Shown here: positions 1 through 49,372 of the stretch, one piece after another
Numbering within the stretch: position 1 is the first letter of the stretch
Layout: each line of letters starts with the position of its first letter
Sequence record: MH285980
Length of the DNA: 49,372 nucleotides
Source of the DNA: Escherichia phage Eco_BIFF
Direction: 5' to 3' (one strand)
Program-made: the position numbers and the translations under genes
Notes under the pieces: generated by a model
What the model was told of the DNA's origin: nothing
The model's input: the letters and a program-made list of their open reading frames with translations, nothing else
Database searches by the model: none

Positions 1-1271
1 CCGACAGCTTAGTTAAGCGCAACAGTAAGCGCGTCCGTGAGATTATCAGCAGCAACGAATTTCAAGAGCTATGGCCCTGCAAATTTGGCACATCGAAAGA
101 CGAAGAGATGCAGGTTCTTAACGAAGACGGAAAGGTTTGGTTTGAGCTAATCTCCGCAGCGGCTGGTGGTCGTATTACTGGTTCGCGTGGTGGCTACATG
201 ACTCCGGGATTCTCCGGCATGGTAATGCTCGACGATATCGACAAGCCTGATGATATGTTCTCAAAGGTTAAGCGTGAGCGTACGCACATGCTATTGAAAA
301 ACACCATTCGATCCCGTCGTATGCATAACGAGACGCCTATTATTGCAATTCAGCAACGACTACATGCTCAGGATTCAACATGGTTCATGATGAATGGCGG
401 CATGGGTATCGAGTTCGACCAAATATCAATCCCGGCGCTTGTTACTGAAGAATACGGAAAGACGCTTCCTGACTGGTTGCAGCCTTACTTTGAGCGAGAC
501 GTTTTGTCGTCTGAGTATGTTGAATTGGACGGTGTTAAGCATTATTCCTTTTGGCCCAGCAAGGAAAGTGTGCACGACCTGCTAGCTTTACGAGAAGCAG
601 ATCAGTATACCTTTGATTCTCAGTATCAGCAGAAGCCGATCGCGCTGGGTGGCTCCGTGTTTAACTCAGAGTGGTGGACTTATTACGGCAACAGCCTTGA
701 CGCTGATGAGCCAGATCCTGGTAAATATGATTACCGATTCATCACTGCCGATACCGCTCAGAAGACAGGCGAGCTAAACGACTACACGGTATTTTGTTTG
801 TGGGGCAAGAAGAATGATAAGGTTTACTTTATCGACGGCATTCGCGGTAAGTGGGAAGCGCCGGATATGGAGAGGCAATTTACAGCTTTCGTCAATCAGG
901 CATGGAGGCACAATAAATCAATGGGGGTACTTCGTAAAATCTATGTGGAAGATAAGGCGAGCGGTACGGGCTTAATCCAGAACCTAAGGAAAAAGACTCC
1001 GATATCCATCACTCCATTGCAGCGTAACAAAGATAAAGTTACCCGAGCTATGGATGCTCAGCCAGTTATTAAAGCCGGGCGTGTGGTTCTGCCAGAAGAG
1101 CACCCTATGCTTGCTGAAATTATCGCTGAGCACAGCGCCTTTACTTACGATGACACCCATCCGCATGATGATATCGTCGATAACTTCATGGATGCGGCGA
1201 ACATAGAATTGCTGACCATTGATGATCCTATCGAGAGAATGAAGCGACTCGCCGGGATGGTTAAGCGGTAA
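1..1271 (+). CDS. terminase large subunit, C-terminal part (5' end lies at 49081..49372 across the window junction)
   Basis: Frame open from base 3 with no stop until 1271; in-frame continuation of the 49081..49372 ORF; sits directly before the portal gene. Confidence 0.8.
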   Translation, partial: DSLVKRNSKRVREIISSNEFQELWPCKFGTSKDEEMQVLNEDGKVWFELISAAAGGRITGSRGGYMTPGFSGMVMLDDIDKPDDMFSKVKRERTHMLLKNTIRSRRMHNETPIIAIQQRLHAQDSTWFMMNGGMGIEFDQISIPALVTEEYGKTLPDWLQPYFERDVLSSEYVELDGVKHYSFWPSKESVHDLLALREADQYTFDSQYQQKPIALGGSVFNSEWWTYYGNSLDADEPDPGKYDYRFITADTAQKTGELNDYTVFCLWGKKNDKVYFIDGIRGKWEAPDMERQFTAFVNQAWRHNKSMGVLRKIYVEDKASGTGLIQNLRKKTPISITPLQRNKDKVTRAMDAQPVIKAGRVVLPEEHPMLAEIIAEHSAFTYDDTHPHDDIVDNFMDAANIELLTIDDPIERMKRLAGMVKR

Positions 1272-1288
1272 TAAATGAGATATAATCA

Positions 1289-1316
1289 GGGCTGTCAATT
1301 GACGGCCCTTTTTATT
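1289..1316 (+). terminator. intrinsic terminator-like hairpin after terminase large
   Basis: GGGCTGTCAATTGACGGCCC hairpin then TTTTTATT. Confidence 0.45.
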
Positions 1317-1325
1317 GGAGGAAAC

Positions 1326-2609
1326 ATGAAAATTGTTAAGCATGATGGATATAACGATATTTTTAACGGCGGTGCAGACGGATCGCCTAAGCCATTCTTT
1401 ATGTCTGATGCATCATATCACGTCGGATCTTTCTACAACGACAACGCAACCGCGAAGCGAATTGTGGATGTTATCCCGGAAGAGATGGTGACGGCTGGAT
1501 TTAAAATATCAGGCGTCAAGGATGAAAAAGAGTTCAAGTCTCTGTGGGATAGTTACAAAATTGATTCTAGCTTGGTTGACGTTCTTTGCTGGTCGAGACT
1601 ATACGGTGGGGCTGCTATTGTGGCAATCATCAAAGACAACAGAATGCTAACCAGCCCCGTTAAACCTGGAGCTAAACTTGAGGGCGTGCGTGTTTACGAT
1701 CGATTTGCAATCACCGTTGAAAAGAGAGTAACCAATGCTCGATCGCCTCGCTATGGTGAGCCTGAGATATACAATGTATCTCCTGGCGATAATCTTCAAC
1801 CTTACTTAATCCACCACACAAGAATTTTTATTGCTGATGGTGAGCGAGTAACCCCTCAGATTCGCAAACAGAATCAAGGATGGGGAGCGTCGGTATTGAA
1901 CAAATCACTGATTGATGCAATCTGTGACTATGATTACTGTGAATCTCTGGCCACTCAGATCTTGCGACGTAAGCAACAGGCTGTATGGAAGGTCAAAGGT
2001 CTTGCCGAAATGTGTGATGATGATGATGCTCAGTATGCCGCGCGCCTGCGACTTGCTCAGGTTGATGATAACTCCGGCGTAGGTCGTGCGATCGGTATCG
2101 ATGCTGAGACTGAGGAATATGACGTTCTCAACTCTGATATCAGCGGAGTTCCTGAGTTCTTATCAAGCAAGATGGACCGCATTGTCTCCCTATCCGGGAT
2201 TCATGAGATTATCATCAAGAATAAGAACGTAGGCGGCGTATCAGCGAGCCAAAACACAGCGCTTGAGACTTTCTATAAGCTAGTCGATCGCAAGCGCGAG
2301 GAAGATTACAGGCCACTTCTTGAGTTCTTGTTGCCGTTCATTGTTGATGAGGAGGAGTGGTCGATCGAGTTTGAGCCTTTGTCTGTTCCTAGTAAGAAAG
2401 AGGAATCAGAGATCACGAAGAATAACGTTGAGTCAGTCACGAAGGCTATCACTGAGCAAATCATCGATCTGGAAGAAGCTCGAGACACGCTGCGATCCAT
2501 TGCCCCTGAGTTCAAACTCAAGGATGGTAATAACATCAACATTCGCGAACCGGAAGAAACAACCGAACCGGAACCGGGATTAGGGGAGAAGTTAGAAGAT
2601 GAAAATTAA
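1326..2609 (+). CDS. portal protein
   Basis: 428-aa ORF after terminase; RBS TTGGAG before ATG 1326 (track start 1275 lies inside a terminator-like hairpin); acidic C-terminus; call by size and position. Confidence 0.7.
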   Translation: MKIVKHDGYNDIFNGGADGSPKPFFMSDASYHVGSFYNDNATAKRIVDVIPEEMVTAGFKISGVKDEKEFKSLWDSYKIDSSLVDVLCWSRLYGGAAIVAIIKDNRMLTSPVKPGAKLEGVRVYDRFAITVEKRVTNARSPRYGEPEIYNVSPGDNLQPYLIHHTRIFIADGERVTPQIRKQNQGWGASVLNKSLIDAICDYDYCESLATQILRRKQQAVWKVKGLAEMCDDDDAQYAARLRLAQVDDNSGVGRAIGIDAETEEYDVLNSDISGVPEFLSSKMDRIVSLSGIHEIIIKNKNVGGVSASQNTALETFYKLVDRKREEDYRPLLEFLLPFIVDEEEWSIEFEPLSVPSKKEESEITKNNVESVTKAITEQIIDLEEARDTLRSIAPEFKLKDGNNINIREPEETTEPEPGLGEKLEDEN

Positions 2610-3360
2610 TGGCGTTGCAACACAGTGGCGCTATCCTGAAATGAGCGAGCGCGCAATGTCGCGCTCCCTACAGGATGTTGCAGCCAAACTAACTGAAAAA
2701 ATGAGTGACGAATTAAAGCCGATGAAATTTGATGCTAACGACGAAGAGATAGATCAGGCGGAAAGGTCATTGCTTGATTACGTTGAATCACTCATCGCTC
2801 CTATTATTGGTTCTCTATCATCCGTTGCGCTCACGATCTATAAATTCAACTCTAAGCAGTGGCTGCGGATCGCTCGCAATGCTGGAGGTAAGAAGAATCA
2901 GTCCGTAATGCTACTTGCCCTGATTGGTCCTACCGCTGCCGAAAGCTGGTACTCAGGACAATATAATCTGTGGCGATCGCAGGTGACTACTTCTATCAGG
3001 AAATTTGCCGCCAACATGGTTACTGATTTCACTGATAAACTTCGTGCAGCATCCGGTCAGGGTAAAAGCAAGGATTTTGTTGTTGAGCTTGCTAAGGAGC
3101 GATTTGGTATTTACCGTAATTGGGCCAAAAATAGAGCGTCAGGAATTGTCGGGACATGGAACAGTAGACTAATGCGCCAACGCATAAAAGATGCTGGTGT
3201 CTCTTACTATTTATGGCGCGGGGTGATGGATTTACGCGAACGTGAAAAACATGTAAGATGGGAAGGTAAGCGCATAGCGGTAGATTCCGATCACGTATTC
3301 CCGGGTGAGGAATACAATTGCCGCTGTTGGGCTGTTCCAGAATTTTCCACAGGAGATTAA
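2599..3360 (+). CDS. head morphogenesis / minor capsid protein (putative)
   Basis: 253-aa ORF overlapping portal stop; position between portal and scaffold; no motif verified. Confidence 0.45.
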   Translation: MKINGVATQWRYPEMSERAMSRSLQDVAAKLTEKMSDELKPMKFDANDEEIDQAERSLLDYVESLIAPIIGSLSSVALTIYKFNSKQWLRIARNAGGKKNQSVMLLALIGPTAAESWYSGQYNLWRSQVTTSIRKFAANMVTDFTDKLRAASGQGKSKDFVVELAKERFGIYRNWAKNRASGIVGTWNSRLMRQRIKDAGVSYYLWRGVMDLREREKHVRWEGKRIAVDSDHVFPGEEYNCRCWAVPEFSTGD

Positions 3361-3362
3361 AA

Positions 3363-4475
3363 ATGAAGGCAAAGCAAAGATTCGATTCAGTAAAAATCAA
3401 GGCGCACTTTGATGATAACGGTTTTTTAGTTGACCGCCCAATCGTGGCGCGAATCGGTGCTCAGGTTTACAAGACTCCGCACGGCGATCGCGTTGAGTTC
3501 CGTCCGGCGTCCGAAGTTTTCAAGCAAGACTCCTTGCAAAGTTTTGCGGGGAAGCCAATTACTGTTGGTCACGTAACGGTAACTCCGCAGAATGCTAAGG
3601 ACGTTGTTGTCGGATCGTGTGCTGGTGCTGGTATTGCTTCAGGGGTTGGCGTTGAAGTTCCTTTGAGTATTTACAGCGACTACGCGATCAGCAAAGCTAA
3701 AGCTAAGGAGGCCGGGGAATTATCTGTAGGGTACACGTCGGTAGATATTGATAAGCCAGGCTGGGGTTCAAACGAGACTGGAGAATATATCTTCGAAGAG
3801 GATATGAAACAGGACGAAGCGCCGCCTGAAGGTTGGGTGAAATTCGACGCGGTACAGACTAATATCAAGGTCAACCATATTGCCCTAGTTTTTAAAGGTC
3901 GTGCGGGAATTGCTAAATTAAATCTTGATGCCGAACAGGAGTTCCCGTATGATAATAACGTTCAATTAACTAACGAGGACAAGCAAATGAAAAAAATTAA
4001 GATCGACTCAGTTGATGTGGAAGTAACCGAAGACGTTGCGAACCATATCGAAAAATTAACCGCGCAGATTGCCACCATTCAGGGGAAAGCTGATGGCTTC
4101 GAAGCTGAGCGCGATGCGCTGAAGGTTAAGGTTGACTCCCTGCCGGAACTGGTTAAGGCCGAGGTAGAGAAGCAAAAAGCCGATGCCGCCGCACGCGCAG
4201 AAGTTACCGCAGTAGCAGAAACCGCAGGCGTCAAACATGATGGTCTTGATATCAAAGACGTCAAAATTGCTGTGGTTAAAGCCATGCTTGATAAAGATGT
4301 TAGTGAAAAATCAGACGCATATATCGACGCTATGTTTGATGTTGCTAAAGATTCTGATATCATGGCTATTCAGCGTAAAGCAGTAAAAGGCGACTCTATC
4401 GAAGGCGGTAAGCCGGAAGAGAAAAACGACACCGCTCCTGTTACGCCAAATTCACGTTTAAGCAAAGTAATGTAA
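3363..4475 (+). CDS. scaffolding / prohead assembly protein with coiled-coil region (putative)
   Basis: RBS CAGGAG before ATG 3363; long Ala/Lys/Glu-rich helical segment (AEVEKQKADAAARAEV); position before capsid genes. Confidence 0.5.
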   Translation: MKAKQRFDSVKIKAHFDDNGFLVDRPIVARIGAQVYKTPHGDRVEFRPASEVFKQDSLQSFAGKPITVGHVTVTPQNAKDVVVGSCAGAGIASGVGVEVPLSIYSDYAISKAKAKEAGELSVGYTSVDIDKPGWGSNETGEYIFEEDMKQDEAPPEGWVKFDAVQTNIKVNHIALVFKGRAGIAKLNLDAEQEFPYDNNVQLTNEDKQMKKIKIDSVDVEVTEDVANHIEKLTAQIATIQGKADGFEAERDALKVKVDSLPELVKAEVEKQKADAAARAEVTAVAETAGVKHDGLDIKDVKIAVVKAMLDKDVSEKSDAYIDAMFDVAKDSDIMAIQRKAVKGDSIEGGKPEEKNDTAPVTPNSRLSKVM

Positions 4476-4486
4476 GGGGAAATATC

Positions 4487-4963
4487 ATGGCACAGATTAA
4501 TGCATCTTATCAGCGAGATATGGCGATTGCGCTCCCGGGTATGGTTGCGGATACTTCAAAGTACAATATTGACGGCGCTTGCGTCGTTAATGAAGGTGAT
4601 GTTTTTGTTGGCGCTGCCGTACAGGTTGTTCAAGCTCAGGCGGTTGATGGTCATAAGTTGGTTAAGGCTCTTACTACCGGAACCACTCCTTATGGCGTGG
4701 CAATCCGATCTCACTGGCAGACTGTTAATGCTCAAAATCAGATGGTTTACGAAGATGGCGGCGCTATCAACGTGATGACTTCAGGCCGAGTATGGATGCT
4801 TTCCAAATCCACCGAAGCACCAACTTTCGGCTCTGCCGTTAAACTTGATGTTGATGGTCAAGAGAAATCTGATGGCACAATCGAAACAACCTGGACCTAC
4901 GCTGGCGGCTGGACTAAATACAAAGATATTCAGCTTGTAGAGGTTCAGTTGCATCAACTGTAA
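4487..4963 (+). CDS. capsid-associated (decoration-like) protein
   Basis: 158 aa; shares YNIDGACV...G(T/G)TPYG(V/I)A...GRVW core with the next ORF; followed by terminator 4979..5009. Confidence 0.4.
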   Translation: MAQINASYQRDMAIALPGMVADTSKYNIDGACVVNEGDVFVGAAVQVVQAQAVDGHKLVKALTTGTTPYGVAIRSHWQTVNAQNQMVYEDGGAINVMTSGRVWMLSKSTEAPTFGSAVKLDVDGQEKSDGTIETTWTYAGGWTKYKDIQLVEVQLHQL

Positions 4964-4978
4964 TTAGCATTTAATATA

Positions 4979-5009
4979 GGGACTATCCTTTTGGATAGTC
5001 CTTTTTTTT
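4979..5009 (+). terminator. intrinsic terminator
   Basis: GGGACTATCC-TTTT-GGATAGTCC then T8. Confidence 0.65.
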
Positions 5010-5023
5010 ATGGAGAAATTATT

Positions 5024-5791
5024 ATGGCTTACGAAAATTTGTTCTTGCGCCCCACATGTCCGGGAAATCTTTCTGATACTTCAACCTACAATATTGATGG
5101 AGCTTGTGTGGCTCAAGGTGACATTGAGTTCGGCTCAGCGGTTCAGGTTGTCGGCATCGTTGATGGTGTAAAAGTTGTTACGGCGCTTTCTGATGGTGGA
5201 ACTCCTTACGGTATCGCTTTCCGTTCCCAATATGAACACCTGAGCGGTAAAATCCTCGACGGTGAAGTGTGCAACGTCGTTTCTCACGGTCGCGTGTGGG
5301 CGCTTACTTCTCTTGATGAGGCTCCCAGCTTGTTCTCAAAGTTGCAGCTTGGATCTGGTGGAGTTGTTACTGGTGGATCTGGTTCCGCAGGATGGACCTT
5401 TGCTGGCGGCTTTGTTAAGCACGAGGACGGGTACGTCATTGAGGTTCAGGTGAAACAAAATGCTTTCATCGTTCCACCGCCTCCTCCCCCTGTCGTTCTT
5501 GTTGAGTCCGCTACAATCACCACTGACAAGGAAAGTCCTCAACCAAACAATGTTACGATCCAGTGTGTAGCTAATGCTCTTCCGGCTAATGCAACTGATA
5601 AGACTGGCAAATGGTCAATCGACGCTACCAATATCGCCACTGTCGATCCGGACTCAGGTCTTGTAACTCCTGTTGGTGGAGAGTCAGTCGGTGATTTCAA
5701 TATTACCTGGACGGCTAACGATGCCAGCAAGACGACGGCGACCATTGCTTATAGCGTAGAAGCAGTGCCAACGCCAGAGGTTGATGTATAA
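5024..5791 (+). CDS. paralogous capsid-associated protein with poly-Pro linker and C-terminal Ig-like domain
   Basis: N-terminal domain paralogous to 4487..4963; PPPPPP linker then beta-rich Thr/Ser/Asn domain; RBS TGGAGA before ATG 5024. Confidence 0.45.
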   Translation: MAYENLFLRPTCPGNLSDTSTYNIDGACVAQGDIEFGSAVQVVGIVDGVKVVTALSDGGTPYGIAFRSQYEHLSGKILDGEVCNVVSHGRVWALTSLDEAPSLFSKLQLGSGGVVTGGSGSAGWTFAGGFVKHEDGYVIEVQVKQNAFIVPPPPPPVVLVESATITTDKESPQPNNVTIQCVANALPANATDKTGKWSIDATNIATVDPDSGLVTPVGGESVGDFNITWTANDASKTTATIAYSVEAVPTPEVDV

Positions 5792-5808
5792 CATAAAAAC
5801 ACTTTGAC

Positions 5809-5828
5809 GCTTTAACAAAAAGTGCTAT
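5809..5828 (-). repeat. copy of the 20-bp element (inverted) between capsid-associated gene and major capsid gene
   Basis: Plus strand reads GCTTTAACAAAAAGTGCTAT, immediately before terminator 5836..5862; only a weak -10 (TATACA) at the cassette position. Confidence 0.4.
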
Positions 5829-5835
5829 TATTGAA

Positions 5836-5862
5836 GCCGTGAACATAATCACGGCTTTTTTA
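5836..5862 (+). terminator. intrinsic terminator
   Basis: GCCGTGA-acataa-TCACGGC then T6. Confidence 0.65.
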
Positions 5863-5882
5863 TTAACTACGGAGAAGTAATC

Positions 5883-6842
5883 ATGACTACTAAAAAATTT
5901 GATGAAGCAGATAAAAGCAATGTTGAAATGTATCTGATCCAGGCTGGCGTAAAACAGGATGCAGCCGCAACGATGGGTATCTGGACCGCTAAGGAACTAC
6001 ACCGCATCAAAAGCCAGTCCTATGAAGAAGACTACCCGGTAGGCTCCGCTCTACGCGTATTCCCGGTTACAACCGATCTATCTCCGACCGACAAGACGTT
6101 TGAATATATGACCTTTGATAAGGTTGGTACGGCTCAGATTATCGCTGACTACACCGATGACCTGCCGCTTGTTGATGCCCTGGGTACTTCTGAGTTTGGC
6201 AAGGTGTTCCGTCTGGGTAACGCGTATCTGATCTCAATCGACGAAATCAAAGCAGGTCAGGCAACTGGTCGCCCACTGTCAACCCGTAAGGCAAGTGCGT
6301 GCCAGTTGGCGCATGATCAGCTTGTTAACCGCCTGGTGTTCAAAGGTTCCGCGCCGCACAAGATTGTGTCCGTGTTCAATCATCCAAACATCACCAAAAT
6401 TACCTCCGGTAAGTGGATGGATGGCGCAACTCAGAAACCGGAAACGGCTGAAGCGGAATTGACTCAGGCGATCGAAACCATCGAGACGATTACTCGAGGC
6501 CAGCACCGAGCTACCAACATTCTGATCCCGCCGTCCATGCGTAAGGTGCTGGCGATTCGTATGCCTGAGACTACCATGTCTTATCTGGACTATTTCAAGT
6601 CTCAGAACTCCGGTATCGAAATCGACTCTATCGCAGAGCTTGAGGATATTGACGGCGCAGGCACTAAAGGCGTGCTGGTTTACGAAAAGAATCCGATGAA
6701 CATGTCCATCGAGATCCCGGAGGCATTTAACATGCTGCCAGCACAGCCGAAAGACCTGCACTTTAAAGTGCCTTGCACCTCTAAGTGTACTGGTCTTACA
6801 ATTTATCGCCCGATGACTATTGTCTTAATCACTGGCGTGTAA
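5883..6842 (+). CDS. major capsid protein (putative)
   Basis: 319-aa ORF with strong RBS (GGAGAAG), flanked by intrinsic terminators on both sides; call by position and size only. Confidence 0.55.
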   Translation: MTTKKFDEADKSNVEMYLIQAGVKQDAAATMGIWTAKELHRIKSQSYEEDYPVGSALRVFPVTTDLSPTDKTFEYMTFDKVGTAQIIADYTDDLPLVDALGTSEFGKVFRLGNAYLISIDEIKAGQATGRPLSTRKASACQLAHDQLVNRLVFKGSAPHKIVSVFNHPNITKITSGKWMDGATQKPETAEAELTQAIETIETITRGQHRATNILIPPSMRKVLAIRMPETTMSYLDYFKSQNSGIEIDSIAELEDIDGAGTKGVLVYEKNPMNMSIEIPEAFNMLPAQPKDLHFKVPCTSKCTGLTIYRPMTIVLITGV

Positions 6843-6849
6843 TATTATA

Positions 6850-6877
6850 GGGGCTAACTTAGTTAGTCCCTTTTTTA
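6850..6877 (+). terminator. intrinsic terminator after major capsid gene
   Basis: GGGGCTAAC...GTTAGTCCC then T6. Confidence 0.6.
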
Positions 6878-6891
6878 TTGGAGAAATCAAA

Positions 6892-7179
6892 ATGGCTAAA
6901 GAAAAAACTGTTGTTATCGTAAACGTTGGTGTAGCTCTTCAGATGTTCCGTCTTGAAGATGGTTCCTTTGCTAAAGTTCTTCCAGATGAAGAGGTCACGC
7001 TTCCGGCGTCCGTTCTTGATTTACCTGGCCTGCGTTGCTTAATTGCTCGCGAAGAAATCGAAGTTAAAGACGACAGTGCAACCAACCGCAAAATCCGCGC
7101 TGAAATGGCAAAGATCACGAAGCCAGATCCGTGGGATAGCAAAAGCGTTAAAGAGCTTGAGGACGGCGGCGAATATTAA
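6892..7179 (+). CDS. hypothetical virion protein
   Basis: 95-aa ORF with RBS GGAGAAA, between two terminators in the structural operon. Confidence 0.4.
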   Translation: MAKEKTVVIVNVGVALQMFRLEDGSFAKVLPDEEVTLPASVLDLPGLRCLIAREEIEVKDDSATNRKIRAEMAKITKPDPWDSKSVKELEDGGEY

Positions 7180-7185
7180 TCATCA

Positions 7186-7210
7186 AGGCGCTCATGTAGC
7201 GCCTTTTTTT
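7186..7210 (+). terminator. intrinsic terminator
   Basis: AGGCGCT-catgt-AGCGCCT then T7. Confidence 0.65.
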
Positions 7211-7223
7211 ATGGGGGTAAATT

Positions 7224-7634
7224 ATGAATCAAGAAACTTTAATTGCAGTTATTGAGCAAATGCGAAAGCTGGTTCCTGCACTTCGCAAGGTTCCAGACGA
7301 AACGCTTTATTCGTGGGTAGAAATGGCTGAGCTATTTGTATGCCAGAAGACCTTTAAAGATGCATACGTCAAGGCGCTTGCTCTTTATGCATTGCACCTT
7401 GCTTTCCTTGATGGGGCGCTAAAAGGTGAAGATGAGGATCTTGAATCGTACTCACGACGCGTTACGTCATTCTCCCTGAGCGGTGAATTTAGCCAGACTT
7501 TCGGAGAGGTGACGAAGAACCAGTCAGGAAACATGATGCTTTCGACGCCGTGGGGTAAGATGTTCGAACAGCTTAAGGCGCGACGACGTGGTCGATTCGC
7601 ATTAATGACAGGACACCGTGGAGGATGCCACTAA
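7224..7634 (+). CDS. head-tail connector/adaptor protein (putative)
   Basis: 136-aa ORF in head-tail joining region; position only. Confidence 0.35.
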   Translation: MNQETLIAVIEQMRKLVPALRKVPDETLYSWVEMAELFVCQKTFKDAYVKALALYALHLAFLDGALKGEDEDLESYSRRVTSFSLSGEFSQTFGEVTKNQSGNMMLSTPWGKMFEQLKARRRGRFALMTGHRGGCH

Positions 7635-8005
7635 TGAACTACTCACAGATTGAAAGGATGGCTCGCAAAGGCGTGGCTTTCTTCACCGATCCGTCAAGAC
7701 CTATGAACCTGATAAAACAAGGTGAATACGGATATGATGAAAACGGATTCGAGATCCCACCAATGGAAAAGGTTATTCCAATATCCGGCGCGACGCGAAG
7801 ACCGAACGCGCGTGAGATTGACGGGGAAACTATCCGCGCCTCAGATATTTTGGGGATCTTCAATAATGATCATGAAATAAACGAAGGTGACTATATAGAG
7901 ATTGATGGCGTTCGTCATGTTGTCGTTGACGCCCGTCCGGTTCAGGCGTCATTAGAGCCTGTCGCCTATCGTCCGGTATTGAGGAGGGTATCAGTCGGTG
8001 GCTAA
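7634..8005 (+). CDS. head-tail joining protein (putative)
   Basis: ATG 7634 overlaps upstream stop (TAATG) with GGAGGA 9 nt upstream; position only. Confidence 0.35.
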   Translation: MNYSQIERMARKGVAFFTDPSRPMNLIKQGEYGYDENGFEIPPMEKVIPISGATRRPNAREIDGETIRASDILGIFNNDHEINEGDYIEIDGVRHVVVDARPVQASLEPVAYRPVLRRVSVGG

Positions 8006-8441
8006 TTATCAGATTCGTAGATTTCAAGGTGAGATTGATGCTTGGATTAAGGCCGCTGAAAGCACGCTAGAGCACGCTATAGAGATATTCGTAAGGGATG
8101 TTCACGACGCTCTTGTTAGCCGCTCCCCTGTTGATACAGGTCGATTCAAGGGTAACTGGCAGATAACTTTTAACGAAATCCCTAACCACGCATTAAACCG
8201 ATACGATAAAACTGGCGGTGTCGTCAGAGGTGAGGAACAGGCAAAAACTTATGGCATGTTCAGCCGTGGCGGCGCGATAACATCCGTTCACTTTTCAAAC
8301 ATGTTGATTTATGCAAACGCTCTTGAGTACGGTCATTCACAGCAAGCACCGAGCGGCGTTGTCGGTCTTGTGGCGTTAAGGCTTAGATCATATATGGCTG
8401 ACGCAATCAAGCAGGCAAGGAGACAGCAAAATGCACTATGA
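7998..8441 (+). CDS. tail completion protein (putative), GTG start
   Basis: GTG start with GAGGAGG RBS; overlaps neighbours by a few nt; position only. Confidence 0.35.
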   Translation: MANYQIRRFQGEIDAWIKAAESTLEHAIEIFVRDVHDALVSRSPVDTGRFKGNWQITFNEIPNHALNRYDKTGGVVRGEEQAKTYGMFSRGGAITSVHFSNMLIYANALEYGHSQQAPSGVVGLVALRLRSYMADAIKQARRQQNAL

Positions 8442-8829
8442 GTTATCAGCGGCGGCGCGAGCCGCTTTTCTATCAAAGTACAGAGACTTTCCTCACTACA
8501 TGGAAAACAGAAATTTCACACCGCCGAAGGATGGCGGGATGTGGCTGAGGTTCAACTACATTGAAGGGGATACGCTTTATCTATCCATTGACAGAAAGTG
8601 TAAATCTTACATCGCAATCGTTCAGATCGGCGTAGTGTTCCCTCCAGGCTCCGGCGTTGACGAAGCAAGATTGAAAGCAAAAGAGATTGCTGATTTTTTC
8701 AAAGATGGTAAAATGCTTAACGTTGGTTATATTTTCGAGGGTGCAATCGTGCATCAAATTGTTAAACATGAAAGCGGGTGGATGATTCCGGTTCGCTTTA
8801 CAGTACGAGTAGACACAAAGGAGACTTAA
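8431..8829 (+). CDS. tail terminator protein (putative)
   Basis: 132-aa ORF immediately before major tail gene; position only. Confidence 0.35.
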   Translation: MHYELSAAARAAFLSKYRDFPHYMENRNFTPPKDGGMWLRFNYIEGDTLYLSIDRKCKSYIAIVQIGVVFPPGSGVDEARLKAKEIADFFKDGKMLNVGYIFEGAIVHQIVKHESGWMIPVRFTVRVDTKET

Positions 8830-8831
8830 TT

Positions 8832-9500
8832 ATGCACTTACCAAATGGCGCACAAATTTTCGTGGAAACCTCTCGTGGGGTGGAGGTTGAGGCAACCGCT
8901 ATCACTAACGCAGATAATCCTGTTGCTACAGTTGCATCTAAGGGAGACTTGGCGAAAGGTGATTACGTTATTGTAACTCAGTCAACTTGGGCAAAGATGG
9001 TTAGTCGAGTGCTAATTGTTACTGACGCTCAGGAAACAAGCATCACTCTTGCTGGAATTGACACCTCTGATACCCTTGTTTTCCCGGCTGGCGGTACGAT
9101 GAGCTTCTCAAAAATTACTGGATGGACTGAGATCCCTTGCGTACAGGAGATTGGTCAGGACGGCGGTGAGCAGCAGTATTACACTTATCAGTGTTTGTCC
9201 GACGATAAAGAGCAGCAGATCCCAACGTTTAAATCTGCGGTCTCGCTAACGTACACTTTCGCGCACGAATTTGATAACCCGATCTACCCTATTCTGCGTA
9301 AGCTGGATTCTTCTGGTCAGGTAACAGCGGTTCGAATGTACGTGCCGAAAGCGAGCGAAATGCGTATGTGGGCTGGCATTTTGTCGTTTAACGACATCCC
9401 ATCCACTCAGGTTAACGAAATGGAAACGGTGGAACTATCCGTATCCCTGAAAGGTGACTTTACTTTCATTTCCTCCACTCTGGCATCGCCTGGCGCTTAA
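8832..9500 (+). CDS. major tail tube protein (putative)
   Basis: RBS AAGGAGA before ATG 8832; followed by terminator 9512..9540; lambda V position before G/G-T. Confidence 0.55.
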   Translation: MHLPNGAQIFVETSRGVEVEATAITNADNPVATVASKGDLAKGDYVIVTQSTWAKMVSRVLIVTDAQETSITLAGIDTSDTLVFPAGGTMSFSKITGWTEIPCVQEIGQDGGEQQYYTYQCLSDDKEQQIPTFKSAVSLTYTFAHEFDNPIYPILRKLDSSGQVTAVRMYVPKASEMRMWAGILSFNDIPSTQVNEMETVELSVSLKGDFTFISSTLASPGA

Positions 9501-9511
9501 ATACCATCCAT

Positions 9512-9540
9512 AGGGGGCTTGCGCCCCCTTATTCATTTCT
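9512..9540 (+). terminator. intrinsic terminator after major tail gene
   Basis: GGGGGC-ttgc-GCCCCC then T-rich tract. Confidence 0.55.
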
Positions 9541-9572
9541 GTAAAATCATCCTATCAACTTTATTCGATTAA

Positions 9573-9592
9573 CTTTTAACAAAAAGTGCTAT
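9573..9592 (-). repeat. copy of the 20-bp element (inverted) abutting the RBS of the G-like chaperone gene
   Basis: Plus strand reads CTTTTAACAAAAAGTGCTAT directly followed by CAACCAATCAGGAG and ATG 9614. Confidence 0.4.
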
Positions 9593-9613
9593 CAACCAAT
9601 CAGGAGAAACATC

Positions 9614-9931
9614 ATGGCTAAATTCAATTTCGTGTTGGGCCAGCTTCCAGACTTCAAACTTCCGGTGACGTTCACCATGCCAAACGGCGAGGATGCGACT
9701 ATTATTTTTACAGTGCGCCACCTTTCCAGTAAAGAAGTGCAAGATATGTATGCGAAGCAGGGCGAAATGAATGATAGCGATTTCATCACTAAGATCGCGT
9801 CAGGCTGGAATCTGGAAGAAGAATTTAACGAAGAGAATGCGCGTAAACTGGTACAGTATTACCCTTCCGCAGCGTACAATCTGACAGCCACTTATATTAA
9901 GGCGCTCGCCGGACACCGCGCAAAAAACTAA
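9614..9931 (+). CDS. tail assembly chaperone (lambda G-like)
   Basis: 105-aa acidic ORF immediately before tape measure; ends just after slippery heptamer A_AAA_AAC. Confidence 0.7.
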   Translation: MAKFNFVLGQLPDFKLPVTFTMPNGEDATIIFTVRHLSSKEVQDMYAKQGEMNDSDFITKIASGWNLEEEFNEENARKLVQYYPSAAYNLTATYIKALAGHRAKN

Positions 9932-10248
9932 AAAGGGCGGTTTATCTGTTATATCAGAAACCGCCGACAGAAGAGCAGTTGCGATCGGTTGGTCTAAGTC
10001 TTTCTGACTATGAAGACGAGGAACCGGAAACGATAATCGGCGATGCTGAAATGGTGAAGGCGTGGAATGTTTTTACGTCAATGCTCACTCAGTGGAGAAG
10101 TTCAGGCGCTGGAGCTTATGGTCTTGACTATAATGTTTTGCCTATGTTGTTCAAAATCTATAAAATAGAAGATGAAGAACTGGCATTGCAGGACGTTAGG
10201 ATCATGGAAGCGAAAGCGCTTGAAATGATTGCTAAGCAAAACAACTAA
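9614..10248 (+). CDS. tail assembly chaperone frameshift product (G-T-like), predicted -1 slip at 9922..9928
   Basis: Zero-frame codons gcA AAA AAC give heptamer A_AAA_AAC; -1 frame is open from 9928 to stop at 10248; downstream stem GGCGGTTT...AAACCGCC. Confidence 0.55.
9922..9928 (+). promoter_or_regulatory. -1 programmed frameshift slippery heptamer A_AAA_AAC (G to G-T)
   Basis: Heptamer in correct phase (gcA AAA AAC) 3 nt before the G stop; -1 frame open to 10248. Confidence 0.55.
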
Positions 10249-10269
10249 GCCGCCGTTTGGCGGTTTTTT
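10249..10269 (+). terminator. terminator-like hairpin between G-T and tape measure
   Basis: CCGCC-gttt-GGCGG then T6. Confidence 0.45.
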
Positions 10270-10286
10270 CGTATATAGGGGGTTAT

Positions 10287-13160
10287 ATGGTTGATAAGGT
10301 AGCAGGTCTGTCGCTTGACGTTGATGTGTCAACAGTGCAGCGCGCCGTCAAGTCGCTGAAAGAGTTTTCAAAGGCCAACGACCAGGCCGCTGATTCTATG
10401 GGTTCTTTAATCAATGAGTCAGAGGTTGCAAAACAGAAGGCCAAAGAACACGCCGAACAACTCAAGCGCCAGAGAAAAGAGTATGAGGCCGTGGAGAAGG
10501 CAATCGATCCTACAGTATCAAAAATGGAAAGGTTGAAGATTGCATCTCAGCAACTTGATAAACTCTGGCAGCAGGGAGTCGTTCCAGATGAGACATTTTT
10601 CCGTTTGGGTGAAATGCTGGATCTGCAAAACGCAAAACTTGCTCGCAGCCGGGCTATGCTTACGGAAGAAGGTCAGGCGGCATTGCAGGAAGCGAAAGCA
10701 AAAGAGCAGGCGGCAGCACGAAGCAAGGCGTTCATGGATGCCCTGAATGGTCAAGTTAACGCGATCGGCAAGACTCATGCTGAATTGATGGAACTGAAAG
10801 CGGCTGAGCTTGGTTTATCGAAAGAAGCAGCACCACTAATCGCAAAACTTAAAGATCAAGGCCGGGCTATGAATGCAGCAGGTATTAGCGCCGGGGAATA
10901 CAGACAGGCAATGAGAATGCTTCCTGCGCAGATCACAGATGTCGTTACATCTCTTGCATCCGGTATGCCAGTATGGATGGTTGCTATCCAGCAGGGCGGT
11001 CAGATTAAGGATTCGTTCGGCGGGATCGGTAACACGTTTAAAGTGTTGCTGAGTTATATTAATCCGGTCACGGCAGGTGTTGGCGTTCTTGTTGGTTCGT
11101 TAGGTCTTCTGGCGAAAGCTGGTTATGACTCTTACAAGTCAATAACTGATATTCAGAATGCGCTTATTGAGACTGGAGGTTATGCAGGTGTTACGGCTGA
11201 AGATCTTGATTCAGTGTCTAAAAAGATCGCGCAGACAAGCAACTCAACCATTGGGAGTATTCGCGAGATTGTAACGGAGTTGGCGAGTTCTGGTAAGTAC
11301 ACCCGCGAGCAGATCCAGAACATCACTAAGGCGACGGCAGAGTGGTCGGCAGCAACTGGAAAATCAGCAAGCCAAATCATTGCTGAGTTCGACAAAATCG
11401 CAAGCGATCCGGTCAAAGGTCTGGAGAAGTTAAACGAACAATATAACTTCCTTGAAAAAGGTCAACTGACCTATATCGACACGTTAAGCCGGACGAAGGG
11501 TGAAACCGAAGCAGTATCTGAAGCAACGAAATTATTCGCCGACGTAATGGAAAAGCGAATGAAGTCGATCGCGGATAACTCCACACCCCTGGAAAAAATG
11601 TGGAGCGATATTAAACAATGGGCTTCGGACGCGTGGGGATGGGTTGGTGATCATACACTTGGGGCGCTAAACCTGATTATCGACGTTGTTCAGGGCACAG
11701 TGATTCAAGTTAAAATGATTCTTGCGAAGGGTGATGAGTACATCTCAAACTTTATCGCCTCAGCCATAAAGGCAACTCAGTCACTGCCTGGAATGAGTGA
11801 CTTCGGCGCTGATGTACTGAAGGAGCAGGAGAATATTGTAAAAAGTTCTCGCGACAACTACGATCAGTTGGCTTCAGAGCTTGATGCTATTAACGCTCGC
11901 GTAGAAAAAGGCGAGATGGGATACGTTGAAGCGATGAAGCAGCGTCGCACTCTTGAAAAGCAGTACAGCGAGGAAACTAAGGAAGCAATAAGGAAAGAAG
12001 CAGAAGAGATCGAGAAGCGAAACCGAGAACGAAATAAGCAGTCGAAAATTGTACGCTCACCGACAGAGCAATTCGACAAGGAGTTAATTTCACTCAAGGC
12101 TCAACTTAAGGTATTGCAGGAGCACAAGGAGATCGGGCAAAAACTTTCCGCACAGAGAAAGGCGTTGTTTACTACCGAGGCTACGATCGCGGTTCTTCGC
12201 GAGGCTAGTTCAAAACGTCAATTATCTGCGGAAGAAAAAGCATTACTGGCAAGTCAGGAGAAAGTTATCGAGCTTGCCAAACAGAAGGCTGAGATTGGAG
12301 ATCAGATTGTTAAGCAACAGCAATTGAACGCACTTACCGACAAGTCACTGAAGTTTGTCAATGAGATGACGGCGGCGACGGAACAGCTTAACGCGTCACG
12401 CGGTCTTAGCACGCGCGAAATGGAACGACAAGCGGAACTGGCTAAAATAACCACTGATTACATCAACTCTGGAGGTAGTGAGGGAGACGAAAAACTCCAG
12501 AACATGATTAAGGCGCAAAATGATTACTACGCTGCGGAAGATGCCAAACGCGCTGACTGGTTGGCTGGCGCTGAAAGCGCATTCGCTGATTACGGCGACT
12601 CTGCAATGGATATGTACGGAAACGTTAATGAGATCGCATCAAGTGCTCTAAACGGTATGACGGACATGATGGTTCAGTTCCTCACTACCGGGAAAGCAAA
12701 CTTTGCTGACTTTGCTAAAAATATCATCAGCATGATTATAAAGATGATTGCTCAAATGGTAATCTTCAATACGATCTCAGGAATGATGGGCGGTAAGACG
12801 TGGAGCTTTGCTGGAGGGGCTTCGTCTGGTGCTTCTGCGGCATCACAGGCAACCCCTGCGCCTGCTGCTTCTGTTTTTAGATCTGTATCTTCCGGCGGGG
12901 CCGCTGTATCACTTGCTGCCGCAGCGGGTAGCGTGGCAACATCTGGATTCAACGCATCAAACTCGGCTCCAAAGGTGGTAAACCATTCAGGAGGTGGAAC
13001 GGTCGTTGACGTTAGTGGAATGGAGGTTAGAGTTGACAACGGCTCAGATCCGAGGGGGATTTCTCAGGGTGTAGAAATGATGTTCAAAAAAATGATTCGT
13101 GAGTCTTGCTCGCAGGGTGGCGAGGTTTATAATTACATTCAGGAAAAAACAGGAGGTTAA
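10287..13160 (+). CDS. tail tape measure protein
   Basis: 958 aa, long coiled-coil regions, Gly/Ala/Ser-rich C-terminal segment; RBS TAGGGGG before ATG 10287; conserved position. Confidence 0.85.
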
Positions 13161-13162
13161 TA

Positions 13163-13516
13163 ATGGCGACACTTGACACTTTTGGTTGGTGTACGCAGGT
13201 TCAAGGGGGCGGCGGCTCCCTTACCACTACCAACAATGACCGCTCAATCCAGTTTGGTAACGGCTACATGCAGCTTGCATCGTCTGGATTTAACACCACT
13301 CGACGCGAGTATTCAGTTGTCTATGCCGGGGAAGATTTCATTGCTGTTTACGACTTCTGTGACTCTCACCGCATTAAGCCGTTCGCATGGACGCCGCCGG
13401 ACGGTAAGATCGGGATATGGGTAGTAAAGCCTAACAGTTTGGGAGCGAAGCCAGTATCACGCGACGTGATGGAGATTAACGTCACGTTTATGGAGCAATT
13501 TACATCTATGGAGTAA
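13163..13516 (+). CDS. tail tip protein (lambda M-like)
   Basis: 117 aa directly after tape measure; size and position as lambda gpM. Confidence 0.65.
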   Translation: MATLDTFGWCTQVQGGGGSLTTTNNDRSIQFGNGYMQLASSGFNTTRREYSVVYAGEDFIAVYDFCDSHRIKPFAWTPPDGKIGIWVVKPNSLGAKPVSRDVMEINVTFMEQFTSME

Positions 13517-13530
13517 CGCCATATAACAAA

Positions 13531-13554
13531 AGCCCGCCTTGCGCGGGTTTTTTT
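13531..13554 (+). terminator. intrinsic terminator followed by CTGTAGAAT -10-like box
   Basis: CCCGCCTTGCGCGGG then T7; same hairpin repeated at 15712. Confidence 0.6.
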
Positions 13555-13595
13555 GTAGCTGTAGAATGGTTGCAGGTAAACAAGAGGAAAAATCA

Positions 13596-14378
13596 ATGAG
13601 CGAAAACAAAAAACTTTATGATGAAGAAAGCGGAAAGAGCCTGTTTCACAACTGCCTTCAATCACTATATCCGGGAGAGATAATCACTCTCATCGAAGTT
13701 GATGGTAGTAAGTTCGGCGCTCAGGTGTACCGATTCCACGGTGAGAATATCCAGTACACTCCAGAAGAAATCATGCAGGCCCAGCAAACTGGAACGCTAC
13801 CGCCGAAGGAAATTACATTCCGTGGCGAGAAATACGGGGCGCGACCGTTCGGTATATCCGGGATCTCGTTTGACAGTTCCGGAAAGGCAACAAAACCACA
13901 ATTAACGGTGGCAAACATTGATAGTCGAGTATCTGCGATGATTCGTGCATATAACGGACTAATGCAAGCTAAGGTGACTATCTGGATAACTCAGCGTGAG
14001 CTTATTAACTCCGATGGCTCAATCGCTGATGGAGCTTACCGTAAACTGGTATACTATATCGAGCGTCCGAACTATGTTGATAAAAGCGTTGCGCGGTTCG
14101 ATCTCACATCACCTTACGATATGGACGGCATCATGATCCCGTCTCGATTCACACAAAGCGTATGCTATTGGGCGCAAAGGGGGTGGTATAAAACAGGGAA
14201 AGGCTGCGGATACAACGGGCAAAATGGTTATTTTGACAAAGACAATAATCCGGTAGACGATCCTTCGCTGGATTTTTGCCCGGGAACGGTAACGGCCTGC
14301 CGCCTGAGATTCGGCGCAAACAATGAACTGGATTTTGGCGGATGCGCGGTTGCTTCACTACAGAGGAAAAATCAATGA
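13596..14378 (+). CDS. tail tip protein (lambda L-like) with C-terminal Cys cluster
   Basis: RBS AAGAGGAAA before ATG 13596; C-terminal cysteines (FCPGTVTACRL...GGCAV) as in the gpL Fe-S region. Confidence 0.7.
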   Translation: MSENKKLYDEESGKSLFHNCLQSLYPGEIITLIEVDGSKFGAQVYRFHGENIQYTPEEIMQAQQTGTLPPKEITFRGEKYGARPFGISGISFDSSGKATKPQLTVANIDSRVSAMIRAYNGLMQAKVTIWITQRELINSDGSIADGAYRKLVYYIERPNYVDKSVARFDLTSPYDMDGIMIPSRFTQSVCYWAQRGWYKTGKGCGYNGQNGYFDKDNNPVDDPSLDFCPGTVTACRLRFGANNELDFGGCAVASLQRKNQ

Positions 14379-15109
14379 TTAGTGCAAAAATTAAACTTGA
14401 AATTATGACTCACGCTCAAGAAGAGTATCCCCGCGAATGCTGTGGGGTAGTTACCCAAAAGGGACGAGTGCAAAAATACCATAGAGTCGATAATGTTCAT
14501 CGCGATCCTGAAAATCACTTCATGATGGACGCAGTGCAATACGCATGTATTGAGGACGACGCAGACTCAACCACGATTGCGATCGTTCACAGCCACACAG
14601 GAGATGGGGCTACAACGCTACCAAGCGCTCACGATACGTGCATGTGCAATGAGATGGAAGTGACTTGGATTATTGTTAGCGTACCGGAAGGAGATATGCG
14701 ATTTGTGAAGCCGGAGAAATTACCTCTGATTGGTCGTCCGTGGTCATTAGGATCATTCGACTGTTACGGTCTTGTTATGGCGTGGCACAAAGAGCACGGC
14801 GTAGAATTACGCGATCGACGATTGAATTTTGAATGGTGGAAACCTGAGTATGGAATTAATCTCTATCAGGATTATTACAAGCAAGATGGCTTCGTTGAGA
14901 TTCCAGATCAGAATAATCCGTCATTAGGTGATATGGTAATCATGCAGATAGGGCAAAACGTTCCGGTATGGAACCACGCAGGGATTTACCTCGGTGATAA
15001 TCAGATCTTGCATCACGCCTTCGGTAAGCTGTCGCGACGTGATATCTATTCCGGCTGGTATCAGGATCACACTGTTTTAATTGTTCGCCATAAGGATCTC
15101 AAACTATGA
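14375..15109 (+). CDS. tail tip assembly protein (lambda K-like; JAB/MPN + NlpC/P60)
   Basis: JAMM-like HSHTGDGA...SAHD motif then Cys/His hydrolase region; ATG overlaps upstream stop (ATGA). Confidence 0.7.
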   Translation: MISAKIKLEIMTHAQEEYPRECCGVVTQKGRVQKYHRVDNVHRDPENHFMMDAVQYACIEDDADSTTIAIVHSHTGDGATTLPSAHDTCMCNEMEVTWIIVSVPEGDMRFVKPEKLPLIGRPWSLGSFDCYGLVMAWHKEHGVELRDRRLNFEWWKPEYGINLYQDYYKQDGFVEIPDQNNPSLGDMVIMQIGQNVPVWNHAGIYLGDNQILHHAFGKLSRRDIYSGWYQDHTVLIVRHKDLKL

Positions 15110-15705
15110 ATGATGTAAAATTAATCAAACTATCCGGTTCGCTTGGGAGACGCTTCGGCGTCTTTCACAGATTCGCTGTTGACTCTTACCCGGAAGCTAT
15201 CCGGGCGCTATCCAGTCAGGTAGATGGATTTAAAGAATACATGCAAAGCGAGATAGGATCTCGTAGCAAGTTTGCAATATTTGTGGATGGCGTTAACGTG
15301 GGACACCATGAAGAGGAAAAATTCAAGTGCGCGAAAGAGATAAGAATCGTACCGATCCCTACTGGCTCTAAGACAGGAGGTCTATTCCAGGTTGTATTGG
15401 GCGCGGCAATAATGGTTGCAGCATTCTATACTGGCGGCGCGTCTCTAGCTTTAATGGGAACAATGTCCTCGTCTCTGTTTATGATGGGCGGCGCTATGGT
15501 GCTGGGCGGCGTGATGCAGATGATTTCACCGCAGCCGGGTGGCGCAAACTTTGAAGTTCAATCAAGCAAGAATAAACCTTCGTACGCGTTCGGCGGTGCT
15601 GTCAATACGACGGCGGCGGGATACCCTCTCCCGGTCCCGTATGGATATCGCGCCGGAGGTGGCGCAACTTTCTCAGCAGGTTCTTATGCCGAGGATATGA
15701 GTTAA
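15106..15705 (+). CDS. tail assembly protein (lambda I-like)
   Basis: 199 aa with Gly/Ala-rich hydrophobic C-terminal half; position between K-like and J-like genes. Confidence 0.6.
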   Translation: MNDVKLIKLSGSLGRRFGVFHRFAVDSYPEAIRALSSQVDGFKEYMQSEIGSRSKFAIFVDGVNVGHHEEEKFKCAKEIRIVPIPTGSKTGGLFQVVLGAAIMVAAFYTGGASLALMGTMSSSLFMMGGAMVLGGVMQMISPQPGGANFEVQSSKNKPSYAFGGAVNTTAAGYPLPVPYGYRAGGGATFSAGSYAEDMS

Positions 15706-15711
15706 AATTAA

Positions 15712-15734
15712 CCCGCCTTGCGCGGGTTTTTTTT
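15712..15734 (+). terminator. intrinsic terminator followed by CTGTATAAT -10-like box
   Basis: CCCGCCTTGCGCGGG then T8. Confidence 0.6.
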
Positions 15735-15782
15735 CGCCTGTATAATGAGTCCACCGATAAATAGCACAAAAAGGTAAACATC

Positions 15783-18700
15783 ATGATTCAAAAAGTGATA
15801 AGCGGATCTAAAGGTGGGTCACAGAAGCCTCATAACCCGGTTGAGATGGAGGACAATCTAATCTCAATCAACAAAATCAAGATCCTGTTAGCTGTATCTG
15901 ATGGTGAAATTGACGAAACATTCAGCCTAAAGCAGTTGATGTTTAACTCAGTCCCGGTGCAAAACGAGGATGGATCGTTCAACTTCGAAGGGGTAAAGGC
16001 TGAATTCAGGCCGGGAACTCAGACGCAGGAATACATCAAGGGAATGGAAGATAGCTCTAGTGAGGTAACTGTAAATCGTGAGGTTACTACCGATAACCCA
16101 TACACGATCTCAGTAACCAACAAAACGCTGTCGGCAATCCGTATCAAAATGTTCATGCCTCGCGGCGTACGAATTGAAAGTAACGGTGATAAAAATGGCG
16201 TTCGAGTTGAGTACGAGGTGCAGCAAGCGGTTGATGGCGGTTCGTTTGAGACTGTTCTTACTGACGTAATCGAAGGTAAAACAATGTCAGGTTATGATCG
16301 AAGCCGTCGCGTAAACCTGCCTAACTTCAACAATCAGGTAATATTCAGAGTTGTTCGAAAGACGCCTGATTCCAATGACTCGAATGTCGTTGATGCAATC
16401 CAGGTAAGAAGCTATGCTGAGGTCATTGATGCCAAGTTCCGATATCCTCTGACTGGTCTTCTTTTCGTAGAGTTCGATTCGAAGATGTTCCCCAACCAGT
16501 TACCTACGATCTCAATTCGTAAGCGCTGGAAGATTGTAAACGTTCCGTCGAACTACGATCCAGAATCGCGAACATACAACGGCAATTGGGATGGCACTTT
16601 CAAAAAAGCATGGACTAATAATCCGGCATGGGTTCTTTATGACCTGATGATTAATCAGCGTTATGGTCTGGATCAGAAAGAGCTTGGAATCTCCGTAGAC
16701 AAATGGGCGCTCTATGAGGCGGCGCAATATTGCGACCAGATGGTCCCTGACGGCAAAGGCGGCACGGAACCTCGCTACCTTTGTGACGTGATAATCCAGT
16801 CTCAGACTGATGCGTACAAGGTGGTTCGAGATATTTGCTCAATCTTCCGTGGAATGAGTTTTTGGAATGGTGAAAGCATTTCTGTAATCATCGACAGGCC
16901 GCGTGAACCTGCGTACATCTTCACTAACGACAACGTAGTTAATGGTGACTTCTCATATACTTTCGCAAGCGAGAAGAGCATGTACACGACGTGCAACGTG
17001 ATGTTTGATGATGAGCAAAACATGTATCAACAGGACGTTGAGCCAGTATTCGATCGTGAGGCCACTCTACGGTTCGGGAACAACGTAACGAGCATTACAG
17101 CGATCGGGTGCACACGTCGAAGCGAGGCCAACCGACGCGGGAGATGGATTCTGAAAACCAACCTCCGCAGCACTACGGTAAACTTCGCTACCGGACTGGA
17201 AGGGATGATTCCGACAATCGGAGACGTGGTGGCAATATCTGATAACTTCTGGTCAAGTAACTTGACGATGAACCTGTCAGGGCGATTGCTCGAAGTGTCA
17301 GGTAGTCAGATTTTCCTGCCGTTCCGCGTTGATGCGCGCGCAGGTGACTTTATTATCGTAAATAAGCCAGATGGCAAGCCCGTGAAGCGCACAATCTCAA
17401 GTGTTAGTGCGGATGGTAAGACCATAGAGATTAACATCGGCTTTGGCTTTCCTGTGAAGCCTAACACGGTATTCGCAATCGACCGCACCGACCTTGCGTT
17501 GCAGCAGTACGTAGTTACAAAAATCGACAAGGGCGATGATGATGAGGAATTTACCTACAAAATCACGGCGGTGGAGTACGATCCTAATAAGTACGATGAA
17601 ATTGATTACGGGGTTAACATCGACGACCGACCGACAAGCATCGTTGAGCCAGATCAGATCCCTAAGCCTGAAAACGTGAAAGTGTCCTCAGAGTCGAGAA
17701 TCGTCCAGGGGATGAGCGTAGAAACGATGATTGTTAGCTGGGATAAAGTGCCGTACGCAGTTTTCTATGACGTACAGTGGAGAAAGGATAACGGCAACTG
17801 GCAAAACGTTCCGCAGACAGCAAACAAAGAGGTTTATGTTGAAGGGATTTACGCTGGCAACTATCAGGTTCGCGTGCGCTCCGTCGCTGGTTCGGGCACG
17901 ACTTCAGGCTGGTCAAATATCGTCGCGGCAACGTTGACGGGTAAACAGGGTGAACCGGGCCGACCGATTAACCTCACAGCTACGGATGATGTTGTTTTTG
18001 GTATCCGTACAAAATGGGGGTTCTCTGATGGTTCTGGAGATACAGCCTATACAGAGTTGCAACAGTCACCGGATGGAACAGTGGATAACGCAAGTTTGCT
18101 TTCATTGATTCCGTATCCGCAGCATGAGTATTATCACTCACCGATGCCGGGAGGTAATATTGTGTGGTATCGGGTAAGGACGGTTGACAGGATCGGTAAC
18201 GTATCTCAGTGGACTGATTTTGTCAGAGGCATGGCATCAACAAACGTTGACGATATCATCGGGGAGATTTCTGTCGATATCGAAAACTCGCCGGGTTACG
18301 AGTGGCTTGTTGATAACGCAACCGACAACGCGTCGCAGAACGCAGCTAATGCAGAGGCAGCAATTGAGAACGCACTAGCTAATGACAAAGACGCGATCTA
18401 CATGAAGAAGGAGAACGGAAAACGAAAAGCAGAGTACACCAAATCACTGAAGCTAATTGCTGATGAGACTGAGGCGCGAGTAACAGCAGTTGAGCAGTTA
18501 AGGGCAAGTTTTGGTGATCAGATTAGCGCAAGCAATAGCGAATTGCGTGAAGTTATCGCAACTGAAACCGGAGCGCTATCGCGTGAAATTGACCAACTCA
18601 AGGCAGAGATTGGTGATGATATTCAGGCAAGTTTGACTGATATCAGAGAGGCTATAGCAAACGAGACTGAGGCGAGAACGCAAGCTGACTTGTCATTAAG

Positions 18701-19202
18701 CGCGAGGCTTGGGAATAATGAGGCAGCACTTTCTCAAAAACTTGATTCGTGGAGCAATGCGGATTCGACTGGTGCAATGTACGGCGTCAAGCTGGGTCTG
18801 AAGTATAACGGCCAAGAATACAGTGCCGGTATGGCTATGTCTCTGATTGGTTCAGGCGCAGCAGTTAAGGCGCAGATTTTGTTTGAGGCATCACGATTTG
18901 CAATAATGACAGGGATGAATGGTCAGACTCAGTACCCATTCGTTGTTGAGAATGGCCAAGTTATTCTAAGTAGCGCGATCATAAAGGATGGATTTATTAC
19001 TAACGCAATGATTGGTAACGCGATTCAGTCGAATAACTATGTATTTAACCAGTCCGGATGGAGGCTTGACAAGGGTGGAACATTAGAAAACTACGGAAGT
19101 GACGTTGAGGGTGCAATGAAGCAAACTAATACCACAATATCTGTTAGGGATGCGAGTGGTCGCCTGAGGGTTCAGATTGGCAGGTTGACTGGTTCATGGT
19201 AA
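15783..19202 (+). CDS. central tail fibre / host specificity protein (lambda J-like)
   Basis: 1139 aa; position after M-L-K-I; followed by terminator 19208..19235. Confidence 0.8.
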   Translation: MIQKVISGSKGGSQKPHNPVEMEDNLISINKIKILLAVSDGEIDETFSLKQLMFNSVPVQNEDGSFNFEGVKAEFRPGTQTQEYIKGMEDSSSEVTVNREVTTDNPYTISVTNKTLSAIRIKMFMPRGVRIESNGDKNGVRVEYEVQQAVDGGSFETVLTDVIEGKTMSGYDRSRRVNLPNFNNQVIFRVVRKTPDSNDSNVVDAIQVRSYAEVIDAKFRYPLTGLLFVEFDSKMFPNQLPTISIRKRWKIVNVPSNYDPESRTYNGNWDGTFKKAWTNNPAWVLYDLMINQRYGLDQKELGISVDKWALYEAAQYCDQMVPDGKGGTEPRYLCDVIIQSQTDAYKVVRDICSIFRGMSFWNGESISVIIDRPREPAYIFTNDNVVNGDFSYTFASEKSMYTTCNVMFDDEQNMYQQDVEPVFDREATLRFGNNVTSITAIGCTRRSEANRRGRWILKTNLRSTTVNFATGLEGMIPTIGDVVAISDNFWSSNLTMNLSGRLLEVSGSQIFLPFRVDARAGDFIIVNKPDGKPVKRTISSVSADGKTIEINIGFGFPVKPNTVFAIDRTDLALQQYVVTKIDKGDDDEEFTYKITAVEYDPNKYDEIDYGVNIDDRPTSIVEPDQIPKPENVKVSSESRIVQGMSVETMIVSWDKVPYAVFYDVQWRKDNGNWQNVPQTANKEVYVEGIYAGNYQVRVRSVAGSGTTSGWSNIVAATLTGKQGEPGRPINLTATDDVVFGIRTKWGFSDGSGDTAYTELQQSPDGTVDNASLLSLIPYPQHEYYHSPMPGGNIVWYRVRTVDRIGNVSQWTDFVRGMASTNVDDIIGEISVDIENSPGYEWLVDNATDNASQNAANAEAAIENALANDKDAIYMKKENGKRKAEYTKSLKLIADETEARVTAVEQLRASFGDQISASNSELREVIATETGALSREIDQLKAEIGDDIQASLTDIREAIANETEARTQADLSLSARLGNNEAALSQKLDSWSNADSTGAMYGVKLGLKYNGQEYSAGMAMSLIGSGAAVKAQILFEASRFAIMTGMNGQTQYPFVVENGQVILSSAIIKDGFITNAMIGNAIQSNNYVFNQSGWRLDKGGTLENYGSDVEGAMKQTNTTISVRDASGRLRVQIGRLTGSW

Positions 19203-19207
19203 TATCA

Positions 19208-19235
19208 AGGGCATCGAGAGATGCCCTTTTCTTTT
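19208..19235 (+). terminator. intrinsic terminator after J-like gene
   Basis: AGGGCATC-gaga-GATGCCCT then TTTTCTTTT. Confidence 0.6.
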
Positions 19236-19247
19236 GGAGGATTTATT

Positions 19248-19553
19248 ATGGCGTACGGTATATCAACTTGGGACGCAAATGGCGTTTATAATAACTATGG
19301 AATTAAGCCTGTCACGGTTGTTGGTTGGAACTTTTTGTCAGCAGGCCAGAATTCAGCATCTTTCAGCTATCAAGTGCCTCCTGGCATGCATGTGAACTAC
19401 GTTATAAGCCTTGACGATGGCGCCATTAGTGGGCCTGGCAGGAAAATTATTGCTAGCGGTAATACGATAACAGTAACGCCAGCAAACTCACCTGGGCCAA
19501 ACGTGCACCCATCATCAAACTGTTACTTAATAGCATATCTGGAGAATGATTAA
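19248..19553 (+). CDS. hypothetical tail-associated protein
   Basis: RBS TTGGAGG before ATG 19248; downstream of J-like gene. Confidence 0.35.
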   Translation: MAYGISTWDANGVYNNYGIKPVTVVGWNFLSAGQNSASFSYQVPPGMHVNYVISLDDGAISGPGRKIIASGNTITVTPANSPGPNVHPSSNCYLIAYLEND

Positions 19554-20242
19554 TGTCATACGGTGCTTTTATAGATGTAAACGGAAACCCATTCATAACC
19601 CCGTTATCCACGCCATTCGCCTTATATACGAGAGGGGAAATTCAATCAGTAAATGTTAGTGGTTCACAGGTTGCGGAGAGATATGTTCGGATACCTACAG
19701 GTGTTCCGGTTATAGCTTTTTGCAAAACAACAAACACGCAGCAGGGGACCGCGCTTTCAGCCTTTACTTTCAGAAGCGGACCCAATGTTGGAACTGTTTA
19801 TATAAGGGGGACAAATCCAGCAAACCAATCATACACGCTAACATACTACATATTTGCCATATTTGAGCAGTCACTACCGAGCTGGGGTATGGCAATATGG
19901 GATTCGTCAGGAAAGCTAGTGCTGACAAATGAGACAAAAGTCCTTAGTGATTTGGTTACAATCGGAACTCCTGGATACTCTGGCGGTGGATTAAAAATAG
20001 ACACAACACTCAGCGGAAGCTACGCAGTTGTCCCAACTATACTTGGCAACTATCAAGTTGTTATTGGCAGGATGCCAACTGGGCAACCCATAATAGGAAA
20101 CTCAACAGCAGGCAGCTCATGCAGGTACAACGGGAGCGCAACTAGGATAAATGCAGCAGCAACCACAGCGGCAGGTCAGATAATGAACACCACGAATAAT
20201 GGAAATATCATAACAGCAATCAACACAGCAGCGTATGACTAA
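19553..20242 (+). CDS. putative distal tail / receptor-binding protein
   Basis: 229-aa Thr/Gly/Asn-rich ORF, last gene of tail operon before bidirectional terminator; function inferred from position. Confidence 0.3.
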   Translation: MSYGAFIDVNGNPFITPLSTPFALYTRGEIQSVNVSGSQVAERYVRIPTGVPVIAFCKTTNTQQGTALSAFTFRSGPNVGTVYIRGTNPANQSYTLTYYIFAIFEQSLPSWGMAIWDSSGKLVLTNETKVLSDLVTIGTPGYSGGGLKIDTTLSGSYAVVPTILGNYQVVIGRMPTGQPIIGNSTAGSSCRYNGSATRINAAATTAAGQIMNTTNNGNIITAINTAAYD

Positions 20243-20265
20243 GCACCTTGCGGTGCTTTTCTTTT
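20242..20265. terminator. terminator hairpin between convergent tail operon and cor-like gene
   Basis: AGCACC-ttgc-GGTGCT then TTTTCTTTT on plus strand. Confidence 0.55.
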
Positions 20266-20491
20266 ATATCGAGCAATCGTGAGACTTGAAGTTTTTCTCT
20301 GATACGTAGTTGAAGGAGAATGGGTATCCAGCACGCAATAGCATCTCCTCTCCGCGCATCTTAGATCCAAAAACGTAAACCGAGTACTCTGCGCCTCCTG
20401 ATTCATAAATTGCCGTACAAGTGCTCTCAGGCATCGATGAGCAACCAGTCAGGATGAATGCAGCGGCAATAATGGTGATTAATTTTTTCAT
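20264..20491 (-). CDS. Cor/Llp-like superinfection-exclusion lipoprotein
   Basis: 75 aa; signal peptide with lipobox LTGC then small Cys-containing domain; divergent from AT-rich control region. Confidence 0.55.
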   Translation of the reverse strand: MKKLITIIAAAFILTGCSSMPESTCTAIYESGGAEYSVYVFGSKMRGEEMLLRAGYPFSFNYVSEKNFKSHDCSI

Positions 20492-21015
20492 TTGTATGTC
20501 CTCGTCGTTAGTGTGATTGCATTGTATGTCGCATTTACTTTTATTGCAATAGCACGATTACAATTTTTTCGTGTAACAGGTGTCTATTTTTGTAACCGGA
20601 ACTGGTGTTACAAAATCCACCCCATACGACAGCAGAGGGATATGATAAAAACTCTATATAATATATATAGATAGATAATATTTAATTTTAGCTTTATATA
20701 TAATTATTGTTGTGTAACAGTTGTCTATCGTGTAACTGGTGATTTGATTGATTCGTCAAATTTCTATCATATATGTTCAAAATTTAATCAATATGGATTC
20801 TATTTGTAGATATCTCTGTATTTCTAAGAAAAAGCGGTTACAAGTATTACACAGTAGACATCACATAAAAATATACCTAAGCCATTGATTCTGTTAATTC
20901 TGGTTGTAACTTGAGCAATATAGACATGCTATTACACGCCAATTACATGTATTTTATTGACTAAACGCCGTTAATGGCTATAATGGATTCATCGTAAACG
21001 AAGGAGGTAAACGCA
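20492..21015. promoter_or_regulatory. AT-rich divergent control region with TGTAAC/GTTACA repeats
   Basis: ~9 copies of TGTAAC or GTTACA, (TA)n tracts, sigma70 promoter at 20957..20984; no credible ORF. Confidence 0.5.
20957..20984 (+). promoter_or_regulatory. sigma70-type promoter for the recombination operon
   Basis: TTGACT, 16-bp spacer, TATAAT; ~30 nt before RBS of 21016..22080. Confidence 0.6.
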
Positions 21016-22080
21016 ATGTTCCAAGTATTCACATCAAGCCAGCTTTCTAATGACGAGTATCATAGCAACGAAGGTTGGGCGGCAGAGTATGTAAGCGGAT
21101 CGAGCCTTGCAGAAATTTATCAGACTTGCCCGGCTAACTGGCGATTCAAGAAGAACGAGACAACGAAAGCTCTTGAGTTCGGTACTCAGTCGCATACCAA
21201 CTTTGAGAGCCGAGATCTGTTTACTTCATCGTATGCCCGTTGCCCGGATCCGTCAGAGTTTAAAGATCTCATTACTTCGCAGGCGGCGCTGGCAGCAAAA
21301 TTAAAATCTTTTGGTCTGAAAGGTACATCCGGTAAGCAGTACCCTGACCTCATCAAAATGATGGTTGATTGTGGTGAAGAACTTAACGTTCAATACCTGA
21401 TTGAACTAATCGCAGAAGCTGAGGCGCGCGCTGAAGGAAAGCAACTTGTTGATGCTGACAAATACGACGCATGCATGAAGATGAGGGCTATACTTGAGCA
21501 AAATCCTGATCATGAGGCGTGCATTAACAGTGAAACAGCGCAGCGTGAGATTTCAATCTTCGGTGAGATATCCGGTGTCAAAGTTAAGGTTCGACTCGAT
21601 CATCTTGACTACAAAGAGAATGTCCCGGGTCGTGTTCTGACTGGTTATGATGAGAATGGCGATCCGGTGTATGAGGACGTAATTTTCCCTGAAGCGCTGA
21701 TTATTACTGACTTCAAAACTACGATGAGCGCAAACCCGTTAGAGTTCCCGCGACTGGCATACAATCACGGGTATTATCTGAAAATGGCATTGCAGCATGA
21801 CCTGCTACGACGAGCAATCCAGGCTGGCGCATTTGAAGGAAACTTCCCGGAAGATATCCCGATCGTAGTTCGATTGCTTGCGCAGGAGAAAAAGGAGCCT
21901 TATATCGCACTGGCTTACCGTATGACTATGGAGCAAATCAGGATCGGTCGTAACCAGTACATTAGCGTAGTCCACACTTACAAGGCTTGCTCTGAAATGG
22001 ATGTTTGGCCTGGATACGCTGGCGACGCAAGCGAGATTGAACTTGAAACTCCGTCATGGGTGCGATATCAAAACAAGTAA
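21016..22080 (+). CDS. PD-(D/E)XK recombination exonuclease (RecE/YqaJ-like)
   Basis: 354 aa; D...ITDFKT nuclease-like motif; first gene behind strong sigma70 promoter and RBS GAAGGAGG; followed by annealase and SSB. Confidence 0.5.
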   Translation: MFQVFTSSQLSNDEYHSNEGWAAEYVSGSSLAEIYQTCPANWRFKKNETTKALEFGTQSHTNFESRDLFTSSYARCPDPSEFKDLITSQAALAAKLKSFGLKGTSGKQYPDLIKMMVDCGEELNVQYLIELIAEAEARAEGKQLVDADKYDACMKMRAILEQNPDHEACINSETAQREISIFGEISGVKVKVRLDHLDYKENVPGRVLTGYDENGDPVYEDVIFPEALIITDFKTTMSANPLEFPRLAYNHGYYLKMALQHDLLRRAIQAGAFEGNFPEDIPIVVRLLAQEKKEPYIALAYRMTMEQIRIGRNQYISVVHTYKACSEMDVWPGYAGDASEIELETPSWVRYQNK

Positions 22081-22154
22081 ACTGCACAAATAGCTAAACA
22101 AATAATTAATGAGGTGTTATAATGCACCTAATACACTAATCAGGAGAAATTAAG

Positions 22155-22802
22155 ATGCAATTATCACCAGAAACAAACGAAATCCTTCCCGCTCTGTTTA
22201 ATGCTCGCAATAAATTCGCGAAGGCAAAGAAGGATGCTAAAAACAATCACCTTAAAAATTCATACGCAACTCTTGATGCAATGATGGCGGCAGTTAGTCC
22301 TGCGTTAACCGATAACGATATCATGATCCTGCAATCAATGCTGGATACCAGCACTGAAACGACCTTCCATCTTGAAACGATGCTGATTCACAAATCCGGT
22401 CAGTGGGCAAAATTCTTCATGATGATGCCGATTGCAAAACGAGATCCTCAAGGTGTAGGTTCCGCAATGACGTATGCTAGACGTTACTCTCTAGCCGCAG
22501 CGCTTGGAATTAGCCAAAGTGACGACGACGCGCAGCTTGCGGTGAAATCTGTCAAAGACTGGAAGAAAGAACTTGATGCGTGCGAAGATATCGAATCACT
22601 GAAGGATGTATGGGCCAACGCCTACCGCCAAACTGACACGGCGAGCAAATCAATCATTCAGGATCATTACAACGCACTTAAGGCTAAATTTGAGATCGGC
22701 AAAGCTCGCGGCATTCGCCCAGCGCAACCGGAACAGAAAAAACAGGTTGAAGCAACGAGCGCGAAGCCTGTACAATCTCAATCAATCACCAACTTCGAAT
22801 AA
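22155..22802 (+). CDS. ERF-family single-strand annealing protein (putative)
   Basis: 215 aa with GSAMTYARRYSLAAALGI segment; sits between exonuclease and SSB. Confidence 0.5.
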   Translation: MQLSPETNEILPALFNARNKFAKAKKDAKNNHLKNSYATLDAMMAAVSPALTDNDIMILQSMLDTSTETTFHLETMLIHKSGQWAKFFMMMPIAKRDPQGVGSAMTYARRYSLAAALGISQSDDDAQLAVKSVKDWKKELDACEDIESLKDVWANAYRQTDTASKSIIQDHYNALKAKFEIGKARGIRPAQPEQKKQVEATSAKPVQSQSITNFE

Positions 22803-22848
22803 TCATCAGGGCGGCTTCGGTCGCCCATAAAATTTAGGAGAGAAAAAC

Positions 22849-23262
22849 ATGCATATTATCACTGGCGAGATCCGCAAAGAACCAAAGATTCTGGAACGTA
22901 ACGGAGGAAATACTTATATCATCGAACTGGCAGAAAGCTACAAGCCTCGTGATGGCGATCGCGAATACACAAACTACACATTCTTTTTTAGCGATGGTGG
23001 AAAGCCAGGTCTTGCTGACTGGTATCGCGAAGCGTTTCAGGTTGGTCGGGTAATTTCAGTATCTTGCGAAACGTTGAAGATCTCATCCCGTGAGCATAAC
23101 GGAACGACTTATAATTCATTGCAGGCTGCTGATTTCCCTAAGTTGGTATTTAGTCAGCGAGGACAAAGCAATCAACAACGAGCACCGCAGCAACAACAGC
23201 GAACGCAATCACAGCCACAGCCAAATCCTCAATCAACTTTCGATGATGATATCCCGTTCTAA
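22849..23262 (+). CDS. ssb: single-stranded DNA-binding protein
   Basis: 137 aa; Gln/Pro-rich linker and C-terminal acidic tail ending DDDIPF, the SSB hallmark. Confidence 0.8.
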   Translation: MHIITGEIRKEPKILERNGGNTYIIELAESYKPRDGDREYTNYTFFFSDGGKPGLADWYREAFQVGRVISVSCETLKISSREHNGTTYNSLQAADFPKLVFSQRGQSNQQRAPQQQQRTQSQPQPNPQSTFDDDIPF

Positions 23263-23263
23263 C

Positions 23264-23296
23264 AAAAATCCCCGCATTGCGGGGATTTTATCATTT
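23264..23296. terminator. bidirectional terminator between ssb and tail-fibre gene
   Basis: 9-bp stem AAATCCCCG/CGGGGATTT with A-run upstream and T-run downstream. Confidence 0.65.
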
Positions 23297-24796
23297 GGAC
23301 TTCAACATTTTTATCTCTTCTTGTAACTCTTCAACTTTCTTTATTGTATCCTGTAAAGCTCTCATAGTGTCAAGCAATAAAGGAGTTGTATCAAGCTCAA
23401 GCCTTTCAACTTTTGGCCCGTTTAGCTCGTGGCTCTCATACACCCTTCTCTTAACATATAGATTGTCGATCTCTTCTATCTCCTGAGCTATAACACCTCT
23501 CCTTACCCTTTCTTGCTCATCATCGTTAAATATAAAGTTCCTAAATCTCATTGATTTTATGTTGTTGTATGCAATGCTTGATTCATCATCCTTTATGCTG
23601 TGCTTTATATTTCTGTCAGATGCCGGAACCTGTTGGAAACTTCCAGCCCCTTGCGGTCCAGCGTAAGATATTTGCCCTGAAGCCATAAACCTGAAATGCA
23701 TTTGCAGACCAATATTGCCTGATCCATCCCTATCTTGAGTGCCTACTGATATTTGTGCCCTGGGCCATTCATTATTACCCGTAGTCATCATGCCAAATGC
23801 TACGCCGCCAACGTATCCCAGACCTCTGGTGTCGCACGATCCAGCAATAAGTGATTGATAGTTTTCAGCACCACTATCAGCGGTGTAAGCATTACCCTGG
23901 AAGCATGAAGCAGACCACATCTGGTTATAACTCATAGTTGTTTTCTTGCATAAAAACTGATTGGCTCTGAATCTATTGTTAGTCTCGAAGTAGTTTGCCC
24001 CCTCATAAAATAATAAAGTCCCAGCATAACCATTATCGCTATGTTCTTTTCTTACGTAAATCCCTGGCGAGGATATTCCATCAGGTGACATAATCATCAA
24101 TGATGACAACATGGTCTTACTACCCCAGTTAGAACCGTCCCATGAGTTCCTTCCTGCACCTATAGCACCCGTGGTGTTAATAGTAAGAAAGTTAACAGCA
24201 TCATTTTCACCTAACCCAATATTTTTTCTTGACTCTTTTTTATCCTCAAGACCAGCCAAGTTTCCATCCTTAGTTAAAAGATTTTCAGCATTGATGCTGT
24301 TAGCTGCGTCTTTAGCTTCTTGAGCGCTAACAGATGCCGCATCTTTTGATCTTACCGCATCGTCACGCGCTAATTCAGCCTGATTTTGCGCAGCTTGAGA
24401 ATCAGATTTCGCCTTATTCACATCAGCAACTATTTGCTCAAGTTTATTCATATCAAGCTGATTTATCAGATCTATAGCTGCCGCGATCTCAGTCTCTTTG
24501 CTTTGATAGTATCGAAGCGTCTCGGCAACGTTTTGAGCTAAGCCGTTAACAGTCAACGAATCGTTAAGCAAGATCACATACTTTCCGTCAGCTGCAGTCT
24601 GACCATCCGTAGAGATAGCCTTTAGCTCTGTGTCGCTCACAATATCGCTGATTACCGCCAGCTTAATTGGTTGCTCCAGGAATACGATAGTTGCACCGAC
24701 TCGAATCAGAGCAAGCTGATCTTTCCATTTTGTATCGGTTCCGTGAACCGTGCCGTCTGCATCCATTGATGCAGTACCGCGTCTATATAAAGCCAT
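23291..24796 (-). CDS. tail fibre with C-terminal intramolecular chaperone (peptidase S74-type) domain
   Basis: 501 aa; C-terminal ~120 aa resemble the self-cleaving chaperone domain of phage fibres; own sigma70-like promoter and terminator. Confidence 0.65.
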   Translation of the reverse strand: MALYRRGTASMDADGTVHGTDTKWKDQLALIRVGATIVFLEQPIKLAVISDIVSDTELKAISTDGQTAADGKYVILLNDSLTVNGLAQNVAETLRYYQSKETEIAAAIDLINQLDMNKLEQIVADVNKAKSDSQAAQNQAELARDDAVRSKDAASVSAQEAKDAANSINAENLLTKDGNLAGLEDKKESRKNIGLGENDAVNFLTINTTGAIGAGRNSWDGSNWGSKTMLSSLMIMSPDGISSPGIYVRKEHSDNGYAGTLLFYEGANYFETNNRFRANQFLCKKTTMSYNQMWSASCFQGNAYTADSGAENYQSLIAGSCDTRGLGYVGGVAFGMMTTGNNEWPRAQISVGTQDRDGSGNIGLQMHFRFMASGQISYAGPQGAGSFQQVPASDRNIKHSIKDDESSIAYNNIKSMRFRNFIFNDDEQERVRRGVIAQEIEEIDNLYVKRRVYESHELNGPKVERLELDTTPLLLDTMRALQDTIKKVEELQEEIKMLKSK

Positions 24797-24816
24797 AGTA
24801 TAAACTCCTTAGGTAA

Positions 24817-24836
24817 ATAGCACGAATTGCTAAGCT
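24817..24836 (+). repeat. copy of the 20-bp element in the leader of the minus-strand tail-fibre gene
   Basis: ATAGCACGAATTGCTAAGCT between tail-fibre promoter 24840..24868 and its RBS; no properly spaced -10 on the plus strand. Confidence 0.4.
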
Positions 24837-24839
24837 CAG

Positions 24840-24868
24840 ATTTTATCATTGTGATACCCGCCTTGCAA
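24840..24868 (-). promoter_or_regulatory. sigma70-type promoter for the tail-fibre gene
   Basis: Minus strand TTGCAA, 17-bp spacer, TAAAAT, immediately after the primase terminator. Confidence 0.45.
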
Positions 24869-24873
24869 TGGGC

Positions 24874-24897
24874 AATAAAAAACCGCCCGAAGGCGGT
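24874..24897 (-). terminator. intrinsic terminator after primase (minus strand)
   Basis: ACCGCC-cgaa-GGCGGT with T-run on the minus strand. Confidence 0.55.
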
Positions 24898-25832
24898 TAG
24901 AGTAGGTCACTTGCTGAGAATAATTTGGCTTGCATTCCTGAACGGTATCCTCCAGGATTCGTGATGATTATTTTTAATTGTCGGTCGTCTGCCATGTACA
25001 AGGTATCCTTGTCTGAAGGTTCGCACGCCACCCTTACTTCTCGATCACCTTTATACCTGTATGCAACCATTTCGAGATTTTCAGGGGTGAAGCAGGCCCA
25101 TACTTCTTGCTTTGTGTGAAATGCAATATGCTGAGCATCAATCCAGTTCAGACATAAGTAGATCGCCTTCTCTGTTTTACCAGTCACGGCAACCGAGCAA
25201 CTCGTGTATTTCTTCGCGTAAAATGACTCCCTTCCTTCCTCATCAATAATCAAAATATTGCAAAACTCGTCATCAAGCCCATCCTCATGCACAAGTTGAC
25301 ACGGGATAGTGTGAAATACGCTCTCTCCGCCATCTTCTCGACGTTTTACGCCAACGTCGAATGATTCAGTGGGTAGTGACTCAAAAATACTTAGGGGTGT
25401 GTTTACGCGCTTCTCTGTACGCTCCATAACTTTCATTACTGCTTCATGGTCTGCCATCATGACGTTGACACCTGATACCGGAGTTCGGCGCGCTTTCTTG
25501 TTCGCCTTGACGATATATTCCTGCGGAACCTTTCCGAGAAATCTTCCCAGGATGTTTATACATTCGCTGTACGGCATACCAGTTAATTTCATCAACCAAC
25601 CAATCCCGGAGTCGTTACCGCAGGAGTTGCAGATCGCGCCGCCGTCGCCAGGAGTATTCAGATTGTCAGTCCAGCGAAAACGGTCTTTGCCGCCGCAGTT
25701 AGGGCAAGGTTGGTGCTTCTTGTTGAAAACCCCGTTAGGTAATCCGCATACGGACTGGAACGCCTCACGCCATAACCCCTTCATATACGGCAATACGTCC
25801 TCTTTCTGAAACATCATAAATTCTTCGTTCAC
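24897..25832 (-). CDS. DNA primase (N-terminal zinc-ribbon)
   Basis: GTG start with GGAG RBS; CPNCGGKDRFRW...CNSCG matches primase-helicase zinc-binding motif. Confidence 0.6.
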   Translation of the reverse strand: MNEEFMMFQKEDVLPYMKGLWREAFQSVCGLPNGVFNKKHQPCPNCGGKDRFRWTDNLNTPGDGGAICNSCGNDSGIGWLMKLTGMPYSECINILGRFLGKVPQEYIVKANKKARRTPVSGVNVMMADHEAVMKVMERTEKRVNTPLSIFESLPTESFDVGVKRREDGGESVFHTIPCQLVHEDGLDDEFCNILIIDEEGRESFYAKKYTSCSVAVTGKTEKAIYLCLNWIDAQHIAFHTKQEVWACFTPENLEMVAYRYKGDREVRVACEPSDKDTLYMADDRQLKIIITNPGGYRSGMQAKLFSASDLL

Positions 25833-25865
25833 TTCCAGATCTCCAAATAAAAAACGCGTAGAAGG

Positions 25866-25909
25866 ATGTTAACCCGCTACGCGTCGATTGTTTTAACTAA
25901 AAATGCTAT
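25866..25909 (-). promoter_or_regulatory. promoter cassette: 20-bp element + 18-bp spacer + -10 TAACAT; upstream of primase
   Basis: Element ATAGCATTTTTAGTTAAAAC on minus strand; -10 sits in loop of hairpin followed by T-run; 27 nt before GTG 25832. Confidence 0.45.
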
Positions 25910-26345
25910 TGGTCGTTCCGATATCTTCCTTCTTCACGACGCGCATAAATTTCTTATTCTTGCATCGCTTCTCAAGGCATTTGCCGTTACCGTCAAACTT
26001 CAGGTCGAATCTAAGCCAGGCGGCGCGGAATCCTTTACACCCCTGACGGCGGTAAGCACGATGCGCAGCTTCAGCACCTTGCCACGAAATCATGTTGCGA
26101 TCTTTCCAGCCTTGCACTGTTTGATTGCTAACTTTCAAAGCCTTTGCGCAGGCCGCTGGACCGCCGTAATATTCAATAAGAGCGTCAAGTCGCGCTCGCA
26201 GTCCCGCTCGTGTTTCTTCTTTATGAATATAGAAGCCGCAGCGCTGTCGAGGCTTTTTGTCTTTACCGCGTCGCGTTCCGTTGTTACCATTAATGTGACG
26301 TTTATCGATTTCACCAGTTGACTCTGCGATACGTTGCATATTCAT
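25893..26345 (-). CDS. HTH DNA-binding protein (putative regulator)
   Basis: Start moved to ATG 26345 (RBS AGGAG 7 nt upstream); Cro/XRE-like helix-turn-helix segment LKVSNQTVQGW. Confidence 0.4.
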   Translation of the reverse strand: MNMQRIAESTGEIDKRHINGNNGTRRGKDKKPRQRCGFYIHKEETRAGLRARLDALIEYYGGPAACAKALKVSNQTVQGWKDRNMISWQGAEAAHRAYRRQGCKGFRAAWLRFDLKFDGNGKCLEKRCKNKKFMRVVKKEDIGTTNSIFS

Positions 26346-26357
26346 CTTAATTCTCCT

Positions 26358-26401
26358 GTAGCACTTTTTGCTAAAAACGTTTACTGTATGTCGTGTATTA
26401 T
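26358..26401 (+). promoter_or_regulatory. promoter cassette (-10 TATTAT); upstream of helicase
   Basis: GTAGCACTTTTTGCTAAAAA + 18 bp + TATTAT; 32 nt before helicase start. Confidence 0.5.
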
Positions 26402-26439
26402 AGCGTAAACGATACAACGATTCAAAGGATTAAATAGCT

Positions 26440-28458
26440 GTGACAATTAACATCAAGAAGCAAATCGCATTACTTGGCGAGGACTATATAAAACGCACTC
26501 AAGAACGATTTACTGTCGGTGAGGTCGTTCCTTATCCGTATCAGGTTGTTGCTTATGCCGAGATCGCAAAACGCCTGTCAAATTACGAGCATCCATTCTT
26601 TGTTAAAGCGTCAGTATCTGCGGGTAAAACAATCATATTCGCTATGGTGGCAAAGCAGTGTCAAAAAATGGGACTGAAAATGCTTGTGCTTGCGCGACAG
26701 GGTGAGATTGTCGATCAGGATAGTGAGGAGATTGACAACTTCGGGGTAACGAACTCCATATTCTCAGCATCGCTTGGAATCAAGTCCTGCTACTTCCCGA
26801 TCGTGGTTGGCTCAGAGGGTACTGTTGCAAATGGCCTCGACAATGAGTTAGCTGATTTCGTACCGCATGTAATTGGGATCGACGAATGTCACCAGGTGGA
26901 TTGGGAAGACCTTGCGCAAGCCATCGAAGGCAAGGAAACGATGGAGCAGATGAGGGGCGAGAAAGGGAAGGTTATCATGGACGGAGATATCCCCATGATT
27001 GGTAATGATGGAAAACCTTTACTTGGAACCAAGCGCAGTCAGTACACGATCGTAATCATGGAAATGATGCGGCGCTGTAAAAAGGTTCACGGTCACGATC
27101 TCAGAATATTTGGTATGACCGGATCTGAATTTCGGGGTGTAGTTCCTATTCTGGTAGAGAATCCTAAAGAGCTGGGATTCTGGCGTGAGCGAGTAACTGA
27201 TATCGACACAAACTATCTGATTGAGTTCGGATCTGTTGTGCCGACGATATTCGGTTCAACTGACGGCGTACACTACGATCTGGATAAGTTCAAGGCATCA
27301 AGCGAGGACGGCGTACAGGACTTTACAGAGAAAGATATGAAGGCAATGGAAGATGAGATCCTTCATGATAAATCTCTTACTCAGCGAATCATGCAAATGG
27401 TCGCCAAAAAGGCTGAAGAGCGTAACGCGGTTCTGATTACATGCGCCTGGGAACGCCACTGCAAAGAGGCGGCGGCAGCACTTCCTCCGGGAAGTACATA
27501 TGCAATTATTACTGGCGACACAGACAACAAAGCGCGCAAGAAGATTCTTGACGATGTGAGGGCTGGGAAAATTAAATACACCTTTCAGGTAATGGCGCTC
27601 ACTACTGGTGTTAACGTTCCAAATTGGGATTTCAGTGTCATACTCCGCAAGATAGGATCTCTCACTCTGTTGATTCAGCTTTTGGGTAGGGGTATGCGGC
27701 TGCTTAAATCATGGCAGGTTGCTGAAGGAATGGTTAAGCAAGACCATCTGGTATGGGATTTCGCTGGCACTATGGATGAGTTGGGCCAGCTTTATTTCGA
27801 TCCGATACTTGAGCAGGCGCAATTCCAGAAGCGTTTTGAAAACGGCAAAGACCCGAAAACATGCCCGAAATGCGGTTGCGTAAATAGCTTCTATGCTCGA
27901 CGATGCGTTAATGTCATTGATGGTGAACGTTGCGATTATTTCTGGACTTCTCAGATTTGCGAGGACCAGGTTGATGAACGTACCGGGAAAATCATTGTTA
28001 AAGGATGTGGTGCAGAGAATGACGTTGTTGCGCGAGTCTGTCGTTGTTGTGATGTTTCGCTTGTCGATCCTAACCTGAAGTTATCAGGTAAGGCGTACAC
28101 TAAGAATGACTGGTATGAAGTAAAGAATTTTGAGGTTACGCTAACCAAAAACCAGAAAGGCATAATATACAAATACACGCTGATTAACGACGATGGTGAT
28201 GAGTTCAAGGCGTATGAAAAATTCTTCCCCGAGTCTGACTCTAAGATTTGCGGTACGCTATGGAAAACTAAAGGTGTACTTCCTCATGTGTCAGATCCTA
28301 AAATGCGACGCTACTTTATCGGAATGAAGAACGCCATCAAGATTTTGCAATACTCACATCATATTGCTCACCCGGTGCGCGTAACTCATCGTCGCAACCA
28401 GAAGAAAGAAGATATTATCTCACGTAAAGACTTCGGTATGGAGGATATCCCGGAATGA
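26440..28458 (+). CDS. ATP-dependent DNA helicase (SF2) with C-terminal zinc ribbons
   Basis: Walker A SAGKT, DEAH-like GIDECHQ, CPKCG...C and CGAEN...CRCC ribbons; GTG start. Confidence 0.75.
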   Translation: MTINIKKQIALLGEDYIKRTQERFTVGEVVPYPYQVVAYAEIAKRLSNYEHPFFVKASVSAGKTIIFAMVAKQCQKMGLKMLVLARQGEIVDQDSEEIDNFGVTNSIFSASLGIKSCYFPIVVGSEGTVANGLDNELADFVPHVIGIDECHQVDWEDLAQAIEGKETMEQMRGEKGKVIMDGDIPMIGNDGKPLLGTKRSQYTIVIMEMMRRCKKVHGHDLRIFGMTGSEFRGVVPILVENPKELGFWRERVTDIDTNYLIEFGSVVPTIFGSTDGVHYDLDKFKASSEDGVQDFTEKDMKAMEDEILHDKSLTQRIMQMVAKKAEERNAVLITCAWERHCKEAAAALPPGSTYAIITGDTDNKARKKILDDVRAGKIKYTFQVMALTTGVNVPNWDFSVILRKIGSLTLLIQLLGRGMRLLKSWQVAEGMVKQDHLVWDFAGTMDELGQLYFDPILEQAQFQKRFENGKDPKTCPKCGCVNSFYARRCVNVIDGERCDYFWTSQICEDQVDERTGKIIVKGCGAENDVVARVCRCCDVSLVDPNLKLSGKAYTKNDWYEVKNFEVTLTKNQKGIIYKYTLINDDGDEFKAYEKFFPESDSKICGTLWKTKGVLPHVSDPKMRRYFIGMKNAIKILQYSHHIAHPVRVTHRRNQKKEDIISRKDFGMEDIPE

Positions 28459-28871
28459 TTACAGACAAAGGTGATTATTTAGAATTTTACGAGCGAGATC
28501 CAAGCGATACTCGAAAGGAGGATGCTCATCAAGTTGATTGCGTGTCATGGCTGAAATACAATTTCCCTCACCTTCTATTTTGGCACACTGTCAATGAAGG
28601 TGAAAAAACAATCACATCGGCACTAAGGGATGAACAAGCTGGATTACTTAAAGGCGTGTCAGACTTCGTTATCCTGATTGGTGTCAACTCACGATACCCG
28701 TTTGCAGCAATAGAACTCAAGCGGGTTAATAAGTCAGGCAAAGGAAAGGCGTCACCAGTCAGCGACAAGCAAAGGGAATTTCTCCGAAAGGTCCGGGAGC
28801 GCGGTGGATTCTCTGCCGTCGCATACGGATTCGGGCAATTCAAGATCGCAATTTACGAAATGATGAAATAG
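28455..28871 (+). CDS. VRR-NUC domain nuclease
   Basis: 138 aa with D...ELK PD-(D/E)XK-type motif (SDFVILIG...AIELK); overlaps helicase stop. Confidence 0.6.
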   Translation: MITDKGDYLEFYERDPSDTRKEDAHQVDCVSWLKYNFPHLLFWHTVNEGEKTITSALRDEQAGLLKGVSDFVILIGVNSRYPFAAIELKRVNKSGKGKASPVSDKQREFLRKVRERGGFSAVAYGFGQFKIAIYEMMK

Positions 28872-28911
28872 CACTTTTTGTTAAAACTGCCGGAATGGAA
28901 TCTGGCATAAT
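28868..28911 (+). promoter_or_regulatory. promoter cassette (-10 TGGCATAAT)
   Basis: ATAGCACTTTTTGTTAAAAC + 18 bp + CATAAT with TG extension; stop TAG of 28455..28871 lies inside the element. Confidence 0.5.
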
Positions 28912-28991
28912 ATTCTCATTGAAACGTTACGGATGTGTAAGAATGAACACTATATATTTTGTTTGCAATGTAATTTGCGAAGAGTCTAAAG

Positions 28992-29141
28992 ATGAACATT
29001 TTTTCAACTGGGGATAGTTACGAGGTTTTAGAGAAGAATGATAATTACGTAATGATTGATAATAATGGAGTTGAACGTGATGTTTGTATGGTTAATGGCG
29101 GCATTATAGTATCAAGCAATTCAAAATTCACTGAGTTATAA
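28992..29141 (+). CDS. small hypothetical protein (49 aa)
   Basis: Short AT-rich ORF between promoter cassette 28868..28911 and dam; weak RBS. Confidence 0.25.
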   Translation: MNIFSTGDSYEVLEKNDNYVMIDNNGVERDVCMVNGGIIVSSNSKFTEL

Positions 29142-29152
29142 GGATTTAAACA

Positions 29153-29866
29153 ATGAAAGACTTCAACGATATAGAAACCATCGACTTTGCAGAGACTGGC
29201 TGCTCATTCACTCGCGAAGCAATAGCGTCAGGCTGTTATTATCAGGCATTGAAAACGCCAACCTGCAAAGAGATTTCAGGGCGTCGATACAAGGGAACAA
29301 ATACCCCTGACGCTGTTCGTGATTTATGGTCAACTCCACGCGAGGTTATCGCATACCTTGAGGGGCGCTACGGAAAATATGACCTCGACGCTGCGGCAAG
29401 TGAAGAAAATAAAGTTTGCGATAAGTTTTATTCTCAGGAAACAAACTGCTTAAAACGTTGGTGGGGTAAAAATAAGCATGTATGGTCAAATCCTCCTTAT
29501 AGTCGACCTGATATATTCGTCAAGAAGGCGATCGAGCAAATGGAGCACAACAACCAGATTGATATTCTGTTGCCTGCCGATAATTCTACAGCGTGGTTTA
29601 CTGAGGCGCGACAGCACGCGGCTGAGATTATCTGGATTGAAGCTGATTTGACGGAGGATATCGACGGGAACGAGTACGCCCGATCCGGTCGCCTGGCGTT
29701 CATATCAGGTGAAACCGGGAAGGCCGTTGATGGTAATAACAAAGGTTCGGTAATTTTCATTATGCGCGAACTGAAAGAGGGTGAGGTTCAACAGACTCAC
29801 TATATCCCAATCACAAGCATTTGCCCTTCGGTTAAAAACAAGCGCGCAAAAGTAAGGAAAGTATGA
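29153..29866 (+). CDS. dam: DNA N6-adenine methyltransferase (Dam-type)
   Basis: 237 aa; SAM-binding DLDAAAS and catalytic NPPY motifs; length matches the recalled T1 Dam. Confidence 0.8.
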   Translation: MKDFNDIETIDFAETGCSFTREAIASGCYYQALKTPTCKEISGRRYKGTNTPDAVRDLWSTPREVIAYLEGRYGKYDLDAAASEENKVCDKFYSQETNCLKRWWGKNKHVWSNPPYSRPDIFVKKAIEQMEHNNQIDILLPADNSTAWFTEARQHAAEIIWIEADLTEDIDGNEYARSGRLAFISGETGKAVDGNNKGSVIFIMRELKEGEVQQTHYIPITSICPSVKNKRAKVRKV

Positions 29867-30114
29867 TGAACGAGAAAATGATTCCTGTTAAGTTAACTGA
29901 TCAAGGTTTATGGCTACTTTATCGAGCTACGTGCTGCGAAATTATGGAGCGAAACGGATTGACTCAGGATGTTATTGGTTGCGATCTGTGGGATTTCACT
30001 AGTTCTCTTGATATGTCTTTCGGTGAGATAAAAAATGAACATATCGAGAATTGGCCTTCAATTATCCAGAAAGACGTAGAGGAACTTAAAGCAGATACGA
30101 TCGTTCAGCACTAA
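29863..30114 (+). CDS. hypothetical protein
   Basis: 83-aa ORF coupled to dam stop; RBS AGGAAAG. Confidence 0.45.
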   Translation: MMNEKMIPVKLTDQGLWLLYRATCCEIMERNGLTQDVIGCDLWDFTSSLDMSFGEIKNEHIENWPSIIQKDVEELKADTIVQH

Positions 30115-30148
30115 TTGCTAAAAATACCCGGCGAAAGTCGGGTATAGT
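30105..30148 (+). promoter_or_regulatory. promoter cassette (-10 TATAGT)
   Basis: TCAGCACTAATTGCTAAAAA + 18 bp + TATAGT; stop TAA of 29863..30114 lies inside; 26 nt before ATG 30181. Confidence 0.5.
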
Positions 30149-30180
30149 TATTTCATTGAGACAAGATGAGGAATCAAAAG

Positions 30181-30390
30181 ATGGCACGCATTAACGCAAA
30201 CTTTTTCAATATCGCTCAACAGTCAGCAAAAATGGCTGTTCATATCACCAACAAGAAAGGCGGTAACTTTGATTGGGATATTGCTATGAACTTCCTTAAA
30301 ATGGCTTATTACCTATGCTCAGTCAAAGATGTTGAGTGTTTTATTGAAAGCGTGGAGAAACTAACCAATGCTGATAAAAAAACAAGGTAA
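30181..30390 (+). CDS. hypothetical protein
   Basis: Start set at ATG 30181 (RBS GAGGAA); lies ~26 nt behind cassette 30105..30148. Confidence 0.35.
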   Translation: MARINANFFNIAQQSAKMAVHITNKKGGNFDWDIAMNFLKMAYYLCSVKDVECFIESVEKLTNADKKTR

Positions 30391-30872
30391 ACGAGAGGTT
30401 TGGGAGCACGCGAAGGAATGCGGAATATCAGACGATATAGCACTAATAGCAAAATATTTCGATATAAAGGATGTTAGCATTATATCAAACGGAAAGATTT
30501 CATTTATGGAAGATATGCCGAGAAAAATGCATAGAGTGCCAGCCACCCCGTCACTTGAGTTTTATCGTGAAGAAGGAAAGAGAATTGAGCGAGAACGAAA
30601 AAACGCAAAGAACAACAAGACTTCCAGGATTAAATATTAACTCAGATGGCTACCAGACAATATGGATCTGGAAAAGGCAGGTTAAGCAAATCCCTTTCTC
30701 TGACTGGCTACCACCTGACTTCGTTAACGTGCTGTGCACTATCGGGATCGAGAATGAGTTGCATATAGGTTATTACTCACCAGGTAGAAACAGCATGATG
30801 CTTGAGGTTGATGGAAAACTTGTTGAGTTTAAATCTTCAGACCTCGGATTCTGGTTAAAGGCTGTGGCATGA
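30368..30872 (+). pseudogene. hypothetical gene with apparent frame change at A6 run 30598..30603
   Basis: ORF 30368..30640 and ORF 30471..30872 overlap in different frames; removing one A from the A6 run fuses them into one ~167-aa reading frame. Confidence 0.3.
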
Positions 30873-30950
30873 ATCTTTATTTTGCTGTAGTATTAACACC
30901 GCTAATTTCATTTTCAGTAATGTATTTCATTATCATGTAAGGATTAAAAT

Positions 30951-32102
30951 ATGTCACAAGCTAAAATCACCACCGAGCAACTTATTGAAGAGCGCATGAG
31001 CGGCCTAACACTTCGCGAGATCGCGGAAAAATACGGCATGCACATTCGCACTGTTGAAGCGCGTCACGCCAAGCTGGCAAAAGAAGGTCATTTTCACGGT
31101 AACGAGCATGTTGCTAAAAACGTTCCCGAGGGATTCATGGTAAAAGGCACGTCGACGATGATTCGAGGTGATGGGACCGAGGTAGTGCGCTGGGTAAAGA
31201 CCGATCAGGACCGTGAGAAGATTGCGGCAATGATGGAAGCGGCTCGCATTGCATTCTGTGAAGACCTGCCGCGAGCAAATCCAACCAAGCTACTAACCTC
31301 GCAAGGGCTTACGACAGCTATGGGTAAGCTGGCACTCTATCCGGTATTCGATCTTCATATTGGCGCGCTTGCTCATAAGCATGAGTGCGGAGAGAACTAC
31401 TCTACCGATGTAGCGGAAAAAGTGCTGAGTGACTTCTTTAATTACGCGATCGATATTGCTCCGAACGCAGAGAAAGCTGTTCTGTTAATCGGCGGTGACT
31501 TCCTTCACTCTGACGGCCTTGATGCAGTTACCCCGGCAAGTGGTCACGTTCTTGATCAGGATTCACGATACGCAAAATTAGTGCATGTTGCGATTCGTTC
31601 GGTACGCCGAGCCATCGACAAAATGCTTATGAAACACAAAGAAGTCGAGGTCCAGGTTATCGAAGGGAACCACGATCAGTCTGGGATGATTTGGCTGAGA
31701 GCTGCAATGTCGGCATATTATGAAGACGAGCCGCGAGTATTCGTTGACGTTAGTCCTATGATTCTGCATAAGACTCGTTGGGGAAATACCTTGTTGGGAT
31801 ACACTCACGGTCACACTATGAAAAAGGCAGACACGCGACTTGCAGCAATGGCGGCAGATTTTCGATCAGACTTCGGCGAGAGCAAGTATGTGTATACTCA
31901 TAGTGGTCACTGGCATCACCAGACAATCACTGAGCACTCGCTTGGTATTGATGAGGTTCACGGTCAGTTAGGCGCGAAAGACGCATACGCAGCGCGCGGA
32001 GGGTGGCGCTCATATCGCCAGGCGGCTGTAATTGTTTACGATAAGCAGTTTGGGGAAATAGGTCGCTTCATCTATCGTCCAGAAATGACAGGATCGCACT
32101 AA
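30951..32102 (+). CDS. HTH-fused calcineurin-like metallophosphoesterase
   Basis: N-terminal HTH-like LTLREIAEKYGMHIRTVE; C-terminal motifs DLHIG, GGDFLH, GNHD, GHTH, GHWH. Confidence 0.6.
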   Translation: MSQAKITTEQLIEERMSGLTLREIAEKYGMHIRTVEARHAKLAKEGHFHGNEHVAKNVPEGFMVKGTSTMIRGDGTEVVRWVKTDQDREKIAAMMEAARIAFCEDLPRANPTKLLTSQGLTTAMGKLALYPVFDLHIGALAHKHECGENYSTDVAEKVLSDFFNYAIDIAPNAEKAVLLIGGDFLHSDGLDAVTPASGHVLDQDSRYAKLVHVAIRSVRRAIDKMLMKHKEVEVQVIEGNHDQSGMIWLRAAMSAYYEDEPRVFVDVSPMILHKTRWGNTLLGYTHGHTMKKADTRLAAMAADFRSDFGESKYVYTHSGHWHHQTITEHSLGIDEVHGQLGAKDAYAARGGWRSYRQAAVIVYDKQFGEIGRFIYRPEMTGSH

Positions 32103-32136
32103 TTGATAAAAACGCCCGAAGGGATTCGGGCATAGT
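32093..32136 (+). promoter_or_regulatory. promoter cassette (-10 CATAGT)
   Basis: ATCGCACTAATTGATAAAAA + 18 bp + CATAGT; stop TAA of 30951..32102 lies inside; 23 nt before ATG 32166. Confidence 0.45.
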
Positions 32137-32165
32137 AACAACATCGAAAGCAAAGAGGCTATATC

Positions 32166-32342
32166 ATGAAACGAGTTAAGTGCATCCGAAATGACTCCAA
32201 AACACTTCCATTCCGCGTAAATCAGATCTATAGTGTTGGTTATGATTTCGGTGGGGGATTGTTTGAGATTTACGACGGTCGAGGCTCAGTAATCCAGACT
32301 CCTCTGAACGGCAGCTATCTGGAATTTATTGCGATAGATTAA
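32166..32342 (+). CDS. small hypothetical protein (58 aa)
   Basis: RBS AAGAGG before ATG 32166; behind cassette 32093..32136. Confidence 0.35.
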   Translation: MKRVKCIRNDSKTLPFRVNQIYSVGYDFGGGLFEIYDGRGSVIQTPLNGSYLEFIAID

Positions 32343-32460
32343 CAATATCATTCATAACCTTACAGGCTGGCATGATTTACATGCTGGACTTTTTGCGTTG
32401 TATCAAATAAATTTGAAGGTTAAAATCGACTCACTTGTTCAAAAAATATATGGTGAGATT

Positions 32461-32676
32461 ATGAAAGAATTTTTAACCGCTGCGACGTCCAGCACGGGCG
32501 GCGCTTCATTAGTCGGGGCCGCGACAGGTCAACTTTATATCGCTGGCGCTACATTCATTTGCTTTCTGCTTTTTGGTGCCTGGGGAGCATACTGGAAGTA
32601 TCGTGATAGTAAGGCAATTCAGGAAGCGTTAAACGATGGCGATCTAAATAAGGCGCTTAAGATCAGGGGGAGATAA
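32461..32676 (+). CDS. holin (small, two-TMD, pinholin-like)
   Basis: 71 aa from ATG 32461; Gly/Ala-rich first hydrophobic segment and a second TMD, charged C-terminus; directly before endolysin. Confidence 0.6.
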
Positions 32677-33164
32677 TGAGTTTAAAAAATAACGTTATAG
32701 GCGCATCGATCGGGGCTGCTTTGACGTTGACACCTACCCTACTGGAACGAATCGAAGGTATAGAATACGAGGTTTATTACGATATCGCCGGAGTCCCTAC
32801 CGTATGCAGCGGAATAACCGGGCCGGACGTAATACCCGGTAAGAAATACACTAAGCGAGAATGCGATGCATTGCTGATAAAACATATCGGCGTCGCTCAG
32901 CGATACGTCGACAAGAAGGTAAAGGTTGATATCCCGGTAACTATGCGAGCATCACTGTATAGCTTCACTTTCAACGTCGGTACTGGCGCGTTCGGATCTT
33001 CTACAATGCTTAAGCTAATAAATCAGAGTAAGCACAAGGAAGCGTGCAATCAGTTATGGCGATGGGTATACTACTACAACCCAAAAACCAAAAAGCGCGA
33101 AGTGTCTAGAGGACTCAAGAACCGACGCGCTGAAGAATACGCGTATTGCGTTAAGGAATTATAA
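32676..33164 (+). CDS. endolysin, GH24 lysozyme with N-terminal SAR-like segment
   Basis: E-x8-D-x5-T catalytic pattern ([19 protein letters not shown]); Gly/Ala-rich N-terminal hydrophobic stretch; overlaps holin stop. Confidence 0.7.
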
Positions 33165-33565
33165 TGAAACTGGAGAAAACGTGCATTGCGATTGCAGTGG
33201 CTGTTGGTGTTATTTCCCTATCCGGTTGCTCGACGGCATCTGCCCTGAGCGGTTTAATCGGATCTAAACCGGAAGTTACAGCACAAATCGGAGAGGAGAA
33301 CACAAAGCAATTAGCAGGAGTAACCGCAAAATCCGAAGATAAGCGAGATGTTAAAGTTGAGAAGTCCAATGTAGGAAAGATTGACTCTTCCTTGAAGAAG
33401 TCAATTGAAGTGTCAACCATTAAGGCTAACACGGTTAACGCTGAAAGCATCACAGTAACAAAACCGGAAAACTGGTACGATGCTATCGTTGGCTGGATTC
33501 TCGTTTTTATCGGTCTATTGCTGGTTTATTTTTCACTTCGTAAGGACGAAAAAAAGGAGGCGTAA
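33164..33565 (+). CDS. unimolecular spanin (lipoprotein N-terminus, C-terminal TMD)
   Basis: Lipobox LSGC near N-terminus and C-terminal TMD WILVFIGLLLVYF in one 133-aa ORF. Confidence 0.65.
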   Translation: MKLEKTCIAIAVAVGVISLSGCSTASALSGLIGSKPEVTAQIGEENTKQLAGVTAKSEDKRDVKVEKSNVGKIDSSLKKSIEVSTIKANTVNAESITVTKPENWYDAIVGWILVFIGLLLVYFSLRKDEKKEA

Positions 33566-33588
33566 GCCTCCTTTCTTTTATGCATCAG
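33553..33588. terminator. bidirectional terminator after lysis cassette
   Basis: AAGGAGGCGTAAGCCTCCTT flanked by A-run and TTTCTTTT. Confidence 0.55.
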
Positions 33589-33795
33589 CCCACATGTAAC
33601 TTTCGTTCGTGAGTTTCGCGTATTCGCGAACTTCAATCTCGCATGTGTCGCCGTGCATCTCAGCGACCTTCTTCTCGTTCGCTACCGCCGTTTCTTCAGT
33701 CCAACCATCAGTCTTGCTGTAAAGGGTAGGAATCTCACTGCTAGTGCCGTTAGAGTGGCTGTAAACGCGAACTACTAAAAATTTGTTAGCCATGA
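33578..33795 (-). CDS. hypothetical protein
   Basis: Start moved to ATG 33795 (RBS GAAGGAAAG); 24 nt behind cassette 33826..33869. Confidence 0.4.
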
Positions 33796-33825
33796 TGCTT
33801 TCCTTCAGGTCGTTTCGATGAAACA

Positions 33826-33869
33826 AATATACCCGATACGAGATCGGGTGTTTTAACAAAAAGTGCTAT
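33826..33869 (-). promoter_or_regulatory. promoter cassette (-10 TATATT)
   Basis: Minus-strand ATAGCACTTTTTGTTAAAAC + 18 bp + TATATT; 24 nt before ATG 33795. Confidence 0.5.
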
Positions 33870-34069
33870 TTGTATCTTTTGACATGGAGAAGTAACTCCC
33901 CTTCCTGGTCGCAAAGATTATGCTCTCTGTCGCCGTTGGCCCTCATTGAAGTGAGCAGCAGACTCAACAATCCTTGTTCAAATTCCTCTTTCGTAAGCTG
34001 GAGTCTTGCGCACAATTCGACGTTCCGATCTATCAATGTTTCTACGTTCGCCAAACAATTCTTCATCAC
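33866..34069 (-). CDS. hypothetical protein
   Basis: RBS GGAG before GTG/ATG start; stop TAG lies inside element copy 33850..33869. Confidence 0.35.
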   Translation of the reverse strand: MMKNCLANVETLIDRNVELCARLQLTKEEFEQGLLSLLLTSMRANGDREHNLCDQEGELLLHVKRYK

Positions 34070-34385
34070 TCATTTCTCCAATGTGCATCATCTCCCACGT
34101 ATACCGATTGTTGTAGCCATCAATACACATCAGCTTCATCATTACCGGGCGTTTGATCTTTCCCTTGCACCAGTAAAATCCATCCTTGCAATCCAAGTAA
34201 CCCTCAGTCACGCAACGAGCGCAAAACTCCTTAGATAGCGCGCTTGTAAATTCACGGCGAGTAATTCCAGCAGCCTTAGCAAATCGCTCATTTTCCTTGT
34301 GGGCGTATATAAATTTCGCTATGTGCTGCCTGGTGTATTTGTCGTATCCTTCGCAGAACCTAAACAGATCTAAAAGAAGCAGCAT
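33978..34385 (-). CDS. hypothetical Cys-rich protein
   Basis: 135-aa ORF 4 nt after the ATPase stop; overlaps next ORF by ~90 nt in another frame. Confidence 0.35.
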   Translation of the reverse strand: MLLLLDLFRFCEGYDKYTRQHIAKFIYAHKENERFAKAAGITRREFTSALSKEFCARCVTEGYLDCKDGFYWCKGKIKRPVMMKLMCIDGYNNRYTWEMMHIGEMSDEELFGERRNIDRSERRIVRKTPAYERGI

Positions 34386-34389
34386 ATTA

Positions 34390-35958
34390 TTAACCCATCA
34401 GTCGAGGATTGATGAAAACAATATCATCAATTCGGCAAGTGTAATTCATCTCTTCGAGCGTGATTAGAAGACTATCGATTCGCTCAGATACTTTCTGTTG
34501 ACCGTTGAACGGCGTAACGTTCCGGCACTTTGCAACAATACTATGAATAGGTGCGCGCCCCTTGTTCTTCTTTGCGATCTCAGTGATAACATCAATCAGC
34601 TTACGAGATTCAGCCTCATCACCAGCATACCCGGCAGCGCTGGCGGACGACAGATAAGTCCTGGAAAGCTCATTGAAAATCATGATCGCTTCCTGCATTG
34701 TTTCAAGGTCAATCTCACGGTTGGAACGGTTCGGTGATTCACCCTCCCAATTCTTGATCGTGTGGAGAACTGAAGCAATACGCAAAGCGTGCTTATCGAA
34801 CTTGCCGAGATGACCGCGAAGCATTGAGTGAGAGTATTTCCCCCCGGCGGCGAAATCAGGCTCCATCGCCTGGCGCGCAAGGTTTAATTCACGCATAGCA
34901 TTACGGCTAACAGAGAGAACAACGTTGTCCTCCTTCATGATGTTGTGCACGAGTCTGTAATATTTGCTAACCAGTCCGCGATCGACTTCTTTATACAGTG
35001 CATCACCATTTTCATCACAAAGAATACGAGTACCTAAAAGCGGTTCCTCTCGAACCAGGAGGAAACGCTCAGATACACCGATACCGCGCTGGCCTGCGTC
35101 CATGATACCCTTGATTGTTTCATCCTGAGCAATTACGCAGATTGAACCGACCGGACAAAGAGACAAGTTATTGTCCTGGTTTGAACGCGCGACCTCCATA
35201 TGGTTTTTATCCCACGCCTTAAGGATAAGCTCACTGTTAGATTTCTTATCTGAACCGCCATACGTAAGCCCGAGCAATGTATTGATTGCCGTTGCCTCGT
35301 CAGATATTACGGAAAAGTGACCTTGCACTGCCGCCACTTTCGCAAGACCTTCAGGTGTAGGATCTGATACCGCGAAAACAATATCAGCCATCTTCTTGAT
35401 CTTCTCTTCCAGTTTTTCTTTGTCCTCGTACAGAGCCGCCGTCGTGTTACCCTTCGGGTCGTTTTTGATTTCCTTCTCGACCTGACGTAGCTGACTGGTT
35501 AAACGGATACGTTCATTTTTACGCTCTTCATTCAGTCGCTGAATCTCCGCACGCATAGGCGTAATCGCCGCTGAGTTAATCGCTGATTTGCCTGTTGATG
35601 GTGGCTGACTGATTACCATGTAAAGCGCTGTCGGCTGTTCTTCTCCATGATATTGCACCCAAAACTTCCCGAGCATCGCGGCTGAGATGCAACCGATAAA
35701 ATGAGCATACGCGGATGAAACCGGGAACTGGACTGATTCAGCTTTTGCTTTTGCATATTCGAATACCAAGTTATCGCCACCTAACGAAATCAGAGGGAAC
35801 TTATCGTTTCCGCTGTTGATATCGATCGGATCTTGCCAAAAAGAAACTGAATCCCCGTAACTGTTTTCACGAATTGCGATCGCCACCGGATTCACTCCAG
35901 TGCTATTTGCGATCTCAATAATCTGTTGGTAATTCAGTTTTGGCTTAATATTAAACAT
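34390..35958 (-). CDS. P-loop NTPase of unknown function (coiled-coil between Walker A and Walker B)
   Basis: Start set at ATG 35958 (RBS AAGGAG); Walker A-like PPSTGKS, helical insert, Walker B-like FSVISDEAT; no family assignment possible. Confidence 0.45.
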   Translation of the reverse strand: MFNIKPKLNYQQIIEIANSTGVNPVAIAIRENSYGDSVSFWQDPIDINSGNDKFPLISLGGDNLVFEYAKAKAESVQFPVSSAYAHFIGCISAAMLGKFWVQYHGEEQPTALYMVISQPPSTGKSAINSAAITPMRAEIQRLNEERKNERIRLTSQLRQVEKEIKNDPKGNTTAALYEDKEKLEEKIKKMADIVFAVSDPTPEGLAKVAAVQGHFSVISDEATAINTLLGLTYGGSDKKSNSELILKAWDKNHMEVARSNQDNNLSLCPVGSICVIAQDETIKGIMDAGQRGIGVSERFLLVREEPLLGTRILCDENGDALYKEVDRGLVSKYYRLVHNIMKEDNVVLSVSRNAMRELNLARQAMEPDFAAGGKYSHSMLRGHLGKFDKHALRIASVLHTIKNWEGESPNRSNREIDLETMQEAIMIFNELSRTYLSSASAAGYAGDEAESRKLIDVITEIAKKNKGRAPIHSIVAKCRNVTPFNGQQKVSERIDSLLITLEEMNYTCRIDDIVFINPRLMG

Positions 35959-35987
35959 CACAATAAACTCCTTAGTTGACGGTGTGA

Positions 35988-36031
35988 ATGATACACCGCC
36001 AATGGTACACGCGTTTTTCAAAAAATGCTAT
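35988..36031 (-). promoter_or_regulatory. promoter cassette (-10 TATCAT); upstream of ATPase
   Basis: Minus-strand ATAGCATTTTTTGAAAAAC + 19 bp + TATCAT; element overlaps the last codons and stop of HNH 36018..36503. Confidence 0.45.
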
Positions 36032-36503
36032 TCGATCCGTGATTCTCATGAAAACCAAGATCAATGAGTATTGAATCTCTTAAATCTATAGCCTCACTAA
36101 CAGTGTCAACGCACCTTCCGTAAGTCTTACCCATAAATCTAACTCTTACCCTGTAAGAGCCTGATTTCATAGGGTATATGCAATTCATGCCAGATGTGTT
36201 ATTTTTGTTTAGACTTCTATTTGTTGTGTTCCCTTCTCTAGTTACAAGTCTTAAATTTTCAATTCTATCATCACCTGGTATATGGTTTATGTGGTCTATT
36301 TCCATACCTTCAGGTATCTGGCCGTTAAAAATAGTCCATACATATCTATGTCTATAAACCATCCTAAACCCATCATAAAACCTACAGTAACCCAGCCTAT
36401 CTAACTTTCCAGTCTCTCTCCCAACAAGGTTTTTAAATCTAGTGTTACTCTTATAATAAATAATTCCATCAACATATAAAAAATCATCTCTTATATTTAT
36501 CAT
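36018..36503 (-). CDS. HNH homing endonuclease (HNH + AP2-like domain)
   Basis: EIDHINHIPGDDRIENLRLVTREGN motif plus AP2-like GSYRVRVRFMGKTYG; AGA/ATA-rich codon usage; paralogue of 45598..46092. Confidence 0.7.
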   Translation of the reverse strand: MINIRDDFLYVDGIIYYKSNTRFKNLVGRETGKLDRLGYCRFYDGFRMVYRHRYVWTIFNGQIPEGMEIDHINHIPGDDRIENLRLVTREGNTTNRSLNKNNTSGMNCIYPMKSGSYRVRVRFMGKTYGRCVDTVSEAIDLRDSILIDLGFHENHGSNSIF

Positions 36504-36916
36504 GAGTACAATCCTTCAAAACAAGTGCCGTCTGCAATGATGAATCCGACATCCGCACGAAATAAATTCCAGCGGCAACCATCCTCATCAAAGATGTAAC
36601 CAGCTACGCCACCGAGAGCGCGACCGCTTTCAACCTGGTAACGCTTGCCAACTTTGAATGATTTTTTCATTGGGTTGCGATGGTCAAGTCCGGTGCACTT
36701 GATCGTCTTTGTTTTCAACTCGGTGAACTTCGCGAAGAAGATTTCATCAGATCCGTGAATATGTAATTCATCATGCCTTTCAAGTTTTAAATACTTCCCG
36801 CATTTTAACTTTACTTCGCGAGTACCATCATAGCGCTCACGACCTTTGTACAGATTGTTTACTTCGAATCCTGTGATTTTGTCTGCGGAAGTGCATTTAA
36901 GTTTGATGGATTTCAT
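36500..36916 (-). CDS. hypothetical early protein
   Basis: 138-aa ORF with RBS CAGGAG, 30 nt behind cassette 36953..36996. Confidence 0.45.
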   Translation of the reverse strand: MKSIKLKCTSADKITGFEVNNLYKGRERYDGTREVKLKCGKYLKLERHDELHIHGSDEIFFAKFTELKTKTIKCTGLDHRNPMKKSFKVGKRYQVESGRALGGVAGYIFDEDGCRWNLFRADVGFIIADGTCFEGLYS

Positions 36917-36952
36917 TGCGTTAGCTCCTGATTGGTTATCTTGAATAAGGTC

Positions 36953-36996
36953 ACTTTATCAAATGACCTTACGGCAATATTAACAAATCGTGCTAT
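36953..36996 (-). promoter_or_regulatory. promoter cassette (-10 TGATAAAGT)
   Basis: Minus-strand ATAGCACGATTTGTTAATAT + 18 bp + TAAAGT inside hairpin AAGGTCA/TGACCTT; 30 nt before ATG 36916. Confidence 0.5.
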
Positions 36997-37209
36997 TTAC
37001 CAGGGAATATAATCTTCGTCGTCATTATCACCAATATCATCGCCTGGCATCTCGAAGTCGGGATTGTATTCACTTTCTGCGTCCATATCCATATTCCCTA
37101 GTGCGTCGTCAAGAGTAATTTCTTTATATGCAACCTTGATACACCATTCCGCACTAAGCCCGGCATCGAGCGCGGCAAAATAACGAGTACAGAAATTATC
37201 TTGTTCCAT
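36997..37209 (-). CDS. small acidic protein
   Basis: 70 aa; C-terminal half almost entirely Asp/Glu (DMDAESEYNPDFEMPGDDIGDNDDEDYIPW). Confidence 0.45.
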   Translation of the reverse strand: MEQDNFCTRYFAALDAGLSAEWCIKVAYKEITLDDALGNMDMDAESEYNPDFEMPGDDIGDNDDEDYIPW

Positions 37210-37212
37210 TAA

Positions 37213-37437
37213 TTAGCTCCATGAATTAATGTAAATCGAGTTAGCCTCAAGCGTTGCGCGAACATCCGCATCTGTTGCATTTACTAAGCGCGTTCCTGGC
37301 GTGCTGCCAATAACGTTATTACCGTTCTGAGCCTTAGTTAACGTCATTGAAATAAAACCGGAAGACTTATCCATTTTGATAACTACACGTCCTTTCGCGT
37401 TCAGATGCTTGATGATATTCTCAACTTTAATGCTCAT
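37213..37437 (-). CDS. hypothetical early protein
   Basis: 74-aa ORF with RBS AAGGAA behind cassette 37471..37515. Confidence 0.45.
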   Translation of the reverse strand: MSIKVENIIKHLNAKGRVVIKMDKSSGFISMTLTKAQNGNNVIGSTPGTRLVNATDADVRATLEANSIYINSWS

Positions 37438-37470
37438 TTTTAATTCCTTTGTTTTGTTTGGTGTGTGAGT

Positions 37471-37515
37471 AATATACCTTACTCACTATTTATTGTCTTT
37501 AGCAATTAGTGCTAT
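37471..37515 (-). promoter_or_regulatory. promoter cassette (-10 TATATT, 19-bp spacer)
   Basis: Minus-strand ATAGCACTAATTGCTAAAGA; hairpin GTGAGTAA/TTACTCAC; 27 nt before ATG 37437. Confidence 0.45.
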
Positions 37516-37652
37516 CAGTACTCGGAAATTACTTGGCACTCCTTGATTGTTCCACCTAGAACTACTTTCTGCATCATTGCTTTTTGGTGGCTATCGTAAA
37601 CTCGAACATTTTTTACACTGTTAAATTTGCCAGTATAGAAAGTGTGAATATA
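37515..37652 (-). CDS. small hypothetical protein (45 aa)
   Basis: ATG overlaps upstream stop (ATGA); stop abuts element copy. Confidence 0.3.
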   Translation of the reverse strand, partial: YIHTFYTGKFNSVKNVRVYDSHQKAMMQKVVLGGTIKECQVISEY

Positions 37653-37654
37653 AA

Positions 37655-37975
37655 TCATTTTTTACCGTCCCAGGTTTGATACGCCGTCACAAGGTTAATG
37701 CTATGGTCGAACTCGTCAACGCTAAGCGATCCGATTCGAACAAGCTCTTTGTTGTGCTTAATATCGATCATCCGGCTATATGGATGACCTGGCACGTATT
37801 TGAATAGTCGCTTGCTGTCAGCAATATCAGCGTTGATTCCATAGAATCGGCCTACTGCCGCCTTCACGCGCTCCATGATGTTTTTTTCGTGGATTGCTGC
37901 CGCGTTATTCAATGCCGCGACCGTGCTTCCGTTAATCTTCGGTGATTTCGTTGTGATTTTATAAGTGTGGTTCAT
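37655..37975 (-). CDS. hypothetical early protein
   Basis: Start set at ATG 37975 (RBS AGGGGGG), which follows the upstream stop. Confidence 0.45.
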   Translation of the reverse strand: MNHTYKITTKSPKINGSTVAALNNAAAIHEKNIMERVKAAVGRFYGINADIADSKRLFKYVPGHPYSRMIDIKHNKELVRIGSLSVDEFDHSINLVTAYQTWDGKK

Positions 37976-37991
37976 TATTCCCCCTAACCAG

Positions 37992-38192
37992 TCAGGATAG
38001 CTTTCGCGCTTCATCAATGATAACAGGTTCGAGACGCTCAAGTCGAACGCGGAACGTGTTCATAAATCCTTCGTTATTCTTCAGTAGCTCGAAGGCGTCT
38101 GTAGCTTCAATGGCGCTATTTCCCATGTAGACAATTACTTTTTTCTGAGTCTTTCGTGAGATCGCAACCACGCGGTAGATATTATCACTCAT
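37992..38192 (-). CDS. hypothetical early protein
   Basis: Start set at ATG 38192 (RBS AAGGAGG); overlaps upstream stop. Confidence 0.4.
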   Translation of the reverse strand: MSDNIYRVVAISRKTQKKVIVYMGNSAIEATDAFELLKNNEGFMNTFRVRLERLEPVIIDEARKLS

Positions 38193-38556
38193 ACAATGCC
38201 TCCTTAACACGATCCGCAATGCAGGAGTTTACGGTGATTGAGTAGTTAGCCACGCCCCATAATGCAATATTGCCAAGCTCGGTACGCATTGATGGATTGT
38301 TAAGCTGGATTATCGTTTCTCCAGTATCTTTATCTACGAAGCGAGACACGCCCAAATGGTCCACCACGCGCGTTACGCGGTTAACGCACTCCATTGCATC
38401 ACTTACGCCGTAATAAGCGCTCAGAGCGGCTCTCACGGCCTTCTCTTGCTTGTTGTAAATCTTTCGCGCAATGTTCTCGATCGCAATCTGCTCTTTTTCG
38501 TCAGTATGTATTGCTGTGCTGGCTGAGAAGTCCAGGTCAGTGAACTGCTTAAGCAT
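38185..38556 (-). CDS. hypothetical early protein
   Basis: 123-aa ORF, RBS GAGGAAAG, 25 nt behind cassette 38588..38631. Confidence 0.45.
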   Translation of the reverse strand: MLKQFTDLDFSASTAIHTDEKEQIAIENIARKIYNKQEKAVRAALSAYYGVSDAMECVNRVTRVVDHLGVSRFVDKDTGETIIQLNNPSMRTELGNIALWGVANYSITVNSCIADRVKEALYE

Positions 38557-38587
38557 GATTCTTTCCTCGTTTGCTGTTGATGTGTTT

Positions 38588-38631
38588 ACTATACCCCGAC
38601 TACCTTCGGGGCGTTTAGCAATTCGTGCTAT
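38588..38631 (-). promoter_or_regulatory. promoter cassette (-10 TATAGT)
   Basis: Minus-strand ATAGCACGAATTGCTAAACG + 18 bp + TATAGT after hairpin CCCCGA/TCGGGG; 25 nt before ATG 38556. Confidence 0.5.
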
Positions 38632-38966
38632 TAATCAATATCGAACTCAGCGGCATACGCTTTCTTGAAGCCAGCTTCACGCATGGTACGCTTGCTTATT
38701 TTGCGCGGGAATTTGTACTGGCTGTTAGGCTTAACCCACCAGAAGCATGCAGTCTCGCGGACGATTTCATATTTACCGTAACGGGTGAAGATGTCACGTT
38801 CCGCGTCAGGCTGGTTAACACAGGTCAGGAATTTAGCCGCTTTGTCTTCAGTTTTGATTTCTTCCCATACGAAGGAATCCATGCCGTTAACCTTGCAAGC
38901 TACCATGATGTACTCAACGCCGTTTTCGATTTTGATGATTTCGTTACCGCGATTTTCGTATTTCAT
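38631..38966 (-). CDS. hypothetical early protein
   Basis: 111-aa ORF behind cassette 39005..39048; stop TAA abuts TAGCAC of the next element. Confidence 0.45.
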   Translation of the reverse strand: MKYENRGNEIIKIENGVEYIMVACKVNGMDSFVWEEIKTEDKAAKFLTCVNQPDAERDIFTRYGKYEIVRETACFWWVKPNSQYKFPRKISKRTMREAGFKKAYAAEFDID

Positions 38967-39004
38967 TTTCCTGCTACTGATGTGTATCTCGTTTCGATGA
39001 GGTA

Positions 39005-39048
39005 ATTATGCCAAATCGCACCGATCGAGTTTTAACAAAAAGTGCTAT
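39005..39048 (-). promoter_or_regulatory. promoter cassette (-10 TGGCATAAT)
   Basis: Minus-strand ATAGCACTTTTTGTTAAAAC + 18 bp + CATAAT; stop TAA of 39032..39736 lies inside; 32 nt before ATG 38966. Confidence 0.5.
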
Positions 39049-39736
39049 TTGCGATCGCTTTGAAAAATCCACGCGGCGACAGGGATCGTATCAGCTTAGT
39101 TTTGGCAGACTTGCCGCCCAGCTTGTTTTGCTGTGCAGAGTACCCGTCAGGCAGGTTTACAGGTTTTCTCTCCGGCATAACGAAGTCGTCAGAGGTCCAC
39201 AGACAAGTCTTCTTCGGGTAAGCATCGCGCGGCGCGATATACATCGGGAACCAGGGATGCGCGTCATTCTCAGGAAGATAGCCGCCATACTCCCAGGGAT
39301 TGAAGGAGTGATTTGGTTTTCTCCATGCAGATGACAGGACGCTCACCGGATTCTCAATTATGTAAGTCACGCCCATGCTATCGCCAATGTTCGCGGCAAT
39401 ACGGGCAGTAGCGACAGCTTTCTCCTGGAATAGCGGATCACGTTCACGCTTGCTGGCAAAATGGCGAGCACCACTAACAGCAAGGTCAGTGCATGGATGG
39501 AAGGCCATAATAAAATCCGGTTTGTCATACACACCCGCGATCGTATCACGTTCGAACTTCTCATCAATGAAGACGTTCACATACTCAATGTTCGGATGCT
39601 CTACCCTGGCGTTGTACTTTGCGTAATCTCCGTGATCGGCTCCGTCAAAGTTGAAGCACATCACCTTATGACCTTGCTTTGCCAGTTCATGGCCAGCAAG
39701 ACCGGAACCGTCGAATAGTGACCAAATTAATTTCAT
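39032..39736 (-). CDS. compact DNA (cytosine-5) methyltransferase-like protein
   Basis: C5-MTase-like motifs in order: FDGSGLAG, PC (HPCTDLAVSGA), ENP, C-terminal AIANS; only 234 aa, little room for a target-recognition domain. Confidence 0.45.
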   Translation of the reverse strand: MKLIWSLFDGSGLAGHELAKQGHKVMCFNFDGADHGDYAKYNARVEHPNIEYVNVFIDEKFERDTIAGVYDKPDFIMAFHPCTDLAVSGARHFASKRERDPLFQEKAVATARIAANIGDSMGVTYIIENPVSVLSSAWRKPNHSFNPWEYGGYLPENDAHPWFPMYIAPRDAYPKKTCLWTSDDFVMPERKPVNLPDGYSAQQNKLGGKSAKTKLIRSLSPRGFFKAIANSTFC

Positions 39737-39770
39737 TGTGACTTCCTCTTCTGATTGGTTGATGGCCCGA

Positions 39771-39814
39771 ACTATACCCTGTCAACCTGGTCGAGTCGTT
39801 AGCAAAAATGCTAT
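39771..39814 (-). promoter_or_regulatory. promoter cassette (-10 TATAGT); upstream of C5-MTase-like gene
   Basis: Minus-strand ATAGCATTTTTGCTAAC (N4 variant); motif-to-hexamer distance conserved; 28 nt before ATG 39736. Confidence 0.45.
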
Positions 39815-39999
39815 TCCAATAATTGCTCATTATTCCATCAATACTGGAATAGGTGGAATAATTTTGATTGTTATTGATTGCGAATGATGAAACGTGATTA
39901 TTGCATGGTGTGCAACAGTTGGTTGATTTGTTGCTGAGATTGCAATGATTGTGAGAGGGAGGATTTAGTGTTGCCCTGTTCGCCTGGTAGTCATCTCCA

Positions 40000-40019
40000 T
40001 TTTTAGCAAAAAGTGCTAT
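40000..40019 (-). repeat. copy of the 20-bp element without a properly spaced -10
   Basis: Minus-strand ATAGCACTTTTTGCTAAAAA at the edge of the AT-rich divergent region; hexamer at the cassette position is GAACAG. Confidence 0.35.
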
Positions 40020-40023
40020 CGAT

Positions 40024-40420
40024 TACACTTTAACTTGTCACGACTGTAATATTTGTCTAGAATCGCACTTGTGACAAAAATACACACTGTGACGCCTCAC
40101 AATATACATATAGATATATGTATATATATAATATATATAGTGTTTTTTTTATTTATATATAGATAATTATATTGTAATAGTTGTGTATAGCTGTCTTACA
40201 TTGTCTAGCGTACTGTTGGCATATTTCTATCTGCATGTTTATATATACAGTACTTTTTTGAGAGCCATATATTTCTATAGTGGCTATAGACAGCTAGACA
40301 AATGTTACACGGCTTAAAATTGGCTCGCAGGCATTGACAGCTCTACATCGCGATGTCACAATGGCAATTGTTGACACATTATGACACCATTTACACACGA
40401 ATAGACAAAGAGGATATATT
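40024..40420. promoter_or_regulatory. AT-rich divergent control region with TGTGACA/TGTCACA/CTAGACA repeats
   Basis: Repeated TGTGACA, TGTCACA, TGTCTAGA words and (TA)n tracts between leftward and rightward early clusters; TTGACA boxes at 40334 and 40371. Confidence 0.5.
40334..40362 (+). promoter_or_regulatory. sigma70-type promoter for the first rightward early gene
   Basis: TTGACA, 17-bp spacer, CACAAT; second TTGACA at 40371..40376. Confidence 0.45.
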
Positions 40421-40936
40421 ATGAGCAATACCAGTCAGGAGTTAAAAATCACCGATATGATTCGCCTAACCTGCGATGCAATGTACCGCGACAAAGGCAT
40501 GAATGAGTTCTCTTTCGTGGCTGATGATATGGCCCTCGAGGCCGCGCGATTCTACTTCCGTGACCAGGAGGTAAGTGATGACGATCTTGAATCTGCCGCT
40601 GCCGGATGGGTGGACCAGAACCAGGGGGAGGTAGAGAAGCGATTCAAGTCCGCTTTCATCACTCCGATCATTACCAGGCACTTTTGCAAGTATGGCAAGG
40701 TGGCAAAGGTGAAGGTAGGCCGGAATGACGCTGCAATCACAATGATAACGGTTATCGTTACCGACGAAGAGGTTCCCGTGAAGAAGCGCCGCAGTCGGAA
40801 AAAAGTTAGCCTGGCCGATTGCCTGGATTCGTTTGTGGTTGATGTGGGCAAACTGGCTGATAGCGAATTGATGACTCGTGACGTAAACGAGATCGTTCGC
40901 CAGATGAAAGCGCATATCGAAAAGTGTGGACTGTAA
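40421..40936 (+). CDS. hypothetical early protein (first rightward early gene)
   Basis: 171-aa ORF with RBS AAGAGG behind sigma70-like promoter 40334..40362; GC-richer than neighbours. Confidence 0.45.
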   Translation: MSNTSQELKITDMIRLTCDAMYRDKGMNEFSFVADDMALEAARFYFRDQEVSDDDLESAAAGWVDQNQGEVEKRFKSAFITPIITRHFCKYGKVAKVKVGRNDAAITMITVIVTDEEVPVKKRRSRKKVSLADCLDSFVVDVGKLADSELMTRDVNEIVRQMKAHIEKCGL

Positions 40937-40939
40937 GAG

Positions 40940-41188
40940 GTGATGACCATGAGCAAGATTAAGTACGACGCTCTGAAAGGTGTATTAATGCAACTAAATC
41001 CAGGCGAAGCATTTCAGCTTAACCCCGAGACTTTTGGATTCAATGGTGATTATCGTACAACCTTCGAATTTGTCCGGTATGTAAAGAAGGAGTTTGGATT
41101 CGAAGTTATTCACGCAGGTCTTGTCAGTGGCATTCAGACGTTCATCTTTAAGCCAAATGAGATTCGCTGCTTCACTTTGATGAAATAG
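40940..41188 (+). CDS. hypothetical early protein
   Basis: 82-aa ORF; stop TAG lies inside element 41185..41204. Confidence 0.45.
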   Translation: MMTMSKIKYDALKGVLMQLNPGEAFQLNPETFGFNGDYRTTFEFVRYVKKEFGFEVIHAGLVSGIQTFIFKPNEIRCFTLMK

Positions 41189-41228
41189 CACTTTTTGTTA
41201 AAACCGGATCGGGATAACCTGGTATAGT
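41185..41228 (+). promoter_or_regulatory. promoter cassette (-10 TGGTATAGT)
   Basis: ATAGCACTTTTTGTTAAAAC + 18 bp + TATAGT; 25 nt before ATG 41260. Confidence 0.55.
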
Positions 41229-41259
41229 AACCCCATCGACAACGAACGAGGATACAAAC

Positions 41260-41748
41260 ATGAAAATCAAATTACTTTGCACTGGCGGTTACAAAGGCTT
41301 TACCCGCGACCTTGAAGCGGACCCTATCGTGGTTGATGCGGTTAAGTGCGATTCCAGCACTGGAGGCTACCGCGTTAAGGTTGACGATCTTATTAAAGCT
41401 GGCGTGTACGATCTTGACTACGGACTTTCTGTTAGCCCTGTATTTGGTCCGGCTGACTTCAACGAGAAAGACGGAACGATGTTCTTTTTTGAATGGGAAG
41501 TTCAAGCGAACGTCAAGCCGCGCAAGGTTCGACTTCTCAGTAATGGCGGCTACCCTATGCGTCCAGGTTATGAGAATCGCACGTTCCCGGTTATCGTTGA
41601 CTTTGAAGAAATCACCGAGCACTTAGCTTATATCAACGGTGAACAGCTTAATGCTGTTGGATTCGTGGGAGGTATGAATCAAGAGGCGCTATGCTTCTTC
41701 CATTGTAAAGCCGATCCGTTCGATATTGAGTGTGAGTTAGTCTACTAA
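41260..41748 (+). CDS. hypothetical early protein
   Basis: 162-aa ORF 25 nt behind cassette -10; stop TAA inside next element. Confidence 0.45.
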   Translation: MKIKLLCTGGYKGFTRDLEADPIVVDAVKCDSSTGGYRVKVDDLIKAGVYDLDYGLSVSPVFGPADFNEKDGTMFFFEWEVQANVKPRKVRLLSNGGYPMRPGYENRTFPVIVDFEEITEHLAYINGEQLNAVGFVGGMNQEALCFFHCKADPFDIECELVY

Positions 41749-41789
41749 GCACGAATTGTTAAAAGGGGATTTGTCCTGAATGGTATAAT
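41746..41789 (+). promoter_or_regulatory. promoter cassette (-10 TGGTATAAT)
   Basis: TAAGCACGAATTGTTAAAAG + 18 bp + TATAAT inside hairpin GGGGATT/AATCCCC; 24 nt before ATG 41820. Confidence 0.55.
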
Positions 41790-41819
41790 CCCCACATCAA
41801 CCACTAAAAGGAAATCATC

Positions 41820-42326
41820 ATGTTAAAATTAGAAGACGTAAAATTCCCGATTAAGTTTATCAGCCTGGGTTGCGGTGAAATTACATTCGCCAGTGAAGAT
41901 AAGGGCAAATGGGCCACTGATGAGGTGTCTCAGCTTAAGTTGGATTGGTTTATCGCCAGACATAACGAAGTGAATAAAGAAAATTCACCAAACAAGGACT
42001 ACCACTACATTATGAGTGGCGATCTGGGTGCGAAAGGCATGTTTGATGGCTGGAAGATTGAACGCTCCATATTTCACTTCGCAAAGCCAGAAATTAAGCC
42101 TATGCTGCAATGCACTCAGATCGAGAACATGCCATTGAGCGCGACGCTAAAAGGAGTGCAGCTTGATGATAAATCATGGCTTGAAATCACCGCCACGCCG
42201 AAAGCTATTGAAGTGCACGACGATATCGTCACTCTTCTATTGCATTATGGCGGCTTCAAACACAAAACGGTATCAGGTGAAATCAGTATTAAGCGCGGAA
42301 CGCTTGTACGCTATGAGGTGAAATAA
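41820..42326 (+). CDS. hypothetical early protein
   Basis: 168-aa ORF, RBS AAAGGAAA, behind cassette 41746..41789. Confidence 0.45.
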   Translation: MLKLEDVKFPIKFISLGCGEITFASEDKGKWATDEVSQLKLDWFIARHNEVNKENSPNKDYHYIMSGDLGAKGMFDGWKIERSIFHFAKPEIKPMLQCTQIENMPLSATLKGVQLDDKSWLEITATPKAIEVHDDIVTLLLHYGGFKHKTVSGEISIKRGTLVRYEVK

Positions 42327-42475
42327 TGACGGCGTGGATTTTAATTATCTTGATGAGTACCGGGCCGGATCACGTATACATGGAGAGCCAACAATCATGC
42401 AATAAGGCACGGGAAGTTATCGCAGAGAATAAGCCGTTCGGGTACGAAGTTAAAACAATGTGCGTTAAACGATAG
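42326..42475 (+). CDS. small hydrophobic protein (49 aa)
   Basis: ATG overlaps upstream stop (TAATG); N-terminal hydrophobic segment; stop TAG inside element 42472..42491. Confidence 0.3.
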   Translation: MTAWILIILMSTGPDHVYMESQQSCNKAREVIAENKPFGYEVKTMCVKR

Positions 42476-42515
42476 CACGAATTGCTAAACCTTCCGCAAG
42501 GCCATTTGATATAGT
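42472..42515 (+). promoter_or_regulatory. promoter cassette (-10 TGATATAGT)
   Basis: ATAGCACGAATTGCTAAACC + 18 bp + TATAGT in loop of hairpin AAGGCCA/TGGCCTT. Confidence 0.55.
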
Positions 42516-42578
42516 GGCCTTATTGAAGAAAAGCAACCAATCAGGCTGGATGCCGCATAATTTAATTAGGTTTTATCT

Positions 42579-42812
42579 ATGATTATCGTCAACAAAGAAA
42601 CTGGAGAGGTAATGGAGAATTGCATCATCATAGAAGAATCACCAAAACCAAAGCACAAGCATGATACTTACAGAAAGGTCACTTGCAAGGCTCCGGGGTG
42701 TGGTAATGCATACGATGCAAAAGTGTCCGATCTAAATCGCGGGTGGGGATTAACTTGCAGCAAGTCGTGTGCCGCCGTCGTTCGTGAATTAAAGAAGAAA
42801 GGGAATATATAA
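42579..42812 (+). CDS. small zinc-ribbon-like protein
   Basis: 77 aa with paired Cys motifs (CKAPGC ... CSKSC). Confidence 0.4.
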   Translation: MIIVNKETGEVMENCIIIEESPKPKHKHDTYRKVTCKAPGCGNAYDAKVSDLNRGWGLTCSKSCAAVVRELKKKGNI

Positions 42813-42961
42813 TGGCTACACGACTCACTCAGTGGCAGATTTACGACAAGGCATCACTCCTACGCGAATCACTTCGCGGATTGACACCGAACGACAGAAT
42901 GGAGATTATCGGGCACGCATTGCACGAACTCACGTCTCAGGACGTAATCTATCATTCATGA
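42812..42961 (+). CDS. small hypothetical protein (49 aa)
   Basis: ATG overlaps upstream stop (TAATG); RBS AAGGGAA. Confidence 0.3.
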   Translation: MATRLTQWQIYDKASLLRESLRGLTPNDRMEIIGHALHELTSQDVIYHS

Positions 42962-43001
42962 GGCAATAAATTCTGGAACGTGACATTCGAGGTAAAGAAA
43001 G

Positions 43002-43289
43002 ATGAGCAAAACTCATAAGTTAAAAATCGCCCCGGTACATTTCATTGGTGTAATGAACGGAACCAAAACGGCAGAGTTCCGCGTCAATGACCGAAACTTC
43101 CAGGTTGGTGATATCCTTGAGCTACGAGAGTTCGATCGCGATGAGTTTACCGGTTGGGAGGTTCACGCCAGGGTATCCGATGTTACAGACGTGACGCCAC
43201 ACATCAATCGCGGGTATGACGATCAAGGATGCGACTTCACGCAATACGTGATGTTATCAATCAAGCCTTACAGGAAGATTAGACCATGA
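43002..43289 (+). CDS. ASCH-like (DUF3850-type) PUA-fold protein
   Basis: KLKIAPVHFIGVMNGTKTAEFRVNDRNFQVGDILELRE matches the DUF3850/ASCH pattern recalled from memory. Confidence 0.5.
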   Translation: MSKTHKLKIAPVHFIGVMNGTKTAEFRVNDRNFQVGDILELREFDRDEFTGWEVHARVSDVTDVTPHINRGYDDQGCDFTQYVMLSIKPYRKIRP

Positions 43290-43924
43290 AATTTGAATGC
43301 GTATCGAGTAGCGGATCGGGGTTTAAGTGGGGGAAAACTTACAAAGGCGCTCGCGTCAATGACGACAGTTTTATCATTATTGATGAGAGCGGTTGCAATG
43401 TGAACGTTGTCCGGCGTCACGAACACCAAGAAATATTCCTGCCGTATGGCGGTAGCTCAAAATATATCTTCCATCGAATCGTAGATGGTGTTAAATTTAA
43501 AGACGTAATCGAAGCAATCAACCAACTGCATAATAAAGAGGTAAAATTTATGAAATTCGAATGTATCAGTGATAACACCAAAAAATTTACCGTTGGCAAA
43601 ATCTACGACGTGCCTACTGAGCACGCAAAGCACACTGTAGCGCTGACCGACGACACGGGCCGCCACCGAATTGCAACCGTAACTCACAATGGCGAAGGCC
43701 TTCGCTGGAACAGCGGCGGCACTAAGTTCGCAACGTTCGGCAGGAAGCGCAAGCGCACTTTCAGCGTCAATGGCAATGTTGCAGCTAACAAGATCCACAA
43801 CGTCAAGCCGTCGGAAGTTGACCGTAAGCCAGCGCTGAAGTTTGAAGAGAAGGCGGATTTGTCTGGCCTGGCTGTGGCGATTGTTCTCCTGGTAGCTGCG
43901 ATTTCGCTGATGTTCATCATGTAA
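43286..43924 (+). CDS. membrane-anchored protein with internal tandem duplication
   Basis: Two ~85-aa repeats each starting MKFEC(V/I)S, internal RBS AAGAGG before the second; C-terminal TMD. Confidence 0.45.
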   Translation: MKFECVSSSGSGFKWGKTYKGARVNDDSFIIIDESGCNVNVVRRHEHQEIFLPYGGSSKYIFHRIVDGVKFKDVIEAINQLHNKEVKFMKFECISDNTKKFTVGKIYDVPTEHAKHTVALTDDTGRHRIATVTHNGEGLRWNSGGTKFATFGRKRKRTFSVNGNVAANKIHNVKPSEVDRKPALKFEEKADLSGLAVAIVLLVAAISLMFIM

Positions 43925-43977
43925 TTTTAACGGGGAATCTGCTCTGAGCGGTTCCCCTTTCTTTTGGAGAAAGAACT

Positions 43978-44088
43978 ATGCCAGACTTTTCTAACTGGAA
44001 TAACGAGCCGCCATCATTTCATGAGTTGCTATTTTGCCTACTGATCCTGACATTATCTCTTAAGGGTGTTTTATGGCTACTATCATGA
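43978..44088 (+). CDS. small hydrophobic peptide (36 aa)
   Basis: RBS GGAGAAAG after terminator-like hairpin 43931..43962; hydrophobic LLFCLLILTLSL; overlaps next gene start. Confidence 0.25.
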   Translation: MPDFSNWNNEPPSFHELLFCLLILTLSLKGVLWLLS

Positions 44089-44288
44089 CAGCAGAAGATG
44101 CAGCACGCGACGCAGTGGAAGGAATGCGCCCAAATACCTCCAGAATCTCCCACTACTACAAATTTGATGTGTCGGCAGTGCAATTGGTCCACGAAATTTT
44201 AAGGCTCCCACAAGTCGATTCAGCGCGCGTGGTGACGTGCTTAAAAAATTATTTTTGCATCACTGTTAAAACGAATAGCACGAATTGA
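44073..44288 (+). CDS. hypothetical early protein
   Basis: 71-aa ORF with RBS AAGGGTG; stop TGA inside element 44275..44294. Confidence 0.4.
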   Translation: MATIMTAEDAARDAVEGMRPNTSRISHYYKFDVSAVQLVHEILRLPQVDSARVVTCLKNYFCITVKTNSTN

Positions 44289-44318
44289 TAAAACCTATCA
44301 AGGGGAATGCGCTATGAT
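44275..44318 (+). promoter_or_regulatory. promoter cassette (-10 TATGAT)
   Basis: ATAGCACGAATTGATAAAAC + 18 bp + TATGAT in hairpin GGGGAAT/ATTCCCC; 24 nt before ATG 44349. Confidence 0.5.
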
Positions 44319-44348
44319 TCCCCTACACCAACAAACGAGGAAGCACTC

Positions 44349-44795
44349 ATGAAACACTTAATTTGCATTGAAACGCCTAACGATGAATACACTCTGCACG
44401 GCATTGGAATGTTCAAAGGTCACTACATGACAGCGAGCATTTACGATGCTCGTCGCGGCGATGGCGATCTGATGATTACGTCAAGAGAAGTAAATCCGTA
44501 CATTATGCAGAATCTTGGCGATAACGAATATATGGCCTACGGCTGCAACGCGGTGTACAAGCACATTAAGATCCGCAAGCATGTTGTGCGTGCATTCAAG
44601 AAAATTGCAATGAAATACTGGAAGATGAGCAAGAAGGATGCCGGACGCTGGGCGCGTAACGTTGCAGATTCATACTTCTACCGTAACGGTGAGTCCTGCT
44701 ACTTCCTGGTCGATGAAATTATGGAAAACTACGGCGGCGACTTCAGTCAGTGTAGCTTTGACGCTTGGGCTGACTATGAGATCAGTTGCTGGTAA
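44349..44795 (+). CDS. hypothetical early protein
   Basis: Start set at ATG 44349 (RBS GAGGAAG); track start 44307 lies inside the promoter cassette. Confidence 0.45.
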   Translation: MKHLICIETPNDEYTLHGIGMFKGHYMTASIYDARRGDGDLMITSREVNPYIMQNLGDNEYMAYGCNAVYKHIKIRKHVVRAFKKIAMKYWKMSKKDAGRWARNVADSYFYRNGESCYFLVDEIMENYGGDFSQCSFDAWADYEISCW

Positions 44796-44838
44796 TAGCA
44801 CTAATTGCTAAAACTTGCTCAAGGGTATTTGATAGAAT
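44795..44838 (+). promoter_or_regulatory. promoter cassette (-10 TGATAGAAT)
   Basis: ATAGCACTAATTGCTAAAAC + 18 bp + TAGAAT in hairpin AAGGGTA/TGCCCTT; 33 nt before ATG 44878. Confidence 0.55.
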
Positions 44839-44877
44839 GCCCTTCGTTGAGTTAAGCAACCAATCAGAGGAATCACT

Positions 44878-45081
44878 ATGAAAACTATTACCGGAATGAG
44901 CAACGAAACGAGAACGCAGATCGTTAGCATGCTAATCGGCATGGCTGACGATATTCAGAATAGCCATGTCGTTATTGATTCATGCAATCAGACTCGTGAG
45001 AGTAAATTTGAATCATCCGGCTACAAAATTGTTGAAGAAGAATTAACCATCAAAATCATTCGCGTACAGGAGAAAGCATAA
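44878..45081 (+). CDS. hypothetical early protein
   Basis: 67-aa ORF with RBS AGAGGAA behind cassette 44795..44838. Confidence 0.45.
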   Translation: MKTITGMSNETRTQIVSMLIGMADDIQNSHVVIDSCNQTRESKFESSGYKIVEEELTIKIIRVQEKA

Positions 45082-45611
45082 TGGATAAAATCACAATTTG
45101 GGGTCAGAAAATCAACCTGTTTCTCGGCACGCGCCGCGTAGCAATCTTTGACTTTGACGGGACGCTGAGTGAAGGATCTGGTCGACTTCACCTGTTACCG
45201 ACAAAAGATTTGCACTTGACTGAAAGCTGGTCTGAGTTTAACCGTGCGGCAATATTTGACAACCCTATCCAAAGCACGATCGACGTGATGAACTCTATGT
45301 TTGCCGCTGGATATCATGTAATAATTTTAACCGGGCGAAGTGATGAGGTGCGTTACGCATCTGAGTTATGGCTTAAGCATCACGGCGCTCGATATGATTA
45401 CTTAGTCATGCGACCGCACACCGACAACCGTAAAGACACGGTAATGAAAGAAGAGGCAGTGCGCGCGATCGGCATTGATAACATTCTGGCGGCTTGGGAT
45501 GACTCAGTGAATATAATAAAAAAATTCAGAGAGCTAGGAATAACCACGTATCAGGTTTGTGAATATGCCTGTAATAGTCGAGAGGATTTAAAAAGTCATG
45601 GTGTCGATTGA
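45081..45611 (+). CDS. HAD-superfamily phosphatase
   Basis: HAD motif I FDFDGTL and downstream motifs (ILTGRSD, W-DD); RBS GGAGAAAG. Confidence 0.6.
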   Translation: MDKITIWGQKINLFLGTRRVAIFDFDGTLSEGSGRLHLLPTKDLHLTESWSEFNRAAIFDNPIQSTIDVMNSMFAAGYHVIILTGRSDEVRYASELWLKHHGARYDYLVMRPHTDNRKDTVMKEEAVRAIGIDNILAAWDDSVNIIKKFRELGITTYQVCEYACNSREDLKSHGVD

Positions 45612-46092
45612 TAACAAATCAAGGGTAAGAGAGTTATTTACTTATTCTGACGGCGTTCTGTATTGGAAAGCTAAATCATCTAAATACAGTAGAGCTAAAA
45701 TAGGAGGAGCGGCAGGAAGCAAGGATAAAGACGGATACATAATAATCAGAGTAAGAAGCGAAACTAGAGGCGCTCACAGGCTTGTATGGATATACCATAA
45801 TGGTAAGATACCGAATGGAATGGAGGTAGACCATATGGATGGAGACATAAAAAACAATAGAATAGAAAACCTAAGATTGGTAACGAGAACCATAAATAAC
45901 AGGAATCAAAAAAAGAGATTTGATAACACAACCGGAGTATCCGGTGTAACTTTCATGAAAGATAGAGGAAAGTATAGGGCGCAAGTTAGAAATAAGAAAC
46001 TCGGGCAATTCGACACAATAGAAGAGGCCGCTCAAGCCGTAAATTATGAGCGTGATAGATTAGGTTTATTCACAAAAAGACACGGAGTATAA
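45598..46092 (+). CDS. HNH homing endonuclease (HNH + AP2-like domain)
   Basis: EVDHMDGDIKNNRIENLRLVTR motif plus AP2-like GKYRAQVRNKKLGQF; AGA/ATA-rich codons; paralogue of 36018..36503. Confidence 0.7.
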   Translation: MVSIDNKSRVRELFTYSDGVLYWKAKSSKYSRAKIGGAAGSKDKDGYIIIRVRSETRGAHRLVWIYHNGKIPNGMEVDHMDGDIKNNRIENLRLVTRTINNRNQKKRFDNTTGVSGVTFMKDRGKYRAQVRNKKLGQFDTIEEAAQAVNYERDRLGLFTKRHGV

Positions 46093-46094
46093 AC

Positions 46095-46667
46095 ATGAAA
46101 ACAGCTATCATTTTAAACGGAGCACCTGGCGCAGGAAAAGACACTATCGGATGCATCCTGGCTGACACTTACGATCATGTAGCGCTACGCAGCTTCAAAG
46201 CGCCAATGTTTGAGATTGCCAGAGCAATCCTGGGTGAGGCTAATTTCGAGTATTTCATGTTCTTGTATGAGGACCGTCGCTATAAAGAAGAGCCAGCATC
46301 AATCCTGAACGGTAAAAGCCCGCGCCAGTTTATGATCTGGATTAGCGAGGAAGTCATCAAGCCGCAGTTCGGAAATCGCTTCTTCGGTATGCGAGCGGAA
46401 AGCAAGGTGAAAGAGTCGCACTCCCTTTCGGTATTTACTGATGGTGGATTCAAAGACGAAATCTTGCAGATGATTGAAGGTGATATCCAAGTCAAGCTAT
46501 GTCGAATACATCGCAACGGTTGCAACTTCGATAATGACAGTCGAGACTATATCTACCTGGACGATATGATCGGGGTTAACGGCTATCAGGAGTGTGACTT
46601 CTTCTCTGTCGAAGGTCATCCAGAAATTACCGCTCATCACATAGCCGCCACGTTCATCAATAAATAG
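46095..46667 (+). CDS. P-loop nucleotide kinase (dNMP-kinase-like)
   Basis: Walker A GAPGAGKDT at N-terminus, 190 aa; RBS GGAG; stop TAG inside element 46664..46683. Confidence 0.55.
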   Translation: MKTAIILNGAPGAGKDTIGCILADTYDHVALRSFKAPMFEIARAILGEANFEYFMFLYEDRRYKEEPASILNGKSPRQFMIWISEEVIKPQFGNRFFGMRAESKVKESHSLSVFTDGGFKDEILQMIEGDIQVKLCRIHRNGCNFDNDSRDYIYLDDMIGVNGYQECDFFSVEGHPEITAHHIAATFINK

Positions 46668-46707
46668 CACGAATTGCTAAAACGTCGGTGGGGTGATTTG
46701 ATATAGT
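46664..46707 (+). promoter_or_regulatory. promoter cassette (-10 TGATATAGT)
   Basis: ATAGCACGAATTGCTAAAAC + 18 bp + TATAGT; 26 nt before ATG 46740. Confidence 0.55.
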
Positions 46708-46739
46708 TACCTCATCGACAACGAAGAGAGAAAATCGAA

Positions 46740-46949
46740 ATGATGGTATCAACTGATAAGTTTTTCACTTGCACTAAAACTTCTGAGGTATTCGAACTGG
46801 TTCATACTGACAACGGTGATTTCATGCATGACGGTTGCGACGTTTTCATTGAAGTGAAAGAAAGCGACTATGACGACGGAGTTTATTACAACCCGGCAGT
46901 TAACACGCAGTTTTTTACCCCGATCGAAGAGGAGGAAGAAGAGGCATGA
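46740..46949 (+). CDS. small acidic protein
   Basis: 69 aa, Asp/Glu-rich, C-terminal EEEEEEA. Confidence 0.45.
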   Translation: MMVSTDKFFTCTKTSEVFELVHTDNGDFMHDGCDVFIEVKESDYDDGVYYNPAVNTQFFTPIEEEEEEA

Positions 46950-47289
46950 TCACGATTAACCTGTAAGATAAACAAGCGCGTGAAATACTAGACACTATCG
47001 GCGAACAGCTTCACGTAAAAGGCGCTGCCGCCGAACTTCTTAACCAGATCGAAAGGCAGCTTACCCCGGCATCAACGAATCAATCTGAGTTTGCAACCTG
47101 GAAGAGCGAGCGAATCCTGCCAAATATCATCAAGGCATGGAAGCGCAAGCATAAAAAAGAAATAAATGTTGAGGATTTATTTACCGATGAATTAAGTCCT
47201 TCAAAGGTTGCTCAATACCAGTTGCGATACATGGAATCAGTTTGCAATCAGGTTTTAGGTGTTAATTTTTCATTTGGGAGAGGTAAATA
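46946..47289 (+). pseudogene. hypothetical gene interrupted by in-frame TAA at 46964..46966
   Basis: ATG 46946 overlaps upstream stop; TAA at codon 7 followed by ~107 stop-free codons in the same frame with no internal start codon; 3' end overlaps next ATG. Confidence 0.35.
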
Positions 47290-47520
47290 ATGTTCGGTTT
47301 AAGTGAAGCGGAATGGAACGTGGTAAAGCGCGCGGCGAAGGAATTAAACAAATTCGTCAGCGGCATGAAGAAAGAAGATCGTAAAAACGACAAGATCATG
47401 ATTGATGTAATCTCAGCTCACCACAAAAAGGTCGAGTTACTAATCGACCGATACAAATTTGTCTGGACTGCCGGGTACATTGCCGGGCGCGTAGGTAACA
47501 AAGAAGGGGATTACGAATAA
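47290..47520 (+). CDS. hypothetical early protein
   Basis: 76-aa ORF with RBS GGGAGAGG. Confidence 0.45.
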   Translation: MFGLSEAEWNVVKRAAKELNKFVSGMKKEDRKNDKIMIDVISAHHKKVELLIDRYKFVWTAGYIAGRVGNKEGDYE

Positions 47521-47723
47521 TGGCTAATTTACCGAAGAAAGGCGATCAGGTTCGATGTGTCACATCACGAAATGGCGATGCTTTCTCAGCCGGGTGCGCG
47601 TACGACGTTGAAAAAGTCAGTAAGTCAAAGAGGCTTGTATTCGTGTACGGCGATGATGGAAACCTGCATGAGATTGATTACCCGCAGGATATGACTAAGG
47701 GACAATTCGAAATTAATGATTGA
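47520..47723 (+). CDS. hypothetical early protein
   Basis: 67-aa ORF overlapping upstream stop; its stop TGA lies in the -35 TTGACC of the next promoter. Confidence 0.45.
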   Translation: MANLPKKGDQVRCVTSRNGDAFSAGCAYDVEKVSKSKRLVFVYGDDGNLHEIDYPQDMTKGQFEIND

Positions 47724-47749
47724 CCTAAGTCCCTGAGCGGTGATAGTAT
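47720..47749 (+). promoter_or_regulatory. sigma70-type promoter with extended -10
   Basis: TTGACC, 18-bp spacer, TGaTAGTAT; followed by ~130-nt structured leader before ATG 47888. Confidence 0.55.
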
Positions 47750-47887
47750 TAATCCCGTAGACAGACGAGGCGCAATTAGGCGCAACGCGTGAGACGATTC
47801 TCACTCTTCCAGCTAACAAGCTCGGTTGCATAGTGGTTAAGCAACGCCGCAGACCCGTAAGCGGCAACAATTCAAGAGGATTGCATA

Positions 47888-48049
47888 ATGCAAAACACTA
47901 AAGACGAATCAATCAAAATTGAAATTAAAGTAACTCGCAACGGTGAAACCACTCGTTATAAAAAACGATTAAATCCTGGCGAGGCTGTTATTGGTCGCAT
48001 TGCTGGCGTTATGATTAAGGCGCAGGAAGATGAAGCGATTCAAAGTTAA
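47888..48049 (+). CDS. small hypothetical protein (53 aa)
   Basis: RBS AAGAGG 8 nt before ATG 47888; behind sigma70 promoter 47720..47749 and a ~130-nt leader. Confidence 0.4.
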   Translation: MQNTKDESIKIEIKVTRNGETTRYKKRLNPGEAVIGRIAGVMIKAQEDEAIQS

Positions 48050-48215
48050 ATTAATCATTCGAAAGATGGGAATGTTTTGCCAGTCGTGCAAACAATCTTT
48101 CGAAACAGAATTATCTGCAACCAGTCAGGCAGAAGCCATCACGAAAGCGAAGAAACTTTCCGATGCTAATCTTGACACTCACAAAATAAACATTGAATTA
48201 ATCAAGGAGATTTAA
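48030..48215 (+). CDS. hypothetical protein
   Basis: 61-aa ORF overlapping previous gene; start uncertain. Confidence 0.3.
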   Translation: MKRFKVKLIIRKMGMFCQSCKQSFETELSATSQAEAITKAKKLSDANLDTHKINIELIKEI

Positions 48216-48216
48216 C

Positions 48217-48443
48217 ATGACCATTTTTTATTGATTATCGCTGGTATCATTATTTTTGGTGCTGGTTTGCTTGCTGGATTCGCACTTGTTGCGGCAGCGA
48301 TTGCGATGGACGCGAAGGATAAAACTGGTGTATGGCTGACCTACTCACCTAAGAAGGACCAATGGGAAATGACTGGCGACCTTGCTCACTGCTACTCTAA
48401 AGCTCAGACCCACCCTAAAGGCATTAAACGACGATTATCGTGA
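48217..48443 (+). CDS. small membrane protein; needs a +1 frame change at T6 run 48224..48229 (alternative TTG start 48231)
   Basis: ATG 48217 has ideal RBS AAGGAG 7 nt upstream but hits a stop after 5 codons; one extra T would give MTIFLLIIAGIIIFGAG... with an N-terminal TMD. Confidence 0.35.
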
Positions 48444-48452
48444 TAAATACTA

Positions 48453-48476
48453 ACCCGCTTCGGCGGGTTTTTTTAT
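48453..48476 (+). terminator. intrinsic terminator before terminase promoter region
   Basis: CCCGCTTCGGCGGG then T7. Confidence 0.6.
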
Positions 48477-48493
48477 GTCTGCAATATGGTAAA

Positions 48494-48513
48494 ATAGCAC
48501 TAAATGTTAAACA
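48494..48513 (+). repeat. copy of the 20-bp element overlapping the -10/leader of the terminase small-subunit gene
   Basis: ATAGCACTAAATGTTAAACA overlaps extended -10-like TGGTAAAAT (48487..48495) and is followed at once by RBS AAGAGGA. Confidence 0.4.
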
Positions 48514-48527
48514 AAGAGGATGGATTT

Positions 48528-49052
48528 ATGAGTGAACCTAAGAACGCTCCCGTAGTCCAGGGTGGTAATTTCAAAGAGCTATACAAGAAAAAATTCGGCA
48601 CTGTACTAGCGAAAAACCGCGCGATGACGCCAGAACAACTATTCGATCTGTCGGTGAAGTATTTCGAATGGGCCGAGGACAACGCGATAAAGGCGTCAGA
48701 ATCAGCCAGCTTTCAGGGTGGCGTTTATGAATCGCTTGTTCATAAGCCGCGCGTCTTCACCTGGACCGGATACCGACTATTTATCGGTGCAAGCGAGGCC
48801 GCAATCATTAAGTGGAAGCGTGAGGAAGAATACAGTGAGGTTATGGAGTTCGTGGAATCCGTAATCAACGAGCAAAAATTTCAGCTTGCCGCAAACGGCG
48901 TTATTAACGCCTCATTTATCGGCAAGGATCTCGGAATCGACAAGCCAGCTTCAATAAACATCGAAAACTCGGCAGCTTCAGCGTCGACCGCTGTCGCCAC
49001 TACTGAGGAAGCAATGAAAGAGGCTGTAAACAGTATTCTTGACATGCTTTAA
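48528..49052 (+). CDS. terminase small subunit (putative)
   Basis: RBS AAGAGGA before ATG 48528; ~175-aa ORF immediately before terminase large; position only. Confidence 0.55.
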   Translation: MSEPKNAPVVQGGNFKELYKKKFGTVLAKNRAMTPEQLFDLSVKYFEWAEDNAIKASESASFQGGVYESLVHKPRVFTWTGYRLFIGASEAAIIKWKREEEYSEVMEFVESVINEQKFQLAANGVINASFIGKDLGIDKPASINIENSAASASTAVATTEEAMKEAVNSILDML

Positions 49053-49080
49053 CGTTACGGGCGCGCAAGCGCCCATACAG

Positions 49081-49372
49081 GAGAATTGATATGATTCAAT
49101 GGGAAGAACTCGACGCAACTCAGAAGTTGGCGATCAAGAAAATGAGCGAGGCCAATTTCGAAAAAATGATTCGGATCTGGTTTCAGCTTATGCAGGCTCA
49201 GCAGTTCCAGCCTAACTGGCATCACCTTTACCTATGTCACGAAGTGGAGGAAATTATTGCAGGCCGACGCGGTAACACTATCTTTAACGTCACGCCAGGC
49301 TCCGGTAAAACTGAAGTGTTCTCAATTCACCTTCCGGTGTACGCAATGCTCAAGTGTAAAAAGGTGCGAATC
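49081..49372 (+). CDS. terminase large subunit, N-terminal part (runs off window end, continues at base 3)
   Basis: RBS GGAG before ATG 49081; Walker A TPGSGKTE; no stop before window end; frame matches ORF at window start. Confidence 0.8.

Follow-up and report, generated by a model that had tools for sequence, protein, structure and literature searches.

Two HNH_3-AP2 genes, probably homing endonucleases, at gene junctions of a T1-like phage genome

We analysed a stretch of 49,372 nucleotides, which as a whole is called the window. It carries two genes, HNH1 and HNH2, that encode HNH_3-AP2 proteins. Most probably, both belong to the free-standing homing endonuclease genes of the HNH_3/AP2 family of phages, and a T1-like phage acquired each of them independently. 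This reading rests on protein architecture, intact residues, purifying selection, patchy occurrence, fidelity to the insertion site and discordant similarity of cassettes and flanks. Cleavage, the position of the target, self-immunity and current activity we infer. The original prediction had placed two open reading frames in the window, and both are present where it put them:

36018–36503, minus strand: HNH1 (locus 1); HNH_3 nuclease and AP2-fold domain, 161 aa, phrog_99, family-invariant residues kept
45598–46092, plus strand: HNH2 (locus 2); HNH_3 nuclease and AP2 domain, 164 aa, phrog_99, 94.5% identity to T1 CPTT1_015

Two proteins of one large family

On sequence comparison, the window is classed as a T1-like coliphage genome of the genus Tunavirus (Drexlerviridae). 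Stretches of 4 kb around both loci are 92–95% identical to Tunavirus genomes (SA32RD, Shfl1, phiL, T1), and no database record identical to the window was found. At both loci the tunavirus flanks are mosaic, with the nearest neighbour changing every few hundred bases. No tRNA genes encoded in the window were found. HNH1 and HNH2 are the sole genes of their kind, since no third HNH paralog was found in the window. Both are separate reading frames between genes, each with its own start and stop codon. Rfam families, including group I and group II introns, gave no match in the whole window. Hence, HNH1 and HNH2 are free-standing.

Both proteins match Pfam HNH_3 (PF13392), with 69.6 bits for HNH1 and 77.2 bits for HNH2 (cut-off 24.8). 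They align over their full length (37% identity, E 2e-25). Residues D70, H71, N83, N92 and N95 of HNH1, and D78, H79, N91, N100 and N103 of HNH2, fall in columns that are invariant in 67–71 homologs. The conserved D-H pair and the Asn residues align with the I-HmuI motif. Pfam AP2 scored 19.9 bits in HNH2, under the 33.3 cut-off, and had no match in HNH1; 43 of 71 family homologs match it, with a best E-value of 1e-8.

AF2 models were built on ~70 homologs (pLDDT 87 for HNH1 and 91 for HNH2). The top Foldseek match of both was I-HmuI (1U3E, probability 1.0). The HNH2 model aligns with 1U3E over 97 columns (rmsd 3.6 Å, 34% identity), and its nuclease domain also matches I-HmuI by sequence (E 5e-6). 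A PDB sequence search with HNH1 gave no match, and the fold search was used instead. The C-terminal domain of HNH2 resembles AtERF1 (1GCC; 1.8 Å over 53 columns, probability 1.0) and WRINKLED1 (1.4 Å). That of HNH1 consists of three strands (109–128) and a helix (135–148), and matched the TEM1 AP2 domain (probability 0.97). E-values of the AP2 fold matches are weak because the domain is small. As modelled, both proteins have an I-HmuI-like HNH_3 nuclease and, C-terminal to it, an AP2-fold domain. The expectation of a shared HNH motif was thus borne out, and that of an AP2-like domain by fold.

Among solved structures, I-HmuI (PDB 1U3E), from Bacillus phage SPO1, is closest to the nuclease domain in both sequence and fold. 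This enzyme nicks one strand. It differs in its location within a group I intron and in having another C-terminal DNA-binding region, whereas HNH1 and HNH2 are free-standing and have an AP2 domain.

The two genes had also been described as a paralogous pair. They do belong to one large family, but they are not duplicates of each other. Recent duplication within the genome was ruled out by their mutual identity of only 37% and by closer relatives elsewhere; each is nearer to HNH genes of other phages (42–65% identity). HNH1 and HNH2 appear to be independent acquisitions from that family, which a tblastn search against a phage collection matched in thousands of records. The HNH-AP2 family is established (PMC2248197, PMC10448857). 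Our literature search found almost no experimental work on HNH_3-AP2 proteins, and no cleavage, homing or expression data for HNH1, HNH2 or the HNH genes of T1.

Codon use sets the two genes apart from the other 70 reading frames; a difference from their neighbours had been proposed. Arginine is encoded by AGA or AGG at 17 of 17 positions in HNH1 and 17 of 18 in HNH2 (34/35 together, against 167/715, or 23%, elsewhere). Isoleucine is encoded by ATA at 9 of 15 and 9 of 11 positions (18/26 together, against 139/983). Fisher p values for these biases range from 4e-11 to 6e-5. The GC3 of HNH1 (0.28) is the lowest of the 72 reading frames and that of HNH2 (0.34) the third lowest; the mean is 0.47. 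Gene by gene, codon use in HNH1 and HNH2 is not host-like. Two other genes are rich in AGA, AGG and ATA. These are the phrog_425 membrane-associated protein gene (19553–20242, plus strand; 7/8 Arg, 15/20 Ile) and an opposite-strand tail fibre gene (23291–24796, minus strand; 21/25 Arg, 15/32 Ile). Lateral acquisition is probable for these two modules too.

The dN/dS ratio is 0.18 for HNH2 against its T1 ortholog and 0.14 for HNH1 against a 71%-identical relative (in L021). Neighbouring genes give 0.005–0.05. The HNH proteins are under purifying selection, weaker than that on core genes. Synonymous divergence between HNH2 and its T1 ortholog is 0.127, about half of the 0.25 in the flanks (p = 0.02). 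This greater likeness of HNH2 than of its flanks is marginal and suggestive only.

Cassette anatomy at the two loci

Locus 1 is empty in most tunaviruses, which have a 76-nt spacer between a 138-aa gene (phrog_2684) and a DUF3987 ATPase gene. The parts of the occupied locus are as follows:

36504–36568, minus strand: rewritten, hypervariable tail (65 nt) of the upstream gene (36500–36916, phrog_2684)
36018–36032, minus strand: end of HNH1, five codons plus stop (AATAGCATTTTTTGA); pre-existing spacer sequence
35959–36017, minus strand: conserved spacer (59 nt) kept from the empty site, with a hairpin at 36002–35976 and AAGGAG at 35973–35968
34390–35958, minus strand: DUF3987 ATPase/helicase gene (context), 522 aa with the ATG taken as start rather than the TTG at 36021

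The upstream gene ends FEGLYS* in the window and FEAKYL* in empty alleles. Its 65-nt tail is 63–70% identical to every relative, whereas the rest of the gene is 90–97% identical (p = 1e-6 or lower). The HNH1 ribosome-binding site, GAAGGA (36517–36512), lies inside this rewritten tail, 8 nt before the HNH1 ATG. The ATG itself overlaps the upstream stop codon (ATGA, 36503–36500). At the other end, the last 15 nt of HNH1 (36032–36018) are homologous to AATAGCACTTTTTGC, which is present in empty-site genomes. Hence, the 3' edge of the cassette falls between 36033 and 36032. Two point differences from the empty allele (ACT to ATT and TGC to TGA) make the TGA stop of HNH1; they also occur in Lg3.

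The ATPase ATG (35958–35956) is served by AAGGAG, which sits 9 nt upstream. Every annotated relative starts this gene at the equivalent ATG. A start at TTG 36021 was ruled out by these annotations, by the gene's own AAGGAG and by the substitution pattern in the extension. Briefly, the 63-nt extension differs from the empty-site allele at three positions. Two differences would be non-synonymous and the third is in the would-be start codon. By comparison, the ATPase gene differs from that of SA32RD by 1 non-synonymous and 39 synonymous changes.

The spacer, the hairpin and the AAGGAG are unchanged; HNH1 is therefore not coupled to the ATPase gene and brings no new promoter. Translational coupling to both flanks had been proposed. 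The layout around HNH1 suits it on the upstream side, in the ATGA overlap, but not downstream, where the ATPase ATG follows a 59-nt spacer and has its own ribosome-binding site. It had further been proposed that the last codons of HNH1 form a promoter element for the ATPase gene. We rejected this, as a sigma-70 scan placed no promoter at the HNH1 stop and found no excess in the region (5 sites, against 5.3 in shuffles). The candidate pair near the stop, TTGAAA to TATCAT, needs a 22-nt spacer, and the last 15 nt of HNH1 were there before the insertion.

The hairpin has a 10-bp stem (UUGGCGGUGU / ACACCGUCAA, 35976–36002, minus strand). Located a short way before the ATPase ribosome-binding site, it is retained by all relatives. 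The SA32RD record annotates it as a terminator. We did not adopt this assignment; the hairpin is without a U-tract, and its fold does not surpass that of shuffled sequence (z = -0.74).

At locus 2, HNH2 lies between a HAD phosphatase gene and a kinase gene, as originally described:

45506–45597, plus strand: rewritten tail (92 nt) of the HAD phosphatase (PNK-type) gene (45081–45611); travels with HNH2
45506–46094, plus strand: whole locus-2 cassette; replaces the native phosphatase tail and the 108-nt spacer of the empty allele
46095–46667, plus strand: dNMP kinase gene (context), downstream of HNH2

The cassette has sharp breakpoints, 45505/45506 at its left edge and 46094/46095 at its right. 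The first 14 nt of HNH2 (45598–45611) lie within the phosphatase gene, and the HNH2 stop is 2 nt before the kinase ATG. The HNH2 ribosome-binding site, GAGGA (45582–45586), is within the REDL codons (CGAGAGGAT) of the phosphatase tail. The signature of endonuclease-linked phosphatase tails is A-x-x-x-REDL. For the kinase ATG (46095), GGAG is found in the last codons of HNH2 (46084–46087), 7 nt before the ATG. Empty alleles have this site at the end of a small reading frame instead.

That reading frame is unannotated, has 36 codons, encodes a hydrophobic peptide (MNLYEFIAAHPVLTVIILLIINHTIINVAKLFLGRY) and is contained in the 108-nt spacer between the phosphatase and kinase genes. It was located in SA30RD (L006:1912–2022) and Lg3 (L014:1708–1818), and also in phiL, Shfl1 and SH6. 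In empty-site genomes it is coupled to both neighbouring genes. The SA30RD and Lg3 proteins differ solely at the last residue, and the visible nucleotide differences between phiL and SA30RD read as synonymous. Near-exclusively synonymous differences argue for a genuine gene. It is missing from the window, where the HNH2 cassette replaces this conserved gene for a putative membrane peptide.

Insertion exactly at gene boundaries, as first proposed, does not describe either locus. The last 65–92 nt of the upstream gene are replaced in both cases, and HNH2 also takes the place of the 36-codon gene.

Occupied and empty sites among relatives

Presence of the HNH genes was searched for across 50,697 records. 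Lg3 was the sole other carrier of HNH1 at 95% identity or more, and T1 and JMPW2 were the only other carriers of HNH2 at 90% or more. With the locus-1 query, 47 records cover at least 80%; among the matches listed, none exceeds 88%, the coverage expected without HNH1. Empty sites were seen in Shfl1, SA32RD, SA30RD, Chapo, phiD2-2, JMPW1, phiL, SH6 and many more. Hence, relatives do not all carry HNH genes at these loci, and most tunaviruses have empty sites. HNH1 is a new allele.

T1 carries HNH2, a different HNH gene at locus 1 and a third HNH gene that is missing from the window. The third site is empty in the window (32103–32165, between an SbcD-like exonuclease gene and a small SH3 gene). 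Occupancy of the three T1 sites is independent: sites 1 and 2 are filled in the window, all three in T1, and site 1 only in Lg3 (of two examined). The three 'homing HNH endonucleases' of T1 are missing in SH6 and pSf-2 (PMC5238451), and mobility of HNH genes among T1-like phages has been noted (PMC13164509).

At locus 1, HNH1 of the window and of Lg3 is identical at 482 of 486 nt, whereas the ATPase gene is identical at 1484 of 1569 (p = 6.5e-7). T1 and JMPW2 have a different HNH gene there, with ~40% protein identity to HNH1. Its similarity to HNH1 is confined to the HNH core and the last 24 nt. The T1 gene, CPTT1_072 (AAP49991), lies at the same junction and has the same 3' junction as HNH1. 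However, compared with the T1 gene, HNH1 was inserted at the opposite side of the original KYL* codons. CPTT1_072 (L001:2459–2998) also reads 18 codons further through the spacer and overlaps the ATPase start, whereas HNH1 stops 59 nt short of it.

Metagenome relatives of HNH1 occupy the same junction, one with 92% nucleotide identity and others with 76, 71 and 66% amino-acid identity. These relatives (66–92%) lie directly downstream of a 138–145-aa upstream gene, and the DUF3987 ATPase gene follows in contigs that reach far enough. An insertion scar is visible in contig L023, where 16 nt that once ended the upstream gene (AAAAATACTTATAACC) survive downstream of the HNH reading frame. The element therefore entered within the last codons of the upstream gene and supplied a replacement end. 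The 71%-identical relative (L021:3001–3441) has a premature stop that leaves 146 aa, without the conserved C-terminal GFHENHG motif. This copy looks like one in decay.

One endonuclease-linked tail type is common to Lg3, L023, L021 and L024. The locus-1 tail of the window is a third and unique type, 63–65% identical to that one. Simple co-conversion from a sampled donor is hence no explanation for the tail of the window. T1, with a different HNH gene at locus 1, still has the tail type of the empty site. A rewritten tail is thus not universally required.

As for locus 2, T1 and JMPW2 carry HNH2 (94.5% amino-acid identity). The other tunaviruses examined lack it, among them Lg3, which has HNH1. 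The T1 ortholog, CPTT1_015 (AAP49937), shares the junction, the 14-nt overlap and the rewritten phosphatase tail. The 92-nt tail is 95% identical to T1 and 59–63% identical to empty-site genomes, whereas the 425 nt of the gene before it are 88–96% identical to all genomes compared. A 65%-identical relative of HNH2 occupies the same phosphatase–kinase junction in TH21, a Nouzillyvirus phage. The phosphatase tail of the window is 74% identical to TH21 against 60% to empty-site tunaviruses. For the rest of the gene the order is reversed, with 58% to TH21 and 92% to empty-site tunaviruses (tail contrast p = 0.002 and 1e-13). TH21 is also the best database match to the tail outside T1 and JMPW2. 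This grouping of tail and endonuclease gene across genera is indirect evidence of preferential inheritance.

Other variation was seen around locus 2. A 67-aa reading frame (phrog_29229; 44878–45081 in the window) immediately precedes the phosphatase gene. The window, phiL, SA30RD and Shfl1 have it, and T1, JMPW2, Lg3 and SH6 do not. This frame appears as a second presence/absence polymorphism beside the HNH2 site. The phiL phosphatase gene contains a TGA in frame close to its 5' end (L005, ~1250–1260), with GAC TGA for the GAC GGG of relatives, and the record annotates only a shorter coding sequence. The gene may be a pseudogene or the stop a sequencing error. Nouzillyvirus-like phages without an HNH gene at the junction have a 27-aa C-terminal extension of the phosphatase with a CKKC motif. 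In phage 50EP, an HNH gene is instead upstream of the phosphatase gene. The neighbourhood is hence a multi-site hotspot (L017:477–1094, L019:426–1043, L018:1378–1830).

Phage vB_SsoS_008 (MK335533.1, 8879–9152; L025:1304–1577) has, at the junction of the phosphatase and kinase genes, a collinear patchwork in which pieces of HNH2 alternate with pieces of the small reading frame of the empty allele. The adjoining genes look frameshifted and the record appears error-rich. With pieces of both alleles in such a record, we did not use it as evidence of a decayed HNH2 remnant. The patchwork may be a consensus of a mixed occupied and empty population, or a complex recombinant.

Homing, its rivals and known systems

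In the proposed mechanism, each HNH gene would be translated from the host operon by means of the ribosome-binding site and start codon in the rewritten upstream tail. On co-infection with a relative that is without the gene, the AP2 domain would bind a site near the junction. The I-HmuI-like nuclease would then nick or cut that site. Recombinational repair would copy the cassette, together with the rewritten tail, into the broken genome. The rewritten tail would probably also take the enzyme's target out of the carrier genome. Such target removal is plausible from the sequence differences in the tails.

Patchy distribution, a site shared across genera, an element younger than its flanks and a flank that travels with it fit intronless homing as in T4 (PMC2988022). 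The original prediction had read the two genes as a footprint of homing at gene junctions. Patchiness, site fidelity and discordant similarity agree with this; the anatomy that it gave was inexact.

A tentative extension gives the tail a larger part. It is possible, though we hold it doubtful, that the tail is a functional adaptor that re-terminates the invaded gene, carries the ribosome-binding site and start codon, and erases the recognition site. On this reading, an arms race would be under way in the tail region. Locus 1 has at least three tail alleles, and the one in the window, being unique, could be an escape variant and not hitch-hiking donor DNA. Were the tail such an adaptor, the cost of invasion at locus 2 would be the loss of the conserved 36-codon membrane-peptide gene.

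Patchiness could also be produced by ordinary homologous recombination between mosaic phages. On a rival reading, the two genes would be passive cargo or inactive relics, once mobile or moved only by homologous recombination at conserved flanks, with no endonuclease-driven spread now. The mosaic flanks, with the nearest neighbour switching over a few hundred bases, speak for this. So does the truncation of the L021 protein (P0003) to 146 aa, since copies do decay, and rare-codon use suggests low expression. However, both reading frames in the window are full length and keep every family-invariant residue, and dN/dS is 0.14–0.18, not ~1. The same junction is occupied across genera, and the rewritten tails have kept an HNH ribosome-binding site and start codon. 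We consider this rival unlikely.

Less likely again, and improbable to us, is that the nucleases are domesticated and kept for benefit to the phage (host DNA breakdown, recombination or interference with competitors), not as selfish elements; purifying selection, published phage homing endonucleases that aid competition or immune evasion (PMC11620839, PMC13096335) and the DNA packaging role of some HNH nucleases (discussed in PMC10448857) favour it, but most tunaviruses are without these genes and otherwise collinear and viable, the genes are not near those for terminase, different phages have filled the three T1 sites independently, and a competitive benefit would use the same cleavage mechanism as homing.

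Homing by free-standing genes has close parallels. Free-standing endonucleases cleave at some distance from where they are inserted, and flanking DNA is co-converted (PMC2988022). Among T4-type phages, SegF, SegG and MobE are intergenic, with flank co-conversion and cleavage offset from the insertion site (PMC2988022). SegH and Hef replace mobC and mobE, according to PMC2988022 and to Sandegren et al. (2005) as cited in PMC5238451. The two different HNH genes at locus 1 parallel this replacement. The enzymes themselves differ: Seg enzymes are GIY-YIG and Mob enzymes HNH with zinc-finger-like C-termini, whereas HNH1 and HNH2 are HNH_3 with AP2. Cleavage and marker exclusion are experimentally shown for T4, and we infer them for HNH1 and HNH2.

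In Skunavirus phages, free-standing I-HmuI-like HNH genes display marker exclusion (PMC12724721). These small siphoviruses vary in the number and position of the genes, which cluster by insertion site, and some of the genes exclude phage without them (PMC12724721). They differ from HNH1 and HNH2 in host group and in C-terminal domains.

The HNH-AP2 (HNN-AP2) family of phages, cyanobacteria and ciliates has the same order of HNH and then AP2, in the account of Magnani et al. (2004) given by PMC10448857 and PMC2248197. The family includes the IPA-HNH genes of ICP1 and has multiple scattered copies per phage genome, with T1 a named carrier (PMC2248197). The ICP1 domains are too divergent for Pfam HNH_3 (PMC10448857), whereas HNH1 and HNH2 match it strongly. 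In the Xanthomonas phage study, flanks were not conserved, and spread independent of sequence was proposed (PMC2248197). Here, in contrast, the site is conserved across genera.

We conclude that the two loci are a clear, if ordinary, case of mobile elements of a known kind, and nothing in them overturns current understanding. The cassette anatomy, with a replacement gene end and a ribosome-binding site, is a useful detail and not a new kind of system. Annotation can be corrected at the ATPase start and by adding the missed 36-codon gene of empty-site genomes. The cassettes and the attached 65–92 nt of upstream gene have a history unlike that of the backbone and should be masked in trees of T1-like phages. 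Occupied and empty allele pairs at two sites are ready substrates for the first HNH_3-AP2 cleavage and homing assays. At locus 1, such pairs offer two different endonuclease genes at one site in different phages.

Follow-up and report, generated by a model that had tools for sequence, protein, structure and literature searches.

A conserved phosphatase and kinase gene pair with an HNH endonuclease gene between them in the T1-like Escherichia phage Eco_BIFF

Escherichia phage Eco_BIFF (sequence record MH285980) encodes a HAD phosphatase and a P-loop kinase with the gene of an HNH endonuclease between them, which raises the questions of what the two enzymes do together and whether the HNH gene has divided a single gene. 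We analysed the whole stretch of 49,372 nucleotides, hereafter the window. As the initial annotation had it, phosphatase and kinase are encoded by separate genes flanking the HNH gene, and the ORF listing gives all three as a trio on the same strand at 45081-46667 (Table 1). PHROG matches were obtained across the trio (phrog_415, 1.5e-64; phrog_99, 9e-57, for the HNH protein; phrog_139, 1.3e-45). The first 14 nt of the HNH ORF lie within the 3' end of the HAD gene, and the kinase gene starts 2 nt past the HNH stop codon. The window represents a T1-like phage with approximately 94% identity to T1, and the trio has the same gene order, overlaps and lengths (531, 495 and 573 nt) as CPTT1_014, CPTT1_015 and CPTT1_016 of T1 (AY216660), with about 94-96% nucleotide identity. 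In GenBank, the T1 genes are labelled polynucleotide kinase, HNH endonuclease (CPTT1_015) and deoxynucleotide kinase, and the trio is mapped in Fig. 3 of a 2026 paper (PMC13164509). The trio is therefore the already annotated early-operon arrangement of T1 and is not new; apart from the joint role of the phosphatase-kinase pair, it is ordinary. The window differs from T1 by an additional ORF of 67 aa immediately upstream of the HAD gene, an indel of 202-204 bp that is present in the window and in phiL, and missing from T1 and LeonhardEuler.

Table 1. Position of the trio, the mobile cassette and neighbouring features in the window
Feature	Coordinates	Strand	Remarks
Repeated intergenic motif, upstream copy	44803-44840	+	ATAGCACnAATTGCTAAAAC, then a short hairpin with -10-like TAGAAT in the loop
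67-aa ORF	44878-45081	+	Stop overlaps HAD start (TAATG)
HAD phosphatase gene	45081-45611	+	176 aa; FDFDGTL at residues 23-29
Mobile AT-rich cassette	45507-46092		HNH gene and the recoded final ~35 codons of HAD; 586 bp
HNH endonuclease gene	45598-46092	+	164 aa
P-loop kinase gene	46095-46667	+	190 aa; GAPGAGKDT at residues 9-17
Repeated intergenic motif, downstream copy	46672-46715	+	Closes the trio block

The HAD protein matched the Pfam profile HAD_PNKP (PF25109) with 62.8 bits (cut-off 27.6; E 5e-17) over profile positions 3-139 of 143. Its key residues are D24 and D26 (nucleophile and acid-base), R35, T84-G-R86, R111, D119, K123 and D140-D141, of which D24-F-D26-G-T28, T84, K123 and D140-D141 align with D165, D167, T169, S211, K258, D277 and D278 of the T4 enzyme; the roles of these residues in the Pnkp-type HAD motif (DxDxT, Ser/Thr, Lys and the Asp-Asp metal site) have been described (PMC3592404). 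In the fold comparison, the protein was closest to solved Pnkp phosphatase domains, and it aligns with T4 PseT (1LTQ, 5UJ0) and bacterial Pnkp1 (4XRP) over the entire phosphatase domain, retaining D165, D167, R176, S211 (as Thr), R213, R246, D254, K258, D277 and D278 of PseT. Unlike PseT, the HAD family carries its own invariant insert of ~16 residues (RLHLLPT.DLHLTESW.EFN) after motif I and has no fused Pnk kinase domain, and the kinase with which it is paired is from a different clade, its gene lying downstream instead of upstream. From these alignments, we conclude that the protein, as predicted, is homologous to the 3'-phosphatase domain of T4 Pnkp and stands alone, without the kinase domain. 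T4 R246 corresponds to the invariant R111, and T4 R279 to an invariant Ser (S142). In T4, R246 and R279 presumably hold the penultimate phosphodiester of the polynucleotide; for R246, binding to this phosphodiester was reportedly described by Zhu and colleagues in 2007. Since the protein is phosphatase-only, and only the phosphatase domain (5UJ0) was matched, its common database label 'polynucleotide kinase' is a misnomer; other labels in use for it are '3'-phosphatase, 5'-polynucleotide kinase', 'kinase' and 'morphogenetic protein'. The HAD gene of phiL contains a nonsense codon, and the phosphatase is thus dispensable at least in the laboratory.

The kinase carries the motifs GKDT, SFKAPMFEIA, SPRQFMIWISE, TDGGF and R140...D148-S-R150. 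It had no match above threshold in Pfam and NCBIfam, including the Pfam profile DNMK (PF21448), which weakly matched two of 37 family members (best E 0.0026). Searches of PDB sequences with phmmer and profile hmmsearch returned generic P-loop matches only, and aligning the kinase globally with T4 gp1 gave information for the N-terminus only. With sequence and profile searches sub-threshold or generic, the assignment rests on fold and profile-profile comparison: hhalign gave 98.0% (E 2.4e-13, 146 columns) against the gp1-family alignment and 96.3% against T5 Dnk, pairwise BLASTP against T5 Dnk gave 3e-7, and the closest fold was that of gp1 (1DEK), although identity to gp1 and T5 Dnk is only 12-17%. 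Of the gp1-family invariants, GKDT, R77 (= R132), D116 (= D175) and E122 (= E181) are kept. These comparisons place the kinase in the T4 gp1/T5 Dnk dNMP-kinase superfamily, outside the Pnk kinase clade, and no Pnk-clade P-loop 5'-kinase domain was found, either fused to the phosphatase or as its partner. The ~45-residue insert of gp1 is missing and an invariant Gly (G118) stands in place of the gp1-invariant Arg (T4 R177), so that the phosphate acceptor may not be a dNMP.

The likeness to the two activities of Pnkp that the initial annotation had pointed out thus extends to the phosphatase but not to the kinase, and the profile search proposed there assigned the former and left the latter without a match. 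Its alternative of a nucleotidase with a dNMP kinase fits the kinase better; the phosphatase is Pnkp-type and not a classical nucleotidase, and for this reason only half was found of the combination (dNMP kinase, nucleotidase, no activity on polynucleotide ends) named there as speaking against Pnkp.

The pairing of the two genes was followed in IMG/VR, in 80 loci that encode relatives of the kinase at 42-99% identity, many of these loci being close to one another. The HAD gene lies upstream of the kinase gene on the same strand in 71 loci, and order and strand are invariant in all 71; in 30 of the 80 loci the genes abut or overlap, often with an ATGA stop/start overlap. Two natural fusions, P0218 (403 aa) and P0228 (461 aa), join the same HAD subfamily to the same kinase family and have a linker motif in common. 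P0218 was present on three contigs from at least two samples; relatives of P0218 were not found in IMG/VR, and such fusions are therefore rare. We conclude that phosphatase and kinase form an old and conserved gene pair, which by its layout would be co-transcribed and frequently translationally coupled. As a conserved pair that is fused in rare phages, the two enzymes probably work together.

The pair most likely takes part in nucleotide salvage. The kinase would convert dNMPs to dNDPs, and the Pnkp-type phosphatase would strip 3'-phosphates from breakdown products such as 3'-dNMP, pNp and 3'-phosphorylated oligonucleotide ends; the dephosphorylated products could then enter the 5'-dNMP pool or be digested further. 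T1 degrades host DNA and the nucleotides are re-used (PMC11447400), the substrates of the T4 Pnkp phosphatase include 3'-dTMP besides RNA and DNA ends (PMC3592404), and the idea of nucleotide supply has also been voiced elsewhere (PMC13164509). T1 does not encode a DNA polymerase, and the role of the pair bears on host DNA recycling by such polymerase-less phages. Further support comes from nucleotide-metabolism neighbours of kinase relatives, namely an exonuclease, the kinase, an NT5C-like HAD protein, ThyX and RNR in three loci (L093-95) and a dCTP deaminase in another (L096). Functional work on the T1 HAD protein or kinase did not turn up in our literature search, nor did any connection with tRNA repair. 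Several observations speak against salvage: all nearest characterised relatives of the HAD protein are polynucleotide end-healing enzymes, with the R246 equivalent invariant; the joining of phosphatase and kinase in one protein is what marks out end-healing enzymes; if both enzymes used the same mononucleotides as substrates, the result would be a futile cycle, barring different position specificities; neither the Arg nor the insert of gp1 is present in the kinase, and one relative adjoins a DNA ligase gene; and phiL carries the nonsense codon in the HAD gene. The explanation that we favour with moderate confidence is a T1 trio in which a conserved HAD-kinase pair serves the deoxynucleotide economy, with a selfish HNH gene in between.

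Across many phages, the conserved, sometimes fused pair poses the question of mononucleotide salvage or healing of nucleic-acid ends. A two-component analogue of Pnkp, which we regard as rather unlikely, would have the HAD protein remove 3'-phosphates or 2',3'-cyclic phosphates and the kinase phosphorylate 5'-OH ends, after which a host ligase would seal the healed DNA or RNA ends; this would counteract host nucleases or mend phage DNA. It is consistent with the Pnkp-type HAD protein, its full catalytic set and the conserved counterpart of R246, and with the SbcD-like DNA repair exonuclease gene that adjoins the fusion gene. P0218 and P0228 follow the domain order of mammalian PNKP, phosphatase then kinase. 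In one locus (L097), a kinase relative is flanked by a metallophosphoesterase on one side and an ATP-dependent DNA ligase on the other, a triad that recalls the modular swapping of phosphatases among Pnkp enzymes and the module set of Clostridium thermocellum Pnkp (kinase, metallophosphoesterase and ligase). Both likenesses are architectural only, and the kinase clade differs. With regard to an RNA ligase as a partner, the T1 annotation contains no ligase at record positions 2569-48836, a tblastn search of the window with T4 RnlA gave E > 1, a result that a very divergent ligase could escape, and the segments examined in the window at 38.5-43 kb hold no ORF of at least 250 aa. That the pair constitutes an unrecognised, widespread enzyme system of two occasionally fused proteins, either a non-canonical Pnkp or a route of salvage from 3'-nucleotides and pNp to dNDPs, is a tentative proposal to which we likewise give limited credence.

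Less probable still is that the two enzymes are independent and that their adjacency is synteny inherited in a crowded early operon. The two genes lie 0.7-2.1 kb apart in 25 of the 80 loci, with unrelated small ORFs in between, the kinase occurs without the HAD gene in seven loci with adequate upstream flank, the genes are gp09 and gp14 in TLS, and in T4 the genes for the two types of enzyme are not linked. Independence is, however, difficult to reconcile with the invariant order and strand, the 30 loci with abutting or overlapping genes and the two distinct fusions with a common conserved linker; moreover, a further lineage has a HAD protein of a different, NT5C-like family immediately after a kinase relative. 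We consider it quite improbable that the pair acts in counter-defence through a nucleotide signal or pool, either restoring dNTPs against dNTP-depleting defences or modifying an immune messenger. A place in an accessory early region, the apparent dispensability of the HAD protein and a very widespread kinase family (1428 phage records; 4811 clusters at 50% identity) would suit such a role, but our literature search linked none of these genes to defence.

The HNH protein between the two enzymes matched HNH_3 with 77.2 bits (cut-off 24.8; 7e-22) over 45 of 46 profile positions, an assignment that, like that to HAD_PNKP, is far above chance. The HNH_3 core is intact (D78-H79...N87...N100), and an AP2-like DNA-binding tail is weakly predicted (AP2 9e-4). 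Alignment with the HNH-less phages phiL and LeonhardEuler delimited a mobile AT-rich cassette, which comprises a recoded tract of 105 nt at the 3' end of the HAD gene and the HNH gene, and in place of which HNH-less relatives have the native 3' end of HAD together with a Cys-rich tail of 27 aa and a membrane ORF of 36 aa. The GC content is 0.34 in the recoded tract and 0.38 in the HNH gene, versus 0.48 and 0.46 in the flanking genes. The cassette was found in T1, JMPW2 and this window only (six of 121 matching phage records, all T1 or JMPW2; two of 80 IMG/VR loci), and its flanks are 91-94% identical. An HNH-less locus (L091) has a chimeric allele, with the first 24 nt of the recoded tract followed by HNH-less sequence. 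Composition and distribution identify the HNH protein as a predicted selfish, free-standing homing-type endonuclease, whose gene landed in the variable spacer of the pair; the cassette replaced the HAD 3' end by a synonymous-like foreign version, leaving the conserved HAD core intact. The last codons of the HNH gene contain the RBS of the kinase gene (GGAG). As a selfish cassette in the spacer that keeps the HAD core and supplies this RBS, the HNH gene contributes nothing to the function of the pair.

The initial annotation described the two genes as split by the HNH gene, which is correct only insofar as that gene lies between them, since both are separate in every HNH-less relative. The insertion of an HNH gene into an ancestral single phosphatase-kinase gene is highly improbable, because fused genes in some phages and the overwritten HAD 3' end are outweighed by two distinct genes, each with its own stop and start codon, in all HNH-less tunaviruses and other Drexlerviridae examined, a cassette restricted to its three carriers and a conserved ...SHGVD/E C-terminus in many HAD homologs. 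Abnormal truncation of the HAD protein by the HNH gene was rejected as well, as many homologs stop at this same position. The HNH gene hegH of T5 likewise lies between two partner genes, nrdA and nrdB. In T4, mobE is reported to lie between nrdA and nrdB, and in Aeh1 mobE is said to split nrdA (work of Wilson and Edgell from 2009 and of Friedrich and colleagues from 2007). The HNH gene of the window resembles the hegH/mobE type in its sporadic occurrence among close relatives, foreign composition and altered flanking coding sequence, but it takes the place of a variable spacer and of the end of the upstream gene and splits no gene, and homing is here predicted. The locus, where an HNH cassette comes with both a co-conversion tract and recombinant alleles, is a clean natural case usable for studies of homing in Drexlerviridae.

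The phage vB_SsoS_008 (L045) was discarded as an example of a decaying HNH gene; its sequence combines HNH with HNH-less portions, its kinase gene contains stop codons, and it may be a mixed-population assembly. The gaps of 0.7-2.1 kb in other Drexlerviridae contain small ORFs with no evident homology and no further endonucleases, and the notion of the spacer as a general hotspot for homing endonucleases was dropped.

The trio is flanked by copies of a repeated intergenic motif, whose core occurs five times in the window versus 0.43 expected (at most one mismatch). The upstream copy is probably an early promoter or stem-loop element that heads the block. Consensus scans for promoters and terminators at 43.8-48.6 kb were at chance level, with the sole exception of a terminator on the + strand at 48452-48469.

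As the initial annotation had it, a phosphatase gene and a kinase gene flank an HNH endonuclease gene, and all three reading frames were confirmed at their coordinates. From its sequence, we assign the window to Tunavirus as a circularly permuted T1-like genome, with a nucleotide identity to phage T1 of 91-95% across most of its length. T1 carries this trio too, with gene lengths equal to those of the window, labelled 'polynucleotide kinase' (HHpred to T4 5UJ0), 'HNH endonuclease' and 'deoxynucleotide kinase' (HHpred to T4 DNK) in GenBank AY216660. A 2026 paper on phage KanT1 shows PNK, HNH and dNMP kinase on the T1 map, and suggests that both enzymes extend the replication module via enhanced nucleotide supply (PMC13164509). 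The trio arrangement is thus already known from T1, and what is left as new are the indications that a phosphatase of Pnkp type and a kinase resembling gp1, the T4 dNMP kinase, form a conserved, occasionally fused functional pair.

Features of the trio, its surroundings and the corresponding HNH-less allele
Feature	Coordinates	Strand	Length	Details	Profile matches
Motif copies	30113, 42480, 44283, 44803, 46672	+		five, 0.43 expected	
Upstream ORF	44878-45081		67 aa	directly upstream of HAD gene; translationally coupled (TAATG)	
HAD protein gene	45081-45611	+	176 aa	FDFDGTL	HAD_PNKP, 62.8 bits (cut-off 27.6); phrog_415, 1e-64
AT-rich cassette	45507-46092		586 bp	recoded HAD 3' tract and HNH gene	
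HNH protein gene	45598-46092	+	164 aa	14-nt overlap with HAD stop	HNH_3, 77.2 bits; phrog_99, 9e-57
P-loop protein gene	46095-46667	+	190 aa	GAPGAGKDT; starts 2 nt past HNH stop	phrog_139, 1e-45
HNH-less HAD tail and following ORF	1910-2098 (LeonhardEuler, L003); equivalent in phiL (L002)		27 aa	tail of 27 aa with Cys/His pattern (EVCNHEP...CIKCKELLK); followed by 36-aa hydrophobic ORF	

The HAD protein is predicted to be a Pnkp-type phosphatase. In the alignment with the T4 enzyme, D165 and D167 correspond to D24 and D26 of the window protein, R176 to R35, S211 to T84, R213 to R86, R246 to R111, D254 to D119, K258 to K123, D277 and D278 to D140 and D141, and R279 to an invariant serine. Catalytic roles are known for D165, D167, S211, K258 and D278 of the T4 enzyme, which is active on 3'-dTMP and also on RNA ends (PMC3592404). 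T4 lacks the invariant insert that the HAD family carries after motif I (RLHLLPT.DLHLTESW.EFN). A kinase domain is absent from the window HAD protein and from all 120 closest homologs listed; the name 'polynucleotide kinase', which public records give to this phosphatase-only ortholog alongside '3'-phosphatase, 5'-polynucleotide kinase', 'kinase', 'putative morphogenetic protein' and 'acid phosphatase', is therefore wrong.

The kinase is a divergent member of the dNMP-kinase superfamily, and a dNMP may be its acceptor. Comparison by hhalign gave 98.0% (E 2e-13, 146 columns) with the T4 gp1-family alignment and 96.3% with the biochemically characterised T5 kinase Dnk, which was also matched in pairwise BLASTP (3e-7); with T4 PseT, the P-loop alone aligned (25 columns). 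Almost all viral structural neighbours are annotated as dNMP kinase, and profile comparisons agreed with this fold result. The kinase and the gp1 family have in common an unusual GKD-T P-loop, an SxRxxM helix (R77, equivalent to T4 R132), an hhhhD...E segment (D116, E122) and an R-x-G...D-S/T lid, but the kinase is without the ~45-residue insert of gp1, and the gp1-invariant R177 lines up with an invariant glycine, which points to a divergent member. The initial interpretation is thus partly supported: the phosphatase is of Pnkp type and not a classical nucleotidase, and the kinase fits the alternative of a dNMP kinase better. Public labels for the kinase ortholog are 'hypothetical', 'P-loop NTPase', 'ATP-binding protein' and 'replication factor C large subunit'. 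A 518-aa kinase homolog of Escherichia phage JEP1 (BFVD A0A7S6HV70) is annotated with a DOD-type homing endonuclease domain; in this phage, an intein or LAGLIDADG element appears to reside within the kinase gene.

In the T1-like lineage, no single gene has been split by the HNH gene: all HNH-less relatives examined carry the pair as two genes, each with a stop and a start codon of its own. Kinase relatives (42-99% identity) are encoded at 80 IMG/VR loci, which are not mutually independent; at 71 of them, the HAD gene precedes the kinase gene in the same orientation. Of these 71, 30 have abutting or overlapping genes (mostly ATGA), 13 have a gap of 6-250 nt and three a gap of 251-600 nt, and in the other 25 the genes enclose 0.7-2.1 kb occupied by small unrelated ORFs. 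A search of 1.8 billion representative proteins yielded 4,811 kinase clusters, the best 150 of which include two fusions, P0218 (403 aa) and P0228 (461 aa), each of which begins with a HAD_PNKP domain of the subfamily seen here and ends with a kinase of the family of the window kinase, the two being joined by a linker motif common to both fusions. Contigs of at least two samples encode P0218 identically, in a phage of 60 kb, and its gene adjoins one for an SbcD-like DNA repair exonuclease, in agreement with the remark that the pair often follows such an exonuclease in other Drexlerviridae (PMC13164509). The HAD protein and the kinase are clearly a unit.

We aligned the cassette region of the window and T1 with that of the HNH-less relatives phiL and LeonhardEuler. 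Identity is high as far as ~45506, followed by a stretch of ~105 nt that still encodes the HAD C-terminus at a nucleotide identity of only ~60%, and then by the HNH gene, with homology resuming at the kinase start. In the same interval, the HNH-less genomes have the native HAD 3' end, the Cys-rich tail, possibly a zinc ribbon, and the small membrane ORF. GC values of 0.34 for the recoded tract and 0.38 for the HNH gene contrast with 0.48 for the remainder of the HAD gene and 0.46 for the kinase gene. Close cassette copies were found only in T1 and JMPW2 (6 of 121 matching records), and the cassette is present in 2 of the 80 IMG/VR loci. The HNH-less locus L091 keeps the first 24 nt of a cassette-type tract and thereafter switches to HNH-less sequence, which indicates a recombination breakpoint within the tract. 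Recoded tract, composition, patchy occurrence and breakpoint are the signatures expected of a free-standing homing endonuclease with its co-conversion tract; by these signs the HNH gene is mobile and its product a putative homing endonuclease. Since many homologs end at ...SHGVD/E, the conserved HAD core remains intact despite the cassette; the GGAG ribosome-binding site of the kinase lies within the HNH 3' end. A parallel is found in T5, where nrdB and nrdA enclose the HNH gene hegH (10392-14599 of L100). HAD C-terminus and spacer together form a hypervariable region, and other HAD homologs have CxxC tails or an extension of ~60 aa. In the tunaviruses L091 and L092, no HNH gene separates the HAD and kinase genes. 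Both have another HNH_3 gene (158 aa; 4764-5240 in L091, 2462-2938 in L092) ~1.1 kb downstream of the kinase gene, where the window has an intergenic gap of 165 bp (~47723-47888).

Concerning the role of the pair, we lean towards nucleotide salvage. Two characterised dNMP kinases are homologs of the kinase, a relative with 41% identity is part of a gene cluster of exonuclease, kinase, NT5C-like HAD, ThyX and RNR, and another lies near a dCTP deaminase. T1 and TLS, which have no DNA polymerase of their own, break down host DNA and re-use its nucleotides (PMC11447400; T1 annotation). Because the homologous T4 phosphatase takes 3'-mononucleotides (PMC3592404), the action of a 3'-phosphatase and then of a dNMP kinase would make up a coherent pathway and no futile cycle. 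It is unlikely that the pair heals ends as Pnkp does, although every one of the nearest characterised relatives of the HAD protein is an end-healing enzyme, R246 has a conserved equivalent, the fusions can be likened to mammalian PNKP architecture, and one kinase relative is flanked by a metallophosphoesterase and an ATP-dependent DNA ligase. T4-style tRNA repair, raised initially, is not upheld: the kinase belongs to the wrong clade, no ligase is annotated in T1, a T4 RnlA query had no match in the window, and the window-specific segments examined (38.5-43 kb) contain no ORF of at least 250 aa. Independent functions for the two members of this unit are very improbable.

On a short metagenomic contig (L097, 101-2833), a metallophosphoesterase (phrog_221), the gp1-like kinase P0231, extended by 60 aa at its N-terminus, and an ATP-dependent DNA ligase (phrog_114) form a tight triad, a possible heal-and-seal module. 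In L093-L095 (4012-10609), the kinase relative P0072 is clustered with a DNA polymerase exonuclease subunit, an NT5C-like HAD protein (3-nt spacer), ThyX and an RNR large subunit bearing an intein with LAGLIDADG; the 629-aa ThyX gene of L094 may reflect an insertion too.

In Shigella phage phiL, a TGA replaces the Gly codon of DFDGT (DFD*T, aligning to ~45150-45160 of the window), and the deposited annotation starts the HAD gene downstream of it. Either the gene is a pseudogene or its sequence contains an error; if the TGA is real, the phosphatase is dispensable. In Shigella phage vB_SsoS_008 (L045, 5180-6570), the HAD catalytic motifs are destroyed (TGR to ELR, DD to SI), pieces of the HNH gene alternate with the small ORF known from the HNH-less allele, and several stop codons interrupt the kinase, reflecting either decay or assembly from a mixed HNH+/HNH- population.

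Two copies of a repeated intergenic motif bracket the block of the upstream ORF, HAD, HNH and kinase genes. Directly after the motif, ATAGCAC(G/T)AATTGCTAAAAC, comes a short inverted repeat with a -10-like TATAGT or TAGAAT in its loop. The motif resembles the promoter-plus-stem-loop cassettes (PeSL) known from T4-type phages. The upstream ORF is a 202-204 bp indel, present in the window and phiL and missing from T1 and LeonhardEuler.

Follow-up and report, generated by a model that had tools for sequence, protein, structure and literature searches.

An early in-frame ochre codon, a nonsense allele or a base-call error, in the ORF60 (DUF7180) orthologue of a T1-like phage genome

The window analyzed here, the whole stretch of 49,372 nucleotides from Escherichia phage Eco_BIFF (MH285980), is a nearly complete genome of a Tunavirus, a phage T1-like siphophage of the Drexlerviridae, and is ~94% identical to its nearest GenBank relatives. 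Between the genes for dNMP kinase and the small terminase lies an operon of translationally coupled small accessory genes, one of which carries a stop at its seventh codon. The features of this region are as follows:

46740..46949, + strand, upstream gene, orthologue of T1 ORF61 (69 aa, PHROG 10456), 97% identical to T1_017
46930..46944, + strand, purine-rich Shine-Dalgarno (SD) region AGGAGGAAGAAGAGG before ATG 46946, read from the sequence; a T1 RBS is annotated at the homologous place
46946..46966, + strand, residual frame of the ORF60 orthologue, MITINL followed by TAA, read from the sequence
46965..46965, + strand, the lesion, A in the window and C in relatives (Ser7 codon TCA to TAA), from alignments
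46967..47290, + strand, remainder of the ORF60/DUF7180 gene, codons 8–114 and the stop TAA, presumably now untranslated, identical to the intact sibling allele
47276..47283, + strand, strong SD GGGAGAGG, 6 nt 5′ of ATG 47290, from the sequence and the T1 RBS annotation
47290..47520, + strand, downstream gene, orthologue of T1 ORF59 (76 aa, PHROG 303), intact, 99% identical to T1_019
48217..48443, + strand, orthologue of ORF55 (T1_023, a 75-aa single-pass membrane protein) in the same operon, frameshifted in comparison with relatives
48452..48469, + strand, terminator-like hairpin followed by a T-run, closing the small-gene operon and matching the terminator annotated in T1

The interrupted gene is tied to both neighbors by overlapping codons. 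The stop of the ORF61 orthologue, TGA at 46947..46949, overlaps ATG 46946 in the sequence ATGA, and from this ATG the first seven codons read ATG ATC ACG ATT AAC CTG TAA, the last of them at 46964..46966. Behind this TAA, 107 sense codons follow in the same frame as far as the TAA at 47288..47290, whose last A is shared with ATG 47290 of the next gene (TAATG). Direct reading of the sequence thus confirms what had been noticed from the letters alone, namely a TAA at codon 7 followed by a long stop-free frame; the 3′ overlap with the next ATG also stands, while the end of the gene, placed earlier at 47289, is actually 47290. The first in-frame canonical start codons past the codon-7 stop are a TTG at codon 93 (47222) and an ATG at codon 96 (47231), in agreement with the observation that neither ATG, GTG nor TTG occurs until near the end of the frame. 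A stop-free run of 107 codons has a probability of ~0.005 per position at the stop frequency of the window (0.049 per codon). Moreover, the stretch past the stop has 92% protein identity to T1 ORF60 (T1_018) in a tblastn search and is identical to the gene of a sibling phage described below. The open stretch is not due to chance, and protein identity is the more decisive evidence for this than the run length.

The T1 record (AY216660) gives the homologous stretch as CPTT1_018, “Orf no. 60,” a hypothetical protein of 114 aa, which has the same ATG and the same TAATG end and lies between ORF61 and ORF59; the annotations of this locus in Shfl1 and SH2 agree with that of T1. The interrupted gene is the orthologue of T1 ORF60 (CPTT1_018, 114 aa; PHROG 9709; Pfam DUF7180). 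The T1 protein matches the profiles PF23805 (E = 8e-32) and phrog_9709 (E = 3e-67), the DUF7180 match covering its N-terminal 76 residues, and the sibling allele, the same as that of the window except for codon 7, is also recorded with PF23805. The ORF61-ORF60-ORF59 synteny and the ATGA and TAATG couplings are kept in the window, and only the uninterrupted reading frame is absent because of the TAA at codon 7. The original prediction of a real, translationally coupled gene that is broken at codon 7 is borne out.

As for function, the Pfam match of the ORF60 protein is only a DUF, and its PHROG is of unknown function. PADLOC gave nothing significant for the protein (JukA, E = 0.04), a profile search against PDB gave no match below E = 0.08, and a literature search on DUF7180, Tunavirus nonsense mutations, and phage T1 CRISPRi-ART returned nothing useful. 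An AlphaFold2 model contains five helices at low confidence (pLDDT 59), which suggests a mostly helical protein.

An alignment with orthologues had been proposed as a check of the codon-7 stop, and the outcome is uniform. Codon 7 is TCA in T1, Shfl1, and SH2 in the DNA alignment and TAA in the window. The same TCA is found in 28/28 orthologous loci fetched, that is, 26 from GenBank and IMG/VR (L001–L026) and two others (L028 and L029), with relatives down to 37–49% identity included. Position 46965 itself is C in all 26 of the fetched relative loci that align there and A in the window. The proteins from L001–L026 start with MITINLS, except for one VITINLS and one MITINDS, and the Ser7 column is invariant in the alignment of the 26 database proteins. 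Conservation in the family is highest at the N-terminus, MITINLS[DE][KE]QAR, and this holds in relatives at 37–49% identity as well. A conserved start downstream of 46966, which would have spoken against the interruption, is absent from the orthologues; all of them begin at the ATG that corresponds to 46946. Exact-pattern scans for the TAA allele in IMG/VR, JGI metagenomes, and GTDB genomes gave 0 hits each. The TAA in the window is a C>A change, private to this genome, of a TCA codon that is conserved throughout.

A closer comparison is possible with a sibling phage. A look-up of the dNMP kinase of the window found an identical protein in Logan assemblies, and the contig SRR7812061_194 (49,254 bp), with its twin in SRR7812060, is 99.94–99.97% identical to the window over ~32.5 kb, corresponding to window positions 43095..49372 and 1 to about 26240. 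Both SRR7812061_194 and ERR6786105_22 carry an intact DUF7180 gene of 114 aa, one base off the copy in the window (C instead of A at 46965). Past the stop, the window allele has no change relative to the sibling. As there is no further decay past the stop, the lesion is very recent, and the comparison shows it to be a single, private C>A transversion. Beyond ~26247, the window and the sibling are mosaic at ~90% identity, which marks the two as natural relatives rather than as parent and laboratory derivative.

The mosaic boundary lies at about 26240..26450 onward: identity is 99.97% up to ~26240, and differences are frequent from 26247. It falls within a T1_056-like regulator gene and the divergent promoter region that precedes the helicase gene, and the boundary near 26247 looks like a recombination breakpoint. 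On the far side of it, the Dam gene (29147..29767) has 90% identity to that of the sibling. At 28919..29146, an insertion of ~230 bp, absent from the sibling, separates the genes for Holliday-junction resolvase and Dam methylase; it holds a 49-aa ORF (28992..29141), and the T1 CDS coordinates leave no space for it. The stretches 38556..40439 and 42472..43550 match none of the 78 T1 CDS, and T1 ORFs 002–006 are without counterpart in the window. Such unmatched stretches and missing ORFs are the usual accessory-gene mosaicism of T1-like phages.

The ORF60 family has a median pairwise dN/dS of ~0.11 (Nei-Gojobori, 17 orthologues) and is therefore a coding gene under purifying selection in nature. 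By tblastn, 248 phage records have the DUF7180 domain, 80 have the full-length protein, and 1428 have the adjacent dNMP kinase; the ratio of 248 to 1428 records fits an accessory gene within the phage family. C-terminal frameshift variants of ORF60 circulate as well, for example, in SH2 and P0022. From the patchy distribution of the gene, we infer that ORF60 may be dispensable for the phage in culture.

The codon-7 TAA is probably a real null allele, i.e., an incipient pseudogene, of a dispensable accessory gene, a reading to which we give a probability of roughly 0.6. The lesion is private, the orthologues are intact, and there is no alternative start to rescue the frame, as expected of a nonsense allele. 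By the C>A change at 46965, TCA, the codon of the invariant Ser7, would become an ochre TAA, so that ribosomes coupled from ORF61 would start at ATG 46946 and release a six-residue peptide, MITINL. The remaining 107 codons would be left untranslated for lack of a canonical in-frame start ahead of codon 93, and DUF7180 protein would not be produced. The ORF59 orthologue retains a strong SD of its own (GGGAGAGG, 6 nt 5′ of the ATG), which should allow initiation without coupling, and it would still be translated. Still, ~320 nt of untranslated mRNA could lower ORF59 expression through lost coupling or Rho-dependent polarity; these effects on the downstream gene are presumed from the layout of the operon. 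A point against a real null allele is that purifying selection on the ORF60 family shows the gene to be of importance in nature and makes such an allele somewhat unexpected in a natural isolate. The mutation also changes TCAGAT to TAAGAT, a better −10-like hexamer; a new promoter was considered and rejected, since there is no acceptable −35 and the site is absent from a promoter scan.

A lesser possibility, though one to be taken seriously, is that codon 7 of the phage is really TCA, the gene being intact, and that the A at 46965 is a wrong consensus base from sequencing or assembly. Apart from this one base, the sequence is identical to intact alleles, and an intact gene is the prior expectation for a family under purifying selection. 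A C>A (G>T) change is also a signature of oxidative damage during library preparation. The same record, furthermore, contains a classic error signature, a homopolymer shortened from T7 to T6 that disrupts the ORF55 orthologue, and it ends within terL with ~17 nt missing and two odd terminal bases, which are marks of a draft assembly. On the other hand, when the 78 T1 CDS were searched against the window by tblastn, 76 other T1-shared genes aligned over their full length without stops or frameshifts; the ORF55 orthologue, whose first three residues are missing from the match, is the only other disrupted shared gene. In the shared 32.5 kb, 9/9 other homopolymers of at least 7 bases and 29 runs of 6 match the sibling exactly, and the assembly is therefore not generally error-prone. 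Substitution errors are rare in a consensus at normal phage sequencing depth, and only six window-private differences from relatives are present in the 32.5 kb. These are portal M61I, tail-tip L185F, an intergenic A>G, T1_012-like I65V, ORF60 S7*, and the T7>T6 deletion at 48224, two of the six (ORF60 S7* and the 48224 deletion) being gene-breaking. The private coding substitutions include no synonymous one; the ratio of synonymous to non-synonymous changes is not discriminating as a test for error, as the private differences of the sibling are also mostly non-synonymous.

Some details of the record may be added here. The private substitutions besides 46965 are at positions 1508, 14148, 44265, and 20938 (portal M61I, tail-tip protein L L185F, T1_012-like I65V, intergenic A>G). 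The ends of the window, 49363..49372 and 1..10, lie within the gene for the large terminase; the final two bases, TC, are mismatched, and ~17 nt of the sibling (ACCTTAACGTATCGTTTG) are missing across the junction. Such ends resemble those of a draft contig from a circularly permuted assembly. Two other stops flagged by the tblastn search with the T1 CDS are harmless. In the ERF recombinase region (22122..22802), the window has TAA at 22137 where T1 has CAA, annotated as codon 6; the stop is upstream of the real start, evidently ATG 22155 (T1 codon 12) with a GGAG SD before it. On the Logan contigs, the gene is called in its 215-aa form, and the start annotated for the T1 ERF recombinase is probably 11 codons too long. 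The other, a stop in an HNH tblastn alignment, is outside the intact ORF.

The T7>T6 deletion recorded at 48224 is private to the window and shifts the frame of the ORF55 orthologue at codons 3–5 (MTIFY*), while T7 is found in 15/15 relatives whose ORF55 start matched the search pattern. A homopolymer deletion of this kind is typical of sequencing errors. A 70-aa ORF starting with TTG remains at 48231..48443, and the new TGA overlaps this in-frame TTG (TTGA, 48231), so that a 70-aa product could be made by termination-reinitiation. That the ORF60 stop and the ORF55 frameshift are both real and adaptive is improbable. On that reading they would be two independent early knockouts, private to the isolate, in the same small accessory operon, and they would have been selected because one or both proteins trigger host defence or abortive infection, or are costly, on the isolation host; DUF7180, if so, would be a defence-sensed phage protein.

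More improbable still is a restart past codon 7 that gives a truncated functional protein. In-frame near-cognate codons are present, ATA at codon 14, ATC at codon 18, and CTG at codon 58, and a weak SD-like GGAAGAG lies ~10 nt before the CTG (47117); in E. coli, translation is known to restart after early nonsense codons, as in lacI and T4 rIIB. However, there is no ATG, GTG, or TTG before codon 93, the ATA and the ATC are without an SD, and near-cognate codons initiate at ~1% or less of the level of ATG. The product would also miss the most conserved N-terminal segment of the family, which makes a function unlikely.

Programmed recoding, in which readthrough, bypassing, or suppressor decoding of the UAA would still give the full-length protein, is hardly tenable and is not supported by the sequence: the downstream frame is perfectly intact and belongs to a coupled operon, but the stop is private, with a sense codon in all relatives, even in the sibling of 99.94% identity, the flanking sequence is unchanged from intact alleles, so that a recoding signal cannot have evolved, and ARAGORN found 0 tRNA or tmRNA genes in the window, hence no phage suppressor tRNA. 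The stop context is UAA-G; UAA followed by G is among the most efficient terminators in E. coli, with a basal readthrough of ~1e-4 to 1e-3. Of the three options first offered for the stop, recoding thus falls away, for want of conservation and of a suppressor tRNA, and a nonsense mutation (pseudogene) and a base-call error remain.

What lies at this locus is, then, a conserved hypothetical accessory gene, belonging to a T1-like phage, with either an ordinary one-base nonsense lesion or a base-call error in it, and the finding matters little beyond annotation. The gene should be annotated as a disrupted ORF60/DUF7180 orthologue (pseudogene), and neither left blank, nor given a far-downstream start, nor described as recoded. 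If the A at 46965 is real, this isolate is a natural knockout and shows that growth in culture does not require the DUF7180 gene, perhaps not ORF55 either, which is modest but usable functional information on two uncharacterised genes that T1-like phages conserve. If it is an error, positions 46965 and probably 48224 of the record need correction.

Among known systems, the nearest is T1 ORF60 itself (CPTT1_018, AAP49941.1; PHROG 9709; PF23805), which the window allele resembles in position, in overlaps, and in the length of 114 codons. The window allele differs from T1 ORF60 by the TAA at the invariant Ser7, and standard decoding would yield no DUF7180 protein. With programmed readthrough, as in the A1 read-through protein of Qbeta, the window allele shares only an in-frame stop followed by a long open frame: in programmed readthrough genes, the stop is conserved among relatives and stands at the end of a functional upstream domain, whereas the stop in the window is private, at codon 7, in the context UAA-G, and without a suppressor tRNA. 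The likeness is closer to the classical ochre (UAA) nonsense alleles of non-essential phage genes. Unlike those alleles, the window allele was not, as far as is apparent, selected as a mutant in the laboratory; as in them, a single-base change creates an early UAA and leaves the rest of the gene intact, and the phage, assuming that the window sequence is that of a propagated phage, is likewise evidently viable.
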